Assembly (NCBI GenBank): GCA_026991575.1
Contig: JALXBF010000027.1
Coordinates: 1-64,000 of the forward strand
Source of the DNA: Planctomycetota bacterium
Lineage (GTDB): Bacteria > Planctomycetota > Planctomycetia > JALXBF01
Direction: 5' to 3'
Length of the DNA stretch: 64,000 nt
The notes under the pieces were generated by a model. It made no database searches. It was not told the DNA's origin and saw only the letters and a list, made by a program, of their open reading frames with translations. The stretch's first letter is position 1, and each line of letters starts with the position of its first letter. The translations under genes and the position numbers were made by a program. Of this stretch, positions 1 through 64,000 are shown in pieces.

Positions 1-125
1 GGCATGGCATAACGGCGAACGGCCGATTGCCTGCGGCAAACCCCGCACCGGACAACGCGCGAACCAGACTCGCCCCGATCCCAAGCGACCACCAAGAAGG
101 GGAAACTTCTCAACTTGAAACGGCA
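1..125 (+). mobile_element. Terminal part of an IS630-family element (runs off window start)
   Basis: Close match to the reverse complement of 56838-56960, the end of the IS630 element at 56835-58095 (ggcataacggcgaacggccgattgc...ggggaaacttctcaacttgaaacggca). Confidence 0.8.
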
Positions 126-229
126 TCAGGATACGATGACTCTGTCGGAAAATGCTGGTCGCATGAAATCCCCTGCGTCGGGGAAGGTCGCTGTTACGCA
201 ACCCGACCCCGAACGCAGGGCCGCGCCGC

Positions 230-1005
230 ATGGACGCACGCTATCGTTGTCCGAAGCCAATTGTAGCGTTGATCAACGTGAACGTAATTGTGGCGTCCCT
301 GGACGTTGGACCGCGTTGTGGGCCGGATCGGCGCAGTTGGCCAGCCACGTCGCTGAGGCGGATCTGCAACTCGATCTGGTATCAGATGCGTTCGGGTTGC
401 CAGCGGAAGGCCGTCCCAGCCACGCATGAGCTGGCCAATGGGCGCACGGCACACGGGTGGTTCGCACGGTGGACGGAGGCTGGGAGGTTCGCACTGTTGC
501 ACCTGGTGCTGGTGGGATTGTACGTGGAGCGTGGTCGGGCACGGCTACGTTGGCTCGGGATTGACTGCACCCTGGTGCCGGCGCCGCTGGAATGCGCGGG
601 CAGCGGGCCCAATCCAGCAGCCCCTGGGAAGGAGGGGATGAACGTGTCGGTGGTGGTCGACAAGACGGGTGTGCCGCTGGCAGGGCAAGTGGCTGAGGCG
701 AACACCCCGGACTTTAAGCTGTTATGCGAGACGTTGGCGGCGTTAGCTGGGCCGGTGTTGGACGGGTGGGCCAGGGCAGGATCCGACCTGAGCTGGTCGC
801 ATACAAGGGCTATGACCACAACCAGGCCTGTGACCAAGCAGCCGAGTACGATTTCACGCCACGGTTCGCCAAGCGGCGTGCCTCCTACAGGCGGGCGCCG
901 AAGAAGGTGCGTCGAGTGCGGGCCAACACGGAACGCGCTGCAGCTTGGCTGAAGTCCTTCCAAGGGGACGCCTGTGCTGGGCCCGCAAGCGGTGCTGCTA
1001 TCTGA
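230..1005 (+). pseudogene. IS5-family transposase, frameshifted
   Basis: N-terminal IWYQMRSGCQRKAVP...TAHGWFARW, then IDCT and VVVDKTGVPL...ANTPD; the C-terminal part (AYKGYD...TERAAAWLKSF) is in another frame (724..1005). Confidence 0.75.
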
Positions 1006-1313
1006 CCGCTGTCGCCCTCGCCGCAGGGCACTATGTCGTGCGAGCTCTTCCTAAGAGCCTCGTCTGTGCGATCACGCCTTGTCCCCGATAGTGCAGCGCC
1101 GCCACTCTGCCTTTCCTGCATTTGCACCTTCGGCTCGGCCAGCCTATCCCGAGACCCGCTCTGTGGTCCGTGCGCTATCTGTTGTATGACGACCAGCGGG
1201 GCAACCTATCCATACAATGCACCGCCGTCTGCCGCCGTTCGCAACCTTTCCCTCCCCTATGCCCCTTATCTCGCATACCTGGAACGCAGAACTCCCGGAC
1301 AGGCTCGACGTCA

Positions 1314-2513
1314 TCAGCGGCCTGCACGGTTCAGCCTGCGGCGGAATCCCCACAAGATCGCCACGGCAGCACTAATCACGGCCACACCCGCGCCCACAGC
1401 GACATAGGCCCGACTGAGCTCGCTCGGCTGACTGGGCTTCGCCGGCTGACTCGGTGCGGACGGCGCGTGAGCAAGATACCAGCTTCCGTCCGCCCGCTTC
1501 CGATACCCCGCCATCGCAACGTCCTCGCCGCTGATGTTGCGGAGATCGATGATGTTGCCTCTTGGCGGCTTCCGCGACCCGATGACGGAAACGACACCGT
1601 CGGGGATCCGGAACACAAAGTCCTCCGCGAGCGGCTCCTCCCCCGGCAACTCCGACAGTTCATAGACAGCCACAGAGACAGTCGTCTCGTCCGACTCCCT
1701 AAACGCCCTTACATGGCGACGCGGCACCGGTACGCCTCGGACAAGGTGGAACTCCTCGTTCAAATAGTGAGCCTCAAACCGGCGGGCCCCGGATTCGCGA
1801 ACCTGGATGCATGCTACAGGGACGTACATGCCAGACCGAAGTTCCAACCGGACTGTCGTGCGAGTGGTTTCTGGTGGACTACCGCCTCCGAGCGTCCGCG
1901 ACTCGAAGTAGTACTCACGCACACGGCGCTCCCCCTCGCGGCTTTCCTTGCGGCTCCCGGCCACCAGCTCCTCTGGCAAGCCCGGTATGCCCTCTCGGAT
2001 CCTGACCAACTCGCCTCTCGCCGTTGCCAGATCAGTCCAACAAAAGTCAAGAAGCAGGCGTTGGTCGCCCGATGCGCGCATGACCTTCACATCCGCCGTA
2101 CCCTGCTCGTAAAGGACCATCACCGGGTCCACGAAGTCGTTGCGGAAGAGTATTGTCCTGGGCATCGGCGAGCCAGGCCGCCCTGCGACGCCCGGAGGAA
2201 GCTGTGGGAGGCGGTCAGGCACGGGAGGGACGACCTCGAGACGAACCAGATCACCATCCACGGAAATGAAACCGCGGTAGTCCTTCCGTGGTTCCTCGAT
2301 CCACTCGCGGCTCTTTAGAGATTGCCAATTCCCCATGGTCCGTGACCAGCTTGTCCGGAACCGCCAACTCGTCGTCCAGCTGTGCAGGATCTCGAGCAGC
2401 TCGTCGTGCAACGCGATAGGCTCGTCCGCCGCAGCGAGCCGAGCTCCGACGGTCCATGCAACCACTAGAGTCACAGCAATGGACGCCGAGCTTACTCGCC
2501 TCGCCCCGTTCAC
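1314..2513 (-). CDS. Hypothetical exported protein with C-terminal membrane anchor
   Basis: GTG at 2513 with GGGAGG upstream; signal-like N-terminus (IAVTLVVAWTVGARLAAA-DEP) and C-terminal TM followed by RRR. Confidence 0.7.
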   Translation of the reverse strand: MNGARRVSSASIAVTLVVAWTVGARLAAADEPIALHDELLEILHSWTTSWRFRTSWSRTMGNWQSLKSREWIEEPRKDYRGFISVDGDLVRLEVVPPVPDRLPQLPPGVAGRPGSPMPRTILFRNDFVDPVMVLYEQGTADVKVMRASGDQRLLLDFCWTDLATARGELVRIREGIPGLPEELVAGSRKESREGERRVREYYFESRTLGGGSPPETTRTTVRLELRSGMYVPVACIQVRESGARRFEAHYLNEEFHLVRGVPVPRRHVRAFRESDETTVSVAVYELSELPGEEPLAEDFVFRIPDGVVSVIGSRKPPRGNIIDLRNISGEDVAMAGYRKRADGSWYLAHAPSAPSQPAKPSQPSELSRAYVAVGAGVAVISAAVAILWGFRRRLNRAGR

Positions 2514-2623
2514 GACATGCCTCCCGTCTCGCGCTGCGTATCTGCCCGAACAATGCTCGTCGTATAAGCCCTCTGCGGGGGGGAGGATTGCGGTCGCCAA
2601 ACGGGTCCCGACACAGAGAGGCG

Positions 2624-2752
2624 CCGCATGGACGTACGGTATCACTGTTCGGAACCCATTGTAGCGTTGCTCAACGTGAAGGTAATTGTGCAGTCTCTGA
2701 ACGTTGGGCCGCCTTCTAGCCCAGGTCGGCGTGGTCGTCCGGCCACATCGCT
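2624..2752 (+). mobile_element. Truncated second copy of the IS5-like transposase 5' end
   Basis: Aligns to 226-355 (MDVRYHCSEPIVALLNV vs MDARYRCPKPIVALINV); similarity stops where the hairpin element begins. Confidence 0.65.
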
Positions 2753-2822
2753 AGGCGAAGCGACCCCGCACGGGGGGGCGTCCGAGTCGGCGCAGCGGTT
2801 GAACAACGCAACCCACACCGCT
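2752..2822. repeat. Partial copy of the dispersed multi-hairpin element
   Basis: taggcgaagcga...gcagcggttgaacaacgcaacccacaccg matches 27432-27498 and 54152-54215. Confidence 0.7.
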
Positions 2823-2921
2823 CTCTGTTCGGGGTCGTTCCGCTTCTGGGCGAACAGGCTCAGCGTGAAGCGACCCCGTCCGAAAAACGCAGCAGCCGGG
2901 GGGCTTGATTGGTGTTGGCCG

Positions 2922-5900
2922 CTACGGGTGCCCGTGGGTGATGAACGCAGCCCAGTACAGTGGCGGGGCAATACGGCGGCGAGCGTCCTGCTCGGCGCGC
3001 AGGGCAGCGATCAGCTCCAGCTGTGCCTGGCGCAGCGCTGCGGCAGGCCGCTTGCCTTCGAGCCACAACTGCACGAACCGGCCCATCAGCCGTTGCGTTT
3101 CCCGGTCCGGCACCTTCCACAACGACGCAACCACCGTCCGGGCACCCGCCAAGCGAAACGCCCGTCGCAAACCGATCACACCTTCGCCGATCTGCACTTC
3201 CCCCACACCAGTCTCGCACGCGGACAACACCACCAATTCGGTCCCCGTCAGGTCCAGTCCCGCGACGTCCATTGCGGTCAGCAGCCCGTCGGTAAAGCCC
3301 GCCGCCAGCCGCTCCTGCCAGCGGTTCGCCCCCGCCAACGCCAGACCGCTGCGCAGTTCAGGGGCTCCGAGGCCGTTGGGCTGGTTCGCCTTCGGCGGAT
3401 CAGCACCAGGCTGCGGCACCAGCTCAATGCCGCGTTGACCGGGCCCGGCGAGCGCGACCGGCGGAAGCAGGTCGGGCAGGAAAAACCCGTGGGTGACGAA
3501 GTACAGGAACCGGGGCCGACGGATAGCAGCGACCGCCTCTTCTGTGGCCGCCGGTCCGCTGAGCAGCCGCGCAGGAATGCCTTTAGCACGGAGGTTGTCC
3601 AGGACCGTTTCGGCCTCTCGGGCGAACCCCGGCAGGCGGCGGAAGCGGAGCCCGTCGAATGCTCGGAACCCACTGGGCGTCGTCTGGGCCAGGAGTCTCA
3701 ACGGCGGCTCCTCGCGCGTCCCATCGCTACTGTTGTAGTCCGGATCAGCAACCACGACCGCCACAGGGTTCCGCCCTGCTAACTCCGGCTCCGGCATCAG
3801 CTCGCGTCCGTGTGCGACGTAGCTGACCTGGTATCGTTCGATAAGGTAGGACTGGCCGTCTGGACGCAGTGCCTCCAGTGGCAGAAGAGCCAGCGTTCCA
3901 TCGGGCGACACGTGCAACGTGCGGATGTCTGGTCCGAGGGCTTCGTACAGCGGCCGCCAGAGCCGTTCGACCAGGGTTTTTTCCGCCTGGCTGTCCAGGC
4001 CACCTGCCTGGACGGCCCGCCGCCACCGAACGATCGCCTGGTCAATCGGTGCGGCTTCGCCCAGTTGGACGTAGCGCACGTATGGCCGACCACCTTGCCT
4101 CCGGAGGATGATCGCTGCGTAGCGAGGTGACACCCAGTCGGCAAGTTTTCTTTCGCGGTCGTAGCGGAACGGCTGGTAGTGGACAAACTCAATCAGCGCG
4201 GCGTCATCGCCAAGCTGGTTGGCGAGTTCCGCGGCTCCTGCACGCTCGGCGCGTTGCAAGGTGGCGTAGGTGGGCAGACGCGCTGTCAGTTCGGCTTCAG
4301 CCCGTTCCAGTCGTTCCTCGTGCCGTTTGCGCCGGGCTTGAAACTCCTCTGGGCTCTCGCCAGGTTTGGGCCCGCGCATGAGGACGGCTGCCAGTGTGGC
4401 CCGCTCTGCGAGAACGCGGCGATGCAGTTGCCTGATTTCGGGGTCGCTTGCCCGCACGAGCGCTTCACGCTGTGCCCGTAGCGCTCGAGCGGACGGTGCT
4501 TTCCAGTCCAGTACCAGCTCCAAAATCTCCTCGTACGACTCGACGGCGTCGGCCAGGGTGAGCGCTTCGTAGAGGTGATGGCGCCACCGTCCGGCCAGAC
4601 CGCTGTGGCGGGCCTGGGTCGAGGCAGCCACCTCTCGGGCAACCGCGCTCGCGTACGCGCGAGCCGCCTTCACGAACGCGTCCCGAGCCTCGGGTAGACG
4701 GTTTCGGGCAGCGAGAAAATATCCCAGCGCCCGTAGCGTGCCGGCGAAGCTCGGATGGTGTTCCCCCAAAGCTGCTGCTTCGATTTGGAGTGCCTCGCGG
4801 TACAGCCGCTCAGCCCGGCCGTAGTCCTCCAGAGCGAAATACACACGCGCTAGGTTGCCGAGTGTGCTCGCGTAAGTCGGATGGTGTCTGCCTAGCCTTT
4901 CCCGTTCGATCTCAGCTACTTTCTCTAGCAGGTCCCGGGCCTTGCTGTACTCCCCGCGCCGAGAATACACAACGGCAAGATTGCCCAGCGTAGTCGCGAA
5001 GCGAGCGTCTCGCTCGCCGTACACCGTCCGTTCGATTGCCAGCGTTCTCCTGAGAAGTTCCTCGGCGCGGTCGAGGTCACCGACCGCGAACGCTAGCACA
5101 GCCAGGGCATTGAGCGTCGCTGCGTAGTCGGGGTGCTTCTCTCCAAGAACTCGACGACGGATCTCCAACGCACTCGTTAGGTGCTCCTCGGCGCGCACGG
5201 CTTCCCCCATCTGTACGTAGAGCATCGCCAAGTAATAGAGTGTGGTGGCATAGAGCGGGTGGTTCTTACCTAGACGCTCCTCCTGCCATTGCAAAGCTTC
5301 CTTCAGTAGCGCTTCCGAGCGGGCATACTCCCCTCTTTCCCGATACAGGTCCGCCACGTTAACAAGGATCGCTGCGTACCAGGGATGGCGGTTCCCGACA
5401 GCATCTCGCGCCAGTTGAAGCGCCTCCAGCAGAAACGGTTGTGCTCGATCGGGATACCTCATGCCCAGGTACATCGTCCCGACATTATTCAAGATTTCCA
5501 GATAGACCGGGTGATGCTTCTCCAGAACCTGCCTGGCAAGGTTCAGGGCTTGAAGCAGGATCGGTTCGGCCCGGCCGTAGTCGCCCAGATTCATGTACAA
5601 CCCTGCAAGGTTCTGCAGGCCGCGAACATAACCAACCGAGCGCTTGCCAATGGTAGCCTCCTTGATCGCTAGCGATTCTCGCACTAGCGGAACGGCCTTC
5701 ACATACAGGCCCGCCGCAGCGTAGGCCCGTGCCAGGTTGTGCAGCGCTGTGGCATAGGTCGGATGGCGCTCACCGAACGATTGCTTGGCAATCTGCGTGG
5801 CCTGTTCCAACAGTTGCAACGCCCGCCGCTGGTCGCCGGTGATGAGGTAGCGGGCAGCCAGGTTGTTCAGCGCGCGGCCGTAGTGGCGGTGCCCCTTTCC

Positions 5901-6494
5901 CAGCAGCTCACCCCGAATAGCCAGCACCTTTTGCAGCCGCTCGATGGCTTCGCGCTGACGGCCAATCCGGGCAAGCTGGCTCGCCTCGACCTCCAATGCG
6001 TCGGCCACCTTCAGACGCTGGCGCTCCTCCGCGGACATGCGGGACAGGCGCTCGGCATCTTCCAAAGCCAGTCTCGCATCTGTCACGCGCCAGTGTTTCG
6101 GATGATCTGGCGATGGATACAGTTTTCGGTAGATCTCCAACACTTCACGGCGGCGTTGCCGGGCGGCCTCCCACTGGTCGGCCTGCTCGTGCAGTCCGGC
6201 CAGCAGTTGCAGCGTCCCGGCCACCTCTTCGTGTACCGCGCCATAAACCTCCCGCTCGATGGCCAGAATCTGTTCGGCTGCCGTCACGGCCTCGTCGAGT
6301 TGCCCCTCGGCCCGCAACTGACGGACGCGCTGCACCAGCCGGTCGCGTTCTTGGAGCTTGGCTTCCAACTCCTCCGGAGTACGCTGGTCCGCTGCTGGTG
6401 GCGGCGGCGGACTTTCGGTCGACTGAGCGCCCACGCTGCCGGCCAGGATAATCAACGCAACACCGATAGCCGATAACAAACGTTTTCGAGCCAT
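2922..6494 (-). CDS. Secreted TPR-repeat + CHAT (caspase-like) protease
   Basis: Signal peptide; many ~42-aa kinesin-light-chain-type TPRs (HPxYAxxLxNLA); CHAT dyad THGFF and LSACETG; terminal PLYWAAF. Confidence 0.93.
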   Translation of the reverse strand: MARKRLLSAIGVALIILAGSVGAQSTESPPPPPAADQRTPEELEAKLQERDRLVQRVRQLRAEGQLDEAVTAAEQILAIEREVYGAVHEEVAGTLQLLAGLHEQADQWEAARQRRREVLEIYRKLYPSPDHPKHWRVTDARLALEDAERLSRMSAEERQRLKVADALEVEASQLARIGRQREAIERLQKVLAIRGELLGKGHRHYGRALNNLAARYLITGDQRRALQLLEQATQIAKQSFGERHPTYATALHNLARAYAAAGLYVKAVPLVRESLAIKEATIGKRSVGYVRGLQNLAGLYMNLGDYGRAEPILLQALNLARQVLEKHHPVYLEILNNVGTMYLGMRYPDRAQPFLLEALQLARDAVGNRHPWYAAILVNVADLYRERGEYARSEALLKEALQWQEERLGKNHPLYATTLYYLAMLYVQMGEAVRAEEHLTSALEIRRRVLGEKHPDYAATLNALAVLAFAVGDLDRAEELLRRTLAIERTVYGERDARFATTLGNLAVVYSRRGEYSKARDLLEKVAEIERERLGRHHPTYASTLGNLARVYFALEDYGRAERLYREALQIEAAALGEHHPSFAGTLRALGYFLAARNRLPEARDAFVKAARAYASAVAREVAASTQARHSGLAGRWRHHLYEALTLADAVESYEEILELVLDWKAPSARALRAQREALVRASDPEIRQLHRRVLAERATLAAVLMRGPKPGESPEEFQARRKRHEERLERAEAELTARLPTYATLQRAERAGAAELANQLGDDAALIEFVHYQPFRYDRERKLADWVSPRYAAIILRRQGGRPYVRYVQLGEAAPIDQAIVRWRRAVQAGGLDSQAEKTLVERLWRPLYEALGPDIRTLHVSPDGTLALLPLEALRPDGQSYLIERYQVSYVAHGRELMPEPELAGRNPVAVVVADPDYNSSDGTREEPPLRLLAQTTPSGFRAFDGLRFRRLPGFAREAETVLDNLRAKGIPARLLSGPAATEEAVAAIRRPRFLYFVTHGFFLPDLLPPVALAGPGQRGIELVPQPGADPPKANQPNGLGAPELRSGLALAGANRWQERLAAGFTDGLLTAMDVAGLDLTGTELVVLSACETGVGEVQIGEGVIGLRRAFRLAGARTVVASLWKVPDRETQRLMGRFVQLWLEGKRPAAALRQAQLELIAALRAEQDARRRIAPPLYWAAFITHGHP

Positions 6495-6599
6495 GGCAGC
6501 CCCCCTTGCGCAGACGAGCTACCGCGCGCGCAGCGAACCGTGAAGGTGCTGCTCAGATGGTGCGATCCGCGCCGCCCGCTGATGGTCGCCTTACCGCTG

Positions 6600-8441
6600 C
6601 TAAGGCCCCGGGCCTTCTGCCACGGACTGGACCCGGAACGGAACCATCAGCTCAGCCACCTGCGACTGTTCGCTCTTCGGTTCGATCAGCACGCCACGCA
6701 GCTGGTCCTGCCAGCGGTTCAGCTCTCCAGGACTGCGGAAGGCCAAGTAAGGACCGAGTGGAACGCCTCCGTCCGGCTGCCACGGACGCGTGGACGCAAC
6801 CACGTAGAACCGCTCCAGCCCGCTGGAGGCTGTGGCCCGCAGCACGTACCGGTTGTTGCCAGGAATCGTCCGTACTTCTCCGGCGCGGATCCGCGTGTCA
6901 GTTTCGTATTGATTGGGAAAGATCTGCGTCACCTGGCCGTTCGGGTCGATCCACCATACCGCCACATGGCAGTCCTGGTCCGCCCGAACCTGCAAGGTGA
7001 TGGAATCACCCGCACGCAGCAGAATAGGCCTGTCTGGCGAGGCACGGACTCCGGACACCTCCAGCGTCAGGCCGAAATCTTGCCGCAGCAATCGGGCAGG
7101 ATCCAGTACATCCACGTCGGGAACCGCAACGGATGACTGGCCAGAGGCAACCGCCTTAGCCGTTGGGGCAATGCTCAGGCGAGCCGGTACCGACGGAGAT
7201 GATTCGTCGGGTTCCGCCTGGCCCGGTCGAAGCAGGGCCAGCCCCGTTCCGGATGCAGCGAGAACGACTGCCGCAGCGGCGGCCCAGATCCTGCGCCGCT
7301 TCACGGCCTGCCGGGACTGGCGGATCGCACGGGCCAGTTCGCTGGCCGACTCGAACCGAGCCTCCGGCGCCGGAGCCAGGCAACGATGACAGATGGTTCG
7401 AATCCATCGCGGTACGCGCCGGTTCAGTTCCTCTACAGGAATGATGTGCCCCTTGCACGCTAGATCCCAGGCCAAGATCTGCATCGGAGCGTTGAACGGG
7501 GCCTGGCCCGTGAGCAACCAGTACAGCACCGCACCCAGGCCGAACAGGTCGCTTCTGGGATCGATGCGTTCCGTTTCGCCCCGAGCTTGCTCGGGCGCCA
7601 TGTACGCCGGCGTTCCCCGGATTCGCCCCGGCTCCGCGTCCGCCGCGGACCCGGCGAGCCCAAAGTCGATGAGTCGCGGCACGCCGTCGTCACCCACGAG
7701 AATGTTGCCCGGTTTGATGTCCCGGTGCAGAAGCCCACAGGCATGCACCGCAGCCAGACCTTCGGCCACCTGAGCCACGAGCTCTACCGCTTGCTCTGGC
7801 GTGAGCTGCCGGTGACGCCCGACCTCTAGTAGAGACCGGCCCGAGACGTACTCCATGACCAGGTACGGTGTCCCGTCGGGCAGCCGTTCCGCTCCGAAGC
7901 ACTGCGCGACGTATCGGCTTTTCACTCGCGCCAATGCGCGTCCTTCACGAAGCACGGCCTCCCGATCCGCCTCGGTCCGCAGTTTGTGATAGAGCTTGAT
8001 AACGACGTGCCGTTGGAGATCCGGGTCGAAGGCAAGCAGCGTGTTTGCCTGCCCACCCATCCCCAGCTGCCGACGGACTTCGTACTTGCCAATCCGCCGA
8101 ACAGGCTGGGCTGGCTCGACACCGGCGGCAACCGCGTGCCGAGATACGGTAGCATCGCCTGGCGAAGCTGTCCGCCCGGCCTGTTCAGGCGGACACAAGG
8201 GCTGCCGGTCGTCGGCTTGTTGCGGCGGTTTCTGGAACCGACCCGTGGCATTGGCGTCTGTCGACCCGTCGGGCCGAACGGGTACGGTCTCAGCCGCCCC
8301 GCTGGCAGCCTCCGGCTGAGGGGAATCTTCGGACGAGTCCCGACCGTGCTCAGCTTCCCTGGCCTGTCCTGCCGGTTCACGCTCGTAAAGATCATCGCGT
8401 GGGTTGTCAATCGGACGCATAGCGAATGCTCCCGATGCCAT
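6600..8441 (-). CDS. Membrane Ser/Thr protein kinase with C-terminal DUF4384-like domain
   Basis: LGMGGQA, VIK, HRDIKPGN, DFG, GTPAYMAPE; TM segment; C-terminal GDSITLQVRADQDCHV...QIFPN resembles DUF4384. Alternative start at 8420. Confidence 0.9.
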   Translation of the reverse strand: MASGAFAMRPIDNPRDDLYEREPAGQAREAEHGRDSSEDSPQPEAASGAAETVPVRPDGSTDANATGRFQKPPQQADDRQPLCPPEQAGRTASPGDATVSRHAVAAGVEPAQPVRRIGKYEVRRQLGMGGQANTLLAFDPDLQRHVVIKLYHKLRTEADREAVLREGRALARVKSRYVAQCFGAERLPDGTPYLVMEYVSGRSLLEVGRHRQLTPEQAVELVAQVAEGLAAVHACGLLHRDIKPGNILVGDDGVPRLIDFGLAGSAADAEPGRIRGTPAYMAPEQARGETERIDPRSDLFGLGAVLYWLLTGQAPFNAPMQILAWDLACKGHIIPVEELNRRVPRWIRTICHRCLAPAPEARFESASELARAIRQSRQAVKRRRIWAAAAAVVLAASGTGLALLRPGQAEPDESSPSVPARLSIAPTAKAVASGQSSVAVPDVDVLDPARLLRQDFGLTLEVSGVRASPDRPILLRAGDSITLQVRADQDCHVAVWWIDPNGQVTQIFPNQYETDTRIRAGEVRTIPGNNRYVLRATASSGLERFYVVASTRPWQPDGGVPLGPYLAFRSPGELNRWQDQLRGVLIEPKSEQSQVAELMVPFRVQSVAEGPGP

Positions 8442-9165
8442 TCAGCGGCGAATCAAGCGACGTGATGGAACACCAGTGCCGAAGAAGGCCAGTCCCCGCA
8501 TCGGATGTACCCGCGGGCTCAGCCACCGCCAGTGCCGAAATCGCCTGCCGGGGCACGTGCGCGCACGCACCAAACCCGGACAGCAAGATGTCGAGCTGTT
8601 GCTCGTACACGGACCGCGGAGTCATGTCGTGACTACCCAAGCGTTCCAGACGACCTCCTCGTGATTCACTAGAACCACCCGAAGAGGAAGTCCCGAGTGC
8701 CGCTGCCTGATGCTCGCCGGGTCCCGGCCCCGAGCCGGCCGAGCGCACGCAACAGTGCTGCCACTGGTAGGAAACGCTTCAGCAACTGCCCGGCGGACGG
8801 TTCTGGAAATCAGCGGCGCTGCGTGTGTCTCTCCTTGTGCAACCCGGGTGTCGGAGCAGGGACAGGCTCAGTGGATCGACGTGCGTTGCCACCGTCTTGC
8901 CTAGGCCAGCCAGTGTGGTCGCTCCGCGAACGACGTCCGGCTGCCGCGGTCAACCCAGCAGCGGTTTCCGCGGGTTGTAGCACGACAGTGCCTTGTCACA
9001 CTCGATCCGCCTGAGGACACAACCAAAACCCATCCCACGCGGTTGAATATACCGCAACGGCGCAGCAGTGCCAAGCCCCTGCGCGGCTTCGGGTGCGTTT
9101 CAACTTGTACGCGGGGTGGTACGTCCAATCCCCTCGATCGAACTTACGTTCCGCCGGTCAGGTCG

Positions 9166-9820
9166 ATGGGGCAGCAAGCCCGGGGTGGCTTGGGCCAGTC
9201 CCCTCCGAACCGAACGTGCGGTTCTCCCGCATCCTGGACCTTCCGCAGTGCGAGCGGTGCGGGACATACTCCGAACCGCACGTGCGGTTCTCCCCCATCC
9301 GGCTCTCCGGTCGGCGGTCTTACCTCAATGAGGACCAACTGACCTTCTGTGTGCGGGCTGCCTCCAGGCTCAACAACCCACACCGGGCCGGGACCTCTCC
9401 GTCCCCCCCTGTCACCAGGGCCGGCGCCAGACAACCTCGAGCTTCACGGCTTCCGCCACGGCCTCGCTCCAGCTTCTCCACCTGGTCTAACCCATGGCGG
9501 ACACACATGGTGGGGCTCACTGCCGTTGCACCTTCCAGTCATCTCCGCCTTCCTGGGTCCCTTCGCTCTGCCGGCACTACCCCCCTTTCCTCGCTTGTTT
9601 CTGGTCCGTCGGGCTCCCGACGGCCCCCCTCTCCTGTCGGTTCGGTGCTTTGGTTCGCTCGAGCTCACCGAGGACCTAGCGGACCGCCGCCCGCGGCGCT
9701 GCTGCGGTGGATTCGCGCCGGCGCCGGTACCGCAGCGAAGCTGCTTCCGCTCGCCGCCTGCCCAGGAGAATCCCGCCACTCGGGCCGCGGGCGGGATCGA
9801 CCCGCCCGCGACCCGGCCCC
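9166..9820 (-). mobile_element. 5'-truncated ORF-less group II intron (copy A) with two domain V-like hairpins
   Basis: Minus strand GAGAGCCGGATGGGGGAGAACCGCACGTGCGGTTCGGAG (DV), a second DV-like copy, DVI ending ...CCCCAT; DIII-like GCGAAGGG; close match to 33669-34205. Confidence 0.8.
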
Positions 9821-11151
9821 AGGGACACCGCCCTGCCGCCGCGGCCTACGCCCGCGGCGGCAGGGTAGAAGGAGGCTCAAGTGGATACCGAGGGCGTCAT
9901 GGAACGAACTTGCGGTGTGGGGGTGTAGAACACGCGCTGTTCGCTTCCCGAAGGCTGGCCCGTCACCCTGGCCATCACGTCACCTAGCGACGGCGCCACT
10001 ATGGTTCTGTAGGAGCTCAAACGCCCCATCGAGGCCCAGCCGGTTGACATCGCCTGGCGACGGGTGGAAACTAGGATGCTGGATTGCGATAACCGCGAGC
10101 TCTGCGTCGTCGCTGCAGCGTTGCTTCGTGCACACGAAGCGCCAGGCGACGCGTTGGCGACCGGAGAATTGGCTGCCTGAGGATCCAAGACGGACGCTGT
10201 AGAGGCTCGCTCCGGAAGCCAAGGTAGAGTGCCGAAACCGACGGGCCTGAGCTGTTTCGCGGGGCGTAGTTCGCCTCACCGTCTCGGTCGGCCCCGGGGC
10301 AGTCCGGCCGATTGTCCCGGGTGGGATGCACTGCGCTGACCCGAACGGGAGGTGATTCGGAACCCACGAGGTAGTCAGATACAAGTGATGCAAAAGCTGA
10401 ACCGTGGCGTGCTGGCAGCCGGGTCGCCACTGGCGCTTCCCAGAGGATCCGTTCGAGCGCCGAAAGGATCACTAGGGCGTGCCAAAGCCGGAGGGACTGA
10501 CTGATGGCGGAACGCTCGGCCGCTCGAGTTCTGCGAAAGATCGACAACACTCGCGCCGCCTACCACCGCCCGCCCCTGCCTGTCGTCCCGGGGGAAACTC
10601 GGAAGTCCCCCGCTGTGCGGCGCACGTTGTCCTCAATCTGCCATCCACGCGCCGGCGGCCAGCTCGGACAAGGTCGCAGATTGGTGGACGTAACTCAACA
10701 CACTCCGCGCTGCCCCCGAACATCTGACAACAACGCCGAGACACCAACGGGGACTTCCGGGTTAGGGAGGAGAATTCTGCGAACGCTACGTGACAGCTCT
10801 CCCGCTAGCACAGGCGGTGAGCGCCGCGCGAGGGACCGGGTGGAGTGCATGCGGGCACGGCAATCTCTGATCAATCAGCCCTGTGGATCAATCAGCGTCG
10901 TGGCCAGCCGTCGCGGAATCCGAGAGAGGCTCCGCATTGGTCGACCTGCCCGTGGTCTGCCGGTGGAGAGCGGCGCAGCTACGAGCGCCCGTGTACCGTG
11001 AACGCGAGCGAAGCGGAGAAACGACATCAGTCATGCCGAGCTCGTCTCAGCAGCGTGCCGCTCCTGATGCCTTGCTCGGCTGCTGCCACATACGTGAACG
11101 GGCCACTGCCTCAGGCCTCAGGCGTCGAAGGATGCCGTGGAGGTGGGCCGT

Positions 11152-14100
11152 ATGAGCGATTTGGGCTCGATTAGAGAGGCCATCCAACAGGTCGATTCCG
11201 TCCAGTCGGCAGCAAGTTTCTTCCAGGAACTCGGTTATCCCGTAATTCTGCCGCTGCCCGACCGCCTCCAGGAACTGCCGCGTGGCGCACGCCAGGGGAT
11301 CGACCGAATTCATCTCCTCGCTGAGTTGGGGAATGGGTCACCGTTGCGGATCTTTCATGTCGAGGTACGTGCAGCAACGATCCGGCGCACGGACGTACGG
11401 CGACTCCTGGAGGCGTTTTACCGGCACTATCCGCAGGGTGAGAACCTATTCGTTTTTGCGCCGAGCTCTCACGAGGAGATCGTGTTTGTTTCGCCAAGGC
11501 GCTTGCCGGATCCTAGAAAACCGGGAAAGGTCCGCCTCTGGCTGCGCATTCTCCCGGTTGACCGGCAAAGGCCGTGCCGCACAGACCTCGAGGTTCTGGA
11601 CCGGATACGCGCAGATGGCATCCGCGATCCTCAGGAGCTGTGGCGCCGCCACGAAGAGGCCTTCAGCGTCCAGCGCGTCACGGAGCAGTTCTTCCGGGAC
11701 TACGCCGAGGTCTTCGAGAAGATACGGAACCGACTGAGCAGGACACATCGCAGACACGACAACGCATGGTCTCGCGAGTACGCCCACCAGCTGCTCAACC
11801 GCATCATGTTTCTTTACTTCATTGCCCGCAAGGGTTGGCTCCTCGGCCCCGACGGCAGCCCCGACCGCCACTTCATGCGCCATTTCTGGGAGGCCTATCG
11901 GGACGCGCAGGAAGCGGGCCGTGCCGGCCGGGACACATTCCACAGCGAGTGGCTTCCTGTTCTGTTCTTCGAGGCCTTTAACAACAGGTGGAAGAACCGT
12001 CGCGAATACATGAGGCGTTTCCCGGAGTGGCTGCGCCGGTCACTAGCTCTCGCGCCCTTTCTGAACGGTGGGCTTTACACCGAGCGACACAACCTAGACG
12101 GTCTCCTGAAAAAGCCGCTGCCCGATGAGATCTTCGAACTGCTCTTCGACAAATGGACCGACGGCACCTTCCCCGGTCTGTTTGAGCGCTACAACTTCAC
12201 TGTCGTGGAGAGCGGCCGTTTCGACGAACAGGTCGCCGTTGATCCCGAGATGCTCGGCATGGTCTACGAGCGTCTTGTCAACATCAGCTACGAGTCAGGC
12301 GAAGACGATCTCCGTAGCGCCGCCGGCATCTTCTATACCCCGCGGACCGAAATCGATCTGATGTGTCGGCTGTCTCTGGTCGACTGGCTGGGTAACCACC
12401 TGGGCCCCCAGCACAAGAGCCTGCTGTATGAATGGGTGTTCGCGTTCACCGAAGAAGAGAAAGAGCACGCCGACGCGGCAGTCATGAAAGCGCGCCTCTG
12501 GGCGCGCCTGGATGAGCTCGTCCGCCAGGTCCGCGTCTGCGACCCTGCCTGCGGGTCAGGGGCTTTCCTGGTCGGCATGCTTCTGGTGCTCGATGACCTG
12601 CAAGCCCGTTGCAACGCCGCGCGCGGCGTGCAAGAATCACCGTACGAGCGCCGCAAACGCATTCTGCAGGACCAGCTCTACGGCGTCGATGTAATGGAGT
12701 GGGCGGTCAGGGTGGCCGAACTACGCCTGTGGTTACAACTGGTCGTCGAAACCGATATCCCAGAAAGCGAGCGTAAGTCCACGCCGCTCCTCCCTAATCT
12801 CGACTTGAAGCTCCGGCCGGGCGACAGCCTGGTCCAGACGGTCGGCGGCTTCGATCTGAGTCCCTTCCGACGCGCGGAATTCTCTTTACCCGGTGCGCTC
12901 AAGAGAAGAATCACGCAATTGAAACGCAAGAAGCAGCGATTCTTCCGCGGACAAAACCGTGAACTGGCGGAAGACATGCTCAGGCAGGAGGAACTTACCC
13001 TGTTTCGTGACATCCTCGCAGCGAAAGTGCACGAACTGGGTGAGCAGCTAAAGAAGGCGCGCAGGCACCTCGATAGCATCGGGGCCCAACGAGGCCTTCC
13101 TGGCATGGAGGCGGCTGACAGGGCAAGCGAGATCGCTGCACGCGAACGGCTCGAAGCGGGCATCCAGGAACTCACCGCCCAGCGGGAGCGCTACGAGCAG
13201 GCTCTCCGCAGCCTCCGACCCGACCAGCCCCCACCGTTCGTCTGGGACCTGGCCTTCGTGGAAATCTTCGCGGACGAGAATCCTGGCTTCGACATCGTCA
13301 TCGGCAACCCGCCATACGTGCGTCAGGAGCAGATTCGGGACTACCTCGAACGCTTTAATCGCTCGACGTACCTGAACCGGCTCAACGACGGCCTGCGCGC
13401 GATCTACCCCGGCTTTATGGGACCGACGCGTAGGATCAGCGGTCGCGCCGACTACTACGTGTACTTCTGCCTCCATGCACTCTCACTTGTCGCCAAAGGG
13501 GGCAGTTTCTGCTTCATCACCTCGAACTCCTGGCTGGACGTGAAGTTTGGAACAGTCCTCCAGGAGTTCTTCCTCCGTCACGGACATTTGAAGATGGTCA
13601 TCGACAACCGAGCCAAGCGGAGTTTTGCTCAGGCCGACGTGAACACCGTCATCGTGCTCGCCGGGCAACCGCAGCGGCGAACTCCGCTCACCGAGGACGA
13701 GATGAAGCAGCGCCGGGTGCGATTTGTCGCGTTCCGAGTGCCCTTCGAAGAAGCCATCAGCCCAGTTGTGTTCAGCGAGATCGAGGACGAGGCACTCTAT
13801 CAGCCGCTGGCGGGCTTTCGGGTGCTCAAGCGGCCGGAATATCGATCCGTCCTCTGGGACCAGCACGCCCTGTATCTTGACGGCACGGCCGCAGACCCCG
13901 GGCGGCGAATCGGCCTGCCTCCTTACGAGGGCAACAAGTGGGGCGGCAAATACCTGCGGGCGCCCGACATCTATTTCACAATCCTAGAGAAAGGCAAAGG
14001 CAAGTTCGTTCGTCTGGGAGACATCGCTAGAGTGCGGCGCGGATTCACGACCGGTGCCAACGACTTCTTCTACCTCGAGCCCGTGGGGCGAACGGTCAAG

Positions 14101-15009
14101 GACGTGGCCGAACTGCGAGAGAAGAATCCTATGGTACCCGTGCGAGTGAAAAACGAAGCCGGCTGGGAGGGCGAGATCGAGGCCGCCTGGCTCCGACCGG
14201 CCATCAAGTCCCCGCGCGAGATCCGCACCCTGCGTGTGCGACTGGACGACCTGCGCTACGTGGCCTTCATGCCGCCCCCGGATGTGCGGGAAGCCATTGA
14301 CGAACGGAAAAGCTCGGCACTTTCCCGTTATCCTAAGGCCGCTGCTTATATCCGCTGGGGCAAACGGCACGGCTACTCAGACGGGTCTACCTGTTCCAGC
14401 CGGCCGTGCTGGTGGGATCTGGGACAACGTGCTACTGCAGATGTTGTGTGGCCTATGATTCACAATGATCGATTAGTGTTGGCCATCCACGACCAGTCCG
14501 TTGTCGCAGATCATAATCTCTTCGAAATCACTTCACCGCATGGTGTCTCGTTAGTGTTTTCCCTATCTGCAACGTATCAGGCGATGGTCAGAGAACTCGT
14601 GGGGCGCGTCAACTTGGGCCAAGGGGCGATAAAGACCGACGGGGTAGACATAAAGCGTTTAATTACTGTCACCCCAGCATGCCTACCATTCTCCGCGCAG
14701 CGCCGTCTCCGCTCTGCCCTTGACCGTCTAGAAAACCGCCCCGTTCGGAGCATCTTTGAGGAGCTTGGCTTTACGCTATGCCCGGTGCGCCGGTGCGACC
14801 ATAGCGAACACCCCTACGAACATGTAAAGGCCGAGACCCTCACCCTCGAACAGGTGTGTCGCACATCGCCGGACCGTTACGAGCTCGATTGCGTCATCTT
14901 CGACGTGCTGGGCCTGACGGATGAGGAGCGCCTGGCGGTTTACCGTGCCGTCGTCGAGCTGGTCAAGGACCGACTGGTCAAGGCGAGGAGCGTGAAGCAG
15001 AGGTCGTGA
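11152..15009 (+). CDS. Eco57I/TaqI-like N6-adenine DNA methyltransferase with C-terminal target-recognition region
   Basis: DPEMLGMVYE, GIFYTP, DPACGSGAFL, FDIVIGNPPY motifs; ATG at 11152 with GGAGG RBS. Confidence 0.92.
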   Translation: MSDLGSIREAIQQVDSVQSAASFFQELGYPVILPLPDRLQELPRGARQGIDRIHLLAELGNGSPLRIFHVEVRAATIRRTDVRRLLEAFYRHYPQGENLFVFAPSSHEEIVFVSPRRLPDPRKPGKVRLWLRILPVDRQRPCRTDLEVLDRIRADGIRDPQELWRRHEEAFSVQRVTEQFFRDYAEVFEKIRNRLSRTHRRHDNAWSREYAHQLLNRIMFLYFIARKGWLLGPDGSPDRHFMRHFWEAYRDAQEAGRAGRDTFHSEWLPVLFFEAFNNRWKNRREYMRRFPEWLRRSLALAPFLNGGLYTERHNLDGLLKKPLPDEIFELLFDKWTDGTFPGLFERYNFTVVESGRFDEQVAVDPEMLGMVYERLVNISYESGEDDLRSAAGIFYTPRTEIDLMCRLSLVDWLGNHLGPQHKSLLYEWVFAFTEEEKEHADAAVMKARLWARLDELVRQVRVCDPACGSGAFLVGMLLVLDDLQARCNAARGVQESPYERRKRILQDQLYGVDVMEWAVRVAELRLWLQLVVETDIPESERKSTPLLPNLDLKLRPGDSLVQTVGGFDLSPFRRAEFSLPGALKRRITQLKRKKQRFFRGQNRELAEDMLRQEELTLFRDILAAKVHELGEQLKKARRHLDSIGAQRGLPGMEAADRASEIAARERLEAGIQELTAQRERYEQALRSLRPDQPPPFVWDLAFVEIFADENPGFDIVIGNPPYVRQEQIRDYLERFNRSTYLNRLNDGLRAIYPGFMGPTRRISGRADYYVYFCLHALSLVAKGGSFCFITSNSWLDVKFGTVLQEFFLRHGHLKMVIDNRAKRSFAQADVNTVIVLAGQPQRRTPLTEDEMKQRRVRFVAFRVPFEEAISPVVFSEIEDEALYQPLAGFRVLKRPEYRSVLWDQHALYLDGTAADPGRRIGLPPYEGNKWGGKYLRAPDIYFTILEKGKGKFVRLGDIARVRRGFTTGANDFFYLEPVGRTVKDVAELREKNPMVPVRVKNEAGWEGEIEAAWLRPAIKSPREIRTLRVRLDDLRYVAFMPPPDVREAIDERKSSALSRYPKAAAYIRWGKRHGYSDGSTCSSRPCWWDLGQRATADVVWPMIHNDRLVLAIHDQSVVADHNLFEITSPHGVSLVFSLSATYQAMVRELVGRVNLGQGAIKTDGVDIKRLITVTPACLPFSAQRRLRSALDRLENRPVRSIFEELGFTLCPVRRCDHSEHPYEHVKAETLTLEQVCRTSPDRYELDCVIFDVLGLTDEERLAVYRAVVELVKDRLVKARSVKQRS

Positions 15010-18000
15010 TGCGAGGCATCCCTGATCTGATCGACAACCGCAAACGCAAACTCGCCGAGGTCCTGCGAGGCCTTCTGGAACAGAGCCATCAGGCGCAGCT
15101 GGATGTGGTCACCGCATTCTTCAACCTCAAGGCACTGGAAGTCATCCAGGTGAAAACGGACGCCGTGAAGCACCTCCGGCTGCTGCTGGGCAAGGAACAG
15201 GACCGGGAGTTCGTCGTCGGCCAGCGTCTGCTCGTCGAACTTGAGGACGCTGCCTCACACGGCCAGACAACCCAGTCCGAGATCGCCCGCTGGCGGGACT
15301 TCCTGTCCGGAGAGCATGTCGAGGTCCGCTGGTACGCCCAGGCTTTCTGCCACGGCAAGGCGTACATCGTTCGCGGCGTGCCAGCGCTGGGGGCAGTGGG
15401 GATCGTCGGGTCGTCCAACTTCACTGGCGCGGGGATGACCACCAACCTGGAACTGAACGCCGTGCTGAAGCAGACCGCAGCAGTCAACGAACTCCAGGCG
15501 TGGTTCGACGGCCTCTGGAGCGAAGCCCAGGACTACAAGGCCGAACTGCTCGAGCTGCTGGAGCGCTTCACTCGCACATACAGGCCGTACGAGATCTACA
15601 TGAAGGTCATTTACGAGGCGCTGCGGGACAAGCTTGAGCAGGAACTCGCCGAGCACGACGAGAAGCCTTCGCCGATCGCCTTGGCTGACTTTCAGCACGA
15701 TGGGTACCTGGCAGCCCGGGAGATTCTGGAGAACTACGGGGGCGTGCTGATTTCGGACTCCGTGGGGCTAGGCAAGACCTACCTGGCCCTGCGGCTGCTC
15801 GACGACTACGCCTACCGCGAACGCCAGACAGCGCTAGTCGTGTGTCCGGCGGCCGTCGCCGAAACGATTTGGCGGCCACTTCTTCGCCAGCACGCTATCC
15901 CGCATGAAGTGGTATCGATCGAGCGGATCAGCCGACGCGACTTTCCCGTGGAGCACTACACCCGCTTTCGGGTGATCGTCATCGACGAGAGCCACAACTT
16001 TCGCAACCCTGATACCAACCGCTGGCCGAACCTGTTTCGTATCATCACGCAGGGCGATCCCGAGAAGAGGGTGGTCTTGCTGACCGCCACACCCGTCAAC
16101 AACACGATCTTCGACCTGTATCACCAACTGTCCCTGATTACGCGGGCGGACCGCAAGGCCCTGCTCGCTGCGGGCATCCCCGACCTGTGGGAGTACTTTC
16201 GCCGGGCCGAACAGAACAAGGACTCGCTATATGAAGTGCTGGAGGCCCTCGCGGTTCGGCGCAGTCGTCAGTTCATCCGCGAGCACTATCCCGACGCCGA
16301 GATTGACGGGCAGCGAATCTACTTTCCCGAACGCAAACTGCACACCGTTAGCTACAGCCTCAAGCGGACCTATGGAGCCGAACTCTATGGGACACTAGCT
16401 CGCATGATTGAAGGCTTGCTCTTGGCGCCCTACCAGGTGGACACCTACCGAAAGGACATCATGGAGGCCCGTAAGGCACACATCAAGGAATTGACCACTT
16501 TTGAGGCTGCAGAAGAGCAAAGCGCCGGCGCGGTGCAACGGATTCAGGACGCTCTGGGATGGTCCAGAGAAGAGGCCCACCAGTTCCTTATGGCGGTGGG
16601 CCGTCAGGTGGCTTTGGCACACATCATGCGGGTCCTGTACCTCAAACGACTCGAATCGTCTATCGAGGCACTGCGCGTGTCTCTGGAGCGTTTGCTCAGG
16701 TTCCTTGAGCTGTTCTCGCAGGCACTGGACGAGGGTAGGCTGCTCCAGAGTCAGGACTATCGCAGATGGCTTCAAGCTGAAACCTCTGATGACGCCGAAT
16801 TGGCAGAGCCCCTCGATCTGGAACACTTCGTCGCTTCTCTGCCAGAACTTCCGGCGGAGCGATACGACGTTAAATCCCTCCGTGCCGCCGTGTGGGCAGA
16901 CCTCCACGCGCTCCGAGGCGTGCTGGCAGAGCTAAAACGCGAACATCCCGACGATAAGTTGGAGGAGCTGAAGAACCTCCTCGTTTCTCCTGACTTGACC
17001 GGCAGGAAAGTCGTGGTGTTCGCCCATTTCAAAGACACGGCAAGGTACGTATACCGAGCCCTCATGAAGGACGATGCTTTTCTTCGTCGCCTGGGACATC
17101 GGCGGCTGGCAGTCGTGGACAGCGGCGTGAAGCCCCCTGAGCGCAACGATCGCATCTTGCGCTTTGCTCCAAGGGCTAATGGCAGGCCCGACCTACCGCT
17201 AAGCAACCAGATCGATCTGCTTGTGAGCACGGATGTGCTCTCCGAAGGTCAGAACCTGCAGGACGCCGAGGTCGTGGTGAACTATGACCTGCATTGGAAC
17301 CCAGTGCGCATGGTTCAGCGTGTGGGGCGCCTGGACCGCATTGGGTCGCCGCACGACATGATTCACGTCTACAACTTCTTCCCTGAGGAGGAATTGGAAC
17401 AGATCCTTGGGCTCCTGAACCGACTGCGCGAGAAACTGGACGCGATCAATCGCACCGTGGGCCTAGACGCGTCGGTACTCGGAGAAACGCCAAACCCGAT
17501 GGACTTCAATATGTTGCGTCGGATCGCTCGTGAAGAAGTCGAAACTCTCGACGAGCTGGAGGCAGAGAGCGAGCTCACGATCGGTGAGTTCCTCAAGCAG
17601 GATCTGCTGCGTTTCCTGAAGGAAGTTGGCGAAAACGAGCTGAAGCGCATACCGCTAGGCATAGGAACGGCGCGGAAACGCCGGGTGGGCCCTTCGGGGT
17701 TTTTTGCTGCATTCCGCAACCCGCTGACGAATCAGCACCACTGGCTCTTCCTCGACGAGCAGAGGGGCCGTATCGTCGATGGGCGACTTCAGGCGATTCG
17801 GTTCGTCCGATGCGGCCCAGAAGAGGACGCAGAGCCTCTGCCTGAAGACTTCGACCCGCGGCCAGTGCTCCAGAGGTTGCGCAGACACCTTTGGAACCAG
17901 ATTCGGCGTGCCCAGATGGCGATCGGTACCCTGCCAGCCCCCCAGCGCCAGATCGTAAACTGGCTCCACGCGCTACCACCAGCCGCCAACAGGAACCGCC

Positions 18001-18227
18001 TGCTGGAGTATTTCGAAGCTCGCGCGCTGACAGGACCTGACCTGAAGGAACTGCGGCGCTTGTGGCGGGACCGGTCATCCCTGCGCGAGGACGAGTGGCT
18101 GAACCGGCTAGCTCGTTTTATGCAGGAACACCCGCATCCGCCTGCAAGTGGTACCAACAAGCAGAATGTGGTGGCACCCCAAAGTGAAGAGGAGCTCGAG
18201 TGCGTCGCATGGATAAAAGTGGTTTGA
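15006..18227 (+). CDS. PLD-nuclease + SNF2-like helicase (restriction-type subunit)
   Basis: HGKAY...GSSNFT (PLD), DSVGLGKT, IDESHNFRN, LTATP, SEGQNLQDA...QRVGRLDRIG; start overlaps the MTase stop. Confidence 0.9.
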   Translation: MMRGIPDLIDNRKRKLAEVLRGLLEQSHQAQLDVVTAFFNLKALEVIQVKTDAVKHLRLLLGKEQDREFVVGQRLLVELEDAASHGQTTQSEIARWRDFLSGEHVEVRWYAQAFCHGKAYIVRGVPALGAVGIVGSSNFTGAGMTTNLELNAVLKQTAAVNELQAWFDGLWSEAQDYKAELLELLERFTRTYRPYEIYMKVIYEALRDKLEQELAEHDEKPSPIALADFQHDGYLAAREILENYGGVLISDSVGLGKTYLALRLLDDYAYRERQTALVVCPAAVAETIWRPLLRQHAIPHEVVSIERISRRDFPVEHYTRFRVIVIDESHNFRNPDTNRWPNLFRIITQGDPEKRVVLLTATPVNNTIFDLYHQLSLITRADRKALLAAGIPDLWEYFRRAEQNKDSLYEVLEALAVRRSRQFIREHYPDAEIDGQRIYFPERKLHTVSYSLKRTYGAELYGTLARMIEGLLLAPYQVDTYRKDIMEARKAHIKELTTFEAAEEQSAGAVQRIQDALGWSREEAHQFLMAVGRQVALAHIMRVLYLKRLESSIEALRVSLERLLRFLELFSQALDEGRLLQSQDYRRWLQAETSDDAELAEPLDLEHFVASLPELPAERYDVKSLRAAVWADLHALRGVLAELKREHPDDKLEELKNLLVSPDLTGRKVVVFAHFKDTARYVYRALMKDDAFLRRLGHRRLAVVDSGVKPPERNDRILRFAPRANGRPDLPLSNQIDLLVSTDVLSEGQNLQDAEVVVNYDLHWNPVRMVQRVGRLDRIGSPHDMIHVYNFFPEEELEQILGLLNRLREKLDAINRTVGLDASVLGETPNPMDFNMLRRIAREEVETLDELEAESELTIGEFLKQDLLRFLKEVGENELKRIPLGIGTARKRRVGPSGFFAAFRNPLTNQHHWLFLDEQRGRIVDGRLQAIRFVRCGPEEDAEPLPEDFDPRPVLQRLRRHLWNQIRRAQMAIGTLPAPQRQIVNWLHALPPAANRNRLLEYFEARALTGPDLKELRRLWRDRSSLREDEWLNRLARFMQEHPHPPASGTNKQNVVAPQSEEELECVAWIKVV

Positions 18228-19161
18228 ACTCAACTTTTGCGGTTTCTGAACGTCACGTGGCGATGCTTAGTACGGTGAGCGTGGGACGTAGGAATGATGA
18301 GGGTAATTTGTGCAAGTGGGGTGCGAGGGGGTTATTTGGAAAAATGCAGTGTTCCCAGATGTGGGTCCGAACGACGGAGAGCATCTCGGAGAAGCAGATG
18401 GTCTTCTTCCCCTGCCAACTGATAACCGGTTCGGCGCCTTGTTTTGTGGAACGAAGGCGCCCGTAAATGAGGAAGACAATGGAGTAGAGGCCGAATAGCA
18501 AGGGAGTAGCGCGGAAGACGGACCTGGCGAGGCGACAGCGCAGGGTTTCTGGCCGGAAGTAGGTCTTGACCTCCTGGAAGGTGGTTTCGATGTTCCAGCG
18601 GCCGGTGTAGATGGAGACGATCTCTTCGGGGGAGAGATTCGGATCGGTACAGAAGAGGTACTCATCGCGGTGGGTGCCGTCGAGATCCCTGACGTGCACC
18701 CAACGCATCGGTACCAGAGCCTGACCACGCCGATACCAGAGGCCGGTGGTGCTCAGCAGGGCAACGCGGCGTGTGTTTCCACCGTACTACGACACGGTGG
18801 CCGTGCGAGCCTTGCTCCGATGAGCCTGGACAAAGTCGACAGGCCGGGGCAGTCGCTGGCCTAGCTTGCGTGGCCGACCGCGGCGTCGCTGAGAACGGGC
18901 AGGCGGAGCCGCATAGAGCAGGCAGCGTGGATGGCATTTGCCGACCAGGGTGAGGTGGTCGGCGTGACGCACTGCGAAGCGGGCGAGCAAGTGCGTGCTG
19001 AAGCCGCCGTCGACGGCCAGAGTGAAGCGAACTCCTGGCAGCCACCTAAACCATACTTTCGCAGCTGTTAGCAGGTCAATTCTTGCGAATTCTTGAGCCT
19101 AGGGCACTCTGGGCAGCAAATCTGCGCTTTTTTGTGCAACATTTGTAGCCAGAATAGGCAC

Positions 19162-19190
19162 TTGCCATGTGCCGCAACAATGCGTATAAT
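19162..19190 (+). promoter_or_regulatory. Sigma70-type promoter of the IS1634 transposase
   Basis: TTGCCA-N17-TATAAT. Confidence 0.7.
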
Positions 19191-19217
19191 CCAGCGTGGG
19201 TGCGATTGGAGACATCT

Positions 19218-20969
19218 ATGTACGTGGACAGAGTTAAGAAGCGAGTCGGCGACAAAGTCTACTGCTCCGTCCTGATCCGCGAGAGCTACCGGGACGAGAG
19301 CGGAAAAGTCCAGCACCGCACCCTTGCCACCCTGACCAAACTGCCCCCACCGGTCATCGACTTGGTCGAGCGGTACCTGAAGGGGGAGCTGCAGCTGGTT
19401 GACAATGGCGTCATCGTGATTCAGTACAGCCTGCCCCACGGCCACGTGCTGGCCGTGCTGGGGACCATCCGGAAGCTGGGTTTGGCGAAGCTGATGGATC
19501 CGCGGCCATCACGGCAACGCAAGCTCGTCGTGGCGATGATCTGCGGGCAGATTCTGTGGGGGAGTTCGAAGCTAGCGTTGGCGCGGAGGCTTTCTGAGGA
19601 GAGTGCGTGCAGCACGTTGGGCCTGGAGCTGCGGCTGGGGAAAGTGAGTCGTGACGAGCTGTACCGGGCGATGGACTGGCTGCTGCGTCGCCAGGAGAAG
19701 ATCCAGCAGGGGCTGGCAGCCAGGCATCTGAAAGGTCAGACACTGCTGCTTTACGACGTAACCAGTGCGTACTACACGGGTCGGGAGTCGGAGTTGGTGC
19801 GGTACGGCTACAACCGGGACGGGAAGAGAAGGCACCCACAGATTGTGTACGGATTGCTGTGCGATCGATCGGGGTGTCCGATCGCGGTGGAGGTGTTTGC
19901 GGGGAACACGGCGGATCCGACGACGCTGTCGTCGCAGATAGAGCGGATCCGGGAGCGATTTGGGATCGAGCGGGTGGTGTTGGTGGGGGATCGCGGGCTG
20001 ATCACCAGTCGACGGATCGAAGAGGAACTCCGGGACGTGGAGGGGCTGGATTGGCTGACTGCGTTGCGTGCCGATACGATCCGGAAGCTGGCCCGGCAGG
20101 GCAGGATTGAGCGTTCGCTGTTTGACGAGAAAGACCTGGCGGAGATCCGCTCACCGGATTTTCCGGGGGAGCGATTGATTGTGTGTCGCAATCCGTTTCT
20201 GGCCGATGAGCGTGCGCGGAAGCGGGAGGAATTGCTGAAGCGTACGGAACGTGACCTGGAACGGATTGCGGCGGCGACCCGTCGGTCACGGCGTCCGCTG
20301 CGTGACCGGATGAAGATCGTGGAGCGGGTCGGACGAGTGCTGGGGCGAAGCAAAGTGGCGAAGCACTTCTGTTGGGAGATTACCGAGGAGGGGGTGCTCC
20401 GCTACTGGCGTAACGAGGCATCGATCGAGGCGGAAGCTGCTCTGGATGGCATCTACGTGATTCGCACGTCCGTACCCGAAGAGAAGCTGGACGCCCCGGA
20501 GGCGGTGGCTGCGTACAAGCAACTGAGTCGGGTGGAGTGGGCGTTCCGCGCGATGAAAACCGTTTTGGACGTGCGTCCGATCCGGCATTGGCGTTCGCCG
20601 CGGATTCGGGCCCACGTGTTCCTGTGCATGCTGGCCTACTACGTACGCTGGCACATGGAGCAAGCGTGGGCGCCGTTGTTGTTCGTGGATCACGAACGTC
20701 AACAGGACGAATCGCAGCGTCGCAGCGTAGTGGATCGTGCACCACGTTCGGAGGCGGCACGCAAGAAGGAGGCACGTGGTCGCACAGTGGATGGGCAGCC
20801 GGTTCATTGCTTCCGGACGCTACTGGACCATCTTGCAACTCTGTGCCGCAACCGCGTGCAGGCAGGTGAGAATCCGGAGCACAGTTTCTGGTTGGACACC
20901 TCGCCAACGCCTCTCCAGGCGAAAGCCCTCCAGCTCCTTGGCATCCGCACCACCACCCCTAAACGCTGA
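19218..20969 (+). CDS. IS1634-family DDE transposase
   Basis: LIRESYR, LYDVTSAY, GYNRDGKR, VGDRGL, VEWAFRAMK, RIRAHVFLCMLAY. Confidence 0.92.
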   Translation: MYVDRVKKRVGDKVYCSVLIRESYRDESGKVQHRTLATLTKLPPPVIDLVERYLKGELQLVDNGVIVIQYSLPHGHVLAVLGTIRKLGLAKLMDPRPSRQRKLVVAMICGQILWGSSKLALARRLSEESACSTLGLELRLGKVSRDELYRAMDWLLRRQEKIQQGLAARHLKGQTLLLYDVTSAYYTGRESELVRYGYNRDGKRRHPQIVYGLLCDRSGCPIAVEVFAGNTADPTTLSSQIERIRERFGIERVVLVGDRGLITSRRIEEELRDVEGLDWLTALRADTIRKLARQGRIERSLFDEKDLAEIRSPDFPGERLIVCRNPFLADERARKREELLKRTERDLERIAAATRRSRRPLRDRMKIVERVGRVLGRSKVAKHFCWEITEEGVLRYWRNEASIEAEAALDGIYVIRTSVPEEKLDAPEAVAAYKQLSRVEWAFRAMKTVLDVRPIRHWRSPRIRAHVFLCMLAYYVRWHMEQAWAPLLFVDHERQQDESQRRSVVDRAPRSEAARKKEARGRTVDGQPVHCFRTLLDHLATLCRNRVQAGENPEHSFWLDTSPTPLQAKALQLLGIRTTTPKR

Positions 20970-22798
20970 CCGGTAGCCAGAAACACACCGCCAGATTCGC
21001 CATAACCCATTGACGCGACTTGTCATGTCGCCCACCCTCTGCGAAAGTATGGCCTAAAAACCCTGTACAACAGGACGATCGCCAGCTCGCTGGGACTGCG
21101 GTACTTCCGGCCCAGGGCTCCGCATAGGTCCTTGGGCAGGTACAAAGCCACGGCAAGCGGTAAGGCAAGCTTGCGGGTGGTCCAGGGCACAGGTACCAGA
21201 AGGGCCAACACGATCCAGCGGTGCCCGTAGACGGTTACCGTGTGTGACTGCGAAGAGCGGACCCCGTCGCGATGGCGTCCCTTGCCCCAAACATGTTTGC
21301 CGCGGTGTTCTACGGTCGTGTCATCCAGAACAAGCTCGAGCACACCCACCTTGGCCCGGAACGTCTTGACCAGCTGCCTGGCCAAGACGCCGCCCACCAC
21401 CCATAACTTCCACGGAGCCTCCGACAGGAACCGGCAAAAGTTGCAGAGGTGCAAGTCAGCGATCGGCTCGATGGTCCGGACGATGTTTGCCACCGTGCGT
21501 CGTCCGTTGCATACAATAGCACCGAGCAGCAGGAAGATGAACCGACGGAACGACCGCTCGGTGAAGGCAACCGCGAAGGGCTCAACGACGCTGACGAGCG
21601 AGTTGCTGAGGCGCATCTTTGCCCTCCCTGGCTGGTGGTTTCGGTTTTGTCACCGAGGCCCAGGTGGCCTCACTCACAGTGAATCCTACCGCCAGGGAGG
21701 TTTTTTGTCCCCCTCTGCTGCCCCAAGAACTGGCTGCCTCAGCCCCTACCACGCCCACGCCGGATGACAAAAACCGCAAAAGTCGAGCTAAACGACTTCC
21801 CTTGTGTCGTACGCAGTCACAACGTCCGATGAGCGTGGTTTCCTTTGCCATGGATCGCGGCGAAAGCGTATGGTGTTAGAACGTGATCGGTGTGAAAAGT
21901 ACCTCTTGGCACGTGCCATAAGGCTTGCCATGTTATCCTGAGAGTGCAAAACGGTCACTTCATTGTGGAAGGCCTGCCACTCCCTTTCGACCGGGTTCGC
22001 ATTCGGACAGAACGGTGGCAAGAACCAAGACTTGAATCCAACCGGCTTCCGAGCAAGGTACATTTGCACCGGCTTCGATTTGTGGATCGCAGCATTGTCC
22101 AGCACAATGTGGATCCGGCGCTTGTCCGCACACACCCGGTCCGAACGTTTCAGCAGCGATAGAAACAAGTCACTGTTCTTCCGTGCTCGCCACGTGGCAA
22201 TCAGCCGCCGAGTGCCATGCTCCAACGCCAACGCACCATAGGCCCGTTGGTCCGTACCAGGCGTCCGCACCCGACGCCGATGACCACGCAGACACCAGTC
22301 GTAGCCCATCTTCGGATTCAGATGCACCTCACTCTCATCAGCAAACACCACCACTTCGTCCGGTCCCAGCCGCCGCACTTGCTCGGCAATGTACCGTAAC
22401 CGGCGTACTGCACGCTCCTTAGGCCATGGACTCTCAACGTATGGCCGAGCACGGAGCCACCGAATGCCAAGCTCCCGCAAGTAACGGCACATCGTCGACA
22501 CAGACAACCGCAATCCCATGCGGTCCTCTACCAGACGCACCAGCCGCTGCAGCGTCCAGTGGTTCCACCCGTAGCCGAACGCACTCGGCTCCAAGCGCAC
22601 CGCCCTCCTCAGCAGCTCCGCCAGCTCGGGCGTCAGGTGCGGTGGTCCTTTCCTCCGAAAACGAGCATCGGACAACGCCTCCAGACCGCTCTCGATGAAC
22701 CGCTGCGTCGCCACCCGTACAAAACGGTCACTGCACCTCAGTCGGCGTGCCGCTGCCCGGCACTTCTGATCTTGCATACAATACTTGATTGCCCGGGC

Positions 22799-24094
22799 CA
22801 CGGCTGACGCACTTGGACTGGGGTAGTGAGGCTCTGGTCGGAGGTTGCATTGGGGAGGAGGCCGTGGCAAACTGTCTGCGCTTGAGGAGTGCAGGCCCGA
22901 GGATAACGGAGGAATGTCATGGCCCGGACGAAGAGGATTCCCCTGGTGGAGTATTTGTCAAGGGTGCCTGACCGACGGCGGCAGTGTGCGAACCTACGCC
23001 ATCCGCTGGTGAGCGTCCTTGTGCTGGCGTTGTGTGGGATCCTGTGTGGGGCCAGGAGTTTTCGGGCGATTGAGGCGTTCTGCCGTAAGAACGAGGAGTT
23101 TTATCGCGAGTGGCTGGACTTGCCGCATGGGATTCCGTCGCACGACACGTTTGCCCGGGCGTTTCAGGTGGTGGACCCTGAGGAGGTGATTGGGGCGTTG
23201 ACGGAGTGGCTTTCGGATTTGCGTGCCCGTCGTGGGGAGGGCGCTCGGCCGTTGGTGGCGATAGACGGGAAGGCGTTGCGAGGGACGCAGCGTGGGCGGT
23301 CTGGGGGAGCGGTGCTGCAGGTGGTCACGGCGTGGGCCACGGAGGCGGGGCTGGTCTTGGCCCAGGTCGGGTCGGAACCGGACACGAACGAGACGGCGGT
23401 GATTCCGCATCTGATTGATTTGCTTGAACTAAAGGGTGCCATCGTGACGATCGACGCGGCTGGCTGCCACGCGCACATTGCAGAGGCGATTGTGGCGAAG
23501 GGCGGGGACTACGTGCTGGCGTTGAAGGGCAACCAACCGACGCTTCACCAGAAGGTGCAGGACTATTTTGTGGCCATGGGGGAAAGTGGGGAGCTGTCCC
23601 GGCTCCCGAGCTACTCGGAGGAGGAGCGTGGGCATGGCCGTCAGGAGACTCGCTGCACGACGGTGGCGCCCGCTCCGGCGGAGATTCGTGCGCTGCCTGG
23701 CTGGGAGAGCATCAGGACGATCGTACTAGTGACAACCGAGACGATTCATCTGTCGTCTGGGCGTAGGACAGAGCAGGTACGTTACTACGTATCCAGCGCC
23801 GAGCCGGATGCTGAGCTCCATGCGAAGGTGATTCGAAACCACTGGTCGATCGAGAACCAGCTGCACTGGGTTTTGGATGTTTCGTTTCGCGAGGACCAGA
23901 TGCGCATTCGCCATCTCGTGTCGGCACAGAACATGGCGTTGGTACACCGATTAGCGCTATCCTTACTCAGAGGTGCCATCGGCCCCGAGGAAAGCATTGA
24001 CTCGGTTCGCTTGCGACTCGCGTCCAACCCGAACGATCTGCTAGAACTGCTCTGTACGGGCTCCCTGCCCACGATTTGAAGTGCGTCAGCCGTG
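22799..24094 (+). mobile_element. ISAs1-family element, apparently intact
   Basis: 16-bp perfect IR cacggctgacgcactt; 10-bp TSD ttgcccgggc (22789-22798, 24095-24104). Confidence 0.93.
22919..24079 (+). CDS. ISAs1 (H-repeat) transposase
   Basis: PSHDTF, AIDGKALRG, VTIDAAGC, LKGNQPTL, HWSIENQLHWVLDV. Confidence 0.95.
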   Translation: MARTKRIPLVEYLSRVPDRRRQCANLRHPLVSVLVLALCGILCGARSFRAIEAFCRKNEEFYREWLDLPHGIPSHDTFARAFQVVDPEEVIGALTEWLSDLRARRGEGARPLVAIDGKALRGTQRGRSGGAVLQVVTAWATEAGLVLAQVGSEPDTNETAVIPHLIDLLELKGAIVTIDAAGCHAHIAEAIVAKGGDYVLALKGNQPTLHQKVQDYFVAMGESGELSRLPSYSEEERGHGRQETRCTTVAPAPAEIRALPGWESIRTIVLVTTETIHLSSGRRTEQVRYYVSSAEPDAELHAKVIRNHWSIENQLHWVLDVSFREDQMRIRHLVSAQNMALVHRLALSLLRGAIGPEESIDSVRLRLASNPNDLLELLCTGSLPTI

Positions 24095-24331
24095 TTGCCC
24101 GGGCCCGCATTCGTGCCGTCGCGTTGGTGCTGTACTTGGCGGCCTGCTCCAGTTGCTCCTGTTCCGCAGGCGAAAGCGAAAGCCAACGCTCCATGAGCCG
24201 TGTCCGTCTTTCCTTCGGGCTCATTTGAGGTTCCTCCTCGTTCTCCGAGAACGCGATTCCTTCCGCGACAGCGACCGACCTATTTTCGCGCCCTGCCAAA
24301 GGGCGTACAACCCGTGTAAAGCCGTTTAGAG

Positions 24332-25099
24332 ATGTTTCTTGTATTCGTCGACGAATGCGGTTACGCAAAAAATTGGAAAGCTGAAACCAGCATCAAACAG
24401 CAGCCGGTGCACGTTGCTGCAGCCGTCGCTATAGATGCAAATGACATCAACGGCGTCTACAAGCAAGTGCGCGACAGTCTTCGAGCGTGCAACCTTCCGC
24501 ATACCGATGTTGATGTGCTCGGCAAGGGCGAGGAGATTAAAGCGGCTCCTGTGGACAGAGGAGAAGGCTTTTGGGGGAAGAACTCACTGGTTAGGGACCG
24601 AGTACGACAGGCCTACCTGGATATTTCAGGAGCGTGTTACATCGTAGTCTGCATTGACAAGGCTCGACACAAGGCCCAGTATTCGCATCCTCAAGATCCC
24701 GCTGTATGGTCACTGCATCTGCTCGCGGAGCGAATTCAGGGATTCGTACAGGAGGGGAACACACAAGCGATGGTGCTCATAGACGTCAACAAGCGGGAGG
24801 AGGTAGCCCAGCGGTCATGGCTATCGCGACTACAGCGCCTGGGGTCATATGGCTTCGGCGTGAGCAGGTTCTACGGAACAGTTTACAAGTGGAAACTAAC
24901 CATGGCAAACATCCTGGAGATCCATTTCGGAGACAGTAGCCATTCGCTTGGTCTTCAGATAGCGGACTTCGTTGCGCGGCATACATATTCGTGGTGGAAA
25001 TCCGGAAAGCGGCAAGACTATCCTGGATGGACGCTTATCGAACCGCGGCTTTGGCGCTACCCACATTATAATGGTTGGGGTTACAAAGAATTCCCCTAG
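24332..25099 (+). CDS. DUF3800-family (RNase H-like) protein
   Basis: N-terminal FVDECG and C-terminal DSSHSLGLQIADFVA; lower GC than neighbours. Confidence 0.8.
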   Translation: MFLVFVDECGYAKNWKAETSIKQQPVHVAAAVAIDANDINGVYKQVRDSLRACNLPHTDVDVLGKGEEIKAAPVDRGEGFWGKNSLVRDRVRQAYLDISGACYIVVCIDKARHKAQYSHPQDPAVWSLHLLAERIQGFVQEGNTQAMVLIDVNKREEVAQRSWLSRLQRLGSYGFGVSRFYGTVYKWKLTMANILEIHFGDSSHSLGLQIADFVARHTYSWWKSGKRQDYPGWTLIEPRLWRYPHYNGWGYKEFP

Positions 25100-25107
25100 G
25101 TGGAAGG

Positions 25108-26739
25108 GTAACCGCTAACGGGGCGCAGACGGGTGGCGCGGGGCGAGGATCGAGGTGAGGTTGAGCGGCGCAGGTAATGCTTGATGAGTGTTGATAGATA
25201 TAGAGGTAGTCAGTGGCGTCAGGTGGCAGGTTCGGGAAGCAGGCGGGGAGGCTGTCTTCCTTGGCGATAGGCTAGCAGTGCTTCGGTGAGGAAGGTTCGG
25301 ATACAGCGTCCAATTTGTCCGCACGTCTCGGCGATGATCAGCAGCCGTTCCGTGCAGCGAGCACCAGATTCGGTGTCATTGCCGAAGCTGATCTTCCGCC
25401 AGATCACCGGTGGCCGCAGGGCCCGCTCGGCCGCGTTGTTGGTTGGCTCAACGCCCTCGTGGTACAGGAACACCCACAACGACGGCTCGTGCCGCAGCAA
25501 GAAGCGGCACGTCGCCGCTAGCTTCGGACACTTCAGCCTTGCCCCCTGCTGAAGCAGGTCTCTGATCCGCCACCGTGCGTGCTTCAGGATCGAGTCCCGC
25601 ATGGTGCCACGCGTGATCTCCCCACGACACATCCGGGCATGCTGCAAGCACACAAAGTCCAGGTTGTTCAGCAGAAGCGCCCCACTCATGCACTCCTCCC
25701 TCACCGTTCCAGCATCGCCTTTGCCTGCCGCTGCTCGTGCGCCAGGCACAGCTGACGACGACGGGGCCTCGTCCTGCCGTACGCCGAATACCCGTCCGTG
25801 TGCACAATCGCCCGTGTCTCCGGCCGCAAAGCTGGTTCGCCACCGCCCGCGATCGGTTCCGGCGAATCAGGCAGTACGTCACCCTGTCCGTCACCGCCAC
25901 CCAAAGCCATGTCCCCTTCTTCTGCACGCGCCAACTCGTCTTGTCGGCATGCACCACCGACGCCGACCGCACCACCTAGCCAATCTGCTCATGCGGCTCC
26001 GCCAACGCTTGTGCCGCCACCGTCACACACGCTGACACCTGCCCCGGCGACACCCTGATCCCCAAGCACTGCTCGAAAACACGGTGCATCCGTCGTAGCG
26101 GTAGGATGTAAAGCCCCAGCTGAGCAACAAGACTCATCAGACGAGGACCGAACGCAGTCGGCTTGGCCGCAGCCACTTCCCCACCGTCACGCAGTGACAC
26201 CGTGGACGCACCAGGCAGTGGACTTGGTAATCGATACGGAATCCCTGGGCTCCGTGACCTCCGTTGCCCGGTACCGCTTCGGTCTCGGATCCTCTCCCCA
26301 CGCCCCCCGAAGCACGCTCGGCATCCAGGGCTCACCGAGCGACAACTTGTTCAGGCTTCAACCATGTCCTGCTGCGCACGTACTGCCTCGACCGCATCGG
26401 CGTAGCGCTAGGCGCCTTCTCAAACCCGCTTAACTGCTGATCGCGCTGCGGGCGACCGGGGCCGGTCAACTCGGTCACGGCCCGTCAGCACCTTCTATTC
26501 ACGGTTCTCGCCAATCCGACGACGGCGCTGCGATGAGTCCCGAGAGCTGCGCCTCAACTGGACTTCCAAATCCTGAACACGCCGTTCTAGCTGACGGATC
26601 CTATCCATGTGCGCTTTCAGCACCGCCCGTACCACGGCGGCCGCGTCGCGGGACATCTCGTTCCACACCTCGTTCGGCAAGAGTTCCCCTATCATGGTTG
26701 CCTAAGCCTCTCTACGAGCCTCGCCTCGTAAACGGTCAC
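25108..26739 (-). mobile_element. Degenerate IS66-family element (transposase pseudogene, several frameshifts)
   Basis: Ends gtaaccgctaac / gtaaacggtcac; fragments HADKTSWRV, QLCLAH, EPTNNAAERALRPPVIWRKISFG in different frames. Confidence 0.85.
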
Positions 26740-27034
26740 AACTTCACCGGCAGGATTTGCCGGGTGGACGTGTCCCGAGAGTGCCACCCCACCCTCGGTG
26801 CATACGTTCACCGCCTGGGAAGAGGGTTCGATGGGCCGATCGCCGGTGGCCATGATAGCGAGCTCGAACTGCCTCGGCCACGATGAGCCGTTGGTGGGGG
26901 CGTTTCAGCTTTGTGCCCACTCTAGCGGTCGGTCGCTCGCCGCGCGTGCTGGCGAAACGGTGAGTGAGGGGCTCGCCACGTCAAACGAGCATTTCGCAAA
27001 TCGGAGGCTGATCGATCGGGCCGTTTGATCGAAC

Positions 27035-27500
27035 CGGCGGGTCGGGGGATCGACGTCCCCACCCGCAAGGTTGATTCAATAGCGCGCTGGAGGCAAAAAG
27101 CTTCTTCTGGAGCCGTGCCGCGGGAGGGTTCGCTCGCGGCGGGGTTGTAGGATTTGCTTGGGCGGGCGGTGTGCAACAAGAGATTTCGCTGTCGTCCCGA
27201 CGGGAGCACGATCGCACCTCGCCGACGCCGCGGATCGCGTCCGCGGCGTCGGGGGTTTTTCAAATGGGAAAGAGAAAAACAAAACGGGGTACCGCCCGCG
27301 CTAGCCATCAACAGAGCGGGAGGAGGGCGTAAAGCCCCCCTCCCGCGAGTTCACGGCAGCTGGTGAGTTGAACGGTCCACCGACGCAGACGAAACCAACC
27401 CGCCAACGCGGGCCAGCCCATCGCCCAAACGTAGGCGAAGCGAACCCGCGCAGAGGCGTTCGCGTCGTAGCAGCGGTCCAACAACGCAACCCGCACCGTT
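27035..27500. repeat. ~460-nt multi-hairpin non-coding element (copy 1)
   Basis: Collinear series of hairpins shared with 53757-54215; stems conserved while loops differ. Confidence 0.8.
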
Positions 27501-27989
27501 TGTATCCGACGATCCGCACTCTCTAGCCAGGGGTTCATGCTCAAGCCCGCAAGAAAGTCCCGTCTGCTGAACCAGCCCTTCCGTCCCTGGCTCAGTCGAA
27601 CCGGCCGGCTGACGCTCCGCGTGGGACGCGCCCACAACCCGTGCTCAAGCAGCACAACCGCCAGCACCACCTCCTCTCGCTGGCACCCGTCGGCCGTGGA
27701 TTGGTCCCGGTTGCTCTGCCGTTCGGCTCCTGCGCAGTACTGGGCACCTAGCCGGAGCAACCGCCCGGATGAACGGGATTAGCTCTGTCGGGGGATCGCA
27801 CGTTTTGAAGGTGTGTTGGGACGGAATGCGCGAGGTCCGATTTCCCATGTGGTCATTCGACCGTAACAAGGCGACTACGCAGGATGGCTGGGGACCCTTC
27901 GCACGGCCGTCCAGTACGAGGGGCGTCGCAGCAGCGGCACCGGGCCTGGACGGCCGTGACGACGAAGTCGCCGGGCCAGGGGCTGAGGA

Positions 27990-29195
27990 TCAGCCCCCCA
28001 TTAGCCGGTTCCAGGTTCGTTTGAACCAGCCTTGGCGTTTGGGGGAGCGTTGACGGGACGGCCCTGGGCTGTTCCACCAGCGCCGTACCTTCTTGGAGAA
28101 ATCAACGGCAGCTTCGCCAAGGCGGCTCCCCAGCTCAGAACCGCCGACTGCCCCGGCGATACCGCCAACCACGCCTCCAACCACAGTACCCACCGGGCCG
28201 GCAGCGCTGCCAATAGCCGCGCCGGTATAGGCTCCGACCCACGCTCCGGCCGCCCCGCCCGCGGCGCCTCCGGCCGTACGTGCTCCGAGCTTCACGTGGG
28301 CTTCGACCCGTTGGCTGTGCGAAATCGCCCCGCGCTGGTACTGTTTCTCAATCTGGTAAGCGTCTATACCGTAGGCAGCGACCTCAGTAGCCACGACCAC
28401 AATACCAAGCCCTTTACCCGCTTTACGCGCGACCTTTGTGGCACGCCGCAGCCCCTGCGTGGACCCCAGGGCGTCCTCGGTAGCGGCTACCTTTCCCAAC
28501 CGACGCGGCAACCGTCGAGCCCCTTTGCCCGTTTGTGGCGCGTGCTTCGCGCCGCCTGTCACTTCGCGACGCAGCTGTGCGTAGGGCCGTCCGTATGTTC
28601 CCCTGGGCAGCGGCAGCTTGCCCTCACGCTGGAGGGTATCGAGAATCTCTCGAGCGAGCTGCCGATCGTATCGCGAAGCTTGCTTCACCCGGACCAGCTT
28701 AGGGCGTGCGCCCGCCTTTGGCGTGTGGATTACCTCGACCCGAAGTCTGCCCCGCTCCGCATACTCCAGCACGAGCTGAGCCGCCTTCCGCTCGCGCGCG
28801 GTGGCCTTCGGGCTGCGCAGCATCCGCTTCGCACTCTGGATCGCATGGTCAATGGTTTCCTGACCAGGCCTCAGCCGCCCGGCTCCTCCCTTCGCTTCAA
28901 TGCAGACGACCTCTCGCCTCTTCGCGTCGAACCAGACCTGGTCCCAGCCATGAAGATATTGTTTTTCGGTGTGTTTGAGCAGCGGCTTGTAGCCACGCTG
29001 TTCGCAGTAGAGCTCCGCGCCCTCTTCGCCGATCAGCTCCATCACCTCTGTGGCGACCTGGTGCACCGCAGCTCCCGCCACCGTCGCCACTGTCGCGCCG
29101 TTCAGAGCCGCCTCACACGTCACAGAACCAGCAACAAGCGCCACAACGGCTGCCGCCAACCACCAGACCAGCTTGGCTAGCTTACGTCGTGCCAT
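27990..29195 (-). CDS. Putative secreted PoNe-like PD-(D/E)XK nuclease fused to a C-terminal glycine zipper
   Basis: Signal-like N-terminus; GEEGA...GY...GWDQVWFD...IEAKGG...Q; long GxxxG/AxxxG zipper; basic amphipathic tail; GGAGG RBS; paralog at 54438-55748. Confidence 0.72.
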   Translation of the reverse strand: MARRKLAKLVWWLAAAVVALVAGSVTCEAALNGATVATVAGAAVHQVATEVMELIGEEGAELYCEQRGYKPLLKHTEKQYLHGWDQVWFDAKRREVVCIEAKGGAGRLRPGQETIDHAIQSAKRMLRSPKATARERKAAQLVLEYAERGRLRVEVIHTPKAGARPKLVRVKQASRYDRQLAREILDTLQREGKLPLPRGTYGRPYAQLRREVTGGAKHAPQTGKGARRLPRRLGKVAATEDALGSTQGLRRATKVARKAGKGLGIVVVATEVAAYGIDAYQIEKQYQRGAISHSQRVEAHVKLGARTAGGAAGGAAGAWVGAYTGAAIGSAAGPVGTVVGGVVGGIAGAVGGSELGSRLGEAAVDFSKKVRRWWNSPGPSRQRSPKRQGWFKRTWNRLMGG

Positions 29196-29373
29196 AGCAC
29201 CTCCCCGGACACAGTTACGAACGGACCGATCGACCTCGACAGACCACCGCTCGGAACCACCACCGCTGTGCACATGTCCCGCCGAACCGGACATCGGAAC
29301 CCCTCGTTCAGCCGAGTTCGCTCTCATTGCTTCGGCGTTCACCCCTTCGTTGCAGGTATCCGGCCACGCCCGT

Positions 29374-29742
29374 CTACTCCCGGCCGAAGAACCACTTTTT
29401 CCCCGCGCGGCACGCCTCGTACATGAGCCGCCAGCCTGGCGGCAGCAGGGTGTCCTTCAGTGCCTCCAGGTGTTCCCTCCGCCGCTGAGCCGGCGTGATC
29501 TCGCCACGCCAGTACCTCCACTCAATGGAAAGCACTCGCCACGCGTACGGGCTGGCGTCAGGGCCCGGCACACAGCCGCCCGGGCGATAGCACATCGGCA
29601 CCGCGGTACGCACCACCTTGGCCGCGCTCACGGAGCCATCGGATGACTGCGCTGCGACCGGATGGGCGAGCCACCCGACGTTGAGCGTCAATGCCACCAG
29701 CAGAGGTCCTACCGCGTTCGTCAGTGGCTTGGCAATCAGCAT
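29374..29742 (-). CDS. Small secreted protein, partner of the nuclease-zipper gene
   Basis: Signal peptide ending PVAA-Q; GGAGG upstream; conserved paralog at 55932-56294. Confidence 0.75.
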   Translation of the reverse strand: MLIAKPLTNAVGPLLVALTLNVGWLAHPVAAQSSDGSVSAAKVVRTAVPMCYRPGGCVPGPDASPYAWRVLSIEWRYWRGEITPAQRRREHLEALKDTLLPPGWRLMYEACRAGKKWFFGRE

Positions 29743-29873
29743 ACGTTGAGATCCTCCGGCAGTCTGACGGAGACAGTATCGCTCAGTGCTGCACGACGCC
29801 CGAACCATCGCTCGGTTGCTCCCACCTGACAGTGCACGGCGGTCCCGTGTTCCACTCGCACCCTTCTATTACA

Positions 29874-29968
29874 TCTACAGGCTCATTGCCCGATTCCTGA
29901 CAGCGGATCGCACGTCTCAAGCCGACGCCTCTCTTTCCGTACACGCACCGCACCGGCGAGTCCTGACA
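29874..29968 (-). promoter_or_regulatory. Two tandem ECF-sigma-like promoter motifs
   Basis: TGTCAG-N17-CGTGTA and TGTCAG-N17-TGTAGA; same arrangement at 56494-56596. Confidence 0.55.
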
Positions 29969-30206
29969 AAGAGCCATTCCGCTCTTGCCTCGGGTGCCCT
30001 GGAGCAGCTCGGGAGCGGCCCCACTTCCGCGGCTGTCTGTGGGCCAGATCTCTTGTCACTCCGGTGGCTTCCCGAGGCGATCGGGTCCGCACCACGATGA
30101 ACCGCAAGGGCTGGATCCATGGGCCTACGACTCAGTCCCGCCGTCGCGGAAGCGCCCCTCTGTCTGTTCTCTGTCACCGCACGTCGTCCACGCTTTGGTT
30201 GCCTTG

Positions 30207-30458
30207 TTACTCCTCCATGCAATGGACGACCACCGCGGCCACGGCATGCACTGCCGCACTGATCACGGCATAAGCAGCCACCACGGGCCAGGACACCACC
30301 GTTGCTGTTCCGACCTTGATCAATCCCCACAAGATCGTCACGGGAACCATGGTCAGCGCCGCCCCCGACAGGAAGCTCAGCGCCACGCCCCGCACGGCCC
30401 CGTCCACCGCCGCGTCTACGGCTCTTGGTGCTAAGCTGTTACCGTGTTTCATGGCCAT
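30207..30458 (-). CDS. Small hydrophobic membrane protein (83 aa)
   Basis: Ala/Val-rich with 2-3 hydrophobic segments; TGTCAT-N17-CGTTTA upstream (30526-30554). Confidence 0.55.
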   Translation of the reverse strand: MAMKHGNSLAPRAVDAAVDGAVRGVALSFLSGAALTMVPVTILWGLIKVGTATVVSWPVVAAYAVISAAVHAVAAVVVHCMEE

Positions 30459-31530
30459 TCACTCGGCGAAGCACTTGCGGCCTATGATGTCGCCGCTACG
30501 TGTTCGCCTCCTGCTCCTCACTGAGTAAACGGACCACCCGATCAAGTCATGACACCGTCCCGCCGGAGATTCCGCCACTGGTCTCGGTCGGGTAGGAAGA
30601 AGGGCGTGTCTCAGGTCTTGCCGAACACCGTGGCAGTCGGGGCAGCGGCCCGGCCTCGTGCTATCGTCCGGTTGGTGCCGGGTGGACTGCTGGTCACGCG
30701 AGAGAAGCCGGCGCTGCCCCGACCGATCGGGGCAGGAGGCTTCACGCTCCGGCCGGAGCTCAATGGATGGCGCCCACGGTGATCCACGAGTCTTGGCGTG
30801 CCGTGCCGCCGCGGTCGCGGAACGCGGCGGCACGGCCGAGAGAGGAGCTGTATCAATCCGCCGCGCTATTCAATGAAGCTCGAGGTTGGAGCGCGTGAAG
30901 GCCACAGCCACGCGTTTACGCAAGCGGCCCGATTTACCGGCCTCCGGGGCTACCAAATGCTGTACTGACATCGTTTCCAGCCCGGTCCCGCCGGCGCACA
31001 CATCGAGCGGCGTACGGCTTGAGCGGGTGCAAGAGCTGAAGCGCTCCCGTCGTGCGTGTCTGCTCCATGCACCGGGGCCGCCGGGACCACGCTGTGGGCT
31101 CAGTTTGTCCCCAGCGTGGCCCCCGCGCAATGAGCGGAGGGGAGCCGTCGAGACGACCGGCCCGACGGAATGGGGCCCGATCGAGACGATCGGGGGGTAC
31201 TACTGCCGCGCAAGAATAGAAACGTCGCCGCGGGCAGAAGCGTCCAGGTTGCCGCGATGCTGATCTTCCTGGTGTCGCGTTCGTCCTCTGGAGCCGCCGG
31301 AAGCCGTCTCTGGCCCATGCCCCTGGACCTCGGCCCGGTGGCAACGCGGTTCTGTTCCGGCCAAGCCAGCCCGAACGCGCGGGCGGTGCGTCGAGAATCA
31401 GCCGCTTCGTCGCACGTATGCTCTGCCAGCGTGCCGCTTCGGCTCAGCGCCAGTGCCACCACAGCTGGTGCTGCGGTCGTTGCGTGCCGTACGGCACCGC
31501 CCGGGTTCTGCAGGTCGGATCCCACTCAAC

Positions 31531-33378
31531 TCAGGGAAGCGGTTTCCTTTTGGGCCCGCTCGGCCGTGGAAAGCGCGCCTCCCAGAGGTCGTAGGAGCTC
31601 GGGATGCCTGATGCGGGAATGGCCAGGGCAATGAGCGTCGCCACTTGTTCGAGCGCTGCCGTGCTAACCCGCGTGTTGGCTGCCAGGGCCACGTGGGTCT
31701 CGCTCAGGTCGACGCCAGTTCGCGATCGGTAGCCCTTCGGGAAGATGGCCACGTAAGCGGTACCGCCATCGATTAGCCCGCTATGTTCGAGTTTGCCGCG
31801 TGATTCCCGCCCCCAACCCATCGCATCCAACTCCTCCGGGGAATACTGCTTGGCAAGCCGGGTGGTGATCCAGAGCAGACTCCGAGCCGAAGCGGTCCAG
31901 CCTCCGGCAGCTAGACCAAGGCTCGATTCCTTGTGTGCAAGGCGTACGGGTCGGCCGTCCACAATGTTGTACGGGTCGGCATCGTAGCGGTCCGGTCGAG
32001 CCGACATCGGACGGACCGAGGTTGCCATTCCCAGGGGGGCAAGGTAACGCTTGGTAACGTAGTCGCGATAACTCTCGCCGGAAACCTTCTCGATAATCAG
32101 CGTCCACAGTCCGAACCCGTGATTCGAATAGGCCCATGCCGCGCCGGGTCGCCAACGCAACGGCCGGGTTCGCAGGAAGTGCCGATGTACGTGCTCGTAG
32201 GTCAGGTTGCTTTCCGGCACACCAAACATCTTGACGGCTCCCGCGACATCGCCGCTGCCGTAGAAGCCACTGCGGTGATCCAGCAGGTGCTGGACCGTCA
32301 CGCTGCGCCACCAGACCCAACGATCGTTCGCGCTGCCCCGGATGTTCAGCGGCGGTAGGCTGTAGGAGTATGGTGAACGTTGCTTGCCCAAGTTGATGCG
32401 CGTGCCGACGGCGACTTTACCATTGGCAAACCAGGTGTAGACGTCGTCATCAGACGCCATCCCGATTCCACGGATCTGGTACGGAGAGAAGCCGCGGCCG
32501 GCCGGGATACGGAACAGGCCCGGTCCCACGTAGCGAGCAAAGTTGCGGCTGGTCCCGATGCTGGTCGTGCCATCGTCATACCAGACGTGGACGCGGTCGT
32601 TGGACTTGGCAATCGCAACTCCGACGACGTTGAACATGGTCTTGCCCCGCGGCAGCGTCACTGTCTGCTCCGGGTCCGGGGCGCGGACCGCACCCAGATC
32701 CCAGGACCGCCCGACACTGACTGTGCCGTCGTTGTACCAGGTGTAGACGAGGCTGCTGGAGCCCGCGATGGCAATTGCACGAATGTCGGTGATCCGGCGA
32801 CCGGCGGGCAGCTTAAACGGTCGCCGGCCCTCGTAGCGGTCCAGATCGCGGCTGGAGCCGACACTGTACGTGCCATCGACGTACCAGGCGTAGACGCGGT
32901 CGCGTGGCGAGATGGCCAGCGCAACGATCGGGCTGAAGCGGTTGACCCCGATCCGGATGTCGTTGTCAAAGCGTGTTCCGAAGATCCCTCCTGGCCCATA
33001 CACTCGCTTTGATTTCGGGTCGATCCCCTTACTGCGCAACAACTGGTAGCCCGCAGGGCCGGTAATGGTCGCTTTTGAGACGGAACCGATGCGGGTCCGG
33101 ATCATCGGTCCCATTGGAACAAACTCCAGCCCACCAGACGTGGCGTTCGCCTTTGCATAGCCATAGCCCTTTACCAACACCAGGCGTCCGCCCTTGGTGA
33201 CAGCCACCGTCATCCCCACGATCCGGTGTTCGTGCATGATGGTGGCAACGATCGGATCGACCCGTTTCGCCAACTCGCCCCAGCCTGCCCCCTGCGATGG
33301 CGGCTCCGCGGCTTGAGTCGGCGCGAGCGACAGGAAGAGCCGGACCAGTGCAACAGTGATGAGAACGCGCCCGGTCAT
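31531..33378 (-). CDS. Secreted serine hydrolase (beta-lactamase/PBP-like) with a four-repeat insertion
   Basis: SxxK (GSVSK), LLDHRSG, YSN, HSG; four ~48-aa repeats (VYxWYxDGTxSVG); signal peptide; GGAGA RBS. Confidence 0.85.
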   Translation of the reverse strand: MTGRVLITVALVRLFLSLAPTQAAEPPSQGAGWGELAKRVDPIVATIMHEHRIVGMTVAVTKGGRLVLVKGYGYAKANATSGGLEFVPMGPMIRTRIGSVSKATITGPAGYQLLRSKGIDPKSKRVYGPGGIFGTRFDNDIRIGVNRFSPIVALAISPRDRVYAWYVDGTYSVGSSRDLDRYEGRRPFKLPAGRRITDIRAIAIAGSSSLVYTWYNDGTVSVGRSWDLGAVRAPDPEQTVTLPRGKTMFNVVGVAIAKSNDRVHVWYDDGTTSIGTSRNFARYVGPGLFRIPAGRGFSPYQIRGIGMASDDDVYTWFANGKVAVGTRINLGKQRSPYSYSLPPLNIRGSANDRWVWWRSVTVQHLLDHRSGFYGSGDVAGAVKMFGVPESNLTYEHVHRHFLRTRPLRWRPGAAWAYSNHGFGLWTLIIEKVSGESYRDYVTKRYLAPLGMATSVRPMSARPDRYDADPYNIVDGRPVRLAHKESSLGLAAGGWTASARSLLWITTRLAKQYSPEELDAMGWGRESRGKLEHSGLIDGGTAYVAIFPKGYRSRTGVDLSETHVALAANTRVSTAALEQVATLIALAIPASGIPSSYDLWEARFPRPSGPKRKPLP

Positions 33379-33624
33379 GATGGGTCTCCGTATGGTTGGG
33401 CCAGCGGTGGCAGTCGTGCCCGAAGATAGCAAGGTTTTACACGATTGGGCCCTCTGGCACAACACCATCCAGCGGCCAGGGTGCATTTCAGCTTCTGGGC
33501 CCGCTCTGCCGAGAGGTCATCCGCTGCATGTGCCAGCGAGGCAATGCTGGAGAAGCTGGCCACCCCAGGGGAGCATTTCGCAGAGCCGGAGGCTGATGGA
33601 CCGGCCTGCTACCCATCAACAGAC

Positions 33625-34446
33625 ATTAGGAATAGCAAGCCACGATTGTCTGGGACCTGCCGCCTCCCAACCGCACGTGCGGTTCTCCCCCATCCGGCTC
33701 TCCGGTCGGCGGTCTTACCTCGATGAGGACCAACTGAGGTTGTGTGTGCGGGCTGCCTCCAGGCTCAACAACCCACACCAGGCCAGGACCTCTTCGTCCC
33801 CCCTGTCACCAGGGCCGGCGCCAGACAACCTCCAGCTTCACGGCTTCCGCCACAGACTCACTCCAGCGTCTCCACCTGGTCTAACCTATGGCGGACACTC
33901 ACGGTGGGGCTCACTGCCGTTGCACCTTCCAGTCATCTCCGCCTTCCTGGGTCCCTTCGCTCTGCCGGCACTACCCCCCTTTCATCGCTTGTTTCTGGTC
34001 CGTCGGGCTCCCGACGGCCCCGCTCTCCTGTTGGTTCGGTGCTCTGGTTCGCTCGAGCTCACCGAGGACCTAGCGGACCGCCGCCCGCGGCGCTGCTGCG
34101 GTGGATTCGCGCCGGCGCCGGTACCGCAGCGAAGCTGCTCCCGCTCGCCGCCTGCCCAGGAAAAATCCCGCCACCCGGGCCGCGGGTGGGATCGACCCGC
34201 CCGTGGCCCAGAATGGACCAAATCCTTTGGAGTTGCGCTCGCACCATCCCATCAACCCTGCCGGGGGGATGGAGCCCCCCTGCCGCCTATCCACGCCAGC
34301 TGCCGGGCCAGTCCACCCATGCCCTCGGTGGGGCTGTCGCTCCGCGAGCCCCCCTCACGAGGACGCAGTTACCTTCGGCTACAGGGTCCAGACCAAACCC
34401 TCGCGAGGACTTTCATCTCCCTGAACCGACGCGCTCCGACGCGCAC
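33625..34446 (-). mobile_element. Full-length ORF-less group II intron (copy B, IIC-like)
   Basis: Starts GTGCG at 34446 just after a hairpin; GATGAAAGTCC, GCGAAGGG, DV GAGAGCCGGATG...GCACGTGCGGTT, DVI ending CCTAAT; only the maturase C-terminal codons (GLLSLEAART) remain. Confidence 0.8.
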
Positions 34447-34930
34447 CAGACGGGGAGCGTCAGGACGCCCCACCGGCCCGCTCAAGTAAGCGGCCCGACC
34501 TACCGGCCTCCGAGTCTGCGGAACGTCCCGGTGACGTTTCAACTGTCTCCGCTGTCGCGCGCCCACAGATGGCAAGCGACCCAAGGGTCGACCGGGTGCA
34601 AGAGCTCGACGCACCCTCGGTTCGATGGTGCTATTGCCGCCACCCTTGCCGCGACGCATGGTACGATGACCTCGGTTGGGAAACGTGCTCCGGGTTCGGA
34701 GGCGACAGCCTGCCCAAGCCGCCGCGGCGCAAGCGCTTCATAGACGAAGGGACGAGCTGCCCCACGAAGGTACTGGAAGTGATCGTTCGAGGCTCTGCCG
34801 ACCGAGGCTCTCTGGCCACGGCAGCGGTCGTTCGCGCACGATCGGTTACTACGGCATAGGCGCGGACCGAGACGGACGAACGTACTGAGTGCGGGACACA
34901 ACCGAACGCCCCCCCGACCGAAGAGCTGCG

Positions 34931-35794
34931 ATGCAACCACGGCACTCACCGATCCCGCGACCGGGAACGCTTGTCGCCGCCATCGTCACCACTGAAATGA
35001 TCCTCCTGTGGTTCCTCAACGGGGCCATGGTCCAGCCAGCCGTCGGGCGTGTGTTGAAAGCGATCCACGGCGCCACCGGGGGCCTGATCGAACCAACGCT
35101 GATCGCCGGGGTCTTCTCGCTGAGCATCGTCGCCACAATCCTGTTCGGCCCAGGCGGTCTGCATCCACGTGACGTGGGTTGGAGGATCGAGCAGCTGCCC
35201 GGTGCCGCCGTCTGGACAGTCGCTTTCTGGACTACGTTGCAGCTCTGCTACGCAGCGGCCGCCGTCACCCTGCAGATGCCGCTCGAACTGGCAACCGTTT
35301 GGTCCAGCCCAGGGCCCGGCTACGCGGCCGGTGGCTTCATCGCGCAGGTCTTCGGAAACGCATGGCACGAAGAGACGGTATACCGCGGCTTCTTGATAGC
35401 GGCGTTGGCACAAATGTTTCACGGTCGCACCGGGCGTGGGCGCGGGCAGCTCAAGGCGCTGGTCGCTGCACTGGTCGTATCGCAACTGTTGTTCGCTGTC
35501 AGCCATGTGCCGAATCGGTTATTCATCAAGGGGGTCCATGGAGCCGCCCTTGTCGTGGACCAGGTTCGCCTTTTCGTCTGGGGACTTCTGTTCGCTACCT
35601 TCTACCTGGCGACGGGCAATCTGTTCGCGGCGGTGGGCATACATGCATTGTGGAACGACCCGCTTCCGGTGCTGCGGATTCAGGAGACGAATCGCGGCTT
35701 GGCTCCCGTGGTGACCTTGCTCTTCATCGTGCTCTCATTGGCTCTGAAACAGTGCAGACGCTGCACCTCCAACGGGGAGCTGAATCGGCGTTGA
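34931..35794 (+). CDS. CPBP-family (CAAX/Abi) intramembrane metalloprotease
   Basis: EETVYRG, FAVSH, IHALWND motifs; multiple TM segments. Confidence 0.88.
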   Translation: MQPRHSPIPRPGTLVAAIVTTEMILLWFLNGAMVQPAVGRVLKAIHGATGGLIEPTLIAGVFSLSIVATILFGPGGLHPRDVGWRIEQLPGAAVWTVAFWTTLQLCYAAAAVTLQMPLELATVWSSPGPGYAAGGFIAQVFGNAWHEETVYRGFLIAALAQMFHGRTGRGRGQLKALVAALVVSQLLFAVSHVPNRLFIKGVHGAALVVDQVRLFVWGLLFATFYLATGNLFAAVGIHALWNDPLPVLRIQETNRGLAPVVTLLFIVLSLALKQCRRCTSNGELNRR

Positions 35795-36120
35795 GACACA
35801 CCGACGACCTGATTCAACGCGTGCTGGCTAGGGCCTCATCACGTCCGCGACAACGTTCCCGTCGACCGGTGCTAACTTGGCCTCCGTTGCAGCATCAATC
35901 AGTGATCGGGTCGAACAGCCGGGCCAAGTTGCGACGATCGAGTCGATCGGACCGAGTAGAGTCGGCGCTGAGGCTGGACTGGCCCGGCGGTGTGCTCCCC
36001 GGCCCAACGGATAATAGTAGGGCCATACGATAGCCCGGGTTGTGACCTTGGTGCTGAGCGTTGGCTTCTGCCTCCGCTGTACGGGTGTCGACTGCGGCCG
36101 GGCAAGAGCAGATCGCCTAG

Positions 36121-37285
36121 GCTAACTCGTCATCCGAGGCGTTCCGCATCGTCCTCCGCCAGCGGATCCCGGCGGCCGATGTCGCCTGGCTGCGTGAGGC
36201 CACAAGACAACAACTGGCAGGCTGCCGGGTGCGTGGTAAAGGTGGAGTATGGCTGTACACTGCGGACAGGCACGGGCACTACCGTGCCCTGTGGACGCGC
36301 GACTTCGACTACATGGTCGAATACGCCGAATACCTCCTTGACCCGGCCCACATCAAGGCAGTAGCCCAATACCTGCTCGCGGGCCGGCGGCCCGACGGCT
36401 GCATGCCGGACCGAGCGACGGTCACGGGTAGACCTGTCCACAGCCCCGGATCGGAAACGTCGCCACTGGCCGATCACGCCCTGGATAACGGAGCGTTTAT
36501 GGCCAAGCTGGTGTGCAGCTATGTTGACTTGACGGGCGACCTCGAATCGTTCCGCCGGTGGCAACCCGCGGTGCGCAGGGGGTTGGACTTCACGCTGCGT
36601 GCCCCCAATGGACTCGTGTACAACCCGCCTGAGGCCCCTCAATGCCCCTACGGCTTCACGGACCGCGTCGCCGAGACGGGACATCTTCTGTTTTGCTCCG
36701 TGCTGTACTACGACGCCTGCGTCCGGATCGAGCGACTGCGTCGGCAGGCGGGCTGCGGTGACCCGGCCGAGTATGGCCGACGGGGAGAGGCAATCCGCAA
36801 GAACCTCAAGGCGCTCTGGTAATGATCAAGAGGGCATGTTCTGGGCAGCGGACCGGGACTGCAAGCAGATCGACATCTGGAGTAGCGCATTGGCCGTTCA
36901 GGTCGGCTGCGTGGACCGTGCGCAGGCACACCGGATCGCAGACTATCTGGTGCGCCACTACAACGAAGTCGTCCGGCACGGGCATGTGCGGCACCTGCCG
37001 GGGCGGCAAACATGGCGACGGCTGCTGGTTCGCACGATACGTCCGGGCGCGTGTCAGAACGGCGCCTTCGGGGCAACTCCGGTCGCATGGGTCGCGCCGA
37101 CAATCGCACATCGCGACCGCGACCTGGCCGTACGAGCGGTCCGCGACGCGATCAGCTCGTTTCGCCGCTACGGAATCTACGAGTGCATCAACGGGTACTG
37201 CCGCAAGCTGCGGGACTGTGTGGTGGCCAGCGTCACGAACGCCTATGGGCTGGTGAGACCACCTCCACCTGCGCGGCACCGCTAG
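36121..37285 (+). pseudogene. Six-hairpin glycosidase-like gene, frameshifted
   Basis: YRALWTRDF, YGFTD, NGAF motifs; one extra T at ~36820 (KALW / NDQEGMF); no clear start before an in-frame TAG at 36118. Confidence 0.6.
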
Positions 37286-37517
37286 TCTCTTCGAACCACC
37301 GGTGCCCTAGGAGCACCGCTTCGCTGCAGCCTACCCAAAATGTCGGACCTCACAGAGAAATGCTCGTGCTCCGGCCAAGTCCGTCAAGGAGACAAGCCTC
37401 CTCTCCTGGATTGCCTGCACCACGAAGTACGCCACTATACACACTCTACCGGTCAATTGCCGATCCACGCAGTCCCAGCGCATGCCTGTAGAAAATGAAT
37501 AGGCTTTCTGTTCCCGC

Positions 37518-40500
37518 TTACGGCTGCCCGTGGACAACGAAAGCGGCCCAATACAGCGGCGGAGCCGTTCGCCGTTCCGGTTTGGGATCTGCACGCAGTG
37601 CGGCGATGAGCTCCAATTGAGCCTGCCGCAAGGCGGCAGATGGAGGCCGTCCACTCAACCAGAGCTCTAAGAAACGCGTCATGAGCTTTTCTGTTTCCGC
37701 ATCGGGCACCTTCCACAGGGATGCCACGACGGTCCGTGCGCCGGCTAGCCGGAAGGCCCTGCGTAAGCCGATTACGTCTTCGCCGACTTCGATCTCTCCA
37801 ATACCAGTCTCGCAGGCAGACAGCACAACCAGTTCGGTGCCCCATAAGTCCAATGCCGCCGCGTCAAGTGCTGTCAGAATCCCGTCACTGCTACCGCGTG
37901 CCAGCCGCTCGCGCCACCGGTTGGCACCGGCCAGGGCCAAGCCACTTCTCAATTGCGGGCTGACAAGCTGCGGTGTCGCGGGATCACGTTCGTGCGTCTC
38001 GGTTGGCACGAGTTCTACGCCTCGTTGGTTGGATGAATCCCTCGTGTCTGGCGGCAGCAGTGGCAGGAAAAAGCCGTGCGTGACGAAGTAAACGAGTCTA
38101 GGCCGCCGCAATGCCATCACCGCTTCTTCCGTAGCCCGATCCCGCACGAGCATACGGACGGGTATACCCGACCGCAGGAGGATGCTGTGGACTGCCTGAG
38201 CTTCGCGGGCGAAGCCGGGCAAACGGCGGAAGCTGAGTCGTTGCAGAGCCTGGAGCGATCGCGTGCGCGCTTGCACCGTCACCGGTAGTTGTTCTGCGTG
38301 CCGTTTGCCGTTCGGTCCCAGGTCATAGTCAGGATCTGCAACAACGACAGCAACGCCGTTCTTGGGCGGCGTTCCCGCCTCCAGCGTCAGTTCTCTGCCG
38401 TACGCCACGTAAGAGATGTCATACTGCTCCAAGAGGTAGCTGTGTCCGTCGGCACGAAGAGCCCCGATTGGTAGGAGGGCGAGCGATCCGTCAGGCGAGA
38501 AGCACAATCGACGGACCTGCCTTTTCATGGCTTGGCGCAGCGGCATCCACAGCATCCGTACGAGTGTTCGCTCAGCACGACGATCCAGTTTCCCTTCTTG
38601 CACTGCGCGGCGCCAGGCCGCGATGGCGCTGTCGATCGGCTCTACGGGCCCCAACCGTATCAGCTGTACCTGCGCCTCGTTCCCACCGTGCAACACGAAC
38701 GCGACGTATTCCGCCGGTCCCCAGGCAGGTTCCCGGTGGCTAAAGTCATGTGGCCGGAACTCTACAATGTCGACAAGAGCTGCGTCGTTACCTAAACGTG
38801 CTGCCAGTTCCGCGATGCCAGCACGCTGCATCCGCCGTAGCGCGGCGTATACAGGCAACTGGGTTGACAATTCTGTCTCTAGCCGTTCCACTTCCTGTTC
38901 CAGCCTGCGCCGGCGGCTGCGAAACTGGTCGGCCGGTTCGTTCCGCGTTGGTCCTCGGAGAGTCATGGCCGCTAGGGCGGACCGCTCCGCCAAGAGTCGC
39001 CGCCACAATCCTCGCACCTTGGGATCAGCTGTGCGTGTGATTACCTCTCGACGCGCCCACAGGGCCTGTCCCACGGGTCCCTTCCAGTCCAGCACCAGGA
39101 GGTACACGTCCCGTGTCGCCGGTTCTCCGGCTTCGCTCGCCAGTGTTAGAGCCGAATAGAAGTGATGCCGCCAGCGACCGGCCAGTCTCCGTTGTCGCAC
39201 CTCGGCAGCACTGACGAGCTCCCGAGCAACGGCGGCGCCAAATACCTGGGCAGCCTTGATGAGCGCCTTCCGTGCAGCGATCGTTTTCCGCTGAACCGCC
39301 AACACATGGCCCAGGTTGTTCAGTGACGCCGCGTAGCTCGGATGCCGCTCGCCCAGTGTCCGCGCGCGTATCCGCAGTGCCAGCCGGTACAGTTCCTCCG
39401 CTTCTCGATAATCCCCTTTGGCTTCGTAGACAGCCGCCAAGTCATTCAGCGTCCCTGCGTAAGCGGGATGCTCCTCTCCGAGCCCGCTACTCAAGTTCTC
39501 CAACACCAGACGATACAGCTCTTCGGCGCGCGCGAGCTGTCCCTTCTTCAGGTACAGCCGTGCTAGATTAGACACACTTCGCAGGTAGTCCGGATGCCTC
39601 GGGCCGAGCGTGGAGCGAAGCAACTCGCTAGCGCGTCGATACGCCGCCTCTGCTTCGGCGTATTTTCCTGCCGCGTGGTATAGCCAACCCAGGTTATTGA
39701 GAGTTACACCATACTGCGGGTGCTTCTCGCCAAGAACCACTCGACGGATCTGTTCGACACGCCGGAACAGACCCTCGGCGCGGGCGTACTCCTTCATCTC
39801 TTGGTACACAATCGCCAGGTTGTTCAGCGTAACAGCGTACTGGGGATGCATTTCTCCGAGCAGGTGTCGCTGGATTTCGGCCGCCCGCTGCAGAAACACC
39901 TCGGCACGTACGTAGTCGCCCATCTGGTAGTAGAGCGAGCCGAGATTGACTAGTGTCAACGCGTAATCCGGGTGACGCTCGCCCAAGGTCCGACCTTCGG
40001 CCGCGAGGACCTCTTGCAGCAGTGGTTCTGCGCGATCGTAGTGCCCCATGATCTGATAAAGCAGTGCAAGGTTGTTCAGACTGGTCAGGTACTCTCGGGG
40101 ACGCTTGTCGCGTAGTCGGATGGCGATTTCGAGTGCCTCCCGGTATAGCTCCTCGGCGCGGGCGTACTCTCCTAGCTCAATGTACACTCCCGCTAGATTG
40201 GACACGCTACTGGCGTAGTCCGGATGACCCGGCCCCAGCGTCTCTCTGCGGATGTTGAGGGCCTGTTGGTGCAACTCGACAGCCTCCCTGTACTTGCCCA
40301 TTGCCTCGCACAAGAGTCCGAGGGCGTTAAGACTTGCGGCAAATTCCGGATGCGCCCGGCCTAGCACTTCCTCACGGATTCTCAAAGCGCGGCGCAGCAG
40401 CGGCTCGGCGCGGGCGTAGTCGCCAAGGGCGTAAAACATGGCCCCGACGTTGTGCAAACTGGATGCGTAATCACGGTCCCTCTCCGGAAGCACATCCTTG

Positions 40501-41069
40501 CAGATTCGGAGTGCTTCCTCGGCGACGCGGATCGCTTCGCGGGCTTTGCCAGCCCGCCAGAGGCGAACCACCTGGATGCTGAGTGATTTGGCGCGCTGCC
40601 ATCTCGCTCGCTGTTCGGGAGTCATCTGCGCGAGGCGTTCAACCCTTCGTACGGCCAACTCGGCGTCTCTCACACGCCATCGACGCGGGTGTCGGTCGGG
40701 ATAGATCTGACGATAGATTTGCAACGCCAACTGGCGCTTCTGGCGCGCTTGGTCCCACTGTTCGGCTTGCTCGTGTAGACGTGCCGCGAGTTCACACGCT
40801 TCAGCTACCTCCTCGTGGACGTCGCCGAACAATTCTCGCGTCAACACCACCAGCCGTTCGGCCGTTGCAATGGCTTCATCGATCCTTCCATCAGCGCGCA
40901 GGCGCAATACCTCTCGGCGCAGGCGGTCACGTTGATCGGACCGTGCATGCAGTGCTCTGTCCGATTGCGATTCCCCGTGATGTGTAGGGAGTTGGTGCTG
41001 CCGACCGTCAGCAACCTGCAGACAGGTCACAGTCCACACTGACCAGAGAACCATGCGCCATCGTTCCAT
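37518..41069 (-). CDS. Secreted TPR-repeat + CHAT protease (paralog of 2922-6494)
   Basis: TPR array, THGFF and LSACETG dyad, PPLYWAAF; start MERWRMVLW at 41069. Confidence 0.92.
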   Translation of the reverse strand: MERWRMVLWSVWTVTCLQVADGRQHQLPTHHGESQSDRALHARSDQRDRLRREVLRLRADGRIDEAIATAERLVVLTRELFGDVHEEVAEACELAARLHEQAEQWDQARQKRQLALQIYRQIYPDRHPRRWRVRDAELAVRRVERLAQMTPEQRARWQRAKSLSIQVVRLWRAGKAREAIRVAEEALRICKDVLPERDRDYASSLHNVGAMFYALGDYARAEPLLRRALRIREEVLGRAHPEFAASLNALGLLCEAMGKYREAVELHQQALNIRRETLGPGHPDYASSVSNLAGVYIELGEYARAEELYREALEIAIRLRDKRPREYLTSLNNLALLYQIMGHYDRAEPLLQEVLAAEGRTLGERHPDYALTLVNLGSLYYQMGDYVRAEVFLQRAAEIQRHLLGEMHPQYAVTLNNLAIVYQEMKEYARAEGLFRRVEQIRRVVLGEKHPQYGVTLNNLGWLYHAAGKYAEAEAAYRRASELLRSTLGPRHPDYLRSVSNLARLYLKKGQLARAEELYRLVLENLSSGLGEEHPAYAGTLNDLAAVYEAKGDYREAEELYRLALRIRARTLGERHPSYAASLNNLGHVLAVQRKTIAARKALIKAAQVFGAAVARELVSAAEVRQRRLAGRWRHHFYSALTLASEAGEPATRDVYLLVLDWKGPVGQALWARREVITRTADPKVRGLWRRLLAERSALAAMTLRGPTRNEPADQFRSRRRRLEQEVERLETELSTQLPVYAALRRMQRAGIAELAARLGNDAALVDIVEFRPHDFSHREPAWGPAEYVAFVLHGGNEAQVQLIRLGPVEPIDSAIAAWRRAVQEGKLDRRAERTLVRMLWMPLRQAMKRQVRRLCFSPDGSLALLPIGALRADGHSYLLEQYDISYVAYGRELTLEAGTPPKNGVAVVVADPDYDLGPNGKRHAEQLPVTVQARTRSLQALQRLSFRRLPGFAREAQAVHSILLRSGIPVRMLVRDRATEEAVMALRRPRLVYFVTHGFFLPLLPPDTRDSSNQRGVELVPTETHERDPATPQLVSPQLRSGLALAGANRWRERLARGSSDGILTALDAAALDLWGTELVVLSACETGIGEIEVGEDVIGLRRAFRLAGARTVVASLWKVPDAETEKLMTRFLELWLSGRPPSAALRQAQLELIAALRADPKPERRTAPPLYWAAFVVHGQP

Positions 41070-41500
41070 GTTAGGCCCCTTTCGCGATAGCGTCACCCGC
41101 ACTATTGGATTCGAGGGCCACAGCTTTGACGAGGACATACGAATGCGAGTCGCGGACCAAGGATGCCCCTGTCGGGACCCCAGACCTGGACAAGTTGAGA
41201 CCAGGCTGCTGCCGATACGGGCCCGCGGACTCCGTCGCGTCCCCCGGCGAGATGATCCAAACTTCCCCGAGGGACAGCGACGGCCGCCATAGCAACAACA
41301 CACACATACGCTGCATTGACGCGTGTCTTCCGGGCAAGCCCTCAGCGCCGGCAACCGACGCTTACGTCGAACACCGGCTGGCCAAACTCGCCTTGAGGTG
41401 TGATGCGCGTCCCCGTGGCGCCTACCTGCGACACGCATCGAGTCGCCAGCACTGAGCTCTTCCGGATACGGGAACAAGTTTAGCAAGTGCGCGCGGTAGA

Positions 41501-41863
41501 TTGGTTCCTACAGTAGTCGACCGGTTCCCCAGCGGGAAAGTGGACGTTCCACTATCGGGCGGAGACCTTCAGAATCTGGGCCTGGACACGCTACGCGCAG
41601 GCGGAGGGGGTGAACCGGATGATCAGGGCATTTTCTGGTTCCGCGGGGAACAGTCGGTCACAACGCTCGTCATCCTGTCCGATCCCCCGTGCGTCTTCAG
41701 CGTCGTGCTCTACGGCCAGAGCGAGCAGCCTGACTCGCGTCACTTCGCGGACCAGATGCCGCTGTTCAGCGCCGAGCGGTTCCGGCCGGCATGGTTCACC
41801 AGGGAACAGCTTGAGGGACACATCGAATCCAAGACGGTCTTGCAGAAGATCCCTGTACACTGA
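41501..41863 (+). pseudogene. C-terminal fragment of a penicillin acylase (Ntn hydrolase) family gene
   Basis: YGQSEQPDSRHFADQMPLFS...FTREQL resembles the acylase C-terminus; no upstream body. Confidence 0.65.
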
Positions 41864-42146
41864 CGGCGCCGAGGAAGCAGAACGGTCCCCAACACCGACC
41901 CGCTCCCCTGCGACCTCGTTGCACGACAGCCCATATGCGAAGGGGCCCAGGCAGCATTCGGCTTCACCGGTCTGGCCTGGCATGGTTATGGATCGGTAAA
42001 CCTTAAACCTTAGGCTCTCTAGGGCCGCGTGACCGGTGCGGCCGGTGTTTCGCCCACGATCCTGGCGGCACACGCTGGGAAAGTCATGCCGGCCTGTGTC
42101 CGTGTAAGCTGCACTGGCTCCGGCGCAAGCAACAGGAAGCTGAACG

Positions 42147-44930
42147 ATGCAACCCACCGAGCACGGCTACTATGGGACGCCAGCATCCTGGTGGATCGGT
42201 CTGGCGCTGATGCTCCATCTGGCCACCGTTCCGGGCATCTCAGGTGAGGAGACCACTCACCCGCTGCTGCCCGGGCTCCGTAGCCACGCTGTGCTCGACC
42301 CGGCCTGGCCCGAAGTGTTCCACGATCCGCTGCGCACGGGCTTTTCTCCACTGCGCTGCCAGATGGTCCAGAAGCCACGGCGAATGGGCTCGTTCCAACT
42401 GCCCGGGAATGCAGCGTGGGTTTGGGTCGGAGAGTTTCCGCAAAGTACCCCCGTCATCCTAGTCCAGGACAGCAGGCTGCGGCGGATCACTCTCCGCGGC
42501 GAGGTTCTCTGGGATCTTCCCCATGCACGGGCCCTTTTCTGCGACCAGCTCTGGCCGTCAGCCCCGCCCACGGTCGGCGCTGTCCGCGGTTCAGAATTGC
42601 TGCTGATCGACTCGGCTAGCGGAGAAATCTACTGGCATCGCCGATTCCCGGGCTCACTCGGGCCAGCTCAGGTCCGCGTCGGCCGTTTCATCCCCGGCCA
42701 GCCGGGCAAGCAACTTGCCGTCTTCCCCATGCACGCCCACGTCGGGTTCCTCTTCGTCCACCGCGGACCGCAGGATGTCCACGAACTGTGGCAGACGTCT
42801 GAGGCAAAGGTGAACCGGTGGCCCGAACAGGCCGACCACGGCGTCAGCGTCCTTGCCTCACCGGATGGCCATTTTCTCTGCAATGTGCGGCATCACACAA
42901 TCAACATCTTCGATGCCGCCACGGGCAAGCTGCTGTCTCGGCAAGAGTTTTCGGTCGCAGGTGCTCGCCGGCGGAATTACGGACCCGTCGTCCTGGGCCG
43001 GGCCGACGGTGGTACCCACGCGGTAATCATCCTCGCCTCCCGCATCGAACTACACGTCAGCGTGCTTGGGCTGTCGAAGTCGTGGCAGATCCGCCCGCTG
43101 GCCCGGCGGTTCCTGAGCTATGTCTACGACGAGGAAACGTACGGGACAGCGTTGCACACAACACCGCGAGCACTTGGTGACCTGGACGGTGACGGATCCC
43201 CGGAAGCCCTCTACTCGGTGCGGTCCGTCTCACCACAGCCGCACAGCACCCTGTTCCTGGCTGACACGCGCTCAGTGGAATCAGCCCGCTTGGCTGAGCT
43301 CTGGCTCTGTGGACTTGCGGACCTGGACGGCGATGGCCAACGCGAGGTGCTGGCGTATGACGATCCCGACGGCATCATGCCCGAGGCCGGAACGCTTGCC
43401 GTGCTGAAGCTCGAGCGGAACGGCCGGTTGAACATCGTTGGCCGACAACCAGGCGTTCGGGTCGTGAAGCTCCCTGTTGCCCCGCTTGATCAGCCGGACG
43501 ACGTTGCCTGGTTGCACCTGTCGCTGCAGGCTCCAGCGCAGTCCACTCGCCCGCCGGGAATCTTCGTGCAGGAGACTCGCACGGGCAAGTTGAGGCTGCT
43601 TGGCCTGCGCGATGGGGAACTGCGAATGCTTCCAGCGCCAGTTCGCTGGACGCGAGAGAAACGTCTGCTGGCTATCTGGACTGACCGACGCGAGCGGAAC
43701 TACTACTTCGTGCAGCAACCGGACGGCACACTCGATATCGAATCCGAGCAGGGACAGGTCCGTGGGTCCGTGCGTTTGCGTGCACGGAAGCAGCCCCTTC
43801 TCAGCGCTGCCGACCTGGACGGTGACCAGGGTCATGAACTGATCGTGGCCGACCAGGAAGGGAGGGTACACGTGTATGACTGGGCGGGCAAAGGCCGATA
43901 CCGGCGGCTGTGGAGCGCACCGTTTGCAGCGTCGTCAGCACGACTCGGTCCGCAGGTGGTTGATCTGGACGGTGACGGGAGCCGTGAGGTGCTGACTTTC
44001 GACCGAAACGAGGAGGGGTTTCCGGTCGTCGTCGCACGTGCTGCTGACGGCACCGTGCGCTGGCGGCAAACGCTGCCTGCTGTGCCATCGGCCACGGTTA
44101 CCCGCTGGGTGGCCGCCCGGTTCTTCGGGCGCAAGCACCGAGGGGTGTTTGTTGCAGCGGAGCGGGACCACGCGTGGGAAGGCGCATTCCTGCTCGACGG
44201 TAGAGACGGTCACGTCGTTTGGCGCGGTCCTGCTTTCCGGACGCCCGAAGGCTACCGGCGGTGCCGGCCGCTGGGCATCCCAACAGCCTGGGACATCGAT
44301 GGCGATGGTGACGAGGAACTGATCCTCGACTACCTGGACTACGTGGCGGTGTTGGATGGGCGGACCGGGCGTGCCCTGGTCGGGCCGGTCAGTACGCCGG
44401 CGATTCCGGGCCGATGGAAGCTCGCGTACAACACGTTCGTTCCGGTGGTTCGAAGGGGGGAGCGGGAAGCATTTTTCCTGGTGGTCCTGGGCCACGGTGG
44501 AGTCGGGCTGCTGCGGCCCGGGTTTACGCGACCAGTTTGGCTGGACACGCCGTACTACGACACACCGTACAAGGTCGGGCTGGTGGATGTCGATGGCGAC
44601 GGTCGGCTGGAAGTCGGCTACGAAGAGGCGCGCAACGGCTGGTTCGTGTGTCGGGACGCGTGGAGCGGCCGGGTGCGGTGGCGACTGAAGCTGCCCGGGG
44701 CCGGGTATGGCGCTTGCATCACGGCGGACTTCGACGGCGATGGCCGAGGGGAGTTTTTCCTGGGTGACTGCTGTATCGACGTCGACCAACGGGGTAAGCC
44801 CCGGATCCTGTGGCGGACGGGTCGCCTGGCCTCAGCCATGCCCCTGGTCGCCGATGTCGACGGCGACGGTACGGGCGAGCTGATCCTGCCCCTGCCCGAC
44901 GGCACGGTTGAGGTACTGGGCACCGGATAG
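42147..44930 (+). CDS. Exported FG-GAP/VCBS-repeat beta-propeller protein
   Basis: Many DLDGDG-type Ca-binding repeats, PQQ-like G..xW motifs, signal peptide. Confidence 0.85.
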   Translation: MQPTEHGYYGTPASWWIGLALMLHLATVPGISGEETTHPLLPGLRSHAVLDPAWPEVFHDPLRTGFSPLRCQMVQKPRRMGSFQLPGNAAWVWVGEFPQSTPVILVQDSRLRRITLRGEVLWDLPHARALFCDQLWPSAPPTVGAVRGSELLLIDSASGEIYWHRRFPGSLGPAQVRVGRFIPGQPGKQLAVFPMHAHVGFLFVHRGPQDVHELWQTSEAKVNRWPEQADHGVSVLASPDGHFLCNVRHHTINIFDAATGKLLSRQEFSVAGARRRNYGPVVLGRADGGTHAVIILASRIELHVSVLGLSKSWQIRPLARRFLSYVYDEETYGTALHTTPRALGDLDGDGSPEALYSVRSVSPQPHSTLFLADTRSVESARLAELWLCGLADLDGDGQREVLAYDDPDGIMPEAGTLAVLKLERNGRLNIVGRQPGVRVVKLPVAPLDQPDDVAWLHLSLQAPAQSTRPPGIFVQETRTGKLRLLGLRDGELRMLPAPVRWTREKRLLAIWTDRRERNYYFVQQPDGTLDIESEQGQVRGSVRLRARKQPLLSAADLDGDQGHELIVADQEGRVHVYDWAGKGRYRRLWSAPFAASSARLGPQVVDLDGDGSREVLTFDRNEEGFPVVVARAADGTVRWRQTLPAVPSATVTRWVAARFFGRKHRGVFVAAERDHAWEGAFLLDGRDGHVVWRGPAFRTPEGYRRCRPLGIPTAWDIDGDGDEELILDYLDYVAVLDGRTGRALVGPVSTPAIPGRWKLAYNTFVPVVRRGEREAFFLVVLGHGGVGLLRPGFTRPVWLDTPYYDTPYKVGLVDVDGDGRLEVGYEEARNGWFVCRDAWSGRVRWRLKLPGAGYGACITADFDGDGRGEFFLGDCCIDVDQRGKPRILWRTGRLASAMPLVADVDGDGTGELILPLPDGTVEVLGTG

Positions 44931-45307
44931 GGCGTTCTGCTCCAGTGCTTCGTCCCGATCGGATCCTATCGACGCCGGAAACCAAGTGGCAATTGGTCCC
45001 TTGCGCCCAGTCTCTATGTCGCATCGACAAGGACTGACACGGTGAACCTCTGGTGCAGTCGGACGGCATGCTGACCGTCCGGATCACCCCCCAAAGCGAA
45101 CCAAACCAGCATTGTCGAGCTTCCGATAGCGTAGCACGTGCTGCGTGGCCGCTCCTGGTTAGTCCGGAAATGGGCGTGCGCGGAACAGTAGCCCGCTGCC
45201 CTGCTCGACGCCCTACCCGGTGATGTTGGCAGCCGAACGCCTAACTTCTTTCGCAACCACGTGGCCCGCCTGAGCGACTGTGCAGCTGTCCGCCAAGTCA
45301 CTCCCGC

Positions 45308-46885
45308 TCATGCGGAGTCGAACCTCAGGGCCTTTGTCACCGCCTCCCACACCTTAGACAGGGCACCTGATCTGTAGCGCACGTAGATCCGGCCATGGTC
45401 CGCCGGCTGGACGTCAAAGAGCGTTCTTTCCAATCCTGCGTGCGCGATAACGTTTCTCAAGTCTGGGCTTGACGTCGTGTTCGACCCCCCGTGCTCAAAG
45501 AGCCACTCGCCGGGCACCCACTGTCCCGCTTGCAGCTTCCGCTTCCTCGTGCGGTTCCTCAGGTCGCTCAGTTCCCTGCTGACCACGAGCCGAGGGTAAC
45601 GCGCGCGGAGTTCCTTGCAGAGCTCCTCAAACGCCGTCTTCAGCCCCTCGATCTCGGCGCCTTCGTTCTCTAGAGCCGCCGGATAGTCAACCTTCTCTGC
45701 TGCTTGCCCGATTCCTCGGTACAAGCTCAGGGAAAACAGTACCTGGCGGGCAGCCTGCCCAAACTCACGGAGACGCGCCACGTATTCCTCGTCCTTCGCA
45801 GCCTCGCCCGTGCGTTTGCACGCCTCTTTGCTCTCGGCACGCACCTTGTCGATGACTAGGTGCATAGCCCTGTCAACGCGCTGGATCGTTCCGTCCGGAT
45901 CCTTTGCAACGTCGTGGTAGGCCAGCGCCAGGGGCAATCCCAGATGCACACACGCCCACGCCCGCGCTCCTTCCAGGAGGAGCTCACGCAGTTTGCCACG
46001 CGTGCGCCGATCTTCCTCGTACAGCGTCTTCACTGCAGGTATGTGGCCCCCCCCGTGATAGTCCTTTGGCTGACATGGATACTCAAAGAACGCCTGCGGC
46101 GTCACATCGTAACGCTCGATCTGGTGAGGCCCATGACCACCAATGACGCTGGCACCAAGCATGTGGAACCTCAGGCTCTCGTCCTCACGCGGATCGCTCA
46201 ACTTCATGCACACCACGAAATCGGCAAAGGCCTGAGCCATCGTAGTCGTCTGAACGTTGAGCCCTGAGCTCACATCACAGTAGTACTCAACGGTGTCGCC
46301 CCTCCGGGTGCCGAGAGCCAGGTGAACAGCCAGCATCTCTACGAGTATGGCCGTACGTACGAATCCTAGAGGCGTTCGGCATACGAACACGCGCTCGGCC
46401 TCGTTCGGTCCCTCTTGGCTGTAGGGAAAAGCCCCGGAGGCAGGAATGACGGCAAAACGGCTGGTCCGAGGATGCCAGGCTGGCTGCTCCGTAACGTGCG
46501 GATGCACCCCAAACAGTTCCCCCGGATTCCCGAGATAGGCTTCCTTGTGGCACCAGGCGTTTCGTAGCTTCGCTGCCAGCGGGGCTATTCGGGGGTCCTT
46601 GTCCCACCACTTCAGCACGCGTGACAGCTGGCCATTGAAAGGCAAGCTGACCGGGAAGAAGAGGAATACACGCGCGTCGTAGCCCCTCCTACCCAGTGCT
46701 TGGGCAACGGCTAGCCCGGATAGCTCCGCCTCCTCCTCATGGTCCTCGTATGCGAACCGTGGAGGACTGCTACGCCCAGCGTCTAGCCGATGCGCCGCGC
46801 TGGTGCCCGGCGAGTAGCCGCTTGCGCGAGGATAGAATGCCGTTGTGTCTAGCCGACCAATTTGGAATATGACCGCTCGCTTCAT
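45308..46885 (-). CDS. csx1: Csx1-like (TM1812 family) CARF-HEPN ribonuclease
   Basis: N-terminal VIFQIGRLD and FFPVSLP, CARF-like DVSSGLN, C-terminal HEPN RNVIAHAGLE. Confidence 0.78.
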   Translation of the reverse strand: MKRAVIFQIGRLDTTAFYPRASGYSPGTSAAHRLDAGRSSPPRFAYEDHEEEAELSGLAVAQALGRRGYDARVFLFFPVSLPFNGQLSRVLKWWDKDPRIAPLAAKLRNAWCHKEAYLGNPGELFGVHPHVTEQPAWHPRTSRFAVIPASGAFPYSQEGPNEAERVFVCRTPLGFVRTAILVEMLAVHLALGTRRGDTVEYYCDVSSGLNVQTTTMAQAFADFVVCMKLSDPREDESLRFHMLGASVIGGHGPHQIERYDVTPQAFFEYPCQPKDYHGGGHIPAVKTLYEEDRRTRGKLRELLLEGARAWACVHLGLPLALAYHDVAKDPDGTIQRVDRAMHLVIDKVRAESKEACKRTGEAAKDEEYVARLREFGQAARQVLFSLSLYRGIGQAAEKVDYPAALENEGAEIEGLKTAFEELCKELRARYPRLVVSRELSDLRNRTRKRKLQAGQWVPGEWLFEHGGSNTTSSPDLRNVIAHAGLERTLFDVQPADHGRIYVRYRSGALSKVWEAVTKALRFDSA

Positions 46886-47865
46886 CCCTTCCGGCCGTGT
46901 CTCGAGGCCCGACAACTACGATTCCGGTAAACAACATCGAGAAACCTGAGCCTACCTCAATCCGCTATCAGCAGGGGAACAGACCAGCGAGCGAGTTTCA
47001 GCTCTAGCTCGGGCCGCCTGGCGCGACGGCGGCCGGAACCGCTCGGGCCGCACGAACTGATACCGGCGGCGGATACGCACGTACTCACACCGCTGACCTC
47101 CGTCCAACAATGGAAGCCCCGTCAGCTGGGATCAAGGCGCAGAGCAACTCCTTCAGCTCGGACACCCCAGCAGGATCGTAGGCCATTCTCTACCGTCCTC
47201 GTCCGGCTACACCGCGAGAAGGTTGAGCGCTTCTCGCTGGGACTTCTGAACGCAGCACTGCACCGAGTGCCAGCGCCAGGCAAGCGGTTGTCCCCGTTCC
47301 GTTGTCGATACTCTCCCTACCGATTGGCAAATGAGTTAGCACCGGCGCAGGAACACCCGGTCTTCACCGAAGGCCCGTTGGTACCCAACCCGTCCACCGA
47401 AGAGGCCTCGCGTAGCCTCACTTCGGCCCCCCAGGAGCCCGGGCGGATTCCGCCTTACCAATGCACACGGGCTGCGCTAGAGCAAGTAGGTCAATGCGAT
47501 ACTAGCCAGTGGCAGCCAGCGGTTCAACTGCACCGGCGTCGTGGGCCCCAGCGGGCCCTCGCCATTGGAATAGCCCAGAATACGTGGAGTCCTAATCGTG
47601 TTGATCGGTACTAGGGCAGCCCTCGGGTCGAATCCGGCTGCCCGCGGAGACGACCAGTGGCAGAGCCTGTGGATGACAGTCGCAGTGGACCGACGGCGTG
47701 CAGCTACGTTTCGCCGATTGCTGCGCTCGCCGACGGCATCGCTTGGTCGTTCGGCCCGCGTGCCAGGTGTGCACGACGCAGGCCGCCTCCGCTGCGCGCC
47801 AGCTTGGTCGGTCCACTGCGATCCGTGCCGGGCTCTTCACCCGGTGCGGGACAACAGGGCCCCCT

Positions 47866-50178
47866 TTACCAGCAGGCCTCCGGCGCAAAGACGGTCACCT
47901 GTTCGATGAAGTCCACAACGGTAGCCAGGATCTCGTTGATCCTCTCCTCCTGTACTCCGTCCAATAGCACCTTTTCGTCCCTTAGGAGCTTGTCCACCAC
48001 CCGGAAGAGGTCTATTACCTCGCGCACGGACGCATGGACGTCGTGCGAGCCCACGCACTTGATCAGCCACTCGCGGACCTCTGTCAGCCAAGCGTGCAGG
48101 TCCCAGGCCTTCTCCGCCAGGTAGAAGCGCGCCAACAGGTCCGCGGCCTTCCGATGCACCGTCTCCTCGCGGCGACGCGAGCTGGGTTCGGTCGGAGCGG
48201 CGAAGTGCTGGCATACTCCGTCCGCTACGAACGACAACGTCGCCACACCGACACGGGCGCAATACAGCACTGCGGCGTCTCGCTGCGCAGGCTCTGGCAT
48301 TCGCCAGCCAAAAGGTACGGGCACAGGCTGGACGACGCGCCGGATTCCGTTGTCCGTCTCCATCTTCGTGTCGCGATCCACGGCAACCCAGGCGGTGAAA
48401 CGCGACAGGACGTTGTATCGCAGCGATAGTTCGGTGATCCGCTTCTCCAACCTCGGCTCACCATTCAAGCGATAGCACCGGTCCAGTTCTTCGATCATGG
48501 CACGTGCCCATGCGGCTGGGATCGCGTTGCCCTGGACAACGGTTGGCGTCAGGGGGATGCTCTGGGACTTGTCGTTATGGTGCAGGAGCAGCTCGAACGA
48601 AGCGTTCTGCACGTTGCCCCGGTACCTCCCCAAGACAAGCACTGGAAGACCGGGCGTAAGGGTATGAATGGACCGCGGCACCGTCTGGTTCAGCAGCAAT
48701 CGCACGCCCGTCGCACGGATGCTTGCCCCATTGGCTATTGAACCGGCAAGCCGCTGCACCGCCGTGGCCAGGGCAGCCTTGATGCGGGACGGAGCCTCAA
48801 CCACCTCGTACCAACCGTCGCAGCTGCGGGCAAGCTGGCGCATCAACGCCGTGTTCGGGGCCGTGTCAACGCCGAGCACGCACAGCCTGGCGTTTGCGGC
48901 TCTGGCCCTGCGTAGCACCATGTATTCCGAGCCGACCTGCGCGTCGGTAATGAGCAGGATCACCCGCTGCGCATCGGGCCGGGCCGAGCGCATCAAGCCT
49001 TGCGCTGCATGCAGCGCCGCTTCCAGCTCCGTACCCCCGGCGGCCCCTAGGGTTCGAACCCACTGGATGGCATAGTTCTGTAGGTTCGGGTGCAGGCTCA
49101 GCCAGGGGCAGGCGGGGTTGTAGAGCATTGGGTATGACGAGAAAGCCACCAGGGCAACGCGATCGGATGGGCGCAGTCTCGAGAGGACGCCGATGGTGAG
49201 CTGTTTGGCGGCGTCCAGTTTCCACCCGTCCATGCTGCCGGAGCAATCGACCAGAACAACCACGTCGCGCGGGGGAGTCTGGTCGGGACGCGGTGCGGGG
49301 GGATGGACCACGACCATGTACGTTCCCTCGTCCTTGTCAGGGTCGGGTGTCACCCACACGTGCTGGCGCAGCTCGTTGGCAGGGAGCTTGTATCGGATCA
49401 CGAGGTCCCTGTCCGGCACGGCGTCCGGGTTCGTAACCACGTCGAAGCCCGCGTCCGTATTCGTCACGACGCACGGAATCAAAGGGGTCGTATCCTGGAC
49501 GGGTGAAATGCCTCCCGTGTCGATGTGGACACGGAAACGGAACTGAAGTTGTCCCACCTGGCTGCCGACCAGGCGAGGTGGCGTGATGCGTGAGCCGTCC
49601 GGGACACGGTCCGTGTCGGGTCCGACACCGGCACCAACACAGCCGGGAAGGACATGTCCGCCGATGTAGCGTGGGGCAACAACCAGTGGGAACCGGAACA
49701 CGATCTCGTCCTGTTCGTTGACCTCCAGCGGCCAGAACAGCTCGAGCTCGACCTCGACCGATTCCATCGGCGGGACGTTGCCGACTCGAATGGTGAACAC
49801 GTTGGGCCGTTCTTCCTCGGTGACGGCCGCCAGGTGACCGGCTGCGACGGCTTCTTCATACCGGCGGCAAGCCGCTTCCCGCTCGTCGATCTTTCCTTCA
49901 GTGATCCGCTCGCCGCACTGGATACGGAACGACTGCACCGCGGCTTCGGGTGGCAGCGGGAAGATGTAGGTAGCTTCAAGGGGTTCCGTAAGCGGGTTGG
50001 AAAACACCTGCCGCACGACTGCCTGGGCCAGGATCCCGGACACCTGACTCTCGATCGACAGTTCGCGCAGGGGCAGGACGCCCCGGCCGGTAATCATGTG
50101 CATCAATGTGCTCATATCCCCTCCGTTCGCTGACACGGCCTGCACGTCGCCGGTTTCGGGGTATTGCGTCTTGCTCAT
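47866..50178 (-). CDS. VIT + VWA domain protein
   Basis: VIT (FSNPLTEPLEATYIFPLP), MIDAS DCSGSM, GGTEL, LITDAQV. Confidence 0.92.
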   Translation of the reverse strand: MSKTQYPETGDVQAVSANGGDMSTLMHMITGRGVLPLRELSIESQVSGILAQAVVRQVFSNPLTEPLEATYIFPLPPEAAVQSFRIQCGERITEGKIDEREAACRRYEEAVAAGHLAAVTEEERPNVFTIRVGNVPPMESVEVELELFWPLEVNEQDEIVFRFPLVVAPRYIGGHVLPGCVGAGVGPDTDRVPDGSRITPPRLVGSQVGQLQFRFRVHIDTGGISPVQDTTPLIPCVVTNTDAGFDVVTNPDAVPDRDLVIRYKLPANELRQHVWVTPDPDKDEGTYMVVVHPPAPRPDQTPPRDVVVLVDCSGSMDGWKLDAAKQLTIGVLSRLRPSDRVALVAFSSYPMLYNPACPWLSLHPNLQNYAIQWVRTLGAAGGTELEAALHAAQGLMRSARPDAQRVILLITDAQVGSEYMVLRRARAANARLCVLGVDTAPNTALMRQLARSCDGWYEVVEAPSRIKAALATAVQRLAGSIANGASIRATGVRLLLNQTVPRSIHTLTPGLPVLVLGRYRGNVQNASFELLLHHNDKSQSIPLTPTVVQGNAIPAAWARAMIEELDRCYRLNGEPRLEKRITELSLRYNVLSRFTAWVAVDRDTKMETDNGIRRVVQPVPVPFGWRMPEPAQRDAAVLYCARVGVATLSFVADGVCQHFAAPTEPSSRRREETVHRKAADLLARFYLAEKAWDLHAWLTEVREWLIKCVGSHDVHASVREVIDLFRVVDKLLRDEKVLLDGVQEERINEILATVVDFIEQVTVFAPEACW

Positions 50179-50212
50179 CTCGTGTCTCCTCGCTTGCCTC
50201 GCTTCTACTTCG

Positions 50213-50271
50213 CTTACGGCCGGCGGCCGCGAAACCTGACACGGAGCAGCGCACTGTTACATCAGCGTCAT
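50213..50271 (-). promoter_or_regulatory. ECF-like promoter motif plus degenerate operator upstream of VIT-VWA
   Basis: TGTCAG-N17-CGTAAG (50241->50213); ATGACGCTGATGTAACAGTG resembles the dyad at 51012-51031. Confidence 0.5.
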
Positions 50272-50276
50272 AACTG

Positions 50277-50960
50277 TCACGTGCCTCGGCCTTCGTCATC
50301 GCAGCCATGGCCCCAGTCTCCGGTCTGATCTCGTCGCAGATCAGCGGCAGGGCCAGCACGCCCGCAGATGCCGAGTTCTCGGAGCAGCGTGGCCAGCGGC
50401 TGAGCTGCCCGTGCGACGACGCGCACGATGCTTGGATTGAGCGGTCTTGGGGTACGCACCAGGAGCATCAGATCGGGGGCCACGTCGATGGCCTGCCAGA
50501 CCTGGGGGACTGGTGGGCGGCTCGGACGCGGAACGGCCGGTTCAGAGTCGCGTGGGACGCGCCACCATGCTGTCCTCCGGGCCGATTCGCCGACTGCTTC
50601 AAGCTTCAGCCGTGGTTCACGCCGGAGCAGCGCCTCCGGGTCCACGCCGGCCAGCTGAGCCAGTTCCGCGTCGGTGCGGCCGTAGAGCGTTTGCTGGATC
50701 TCCGCCAGGGAGAGGCCTTCGTCCTGGAGTCGCCTGATGGCAAGGAGTTGGAGCAGGTGCCGCAGGCCGTAGTAGCCGGTGCGGCGCCGCAGCACGGGCC
50801 GATCCAGCAGGCCCAGCGTCGTGTAGAACCGCGCGGTTCGCAGCGTGAACCGCGACCGCCTGCTGCCTTTGGCGTCGGCTCGTTCGCCGACAAGTTCCCG
50901 CGCCAATCGAACCAACTCCGTCAAGGTCAGCCCGGTCGGTTTCTGATTTGCCCCGTTCAT
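50277..50960 (-). CDS. MerR-family HTH transcriptional regulator
   Basis: RTARFYTTLGLLDRP...YGLRHLLQLLAIRRLQDEGLSLAEI; GGAGG RBS. Confidence 0.85.
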   Translation of the reverse strand: MNGANQKPTGLTLTELVRLARELVGERADAKGSRRSRFTLRTARFYTTLGLLDRPVLRRRTGYYGLRHLLQLLAIRRLQDEGLSLAEIQQTLYGRTDAELAQLAGVDPEALLRREPRLKLEAVGESARRTAWWRVPRDSEPAVPRPSRPPVPQVWQAIDVAPDLMLLVRTPRPLNPSIVRVVARAAQPLATLLRELGICGRAGPAADLRRDQTGDWGHGCDDEGRGT

Positions 50961-51003
50961 GTTCAGCCTCCAGCGGGAGGGTGATGGAGCGTGACGACAA
51001 CAG

Positions 51004-51031
51004 ATTTTATTCACTGTCACGACAGTGTCAA
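51004..51031 (-). promoter_or_regulatory. Sigma70 promoter with overlapping palindromic operator
   Basis: TTGACA-N16-TAAAAT on the minus strand; perfect dyad CACTGTC-N2-GACAGTG at 51012-51027. Confidence 0.7.
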
Positions 51032-51850
51032 GATGCGCCCGGTCTCGGCCATTGACACCGTCGATGGCTCGCACGTGCGGCGGCGGTTGGCGATGCATTG
51101 CTCGGCGGTGGACTCACCGCAGACACACAGAGGGCACAGAGAACTCAGAATGTCGGCGAGCGAAAAGGAAGCGAGGCGATGCTGCGGCGTGGCCGCGTTG
51201 GGCGTCGCCACCTGGCACCGACGAACGCAGACGCACCGGTAGGAGTTGGCAGTTGTTGGCAATGGCCTTCCCCGCGCACCGACTGTTAGCCCAGCACCGA
51301 AAAAAGAACGCAATTCGCCATCCGCATCCACTCAGTCCGTCCGGTCGGCAAGGCCGTTTTCGTGTAATAACGCCACGCGTTGTTGAGTGATCGTTTCATA
51401 GCGGAGGCGACTACCGATGAAGCGCGGCCCGACGGGGCGGTACGAGGTGACGTCGATTGGTGGCGAGACTATCCGAGCACTCGTGCTGGACGCTCTTCCC
51501 CCCAAGCCACCGTTGGAGATAACTCCGGCACGTCGCAAATTGCTCGAAGGGGCCACAGTAGCCATTGGGCGGCCGATGCTGACCCTCCCTCGCGATCGCC
51601 TCGATCGGGTCCAATTCCGTTCGGCAGGTCTTCCAGACCCGGCCGCGCCGGCCACGGTGCACGAGGCCAGTCGGAGACGATCAGAGGCCGTAGCGTGTTC
51701 GGACGCTTCCGATCCAAGAGCTGGAACGCGCCCGCGTGAGCTTGTCGGGCTGGCAATCCGTCCCGAACGTGGTTATCCTCAGAGCACGGGCTCGTGTGTT
51801 GGAGTGAGTTGAGGATGTGGCACGGACCTCTTGCCGAAAGGAGGCAACGC

Positions 51851-53056
51851 ATGAGCCAGCCGAAGGTGATTGACCATGACGTGCCGCGAGACCAGCTGTG
51901 TCATCGCTGCAGAAGGTTGCGGGAGTGGGAGAGGCTCGACGAGGAAGCACGGAAACTGCTGCAAGAGGGCCAGTACGAGCGGGCTGCAGCAATAGCTCAG
52001 AAAGCTCTGCAGGCCGCTGAGCAGGAACTGGGGGTGGACCATCCAGATCTGGCACTGATCCTGGCGAACCTGGCCGCCGCCTACCGGGACCAGGGGGACT
52101 ACACGAAGGCCGAGCTGCTGTACCAGCGGGCACTGGGAATCCTCGAAGCAGCCGACGTTGGTCTTCACCCGGATAGGGTTACTGTCCTGAACAACCTGGC
52201 CGTCCTCTACAAGAAGCAGGGCGAACGCGGCAGAGCCATGTCGCTCGTCCAGCGTGCGTTGGCCATTGCTACCAGAACCCATGATCGTCATGATCCGGAG
52301 GTGGCAGGCGTGCTGTCGAATCTGGCCACCCTGTATGCGCAGGAGGGCAGCTACGCCGACGCTGAGCAGGTCATGAAGCGCGTGTTAACCACTTGTCAGA
52401 AAGCATTCGGTTCGGAGAACATTAATGTGGCGAACAGCTTGACCTATTTGGGCCATTTCTGTCGCGAGCAGGGCAAGCATGCCAGAGCAGAGCGGTTTTT
52501 TCAGCGTGCGCTGTCGATCCTGGAAAAGATTCATGGCCCCGAACACCAGGCGGTGGCCACCACTCTGCATAATCTGGCCTTCTGCTGCTGTGCCCAGGGC
52601 AAGTACGCCAAAGCGGAGCGGCTCTATCGCCGCGCGTTAAGCATCCTGGAAAGCCGTCTTGGTCCCGAACATCCCGATCTACTGCCGACGCTGAACAATC
52701 TGGGCGGCCTCTGCCACGAACTGGGCAAGTTCACGGAGGCCGCGCGGCTTTGTCGGCGTGTGCTCGCAATCTGCGAAAAGACGTTTGGCCCAGAACACCC
52801 GGACGTGGCCATGAGCCTGCACAACCTGGGCGCGGTCTACCACGAGCTGGGCCAGTACGCGAAGGCTGAGCACTACTACACGCGGGCGCTGGCCCTTCGA
52901 GAAACATTGTTTGGCCCCGATCATCCTGCCCTGCTCACGACGCTTGAGCACCTGGCAGTATGCTATCGCGACACTAACCGGTTTCAGCAAGCAGAAGCGC
53001 TCGAGGCACGAGTAGCAAGAATTCGCGCAACCAGGCCGACCACTACGGCCCCATAG
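51851..53056 (+). CDS. Stand-alone TPR-repeat protein (kinesin light chain type)
   Basis: About eight GPEHPxVAxxLxNL repeats; AAAGGAGG RBS. Confidence 0.9.
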   Translation: MSQPKVIDHDVPRDQLCHRCRRLREWERLDEEARKLLQEGQYERAAAIAQKALQAAEQELGVDHPDLALILANLAAAYRDQGDYTKAELLYQRALGILEAADVGLHPDRVTVLNNLAVLYKKQGERGRAMSLVQRALAIATRTHDRHDPEVAGVLSNLATLYAQEGSYADAEQVMKRVLTTCQKAFGSENINVANSLTYLGHFCREQGKHARAERFFQRALSILEKIHGPEHQAVATTLHNLAFCCCAQGKYAKAERLYRRALSILESRLGPEHPDLLPTLNNLGGLCHELGKFTEAARLCRRVLAICEKTFGPEHPDVAMSLHNLGAVYHELGQYAKAEHYYTRALALRETLFGPDHPALLTTLEHLAVCYRDTNRFQQAEALEARVARIRATRPTTTAP

Positions 53057-53756
53057 CATCGCGCCCGCAGCACGCTCGACCAGGCGTCGCACCGCCGTGC
53101 TGACCGCCTTGCTGCTTGGAGTGCCGAAACGAGCGGATGCCCTGCGTTGGCGCGGGCGTTGAGTCGCCCCCCTTGCTCGCGCGACGACAACCTCGGCTCA
53201 GAACGCAACAGGACGGATATGGATCCAGTTGCACGGCTGTCGAGCCGGCTAGCGCTGCCCTCGCCCAGCATCGCCCGAAACACCCGCCTTCCTCTTCGCG
53301 CGCGTTCGCGTCTGGGCGTAGGCGTAGCAGGGGAGTCGTGATCAGGGAACGAACGTGTGCGCGGTGATTCCGCGTTTGGGCCTGCTTGAGTTTGAAAGGA
53401 CGGCTGCGGCCGGCGATGCGGCGGGTTGTGACGCAAATGTGGCGGCGGTGATTGGGACCAGGGACGGAGACAACGTGCTGCGGTCGAGCTAGGTTGCTCC
53501 GCCGAGACAGGAAACGGCCGAGGACCACTCCGACACGGTGGCCGGCACGGCAGCCGGTCGAGACGCAAGTGGTTCTGGTGTGGGAGGTGGCGCCGCTGTC
53601 GCTACTGGCGCCCACGACGCACGACTGTCTGTCGGATCCGACAGAGAATCGGGCGCTGTCCGGATGATGGAACATTCCAGCCATCGCTTGGGTGACGCGG
53701 GAGTGCGTACAGTCAAGCACTGGGCGGCGAAGATGGCCCCGCCAGCTTGCTTCGAT

Positions 53757-54215
53757 GGGCGGGAGGGGGGTTTCATGTCCCCCTCCCGCAAGGTTCATGG
53801 GCAGCGCCGGCGTATCGCAAGAAGTTTGTTCGTTGCCGAGCCGCGGGCGGGTCAATCCGCCCGCGGCTCGCGTGGTAGCGTTTCTTTGGTCGCGTCGCGT
53901 GCGCAAGTTGGCCTCGCCGACGCCGCGGATGGAGTCCGCGGCGTCGGCGGAGATTTTTCAAATGGCGGGGTGACAAAAAATCTGGTATTGCCCGCGCTAC
54001 CCATCAACTGAGCGGGAGGGGGGCGTAGAGCCCCCCTCCCGCGAGTTCACGGTCGCTGGCGAGTTCAACGCTCCTCCGACGCAGGCGAAACCAACTCCTA
54101 ACGCAGCCGAAACCGACCCGCCTACGTCTGGGCGAGACCAGCGCCCAGACGTAGGCAAAGCGAACCCGCGCGGCGCGTTCGCGTCAGAGCAGCGGTTGAA
54201 CAACGCAACCCGTAC
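53757..54215. repeat. ~460-nt multi-hairpin non-coding element (copy 2)
   Basis: Collinear hairpins matching 27035-27500. Confidence 0.8.
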
Positions 54216-54437
54216 TGCGGAAGTCGAGTTCGGACCAGGCTGGGTGGTGATGGGGACATCGGAACACAGAAACATAGGTAACTACGCCCATCGCCTCCGA
54301 CCGGGGACATCGACTTACACCGCATACGTGGCGACGCCGACTCCGCTTGCAGGGCCGCCCAGGAAGAGGGTGCCACAGCAGTAGCAGCAGGCCTGGACGG
54401 CCGTGAGCACGGAGCCGTGCAGGACAGGGTCTGAGGA

Positions 54438-55748
54438 TCAGTCCCCCGTCAACCAGCCCCAGGCTCGTTTGAGCCAGCTTCGGCGCTTGGGGGGCCGTCG
54501 AGGGGGTAGGCTCGGGCCGCTCCACCAGCGGCGTACCTTGCTGGGCAGTTCGGTCACCGCTTCGCCAAGCCGGCTGCCGATTTCGGAACCGCCGATTGCT
54601 CCGGCGACGCCGCCCACCACTCCTCCAACCACCGTACCCACCGGACCGGCCGCGCTGCCAATGGCCGCGCCGGCAGACGCTCCGGCCCACGCGCCCGCCG
54701 CTCCGCCGGCGGCGCCTCCGGCGGTACGTGCCCCGAGTCTCACGTGGGCTCGCACCCGCTCGCTAGGCGAAATCGCCCGGCGTCGGTACTGCTGCTCGAT
54801 CTGGTAGGCTTCCACTCCGTAGACGGCCACCTCAGCCGCCGCCGCGGCAACTCCCAGCGCCTTACCGGCTCCGCGGGCGACCTCCGTGACGCGTCCCGCT
54901 CGCCGTAGCCCCTTCACCGCCTCCAGCACCTCCTCGCCAGCCACAATCCCTTCCGTCGACCGCGAGCCGCCCCGAACACCTCGATTTACCGCCGCAGCCG
55001 CACCCCGGGCCACGTCACGTGCGTCCTCAGCCGCATCAGCCGCCCGGTCCAAGTACCTCTGGAACTGCCAACCTCCTCTGCCTGTCTGGGAAGCACGCTT
55101 CAGACTGCCGGTCACCTCGCGCCGCATCTGCCGGTAGGGCCGTCCATATGTGCCTCTGGGCAGTGGCAGCTTGTCCTCACGCTGCAGCGTATCGAGAACC
55201 TGTTGCGCAAGTCGCCGCTGGTGCCGCGTAGCCCCCACCTGCCGTAGGACCTTGCGAGCACCACCTGCTCGGGACGTATGGACCACCTCGACCCGAAGTC
55301 TGCCTTGCTCGGCGTACTCTAGCACGAGTTGGGCGGCTTTCCGCTCACGTGCAGTGGCCCTCGGGCTATACAGGATACGCCTCGCGCTGTCGATCGCGTG
55401 CTCGATGGTCTCCTGACCGGGCCTCAGCCGGCCGGCTCCCCCCTTCGCTTCGATGCATACGATCTCTCGCGCTTGCTCGTCGAACCAGACCTGGTCCCAG
55501 CCGTGACGGTACTGCTTTTCAGTGTGCTTCAGCAGTGGCTTGTAGCCTTGCTCGCGGCAGTAGATCTCTGCTCCCTCTTCACCGACCAGTTCCATCTCCT
55601 GAGTCGCGACCTGGTGCACGGCAGCTCCCGCCGCTGTCGCCACCGTCGCGCCGTTCAGAGCAGCCTCACACGTCATGGAACCAGGAACGAGCGCCACAAC
55701 GCCTGCCGCCAACCAGCAGACCAGCTTGAATAGCTTGATTGAGGTCAT
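54438..55748 (-). CDS. Putative secreted PoNe-like nuclease + glycine zipper (paralog 2)
   Basis: GWDQVWFD...IEAKGG, glycine zipper, longer linker than paralog 1; GGAGG RBS. Confidence 0.72.
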   Translation of the reverse strand: MTSIKLFKLVCWLAAGVVALVPGSMTCEAALNGATVATAAGAAVHQVATQEMELVGEEGAEIYCREQGYKPLLKHTEKQYRHGWDQVWFDEQAREIVCIEAKGGAGRLRPGQETIEHAIDSARRILYSPRATARERKAAQLVLEYAEQGRLRVEVVHTSRAGGARKVLRQVGATRHQRRLAQQVLDTLQREDKLPLPRGTYGRPYRQMRREVTGSLKRASQTGRGGWQFQRYLDRAADAAEDARDVARGAAAAVNRGVRGGSRSTEGIVAGEEVLEAVKGLRRAGRVTEVARGAGKALGVAAAAAEVAVYGVEAYQIEQQYRRRAISPSERVRAHVRLGARTAGGAAGGAAGAWAGASAGAAIGSAAGPVGTVVGGVVGGVAGAIGGSEIGSRLGEAVTELPSKVRRWWSGPSLPPRRPPKRRSWLKRAWGWLTGD

Positions 55749-55931
55749 CGCACCTCCACGCTTACACTTACCAGCATTCCCCTCGACTCCGAAAAAAGAT
55801 CGCTCGGAGTCACCAGCGGCCTCGCCGTGCCCCGTTAGTCCGGACACCGGCGACTGACGCTTGAACGCGTTCGTTTTCATCGACGTCGGTATAACCTCCC
55901 TTTGGTGCAGTTGCCCAACCACGGCCGTCTA

Positions 55932-56294
55932 CTACCGGCCGAAGAACCACTTTTTCGCTGAACGGTACGCCTTATGCACTGCGCGCCAGCCCGGCGGCAC
56001 CAATGATTCCCGCACCGCCTTCCGGTGCTCTTGCCGCCGCTGGGCCGGTGTCATCTTGCCACGCCAGTACTTCCACTCAATGGAAAGCAGTCGCCAGACG
56101 TAACGGCTCGCGACAGGGCCCGGCACACAGCCAGCCGGACGGTAGGACGCCCGCGCGGCGGTGCCCACCACCTTGGACGTTCGCCCATGGCTAGCGGATG
56201 CCTGAGCTGCCACGGGCTGAGCGAACCATGTAACGCTGAGCGCCAGCCCCACGAGGCCAGGCAGAGCCACGTTCGTTAGCAGTCTGCTACTCAT
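55932..56294 (-). CDS. Small secreted partner protein (paralog 2)
   Basis: Signal peptide; YRPAGCVPGP...LSIEWKYWRG...PPGWR...KKWFFGR conserved with 29374-29742. Confidence 0.75.
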   Translation of the reverse strand: MSSRLLTNVALPGLVGLALSVTWFAQPVAAQASASHGRTSKVVGTAARASYRPAGCVPGPVASRYVWRLLSIEWKYWRGKMTPAQRRQEHRKAVRESLVPPGWRAVHKAYRSAKKWFFGR

Positions 56295-56493
56295 GAGAGG
56301 GCTACAACCTCCACCGCTCACACGCATGCCGTTGCACACCGTGTCAACTGATCTTCGGCCCATCGCTTCCTCCACTGGCGGACCCACGACTGTTTGGCTG
56401 TACGCCTTTCTCGCGTGCTTCACGCGGCTCCACAGCGACGCGAAAGCGTTTGACACACAGCCCCAGGGTCTGCGTTCCCGAGCTTCCGCTTTG

Positions 56494-56596
56494 TTTACGG
56501 CCCCACCGCTGCATTCCTGACAGCGGATTGCATCTGCCAACACCACAGCCGCTGTGCTCTTTTTGCGTATACGGACGGCCGCGGCAGAATCTGACA
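56494..56596 (-). promoter_or_regulatory. Two tandem ECF-sigma-like promoter motifs
   Basis: TGTCAG-N17-CGTATA and TGTCAG-N17-CGTAAA. Confidence 0.55.
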
Positions 56597-56834
56597 GCGG
56601 GCCACTGAACTCTCGCGTCGGATGCCCCCCAACACACGAACGGCCCGCCAATCGTGTCCCACTGGCATCTCGTCCAGCGGACGCAGGCCACGGCCCATCG
56701 AAGCTGGTGCGATACACGAGTTCCGCTCAGTCTCCTGGCCGACCGACGTCCGGCTGGGCGCGGCGGCCGCCGATCTAGTCCCTCTGCTTGCTACGGGCCC
56801 CTGTTGCCTCCCACAGGATGATGGCACCGACCAC

Positions 56835-58095
56835 GAGTGCCGTTTCAAGCTGAGAAGTTTCCCCTTTTGGGGGGTTGTTGGATCGGGGCGAGTCTCGTTC
56901 GCGCGTTGTCGGGTGCGGGGTTTACCGCACGCAATCGGCCGTTCGCCGTTATGCCATGTCACGTGGCTCTTGATCGCCCCTCCGAGCTGTCCATGGGACC
57001 GATAGTACGATCAGGCAAGGGCGAACTTCTTCAACGCCCCAAAGTGGCACTCGATTCGGTTCAGCCAGGAGGCATTGGTCGGGGTGAAGGAAAAGAGCAT
57101 CTTGTTCGCCTCCGCCCACTCCAGAACCCTTGAACTCAGATGGGGACCGTAGTTGTCCAGCACCACATGCAGAGTCTCCTCCACTGGATAACGACACCGG
57201 CCCCGCTTCAGAAAATCGAGGAATTCATCCGTTCTCTTTCGCTCGTGGAACCAGCCGTCGAGCCGGCCTGTCTCCAGATCGTAAAAGGCCAGCAAGTGCC
57301 GCACCCCGCCGTCGCGGCGATACGTCGCCGGCAGCCGGCCCGGGCGTCGGCTGCCCTCATGCTCCCAGCACATACCAGACCGCGGCGCCAGATTCAGTGG
57401 CCCAAACTCGTCGACACATATCCGCCTTCAGCACGCCTCTCGTACAACCCACCGATCCGGCGGGACTTTTGCACAAATTGCGGATCTTTCGACTCCTTCC
57501 AGGTTTTCGTCCACCTCAAGCGCACACCCGCACGTCTCACGATCTGACGCAACCGCTCCAGACTGATCTCCTCGACAATCCCCTGTTCGATCAGATACTG
57601 CCGCAGCTTCGCCAGGGACCACGGCGTCATCCCGATCAGCTGTTGCGGAGGCGACAGCGCTGTGTCGACGATCCGCTGGATGACTCTGGCGGAAAACTTC
57701 CGCGCCCTGGCCCGTTTCCCCGCACCGGGGTCCCAGTCAATGGCCTTCAATCCTCCTTCATTGAACCGATGAATGATCTTCCGTACCCACTGCACCGTGT
57801 AGCCCACGCCCTGGGCGATCTCCCTTGTGCTCCAACCTTCTGCCGAGAGTAGAATCACGCCGGCGCGTTTGGCCTTGACAGCGTTCCCTCTGGCACGTTT
57901 CATTGAACGGAGTCGCCTTCGCTCAGGCGGGGCAAGCGACGAACACGAACTCTGTACATCCTTGGAGCCTCCACGTTTTCTCCCTTTGACACCCACTGTG
58001 GAGGCTCCTTTTTACGTCATCACCCCCTGTCCCGCAAGCAGGGTCGTCCTCCGCCCCGTCCCGCCAAGGAAACTCTTCTAGTTGAGACCGCACTA
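56835..58095 (-). mobile_element. IS630-family element; transposase frameshifted (~57425) with an internal stop (~57011)
   Basis: Imperfect IRs agtgccgtttcaa / agtgcggtctcaa; HTH ORF 57996->57394, then CVDEFGPL, VLDNYGPH, SWLNRIECHF in another frame. Confidence 0.85.
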
Positions 58096-58441
58096 GCACC
58101 GATCATACAACTGTAGGAGCGTTTGGCGTTGGCTCCGAATGGGGATGATACCTCTGGCTAGCAGCCCGTGCGGAACTAACCTGCAATGCGACCTGGTTCA
58201 GCGTACGCATGGGGCTCCAGATGACATCCCGTCGAAAAGATGTTCGTACCCTGCTGAGCTCGGCAAAGCCAATTGACCTACGGCAATCCCACGTCGATTT
58301 GGCACCTGTCCCAGAAACAGTGTTCCGACAGTGCCGGCTCCGCAGTCCCTGCCCCATCTGGTCCCGCCCGGCCCCTCGAGAGCAGCCTCGTCGACGGCTG
58401 CCCCCACCGGCGCCCGCCCGTGATCAGAGCGGTGTCCCAGG

Positions 58442-59356
58442 CTACTGGTCCAGTTTCACTTCCCGCCCGAACACCGCCTGAATCACGTCCGCGGCACCGG
58501 CCGCATCTGCCGAAACCCACGGGTACTTCAGCCGCAGAGCGTCCCACAGATGGTAAGCCATGCTGATGCCCGTTCCCGTACCCGCGTGCGCAAAGTTCAC
58601 TCCGACGCAGAACCAGCCGTCTTCGGTGTTGACAAACAGCGGGCCTCCGCTGTTGCCGGGGTTCACCAATCCGTCGTGCTGGATGATCCGCAAGCGGGGA
58701 ATGTAAGCTCTGATTGCACTGACACGACCGAACGTAACGGTTCGCTCGAAAGCCAATGGATCCAGTGGATTGCCAACGGCGGCAACCTCACTGCCAATGC
58801 TCAGTCCTCGACTTGAGGTCAGGACAGGCGCGACCACGTAGTCTTCGCCCTTGCTCAGGCCGGAGGCGTCCACCGTCAGCAGCGCCACATCGGCCGACCG
58901 ATGCTCTGGTACCGCCATGTAGCGTACGGGTACCTTCTTGCGTCCGAACCGCACCGTCAATCGGTAATGCCTGATTTCTGGAATACCATCGGTGAACATG
59001 TCTCCCTCGGCCAAGTCGCTTAGCCCAAGGCAATGCTGGTTAGTTGCCAACACCAGCTCCGAGGAAGTCCACGCAATGACCACAGTCGATCCGTACCACT
59101 TCTGTGTGTCGTCGAAGAACCTGTCGGCTTCTTGCCAGTACCCCTCGAGTACCCCACACGTCAGCGGTAGCTCTTCCTTGGTCAGACCTTCTGTTGCCAG
59201 GATAGCCTCTTCGCCTGAAGGTGTCGGAATCCGGGGCCCACAGCCGCCGGCGAACCAGCATGCCATAGCGACAAGAACGGCGTGAACTGATGTACGCACG
59301 CAGCTTGGACAAGGATGGGTCGGGAAGTAAGCCAGCACCCGTCCGCCCCAGCACAT
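58442..59356 (-). CDS. Trypsin-like (S1C) serine protease, possible lipoprotein
   Basis: TNQHC, DVALL, NPGNSGGPL catalytic triad motifs; lipobox-like FAGGC. Confidence 0.85.
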   Translation of the reverse strand: MCWGGRVLAYFPTHPCPSCVRTSVHAVLVAMACWFAGGCGPRIPTPSGEEAILATEGLTKEELPLTCGVLEGYWQEADRFFDDTQKWYGSTVVIAWTSSELVLATNQHCLGLSDLAEGDMFTDGIPEIRHYRLTVRFGRKKVPVRYMAVPEHRSADVALLTVDASGLSKGEDYVVAPVLTSSRGLSIGSEVAAVGNPLDPLAFERTVTFGRVSAIRAYIPRLRIIQHDGLVNPGNSGGPLFVNTEDGWFCVGVNFAHAGTGTGISMAYHLWDALRLKYPWVSADAAGAADVIQAVFGREVKLDQ

Positions 59357-60216
59357 CACGGTCTCCCGTTGACACACGGTGAGGCGTCTTCCCTTGGGAC
59401 ATCCACGTCTCTTGTATCGTGTCCTGTCGGGCCGATATTCTAGCAGGACCGATCCGATCCGCACCACGCGTTGCGACACATGACCCACGATTCCAATTCC
59501 ACGACACAACGATGAGCCACGTAACCGTTCACAGGGTGCTGGCTGGCGAGGACGTAGTGCATGCCGTCGTACCAGCAACTAGCTCAGTACCGCGTACGTC
59601 GCGCCTGGCCAGACACGTGGGTCCGCGCATACCGGCTGCCAAATCGAAAGATTCGGCCGGATCTGAACGCCCTCCATAGCGAGATCGATCGATAGTACGT
59701 ACGCGTCCCTTCTGAACTATCCGCTGCTGAGCCAGCAGTGCAGGAATGTAGCTTCGCGAGCGTGGATTGCTGCCGGTCGTGCCGTGGCCAGGCTCCTCTG
59801 CCGCGCCGCCGCCCCGTTACGCCCTCGGAGCTGCGGGCATGTCTTTTCGGGTACGCTTCAGATACGGTTGTCAGTGTGGCGCATGCCTGTTCTCTCCGAC
59901 ACCTGCATCACTCTTTGCTCAGCGCACCTGACTATCAGCTTGTCATCCTCAGGACCGACGGACCGGACTGTAACCGGAAGCTACTCGGGGCGAGGGCACC
60001 ATTGCGGTTGTACAGACGGTCGGTGCCAGGCTGCGACCATCTTCCATAGTTGGACAGGGCCAGTCTTGGGGGTATTGTGTGCGCAACCCTTGTTGCGGCT
60101 AATGGTTGCGCTAGGGACAAGCAGTCGCAGCCGTAGTAGAACCGGCCGAAAGGTGGAGGCTATGCACGTGGCTATGGACCGCCGGCTACAATCCGCCGCC
60201 AGCGTCGGCCAGTACG

Positions 60217-61215
60217 GTAACCGTTCACGGGGCGCAGACTGGTGGCGCGGGGCGAGGATGGAGGTGAGTTTAAGGGGTGTCGGTAATGCTTGATGCGTGT
60301 TGGTGGTGCTAGATAGAGGACGAGTTGCATGCGTCACGCAGCAGGTTCGGGTAGAAGCCGTTGGAGGTCGTCTTCCTTGGCGGTAGGCAATCAGTGATTC
60401 TCTGAAGAAGGTCCGGATGGAGCGTCCGATCTGTCGGCACGTCTTGGCGATGCTCAGCAGCCGTTCTGTGTAGCGACCACCAGATTCGGTGTCGTTGCCG
60501 AAGCTGATCTTCCGCCAGATCACCGGTGACCGCAGTGCCCGCTCGGCCGCAGTCTTGGTCGGCTCAACGCCCTCGTGGTGCAAAAAACGCCCACAACGAC
60601 GGCTCGTGCCGCAGGAGGAAGCGGCAGGTCGCCGCGGTCTTCGGACACTTCAGCCGTGCCCCCTGCTGAAGCAGTTCTCTGATCCACCACCGTGCGTGCT
60701 TCAGGATCGAGTCCCGCATCGTGGCACGCGTGATCTCCCCACGACACATCCGAGCATGCTGCAAGAACGCAAAGTCCAGATTGTCCAGCAGAAGCGCCCC
60801 GATCCATGCACTCCTCCCTCCCCCGTTCCAGCATCGCCTTCGCCTGCCCCTGCACGTGCGCCAGGCACAGCTGACGACGATGGCGATCCAGCCAGCCGTA
60901 TGCCGAATACCCGTCCGTGTGCACGATCGCCCGTGTTTCCGGCCCCAAAGCTGGTTCGCCATCGCCTGCAATCGGCTCCGACGGATCAGGTAGTACGTCA
61001 CTCTATCCGTCGCCCCCACCCATAGCTATGTCCCGTTCTTCTCCACTCGCCAACTCCTCTCGTCGGCATGCACCGCCGACGTCGACCGCACCTCCTGGCC
61101 AATCTCCACATATGGCTCCGCCAGCGCTTCCGCTGCCTTCTGCACACTCGATGACAGCCGTCCCCGCGAGATCCTCACCCCAAACGCCCCCTGCAACAGA
61201 CACTGGATCGGCACA
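60217..61215 (-). mobile_element. Truncated IS66-family element (pseudogene), related to 25108-26739
   Basis: End gtaaccgttcac; collinear DNA similarity with 25108-26080; frameshifted transposase fragments. Confidence 0.85.
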
Positions 61216-61229
61216 CCCGCATGGCTCTA

Positions 61230-61258
61230 TTGACATGGCAGCAGGAGGCGTCTATGCT
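61230..61258 (+). promoter_or_regulatory. Sigma70-type promoter
   Basis: TTGACA-N17-TATGCT about 40 bp upstream of ATG 61298. Confidence 0.65.
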
Positions 61259-61297
61259 ATGGCTGGTTCTGTCTTGGACCTGGATGGCGTTGTAGGC

Positions 61298-62701
61298 ATG
61301 CGGTCAAGCTGGGATAGGGTAGCAGTCGTCGGTCTTCTTGGCACGTTCTTGACCGCGTTCTGTACTGCTGCGCGAGGCAGTGGCGCGCGCGAGACCGCAG
61401 ATGCAATTTTGGAGCGCTACGGGCCCGATGCAGCAATCACGTACTTGTATGCGGTCTTGCGTGAGAATCCTGCTAACCTGACGCCGCTGCGGCACCTCGT
61501 CGATATAGCGTGCAGTACAGCTGACGTCGCTACCAGGCGGCGCGCCGATGCGATTGTTCGGGAAATAGCTCGTCGGGTAGCGGTGGAGGACGTGGAGGAG
61601 TGTTACCGGCTGCTGGAGCGCCTGTGGCGCGATGGGGCGGAGGGACAGCGCTCAGACGAGACGCCCGTCCCAGTCGAAGAGTTGCTCCGGGCCGTCCGGC
61701 AATTGACACGCCCTGGCGACGCGGATAACCCCGACGCTCCCCCCTGGTCAGACATCGAGGCAGTTCAGTTCCGGCTATCTCAAGTTCGCATCGTCCTTTC
61801 GGGAGATATCTCCGATCAGGAACTGCGGTCGCGCTTGGCTGCAGCGGAGCGAACGCTGGAGCGCGCCCTGGCAGCGGCGACTGGGCTGACAGAGGCACGG
61901 CGCGTCCTCGCGGCGATGCGGGAGGCGGTGGGTACCGGGAAGGCCACAAGGACGTGGTTAGTCCAGAAAGACATTGAACTAACCCTTGCTCTCAAGCCCC
62001 TCCTGGATGCCGGTGATGATAGCTGTCCCGGGGCCGTCCGTTTGGCAATGGAACTTATGAGAAACTCCGAACAGCTCCTGGAACAGGCCCAACGTCGAGA
62101 TGAGTCCGAACAGCTGGCACGGCTCACCGACAAAGTGGCGCGCCTACTGGAAGCCCTACCACCGGTTGACTCAGAGCCACGCTGCGCCTGCCCTGTGGCG
62201 CGTTGGTGGCAGGGGTCGGTCAGGCCCATCAACCGAGGTAGAATCTGCTTCCCCGGCATTCCCAATCCCCCTGGGCCTGCTACTCGACAACTCTGGTCCG
62301 TGATGCGGGTCCGCAACTTAGTGCGTCGCAAGTTGACGGGATCTCTGCAGAGCCCGGAGACACTCGCCGAAGCGTCCAGGTTGTTGAGACAGCTCGATGA
62401 TCGGATCGAGCTCTTGCGACGGTGGCGCCGCGAGCGATACCGCCTGTGGGCCCTGCACGCGCTGGGAAAAGCCCTTCAGAGATGGGCGGCGGACAGAAAC
62501 TGGACCAACACCGACGCTGAAGCCCTGTGGAAGCACTACTACCTGGACAGGGTCATCGTACCTGTTGCTGGAGAACACTTTTCCGAGACGTTCTATTGGC
62601 TACGTGATCGCTGGATACTGGACGAAGTGGACGCGAACACGAGCGCGAGAATTCGGCTCATGTTCGCGATCCGACCTCCCGTGACACTTGAGCACTTTTG
62701 A
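61298..62701 (+). CDS. Hypothetical exported alpha-helical protein
   Basis: Signal-like N-terminus, helical/coiled-coil composition; the upstream part of the listed ORF lies in the IS66 remnant. Confidence 0.75.
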   Translation: MRSSWDRVAVVGLLGTFLTAFCTAARGSGARETADAILERYGPDAAITYLYAVLRENPANLTPLRHLVDIACSTADVATRRRADAIVREIARRVAVEDVEECYRLLERLWRDGAEGQRSDETPVPVEELLRAVRQLTRPGDADNPDAPPWSDIEAVQFRLSQVRIVLSGDISDQELRSRLAAAERTLERALAAATGLTEARRVLAAMREAVGTGKATRTWLVQKDIELTLALKPLLDAGDDSCPGAVRLAMELMRNSEQLLEQAQRRDESEQLARLTDKVARLLEALPPVDSEPRCACPVARWWQGSVRPINRGRICFPGIPNPPGPATRQLWSVMRVRNLVRRKLTGSLQSPETLAEASRLLRQLDDRIELLRRWRRERYRLWALHALGKALQRWAADRNWTNTDAEALWKHYYLDRVIVPVAGEHFSETFYWLRDRWILDEVDANTSARIRLMFAIRPPVTLEHF

Positions 62702-62711
62702 GGGGCTCACG

Positions 62712-64000
62712 ATGTACGGGACACGCGCACGGTCTGCGGCGTTAGCAACGCTTGTCGTCGGGATAGTCGCGATCGCGAGCGCGTACTGGCTGGGCGGAGA
62801 GACGTCCGAGCACGACCAAGAATCGGCCGCAACGGGCGCCAACGGTTCTGCCAGCGCGCCAACACAGGCGGCACAAGCGAAGCAACCTAGGGTAGAGAGC
62901 AGCAGGAAGTCTGCGAGATCGCAACCCGATGCCACAACAGCCACGGCATCCGCACGGAAGCGCCAACAAGGCAGCACTGCCCAGCACCGAGAAACTGCCG
63001 ATCGTGGGCACGACATGGCTGGGCCCACTTCGGAACACATCGATGCAGCCCTGCACCATGCCCGCCGGGCCGCCGAAGCAAAGAACTGGGAACTCGCACT
63101 GCTTTATGCCGCGAACGCTCTAACAAGAGACCCGAACCACAGTGAGACTTACTCGGTAATCCGGGAGGTGGCGGAGCAGTCAGGGGACAGCGCGGTTGTG
63201 ACTCGGTGCATTGGCCTTCTGGCCAGCGCGGCAAACGTGGCTCACCCGGACCGGGTCCGGCCCCTGCTCGATGAAATCGCCCGCCTCCAAGAGTTGGCCA
63301 GCTCGGTTACTCAGCAAGTCGATGCGAACCGCTTCAAGCCCGAGCAACTGGTTCAGCTGTTGAACGAGATTGACCGAGGTGTGCGTAGCGCTCCCCAACA
63401 ACCCGAACGGATTAGGGAGTGGCGAGACCAGCTCACGGAACTCCTTGCCCTCGCACAGGCGGCCGGTGAGGTCGAAGAAGAACCAATCGAGCGCGGCACA
63501 AAACAGCTCGAAGAGCTAGCAGTTCTGGAGGGAATCGCCGCTGCTATTCAATCCGCTGACATGCTCATCCGGCAACTCAAAGCACACGTACAGCGTGGCA
63601 CCCCAGAGCGGGCAGTCGTCTCCCGGTACGCTTTCTTGATCAGCACGCAGCTGGATACCGCCCTGGTCAGCACGCACCTCCCCGAGACCTGGCGCAAGGC
63701 TGTGGAGCAGAGGCACAAAGACCTCAACGATCTCCTTCACCGTGCAGAATCTATCTGGTCGGCCCAGTACTTGCAACGGATGCGCGAGGCGTTGAAGCCA
63801 GCTATGGAGCAGGCACGCCAGGCCTTGCGAGCGCCCGTCGTCGGTCCGGTTCGCAAGAGAGGACGCCTCACCCTGGCTCTGGACCGCCTTCAAGCTGAGA
63901 CAACGCGTGTTCAAATTGCTATTCTCCCGCATATCAAAGACCCGAACGCGTCGCTGGAAGCAACCAAGTTGATGCGCGAAGCCGCGCAGCTTGCACGGCA
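62712..64000 (+). CDS. Hypothetical membrane-anchored alpha-helical protein, partial (runs off window)
   Basis: Open frame from ATG 62712 (MYGTRARSAALATLVVGIVAIASAYWLGG...) to the window end, read by hand; GAGGGG RBS; not in the ORF track because it has no stop. Confidence 0.75.
   Translation, partial: MYGTRARSAALATLVVGIVAIASAYWLGGETSEHDQESAATGANGSASAPTQAAQAKQPRVESSRKSARSQPDATTATASARKRQQGSTAQHRETADRGHDMAGPTSEHIDAALHHARRAAEAKNWELALLYAANALTRDPNHSETYSVIREVAEQSGDSAVVTRCIGLLASAANVAHPDRVRPLLDEIARLQELASSVTQQVDANRFKPEQLVQLLNEIDRGVRSAPQQPERIREWRDQLTELLALAQAAGEVEEEPIERGTKQLEELAVLEGIAAAIQSADMLIRQLKAHVQRGTPERAVVSRYAFLISTQLDTALVSTHLPETWRKAVEQRHKDLNDLLHRAESIWSAQYLQRMREALKPAMEQARQALRAPVVGPVRKRGRLTLALDRLQAETTRVQIAILPHIKDPNASLEATKLMREAAQLAR

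Follow-up and report, generated by a model that had tools for sequence, protein, structure and literature searches.

The window, a 64,000-nt stretch of a contig from an uncultured planctomycete, carries two diverged copies of a gene pair on the minus strand, each consisting of a gene for a small partner protein followed by a gene for a large protein (Table 1). A duplicated module (29742->27990 and 56294->54438) had been proposed by a first-pass annotation, and both copies are indeed found there: the large proteins are identical at 284 of 435 aligned positions (65%, E 7e-133) and the partners at 69 of 121 (57%, E 3e-52). Both genes are under purifying selection (dN/dS between the copies: large gene 0.27, partner 0.42), and in both a GGAGG-type ribosome-binding site precedes the ATG. 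Specifically, GGAGGTG lies 4 nt 5' of the ATG of large gene copy 1, and the large-gene homologues begin at the same hydrophobic N-terminus, which supports the MARRKL start. Copy 1 of the partner has a GGAGGA site and a GC content by codon position of 0.65/0.54/0.81, and its product combines a signal-peptide-like N-terminus ending in ..PVAAQ with a Trp/Arg-rich mature part. Transposase genes surround both copies, and the 18 flanking ORFs scanned include transposases, a beta-lactamase-family protein, a CAAX protease, VWA, MerR and TPR proteins and a trypsin-like protease; among them are no ABC or HlyD-type genes and no T1SS, T7SS, immunity or other secretion genes.

The promoter motifs and the structured downstream element that the two copies had been said to share stand in part. 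Upstream, an identical 16-nt block is present in both modules and at no other site in the 4.96-Mb genome (allowing up to two mismatches adds one further site), but neither upstream region contains a sigma-70-like promoter, so that the block is assigned a candidate regulatory role only. Downstream, a module-specific stem-loop directly 3' of the large-gene stop codon is kept in both copies, whereas the conserved ~300-nt element farther downstream (27200-27510 at copy 1, 53912-54215 at copy 2) is a member of a dispersed repeat family of the genome. A sequence search finds 59 matches to this element in its own genome and blastn finds 51, 7 of which are close to full length, on 31 of the 191 contigs, and four copies on other contigs are nearer to the element of copy 1 than that of copy 2 is. 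The idea that a downstream element acts in place of an immunity gene is thus given up for this genome-wide repeat. An 83-aa membrane ORF near copy 1 (30207-30458), once considered a possible third part of the system, is likewise not supported in that role: copy 2 lacks an equivalent, and no paralogue is encoded elsewhere in the genome.

Table 1 Features of the two module copies in the window (residue numbers refer to large protein copy 1)
Feature	Position	Strand	Details
Partner gene copy 1	29742->29374 (29374..29742)	-	122-aa ORF
Large gene copy 1	29195->27990 (27990..29195)	-	401 aa from MARRKL; stop codon 27990-27992
Signal-peptide-like N-terminus, residues 1-28	29112..29195	-	Basic MARRKLAK, hydrophobic core, TCEA before ALNG; read from sequence
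PD-(D/E)xK nuclease-like head, residues 42-205	28581..29072	-	AlphaFold2 domain model, conservation, hhalign
Head key residues	E53 29037-29039; D85 28941-28943; E100 28896-28898; K102 28890-28892; Q112 28860-28862	-	
Variable low-confidence linker, then conserved helical stretch (..Y..E..Y..G.IS..R..H..)	28284..28580	-	
Glycine-zipper region, residues ~305-362	28110..28283	-	Predicted helix-turn-helix around conserved P334-x-G
Basic Trp/Arg-rich tail (..KKVRRWWNS..KRQGWFKRTWNRLMGG)	27993..28109	-	Read from sequence; in both copies
3' stem-loop copy 1 (candidate terminator or stabiliser)	27885..27992	-	-63.8 kcal/mol, z -4.4
16-nt block copy 1 (candidate regulatory site)	29893-29908	-	~150 nt upstream of partner ATG
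Partner gene copy 2	56294->55932 (55932..56294)	-	ORF and similarity to copy 1
Large gene copy 2	55748->54438 (54438..55748)	-	436-aa ORF and similarity to copy 1
3' stem-loop copy 2	54330..54440	-	-54.6 kcal/mol, z -3.1
16-nt block copy 2	56513-56528	-	Letter-for-letter the same as the copy 1 block

The large protein is built of four parts, a signal-peptide-like N-terminus, a PD-(D/E)xK head, a variable linker and a glycine-zipper tail, and its translation contains all of the motifs quoted for it earlier (IGEEGA, GY, GWDQV, IEAKGG, Q, the glycine zipper and the QGWFKRTWNRLMGG tail). The AlphaFold2 model of the head (pLDDT 94.6, pTM 0.89) comprises a helix (2-26), three strands (29-32, 45-49, 54-62), two helices (74-86, 92-106) and two further strands (110-117, 125-131), and thus predicts an alpha-beta-beta-beta-alpha-beta core with D before strand 2 and ExK within strand 3. 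The D, E, K and Q of the head (D44, E59 and K61 in domain numbering) are invariant in 27 sequences; among 145 family representatives the K is invariant and D, E and Q are at least 90% conserved. In VIA-align, the best match is 3fov, confirmed to be UPF0102 protein RPA0323 (Z 6.7, rmsd 3.6, 100 of 102 residues aligned, 21% identity), with Cas4-family ACE1 (Z 5.6), Hjc (5.4), LHK-Exo (5.3) and I-Ssp6803I (5.3) among the others; the top 8 are all nucleases or nuclease-fold subunits, including three tRNA-splicing endonuclease entries, at Z 5.0-6.7, below the tool's guide value of Z 8. Foldseek matches the head to lambda exonuclease with a probability of 0.92; the best E over all its matches is 6e-3. 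Pfam PF02021 (UPF0102/YraN) gives no row at E <= 1 for either copy of the large protein, and PHROG gives no match to the head at E <= 0.1, its single row being a Holliday junction resolvase at E 0.24 for copy 2. By its model and its conservation, the head is a predicted PD-(D/E)xK fold with an intact E...D...ExK...Q signature, in line with the PoNe-like nuclease that the first-pass annotation had proposed.

A nuclease of the PoNe type had been suspected in particular, and profile comparison supports a remote relation. Specifically, hhalign aligns the head with a profile of 32 PoNe-type CdiA C-terminal domains over 109 columns (probability 85.8%, E 5.4e-6) and with YraN over 63 columns covering GE..A, D and ExK (69%, E 4.4e-5), with reversed controls at 0.2%; the PoNe and YraN profiles do not detect each other directly. 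These alignments support, at the sequence level, a head that is a remote relative of both the PoNe DNase toxin domains and YraN/UPF0102, in the sense of homology and not of membership. Since a true PoNe domain has no Pfam match either, the Pfam blank for the large protein is uninformative on this point.

PoNe (Polymorphic Nuclease effector) is, according to the work that described it, a DNase toxin domain shown by experiment, which carries the motif Kx3GExnGIDx2YxnYx3ExK, is also fused to Sec signal peptides and has a PoNi (DUF1911/DUF1910) immunity gene immediately downstream in about 90% of cases (Jana et al. 2019, PMC6688995); the names Planctomyc, Pirellul, Gemmata and Thermogutta are absent from the eight supplementary files of that paper. 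The head shares with PoNe a PD-(D/E)xK core in which GE is part of helix 1, G-x-D-x-x-Y/W lies ahead of strand 2 and ExK falls in strand 3, followed in the hhalign alignment by QG(S/T)xxW and later by a VV.T strand. The consensus of the head is, however, missing the leading K of the PoNe motif, four positions ahead of the G, and its second Y, four positions ahead of the E, whereas a true PoNe beside PoNi (L068) carries the whole motif. The head is furthermore N-terminal (residues 42-205 of 401, after the signal peptide) and not C-terminal behind a delivery domain, the large protein has no T5SS, T6SS or T7SS delivery domain, and no PoNi gene lies downstream of it or at any other place in the genome. 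YraN proteins are small and cytoplasmic and consist of a single domain, and one is present in 25 of 26 related genomes, this one included; the large-protein family differs from them in being exported-type, multi-domain and rare.

The head founds, as judged from sequence searches, an unnamed family centred on Planctomycetota, comprising 579 clusters at E <= 1e-3 that lack annotation and fall mostly in this phylum. Its occurrence is rare and patchy (3 of the 401 genomes sampled from this phylum), and in a minority sub-family the head sits at the C-terminus of ~800-aa proteins, as in polymorphic toxins. The reported lack of a downstream immunity gene is upheld: no conserved downstream ORF is found at the module except repeat-derived ones, and PF08929 (PoNi_C) has no match in the 97.8%-complete genome, while the same search is positive in 3 of 401 gammaproteobacterial genomes. 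Across 26 loci, any one family of neighbouring genes recurs at three at most, those three being close relatives. Adjacent small membrane ORFs are mildly enriched (8 observed versus 3.5 expected), with no such same-strand ORF within 500 nt at 20 of the 26 loci. The proposed two-component system, which had been made to depend on the two genes co-occurring in other genomes, is not supported by this survey, as no partner homologue is present at 28 loci homologous to the large gene and only three partner sequences are known, namely the two in the window and P0021, a relative found in a different metagenome, which is identical to copy 2 at 110 of 142 positions (77%). Exported nucleases and interbacterial weapons of Planctomycetota have, to our knowledge, hardly been described, and the new family of several hundred clusters, with its nuclease fold predicted at high confidence, would bridge PoNe toxins and YraN.

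Outside the head, both the signal-peptide-like N-terminus and the glycine-zipper tail prove to be features of the family. By a heuristic call (sequence reading and a count of hydrophobic stretches), 117 of 145 representatives have a hydrophobic stretch of at least 10 residues within the first 80 aa, and many homologues have A-x-A-Q-type sites. The disordered linker (pLDDT below 50 at residues 216-269) differs among homologues in length and sequence; I291 and R296 of the segment that unites the linker and the helical stretch are conserved. In the zipper region, G313, G340 and G356 are invariant and P334 is near-invariant among homologues, and the model predicts, at low confidence, helices at 312-332 and 334-375. 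GxxxGxxxG is found in the last 160 aa of 96 of the 145 representatives and is absent from 49, and short Trp-rich C-terminal tails close many homologues. As in glycine-zipper toxins and anchors, the C-terminal GxxxG/AxxxG run could form membrane-inserted helices, with a weak match to Pfam Gly-zipper_Omp (PF13488; 21.2 and 21.4 bits for the two copies, below the 25-bit gathering cut-off). The zipper module is also attached to a YraN-like head (probability 93.7%) and to two unrelated heads, of which one is encoded in the same genome, so that a reusable C-terminal module on exported-type proteins is indicated. It further matches glycine-zipper segments of phage tape-measure/tail proteins (phrog_1047, E 4e-13 and 2e-13). 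Glycine-zipper membrane toxins include the EsxX C-terminus, the CdiA ionophoric toxins and CdzC/CdzD; unlike in these, the zipper here is placed behind an enzyme head in a precursor of the Sec type. The module does not fit a Cdz-type bacteriocin, in which genes for type I secretion and immunity lie next to those for small glycine-zipper peptides: the proteins are 401-436 aa long with an enzyme head, and the flanking ORFs include no ABC or HlyD-type genes.

We favour a model, to which we give a probability of roughly 0.45, in which the large protein, exported by Sec and tethered to a membrane, works as a nuclease outside the cytoplasm. The protein would cross the inner membrane via Sec, the predicted signal peptide would be cut, and the glycine-zipper hairpin would stay in a membrane as an anchor, with the linker keeping a Mg-dependent DNase head on the cell surface or within the periplasm. 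At either site, the head might degrade DNA that reaches the envelope, either scavenging extracellular DNA or forming a barrier against foreign DNA. Because the enzyme would never fold in the cytoplasm, it would need no immunity protein, and the large gene could therefore stand alone in most genomes; that it does so, with no neighbour family at more than 3 of 26 loci, no partner homologue at 28 loci and no same-strand small membrane ORF close by at 20 of 26, counts for the model. Also in its favour are the conserved architecture, the modelled fold with its nuclease matches, the hhalign results and the size of the family. In this lineage, the gene would have gained its partner, whose small Trp/Arg-rich secreted product may serve in the periplasm as a regulator, inhibitor or chaperone, and the pair would afterwards have been duplicated, with both copies retained. 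Since the same C-terminal module carries other heads, it may be a general anchoring cassette, and if so, a candidate new sorting or anchoring signal. Cell-wall-anchored streptococcal nucleases are C-terminally anchored surface nucleases of Gram-positive bacteria and offer an analogy, as they also lack an immunity gene and run from signal peptide through nuclease head and linker to a C-terminal anchor, but they differ in their unrelated nuclease folds and in being anchored by LPXTG/sortase and not by a glycine zipper. Several observations count against a tethered nuclease: among characterised relatives, the one closest to the head is a toxin domain, one sub-family carries the head at the C-terminus, the modelled zipper part is of low confidence, small membrane ORFs are in excess near the gene, C-terminal zipper domains of other systems are themselves toxins that depolarise membranes, and the rare, patchy head in a transposase setting fits conflict genes better than housekeeping genes.

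A less likely reading is one in which the exported protein is a secreted antibacterial toxin, released or surface-displayed, whose zipper hairpin would enter a competitor's membrane and bring or accompany the PoNe-like head inward, with the producer guarded by export and by the partner as a periplasmic immunity or chaperone protein. In addition to the homology to an experimentally shown DNase toxin domain and the fusions of PoNe to Sec signal peptides reported in PMC6688995, the C-terminal zippers of EsxX, CdiA ionophores and CdzC/D, the single C-terminal module on different heads, the C-terminal-head sub-family, the mild excess of small membrane ORFs, and the patchy, IS-rich distribution with duplication and divergence of the module all speak for a toxin. 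However, no adjacent gene is conserved in 26 loci, the partner is limited to this lineage, PoNi_C is absent from the genome in a search that detects it elsewhere, and delivery domains and neighbouring secretion genes are lacking; the order of head and delivery part is also opposite to that of every described polymorphic toxin, and no route is known by which a zipper hairpin moves a folded 160-aa domain across a membrane. Should the module serve delivery, it would represent a novel mode of bringing in a DNase toxin. An improbable extension would be a reversed polymorphic toxin, in which the constant C-terminal cassette provides membrane insertion and self-delivery for interchangeable N-terminal heads (PoNe-like, YraN-like and others) that leave via Sec and enter rivals, with neither a dedicated secretion machine nor a classical immunity gene and with the partner as a periplasmic safeguard here.

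That activity resides in the zipper tail itself, which would form pores or depolarise membranes, and the head serves binding, targeting or regulation instead of DNA cleavage, appears quite improbable. The module is the constant element across different heads, resembles the phrog_1047 tape-measure segments, and recalls zipper toxins, which depolarise membranes; yet the (near-)invariance of the catalytic-type residues in 145 representatives would argue for an active enzyme, the tail motif is missing from 49 of these, and the PHROG matches may reflect Gly/Ala-rich composition. Finally, functionless mobile-element or phage cargo, as the flanking transposase genes and the tape-measure-like tail might suggest, is hardly credible given the dN/dS values, the intact reading frames with ribosome-binding sites, the size of the family, the head's lack of a PHROG match at the E <= 0.1 threshold, and a copy-2 partner orthologue that is kept in another organism.

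Both copies of the module lie on the minus strand where the first-pass annotation had placed them, and the ATG of each module gene is preceded by a GGAGG-type ribosome-binding site. The two large proteins are identical at 284 of 435 aligned positions (65%) and the two partners at 69 of 121 (57%), with gaps of 178 and 183 nt between partner and large gene in the two copies. Between the copies, dN/dS (Nei-Gojobori) is ~0.27 for the large gene and ~0.42 for the partner; judged from sequence, both are real genes that have been maintained by selection after duplication. Furthermore, the copy-2 partner is 77% identical to a metagenome protein (P0021), which is thereby closer to it than the copy-1 partner is, indicating that the duplication took place before at least one relative had split off. 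The closest outside relative of the large protein is a 549-aa metagenome protein (P0004; 54% identity) with a long extension at its N-terminus. The head profile matches this extension as well, though only in part (2 stretches altogether), a hint of partial internal duplication.

Positions of the module genes, the neighbouring ORF and the repeated or mobile DNA around them
Feature	Position	Strand	Remark
Partner, copy 1	29742-29374	minus	
Large gene, copy 1	29195-27990	minus	
Partner, copy 2	56294-55932	minus	
Large gene, copy 2	55748-54438	minus	
83-aa ORF	30207-30458	minus	two hydrophobic segments
~300-nt repeat element	27200-27510 (copy 1), 53912-54215 (copy 2)		also 27035-27130
DDE transposase genes	19167-24079		four genes
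IS66-type fragments	25219-26335		
IS630-like transposase	57011-57996		split into two ORFs

The two copies had been described as sharing upstream promoter motifs. What they do share is an identical 16-nt block ahead of both partners (29893-29908 and 56513-56528), which has no further occurrence in the 4.96-Mb genome and is a candidate for a shared regulatory site; no sigma-70-type promoter was found in either upstream region, and inspection by eye of the conserved blocks there showed no sigma-54 promoter. On the 3' side, a downstream structure specific to the module is indeed present, namely a stable stem-loop that begins at the stop codon of the large gene in both copies (z -4.4 and -3.1). The ~300-nt structured element further downstream, at which the first-pass annotation had set its left boundary, is a dispersed repeat: a sequence search of the genome gives 59 matches, blastn gives 51 hits on 31 of 191 contigs (7 near full length), a ~55-nt core has about 45 copies, and 4 copies on other contigs are nearer to the element of copy 1 than that of copy 2 is. 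Within the element, a T-run on the plus strand follows a GC-rich palindrome of 14-17 bp (27222-27252; 53914-53950); the element as a whole has no Rfam match and resembles those of the MITE or REP type. Over the whole window, Rfam at gathering thresholds returned 0 matches, and ARAGORN found no tRNA or tmRNA. The 83-aa membrane gene, once considered a third part of the system, shows a coding-like GC pattern over the three codon positions (0.65/0.49/0.76) and falls outside the duplicated unit, with no counterpart at copy 2 and no paralogue in the genome. IS-rich DNA surrounds both module copies (19167-26335; 57011-57996).

Pfam, NCBIfam and PADLOC contain nothing that matches the head of either copy; the tails score 21.2 and 21.4 bits against Gly-zipper_Omp, under the cut-off of 25, and the best PADLOC rows (LeoB, E 0.008, on the zipper; Cas1fv, E 0.03) are not meaningful. 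No relative emerged when PDB sequences were searched with the full-length and domain profiles, where designed repeat proteins and low-complexity matches (E >= 0.02) ranked highest, and the ESM Atlas gave sub-threshold leads only (0.86), among them a cluster labelled 'restriction endonuclease' (Mrr_cat 40%). In the model of the head (pLDDT 94.6, pTM 0.89), the elements run alpha-beta-beta-beta-alpha-alpha-beta-beta-alpha, with a near-invariant E in helix 1, an invariant D just ahead of strand 2, an invariant ExK within strand 3 and an invariant Q after that strand. The fold search with the full-length model was dominated by helical matches to residues 238-311, and the domain alone was used instead. 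Nuclease-type folds top the resulting VIA-align list: the best row, the UPF0102/YraN protein 3fov (identity confirmed; 100 of 102 residues aligned), has Z 6.7 and is followed by the Cas4-family ACE1 and a tRNA-splicing endonuclease (both 5.6), Hjc (5.4), LHK-Exo and I-Ssp6803I (both 5.3), none of which reaches the Z 8 that the tool gives as a guide. Foldseek returned lambda exonuclease (E 6e-3), AdnAB nuclease and 3fov. Assignment of the head to the PD-(D/E)xK fold draws on its topology, the placement of the motifs and the kinds of protein among the hits, taken together.

Comparison with the DNase toxin domain PoNe started from the immunity side. PoNi_C genes were located in 3 of 401 gammaproteobacterial genomes. 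There are four PoNi loci, and at two of them the immediately preceding ORF has a PoNe-type nuclease C-terminus; the one at locus L068 carries the full published PoNe motif (PMC6688995), and that at L070 is more divergent. For the PoNe profile, 31 homologues were collected, several of them named filamentous haemagglutinin or VENN pre-toxin proteins. In hhalign, our 27-sequence head profile (A5) aligns with PoNe at a probability of 85.8% (E 5.4e-6, 109 columns) and with 25 planctomycete YraN sequences at 69% (E 4.4e-5, 63 columns), against 0.2% for reversed controls; PoNe against YraN gives 0.3%. On these profile scores, the head is a remote relative of both PoNe and YraN, with PoNe the closer. 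Unlike PoNe, however, it lacks the full PoNe motif, and the earlier label of a PoNe-like nuclease holds as remote homology but not at the level of the motif. A true PoNe domain gives no Pfam match either, and so the lack of one for the head does not count against the relation. None of four planctomycete names searched for is present in the 8 supplementary files of PMC6688995.

A word-indexed search found 19 proteins related to the large protein, and HMMER with the domain-only A5 profile against 1.84 billion representatives gave 579 clusters at E <= 1e-3, of which 300 reach <= 1e-10 and 173 <= 1e-30. Among 145 representatives (P0022-P0166) of the at least 150 clusters listed, a hydrophobic stretch near the N-terminus is present in 117 and a GxxxGxxxG within the last 160 residues in 96; Pfam, run on 60 representatives, left 57 without a match and gave sub-threshold DUF6861 for 3. 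The segment '..GSVTC' is not taken as a lipoprotein site, since its lipobox is non-canonical and homologues lack the Cys. Searching genome contigs with a 10-sequence subset of the alignment yielded 26 loci, 23 of them labelled planctomycete (Thermogutta, Thermoguttaceae, Gemmataceae, Pirellulaceae, Tautonia, Schlesneria, Rhodopirellula, Phycisphaerae and others) and the other three a Verrucomicrobiota MAG, Candidatus Halobeggiatoa and bacterium UASB14. Within 401 sampled Planctomycetota genomes, the head was matched in 3, including its own, and the C-terminal module alone in 13 further genomes. Among the titles and abstracts listed, no published description of a signal peptide, nuclease head and glycine zipper in one protein was found, and neither was any literature on glycine zippers in Planctomycetes.

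With both partners and the 83-aa ORF as queries, tblastn against 28 homologous loci gave nothing at E <= 1e-3 (best row E 0.014 over 24 residues), and only three partner sequences are known. Clustering of flanking ORFs found no family in more than 3 of the 26 loci, those 3 being close relatives. The large gene therefore normally stands alone and the two-gene module is lineage-specific; the proposed two-component system is not supported. The proposal was right in that no conserved immunity gene is present: PoNi is absent from the genome, and no flanking family is conserved across the 26 loci.

The C-terminal module, in which a conserved helix and the glycine zipper are followed by a Trp-rich end, is also found on other exported-type proteins. 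Specifically, L018:1000-2319 (genome G265) joins it to a YraN-like PD-(D/E)xK head (hhalign 93.7%). In the module's own genome, L032:493-1977 (contig C116) encodes a protein with a signal-peptide-like start, an unrelated head containing ..IDIYEVD..RRIQAKAG and the same module, ending ..YDWVTSWW; genome G081 likewise has the module behind an unrelated head. As relatives of this head, PoNe or YraN, the C116 and G081 heads were rejected (probability <= 0.7%). Additionally, one sub-family (L053, 4186-6696; P0102, P0132, P0137, P0151, P0154) carries the head at the C-terminus of ~500-840-aa proteins with no zipper and with a common ending like ..F(A/T)(I/M)A(I/L)MER. At L053, 3 nt separate the stop codon from a 338-aa ORF whose start resembles a signal peptide.

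We favour, at a probability of roughly 45%, a reading in which the large protein is a membrane-tethered extracytoplasmic nuclease: it would be exported by Sec and cleaved, its zipper would insert into the membrane and its head would act as a DNase, with the C-terminal module reused as an anchor for other heads. This reading is preferred because it accounts for genes that stand alone, for a linker that is long and disordered, and for a C-terminal module that recurs behind other heads. Such a layout would parallel that of Gram-positive surface nucleases. Could the large protein act as a toxin instead? We consider this less likely, although five things point in that direction: the remote link of the head to PoNe, the known toxicity of glycine-zipper domains, the patchy distribution of the family, the IS-rich setting of the module copies and the sub-family that carries the head C-terminally, as toxins do.

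Near the large gene at other loci, same-strand small ORFs with a hydrophobic segment occur within 500 nt at 6 of 26 loci, 8 being seen against 3.5 expected from the background rate, a weak signal. Two sets of small membrane ORFs beside the large gene, each specific to a sub-clade, are possible lineage-specific partners. Similar 63-72-aa ORFs with hydrophobic ends lie upstream of the large gene at L043:1233-1451 and L048:2234-2425. Downstream of it, L046:7167-7628 and L049:7032-7526 encode weakly similar ~155-aa ORFs (pairwise E 6e-4), both with an N-terminal membrane segment.
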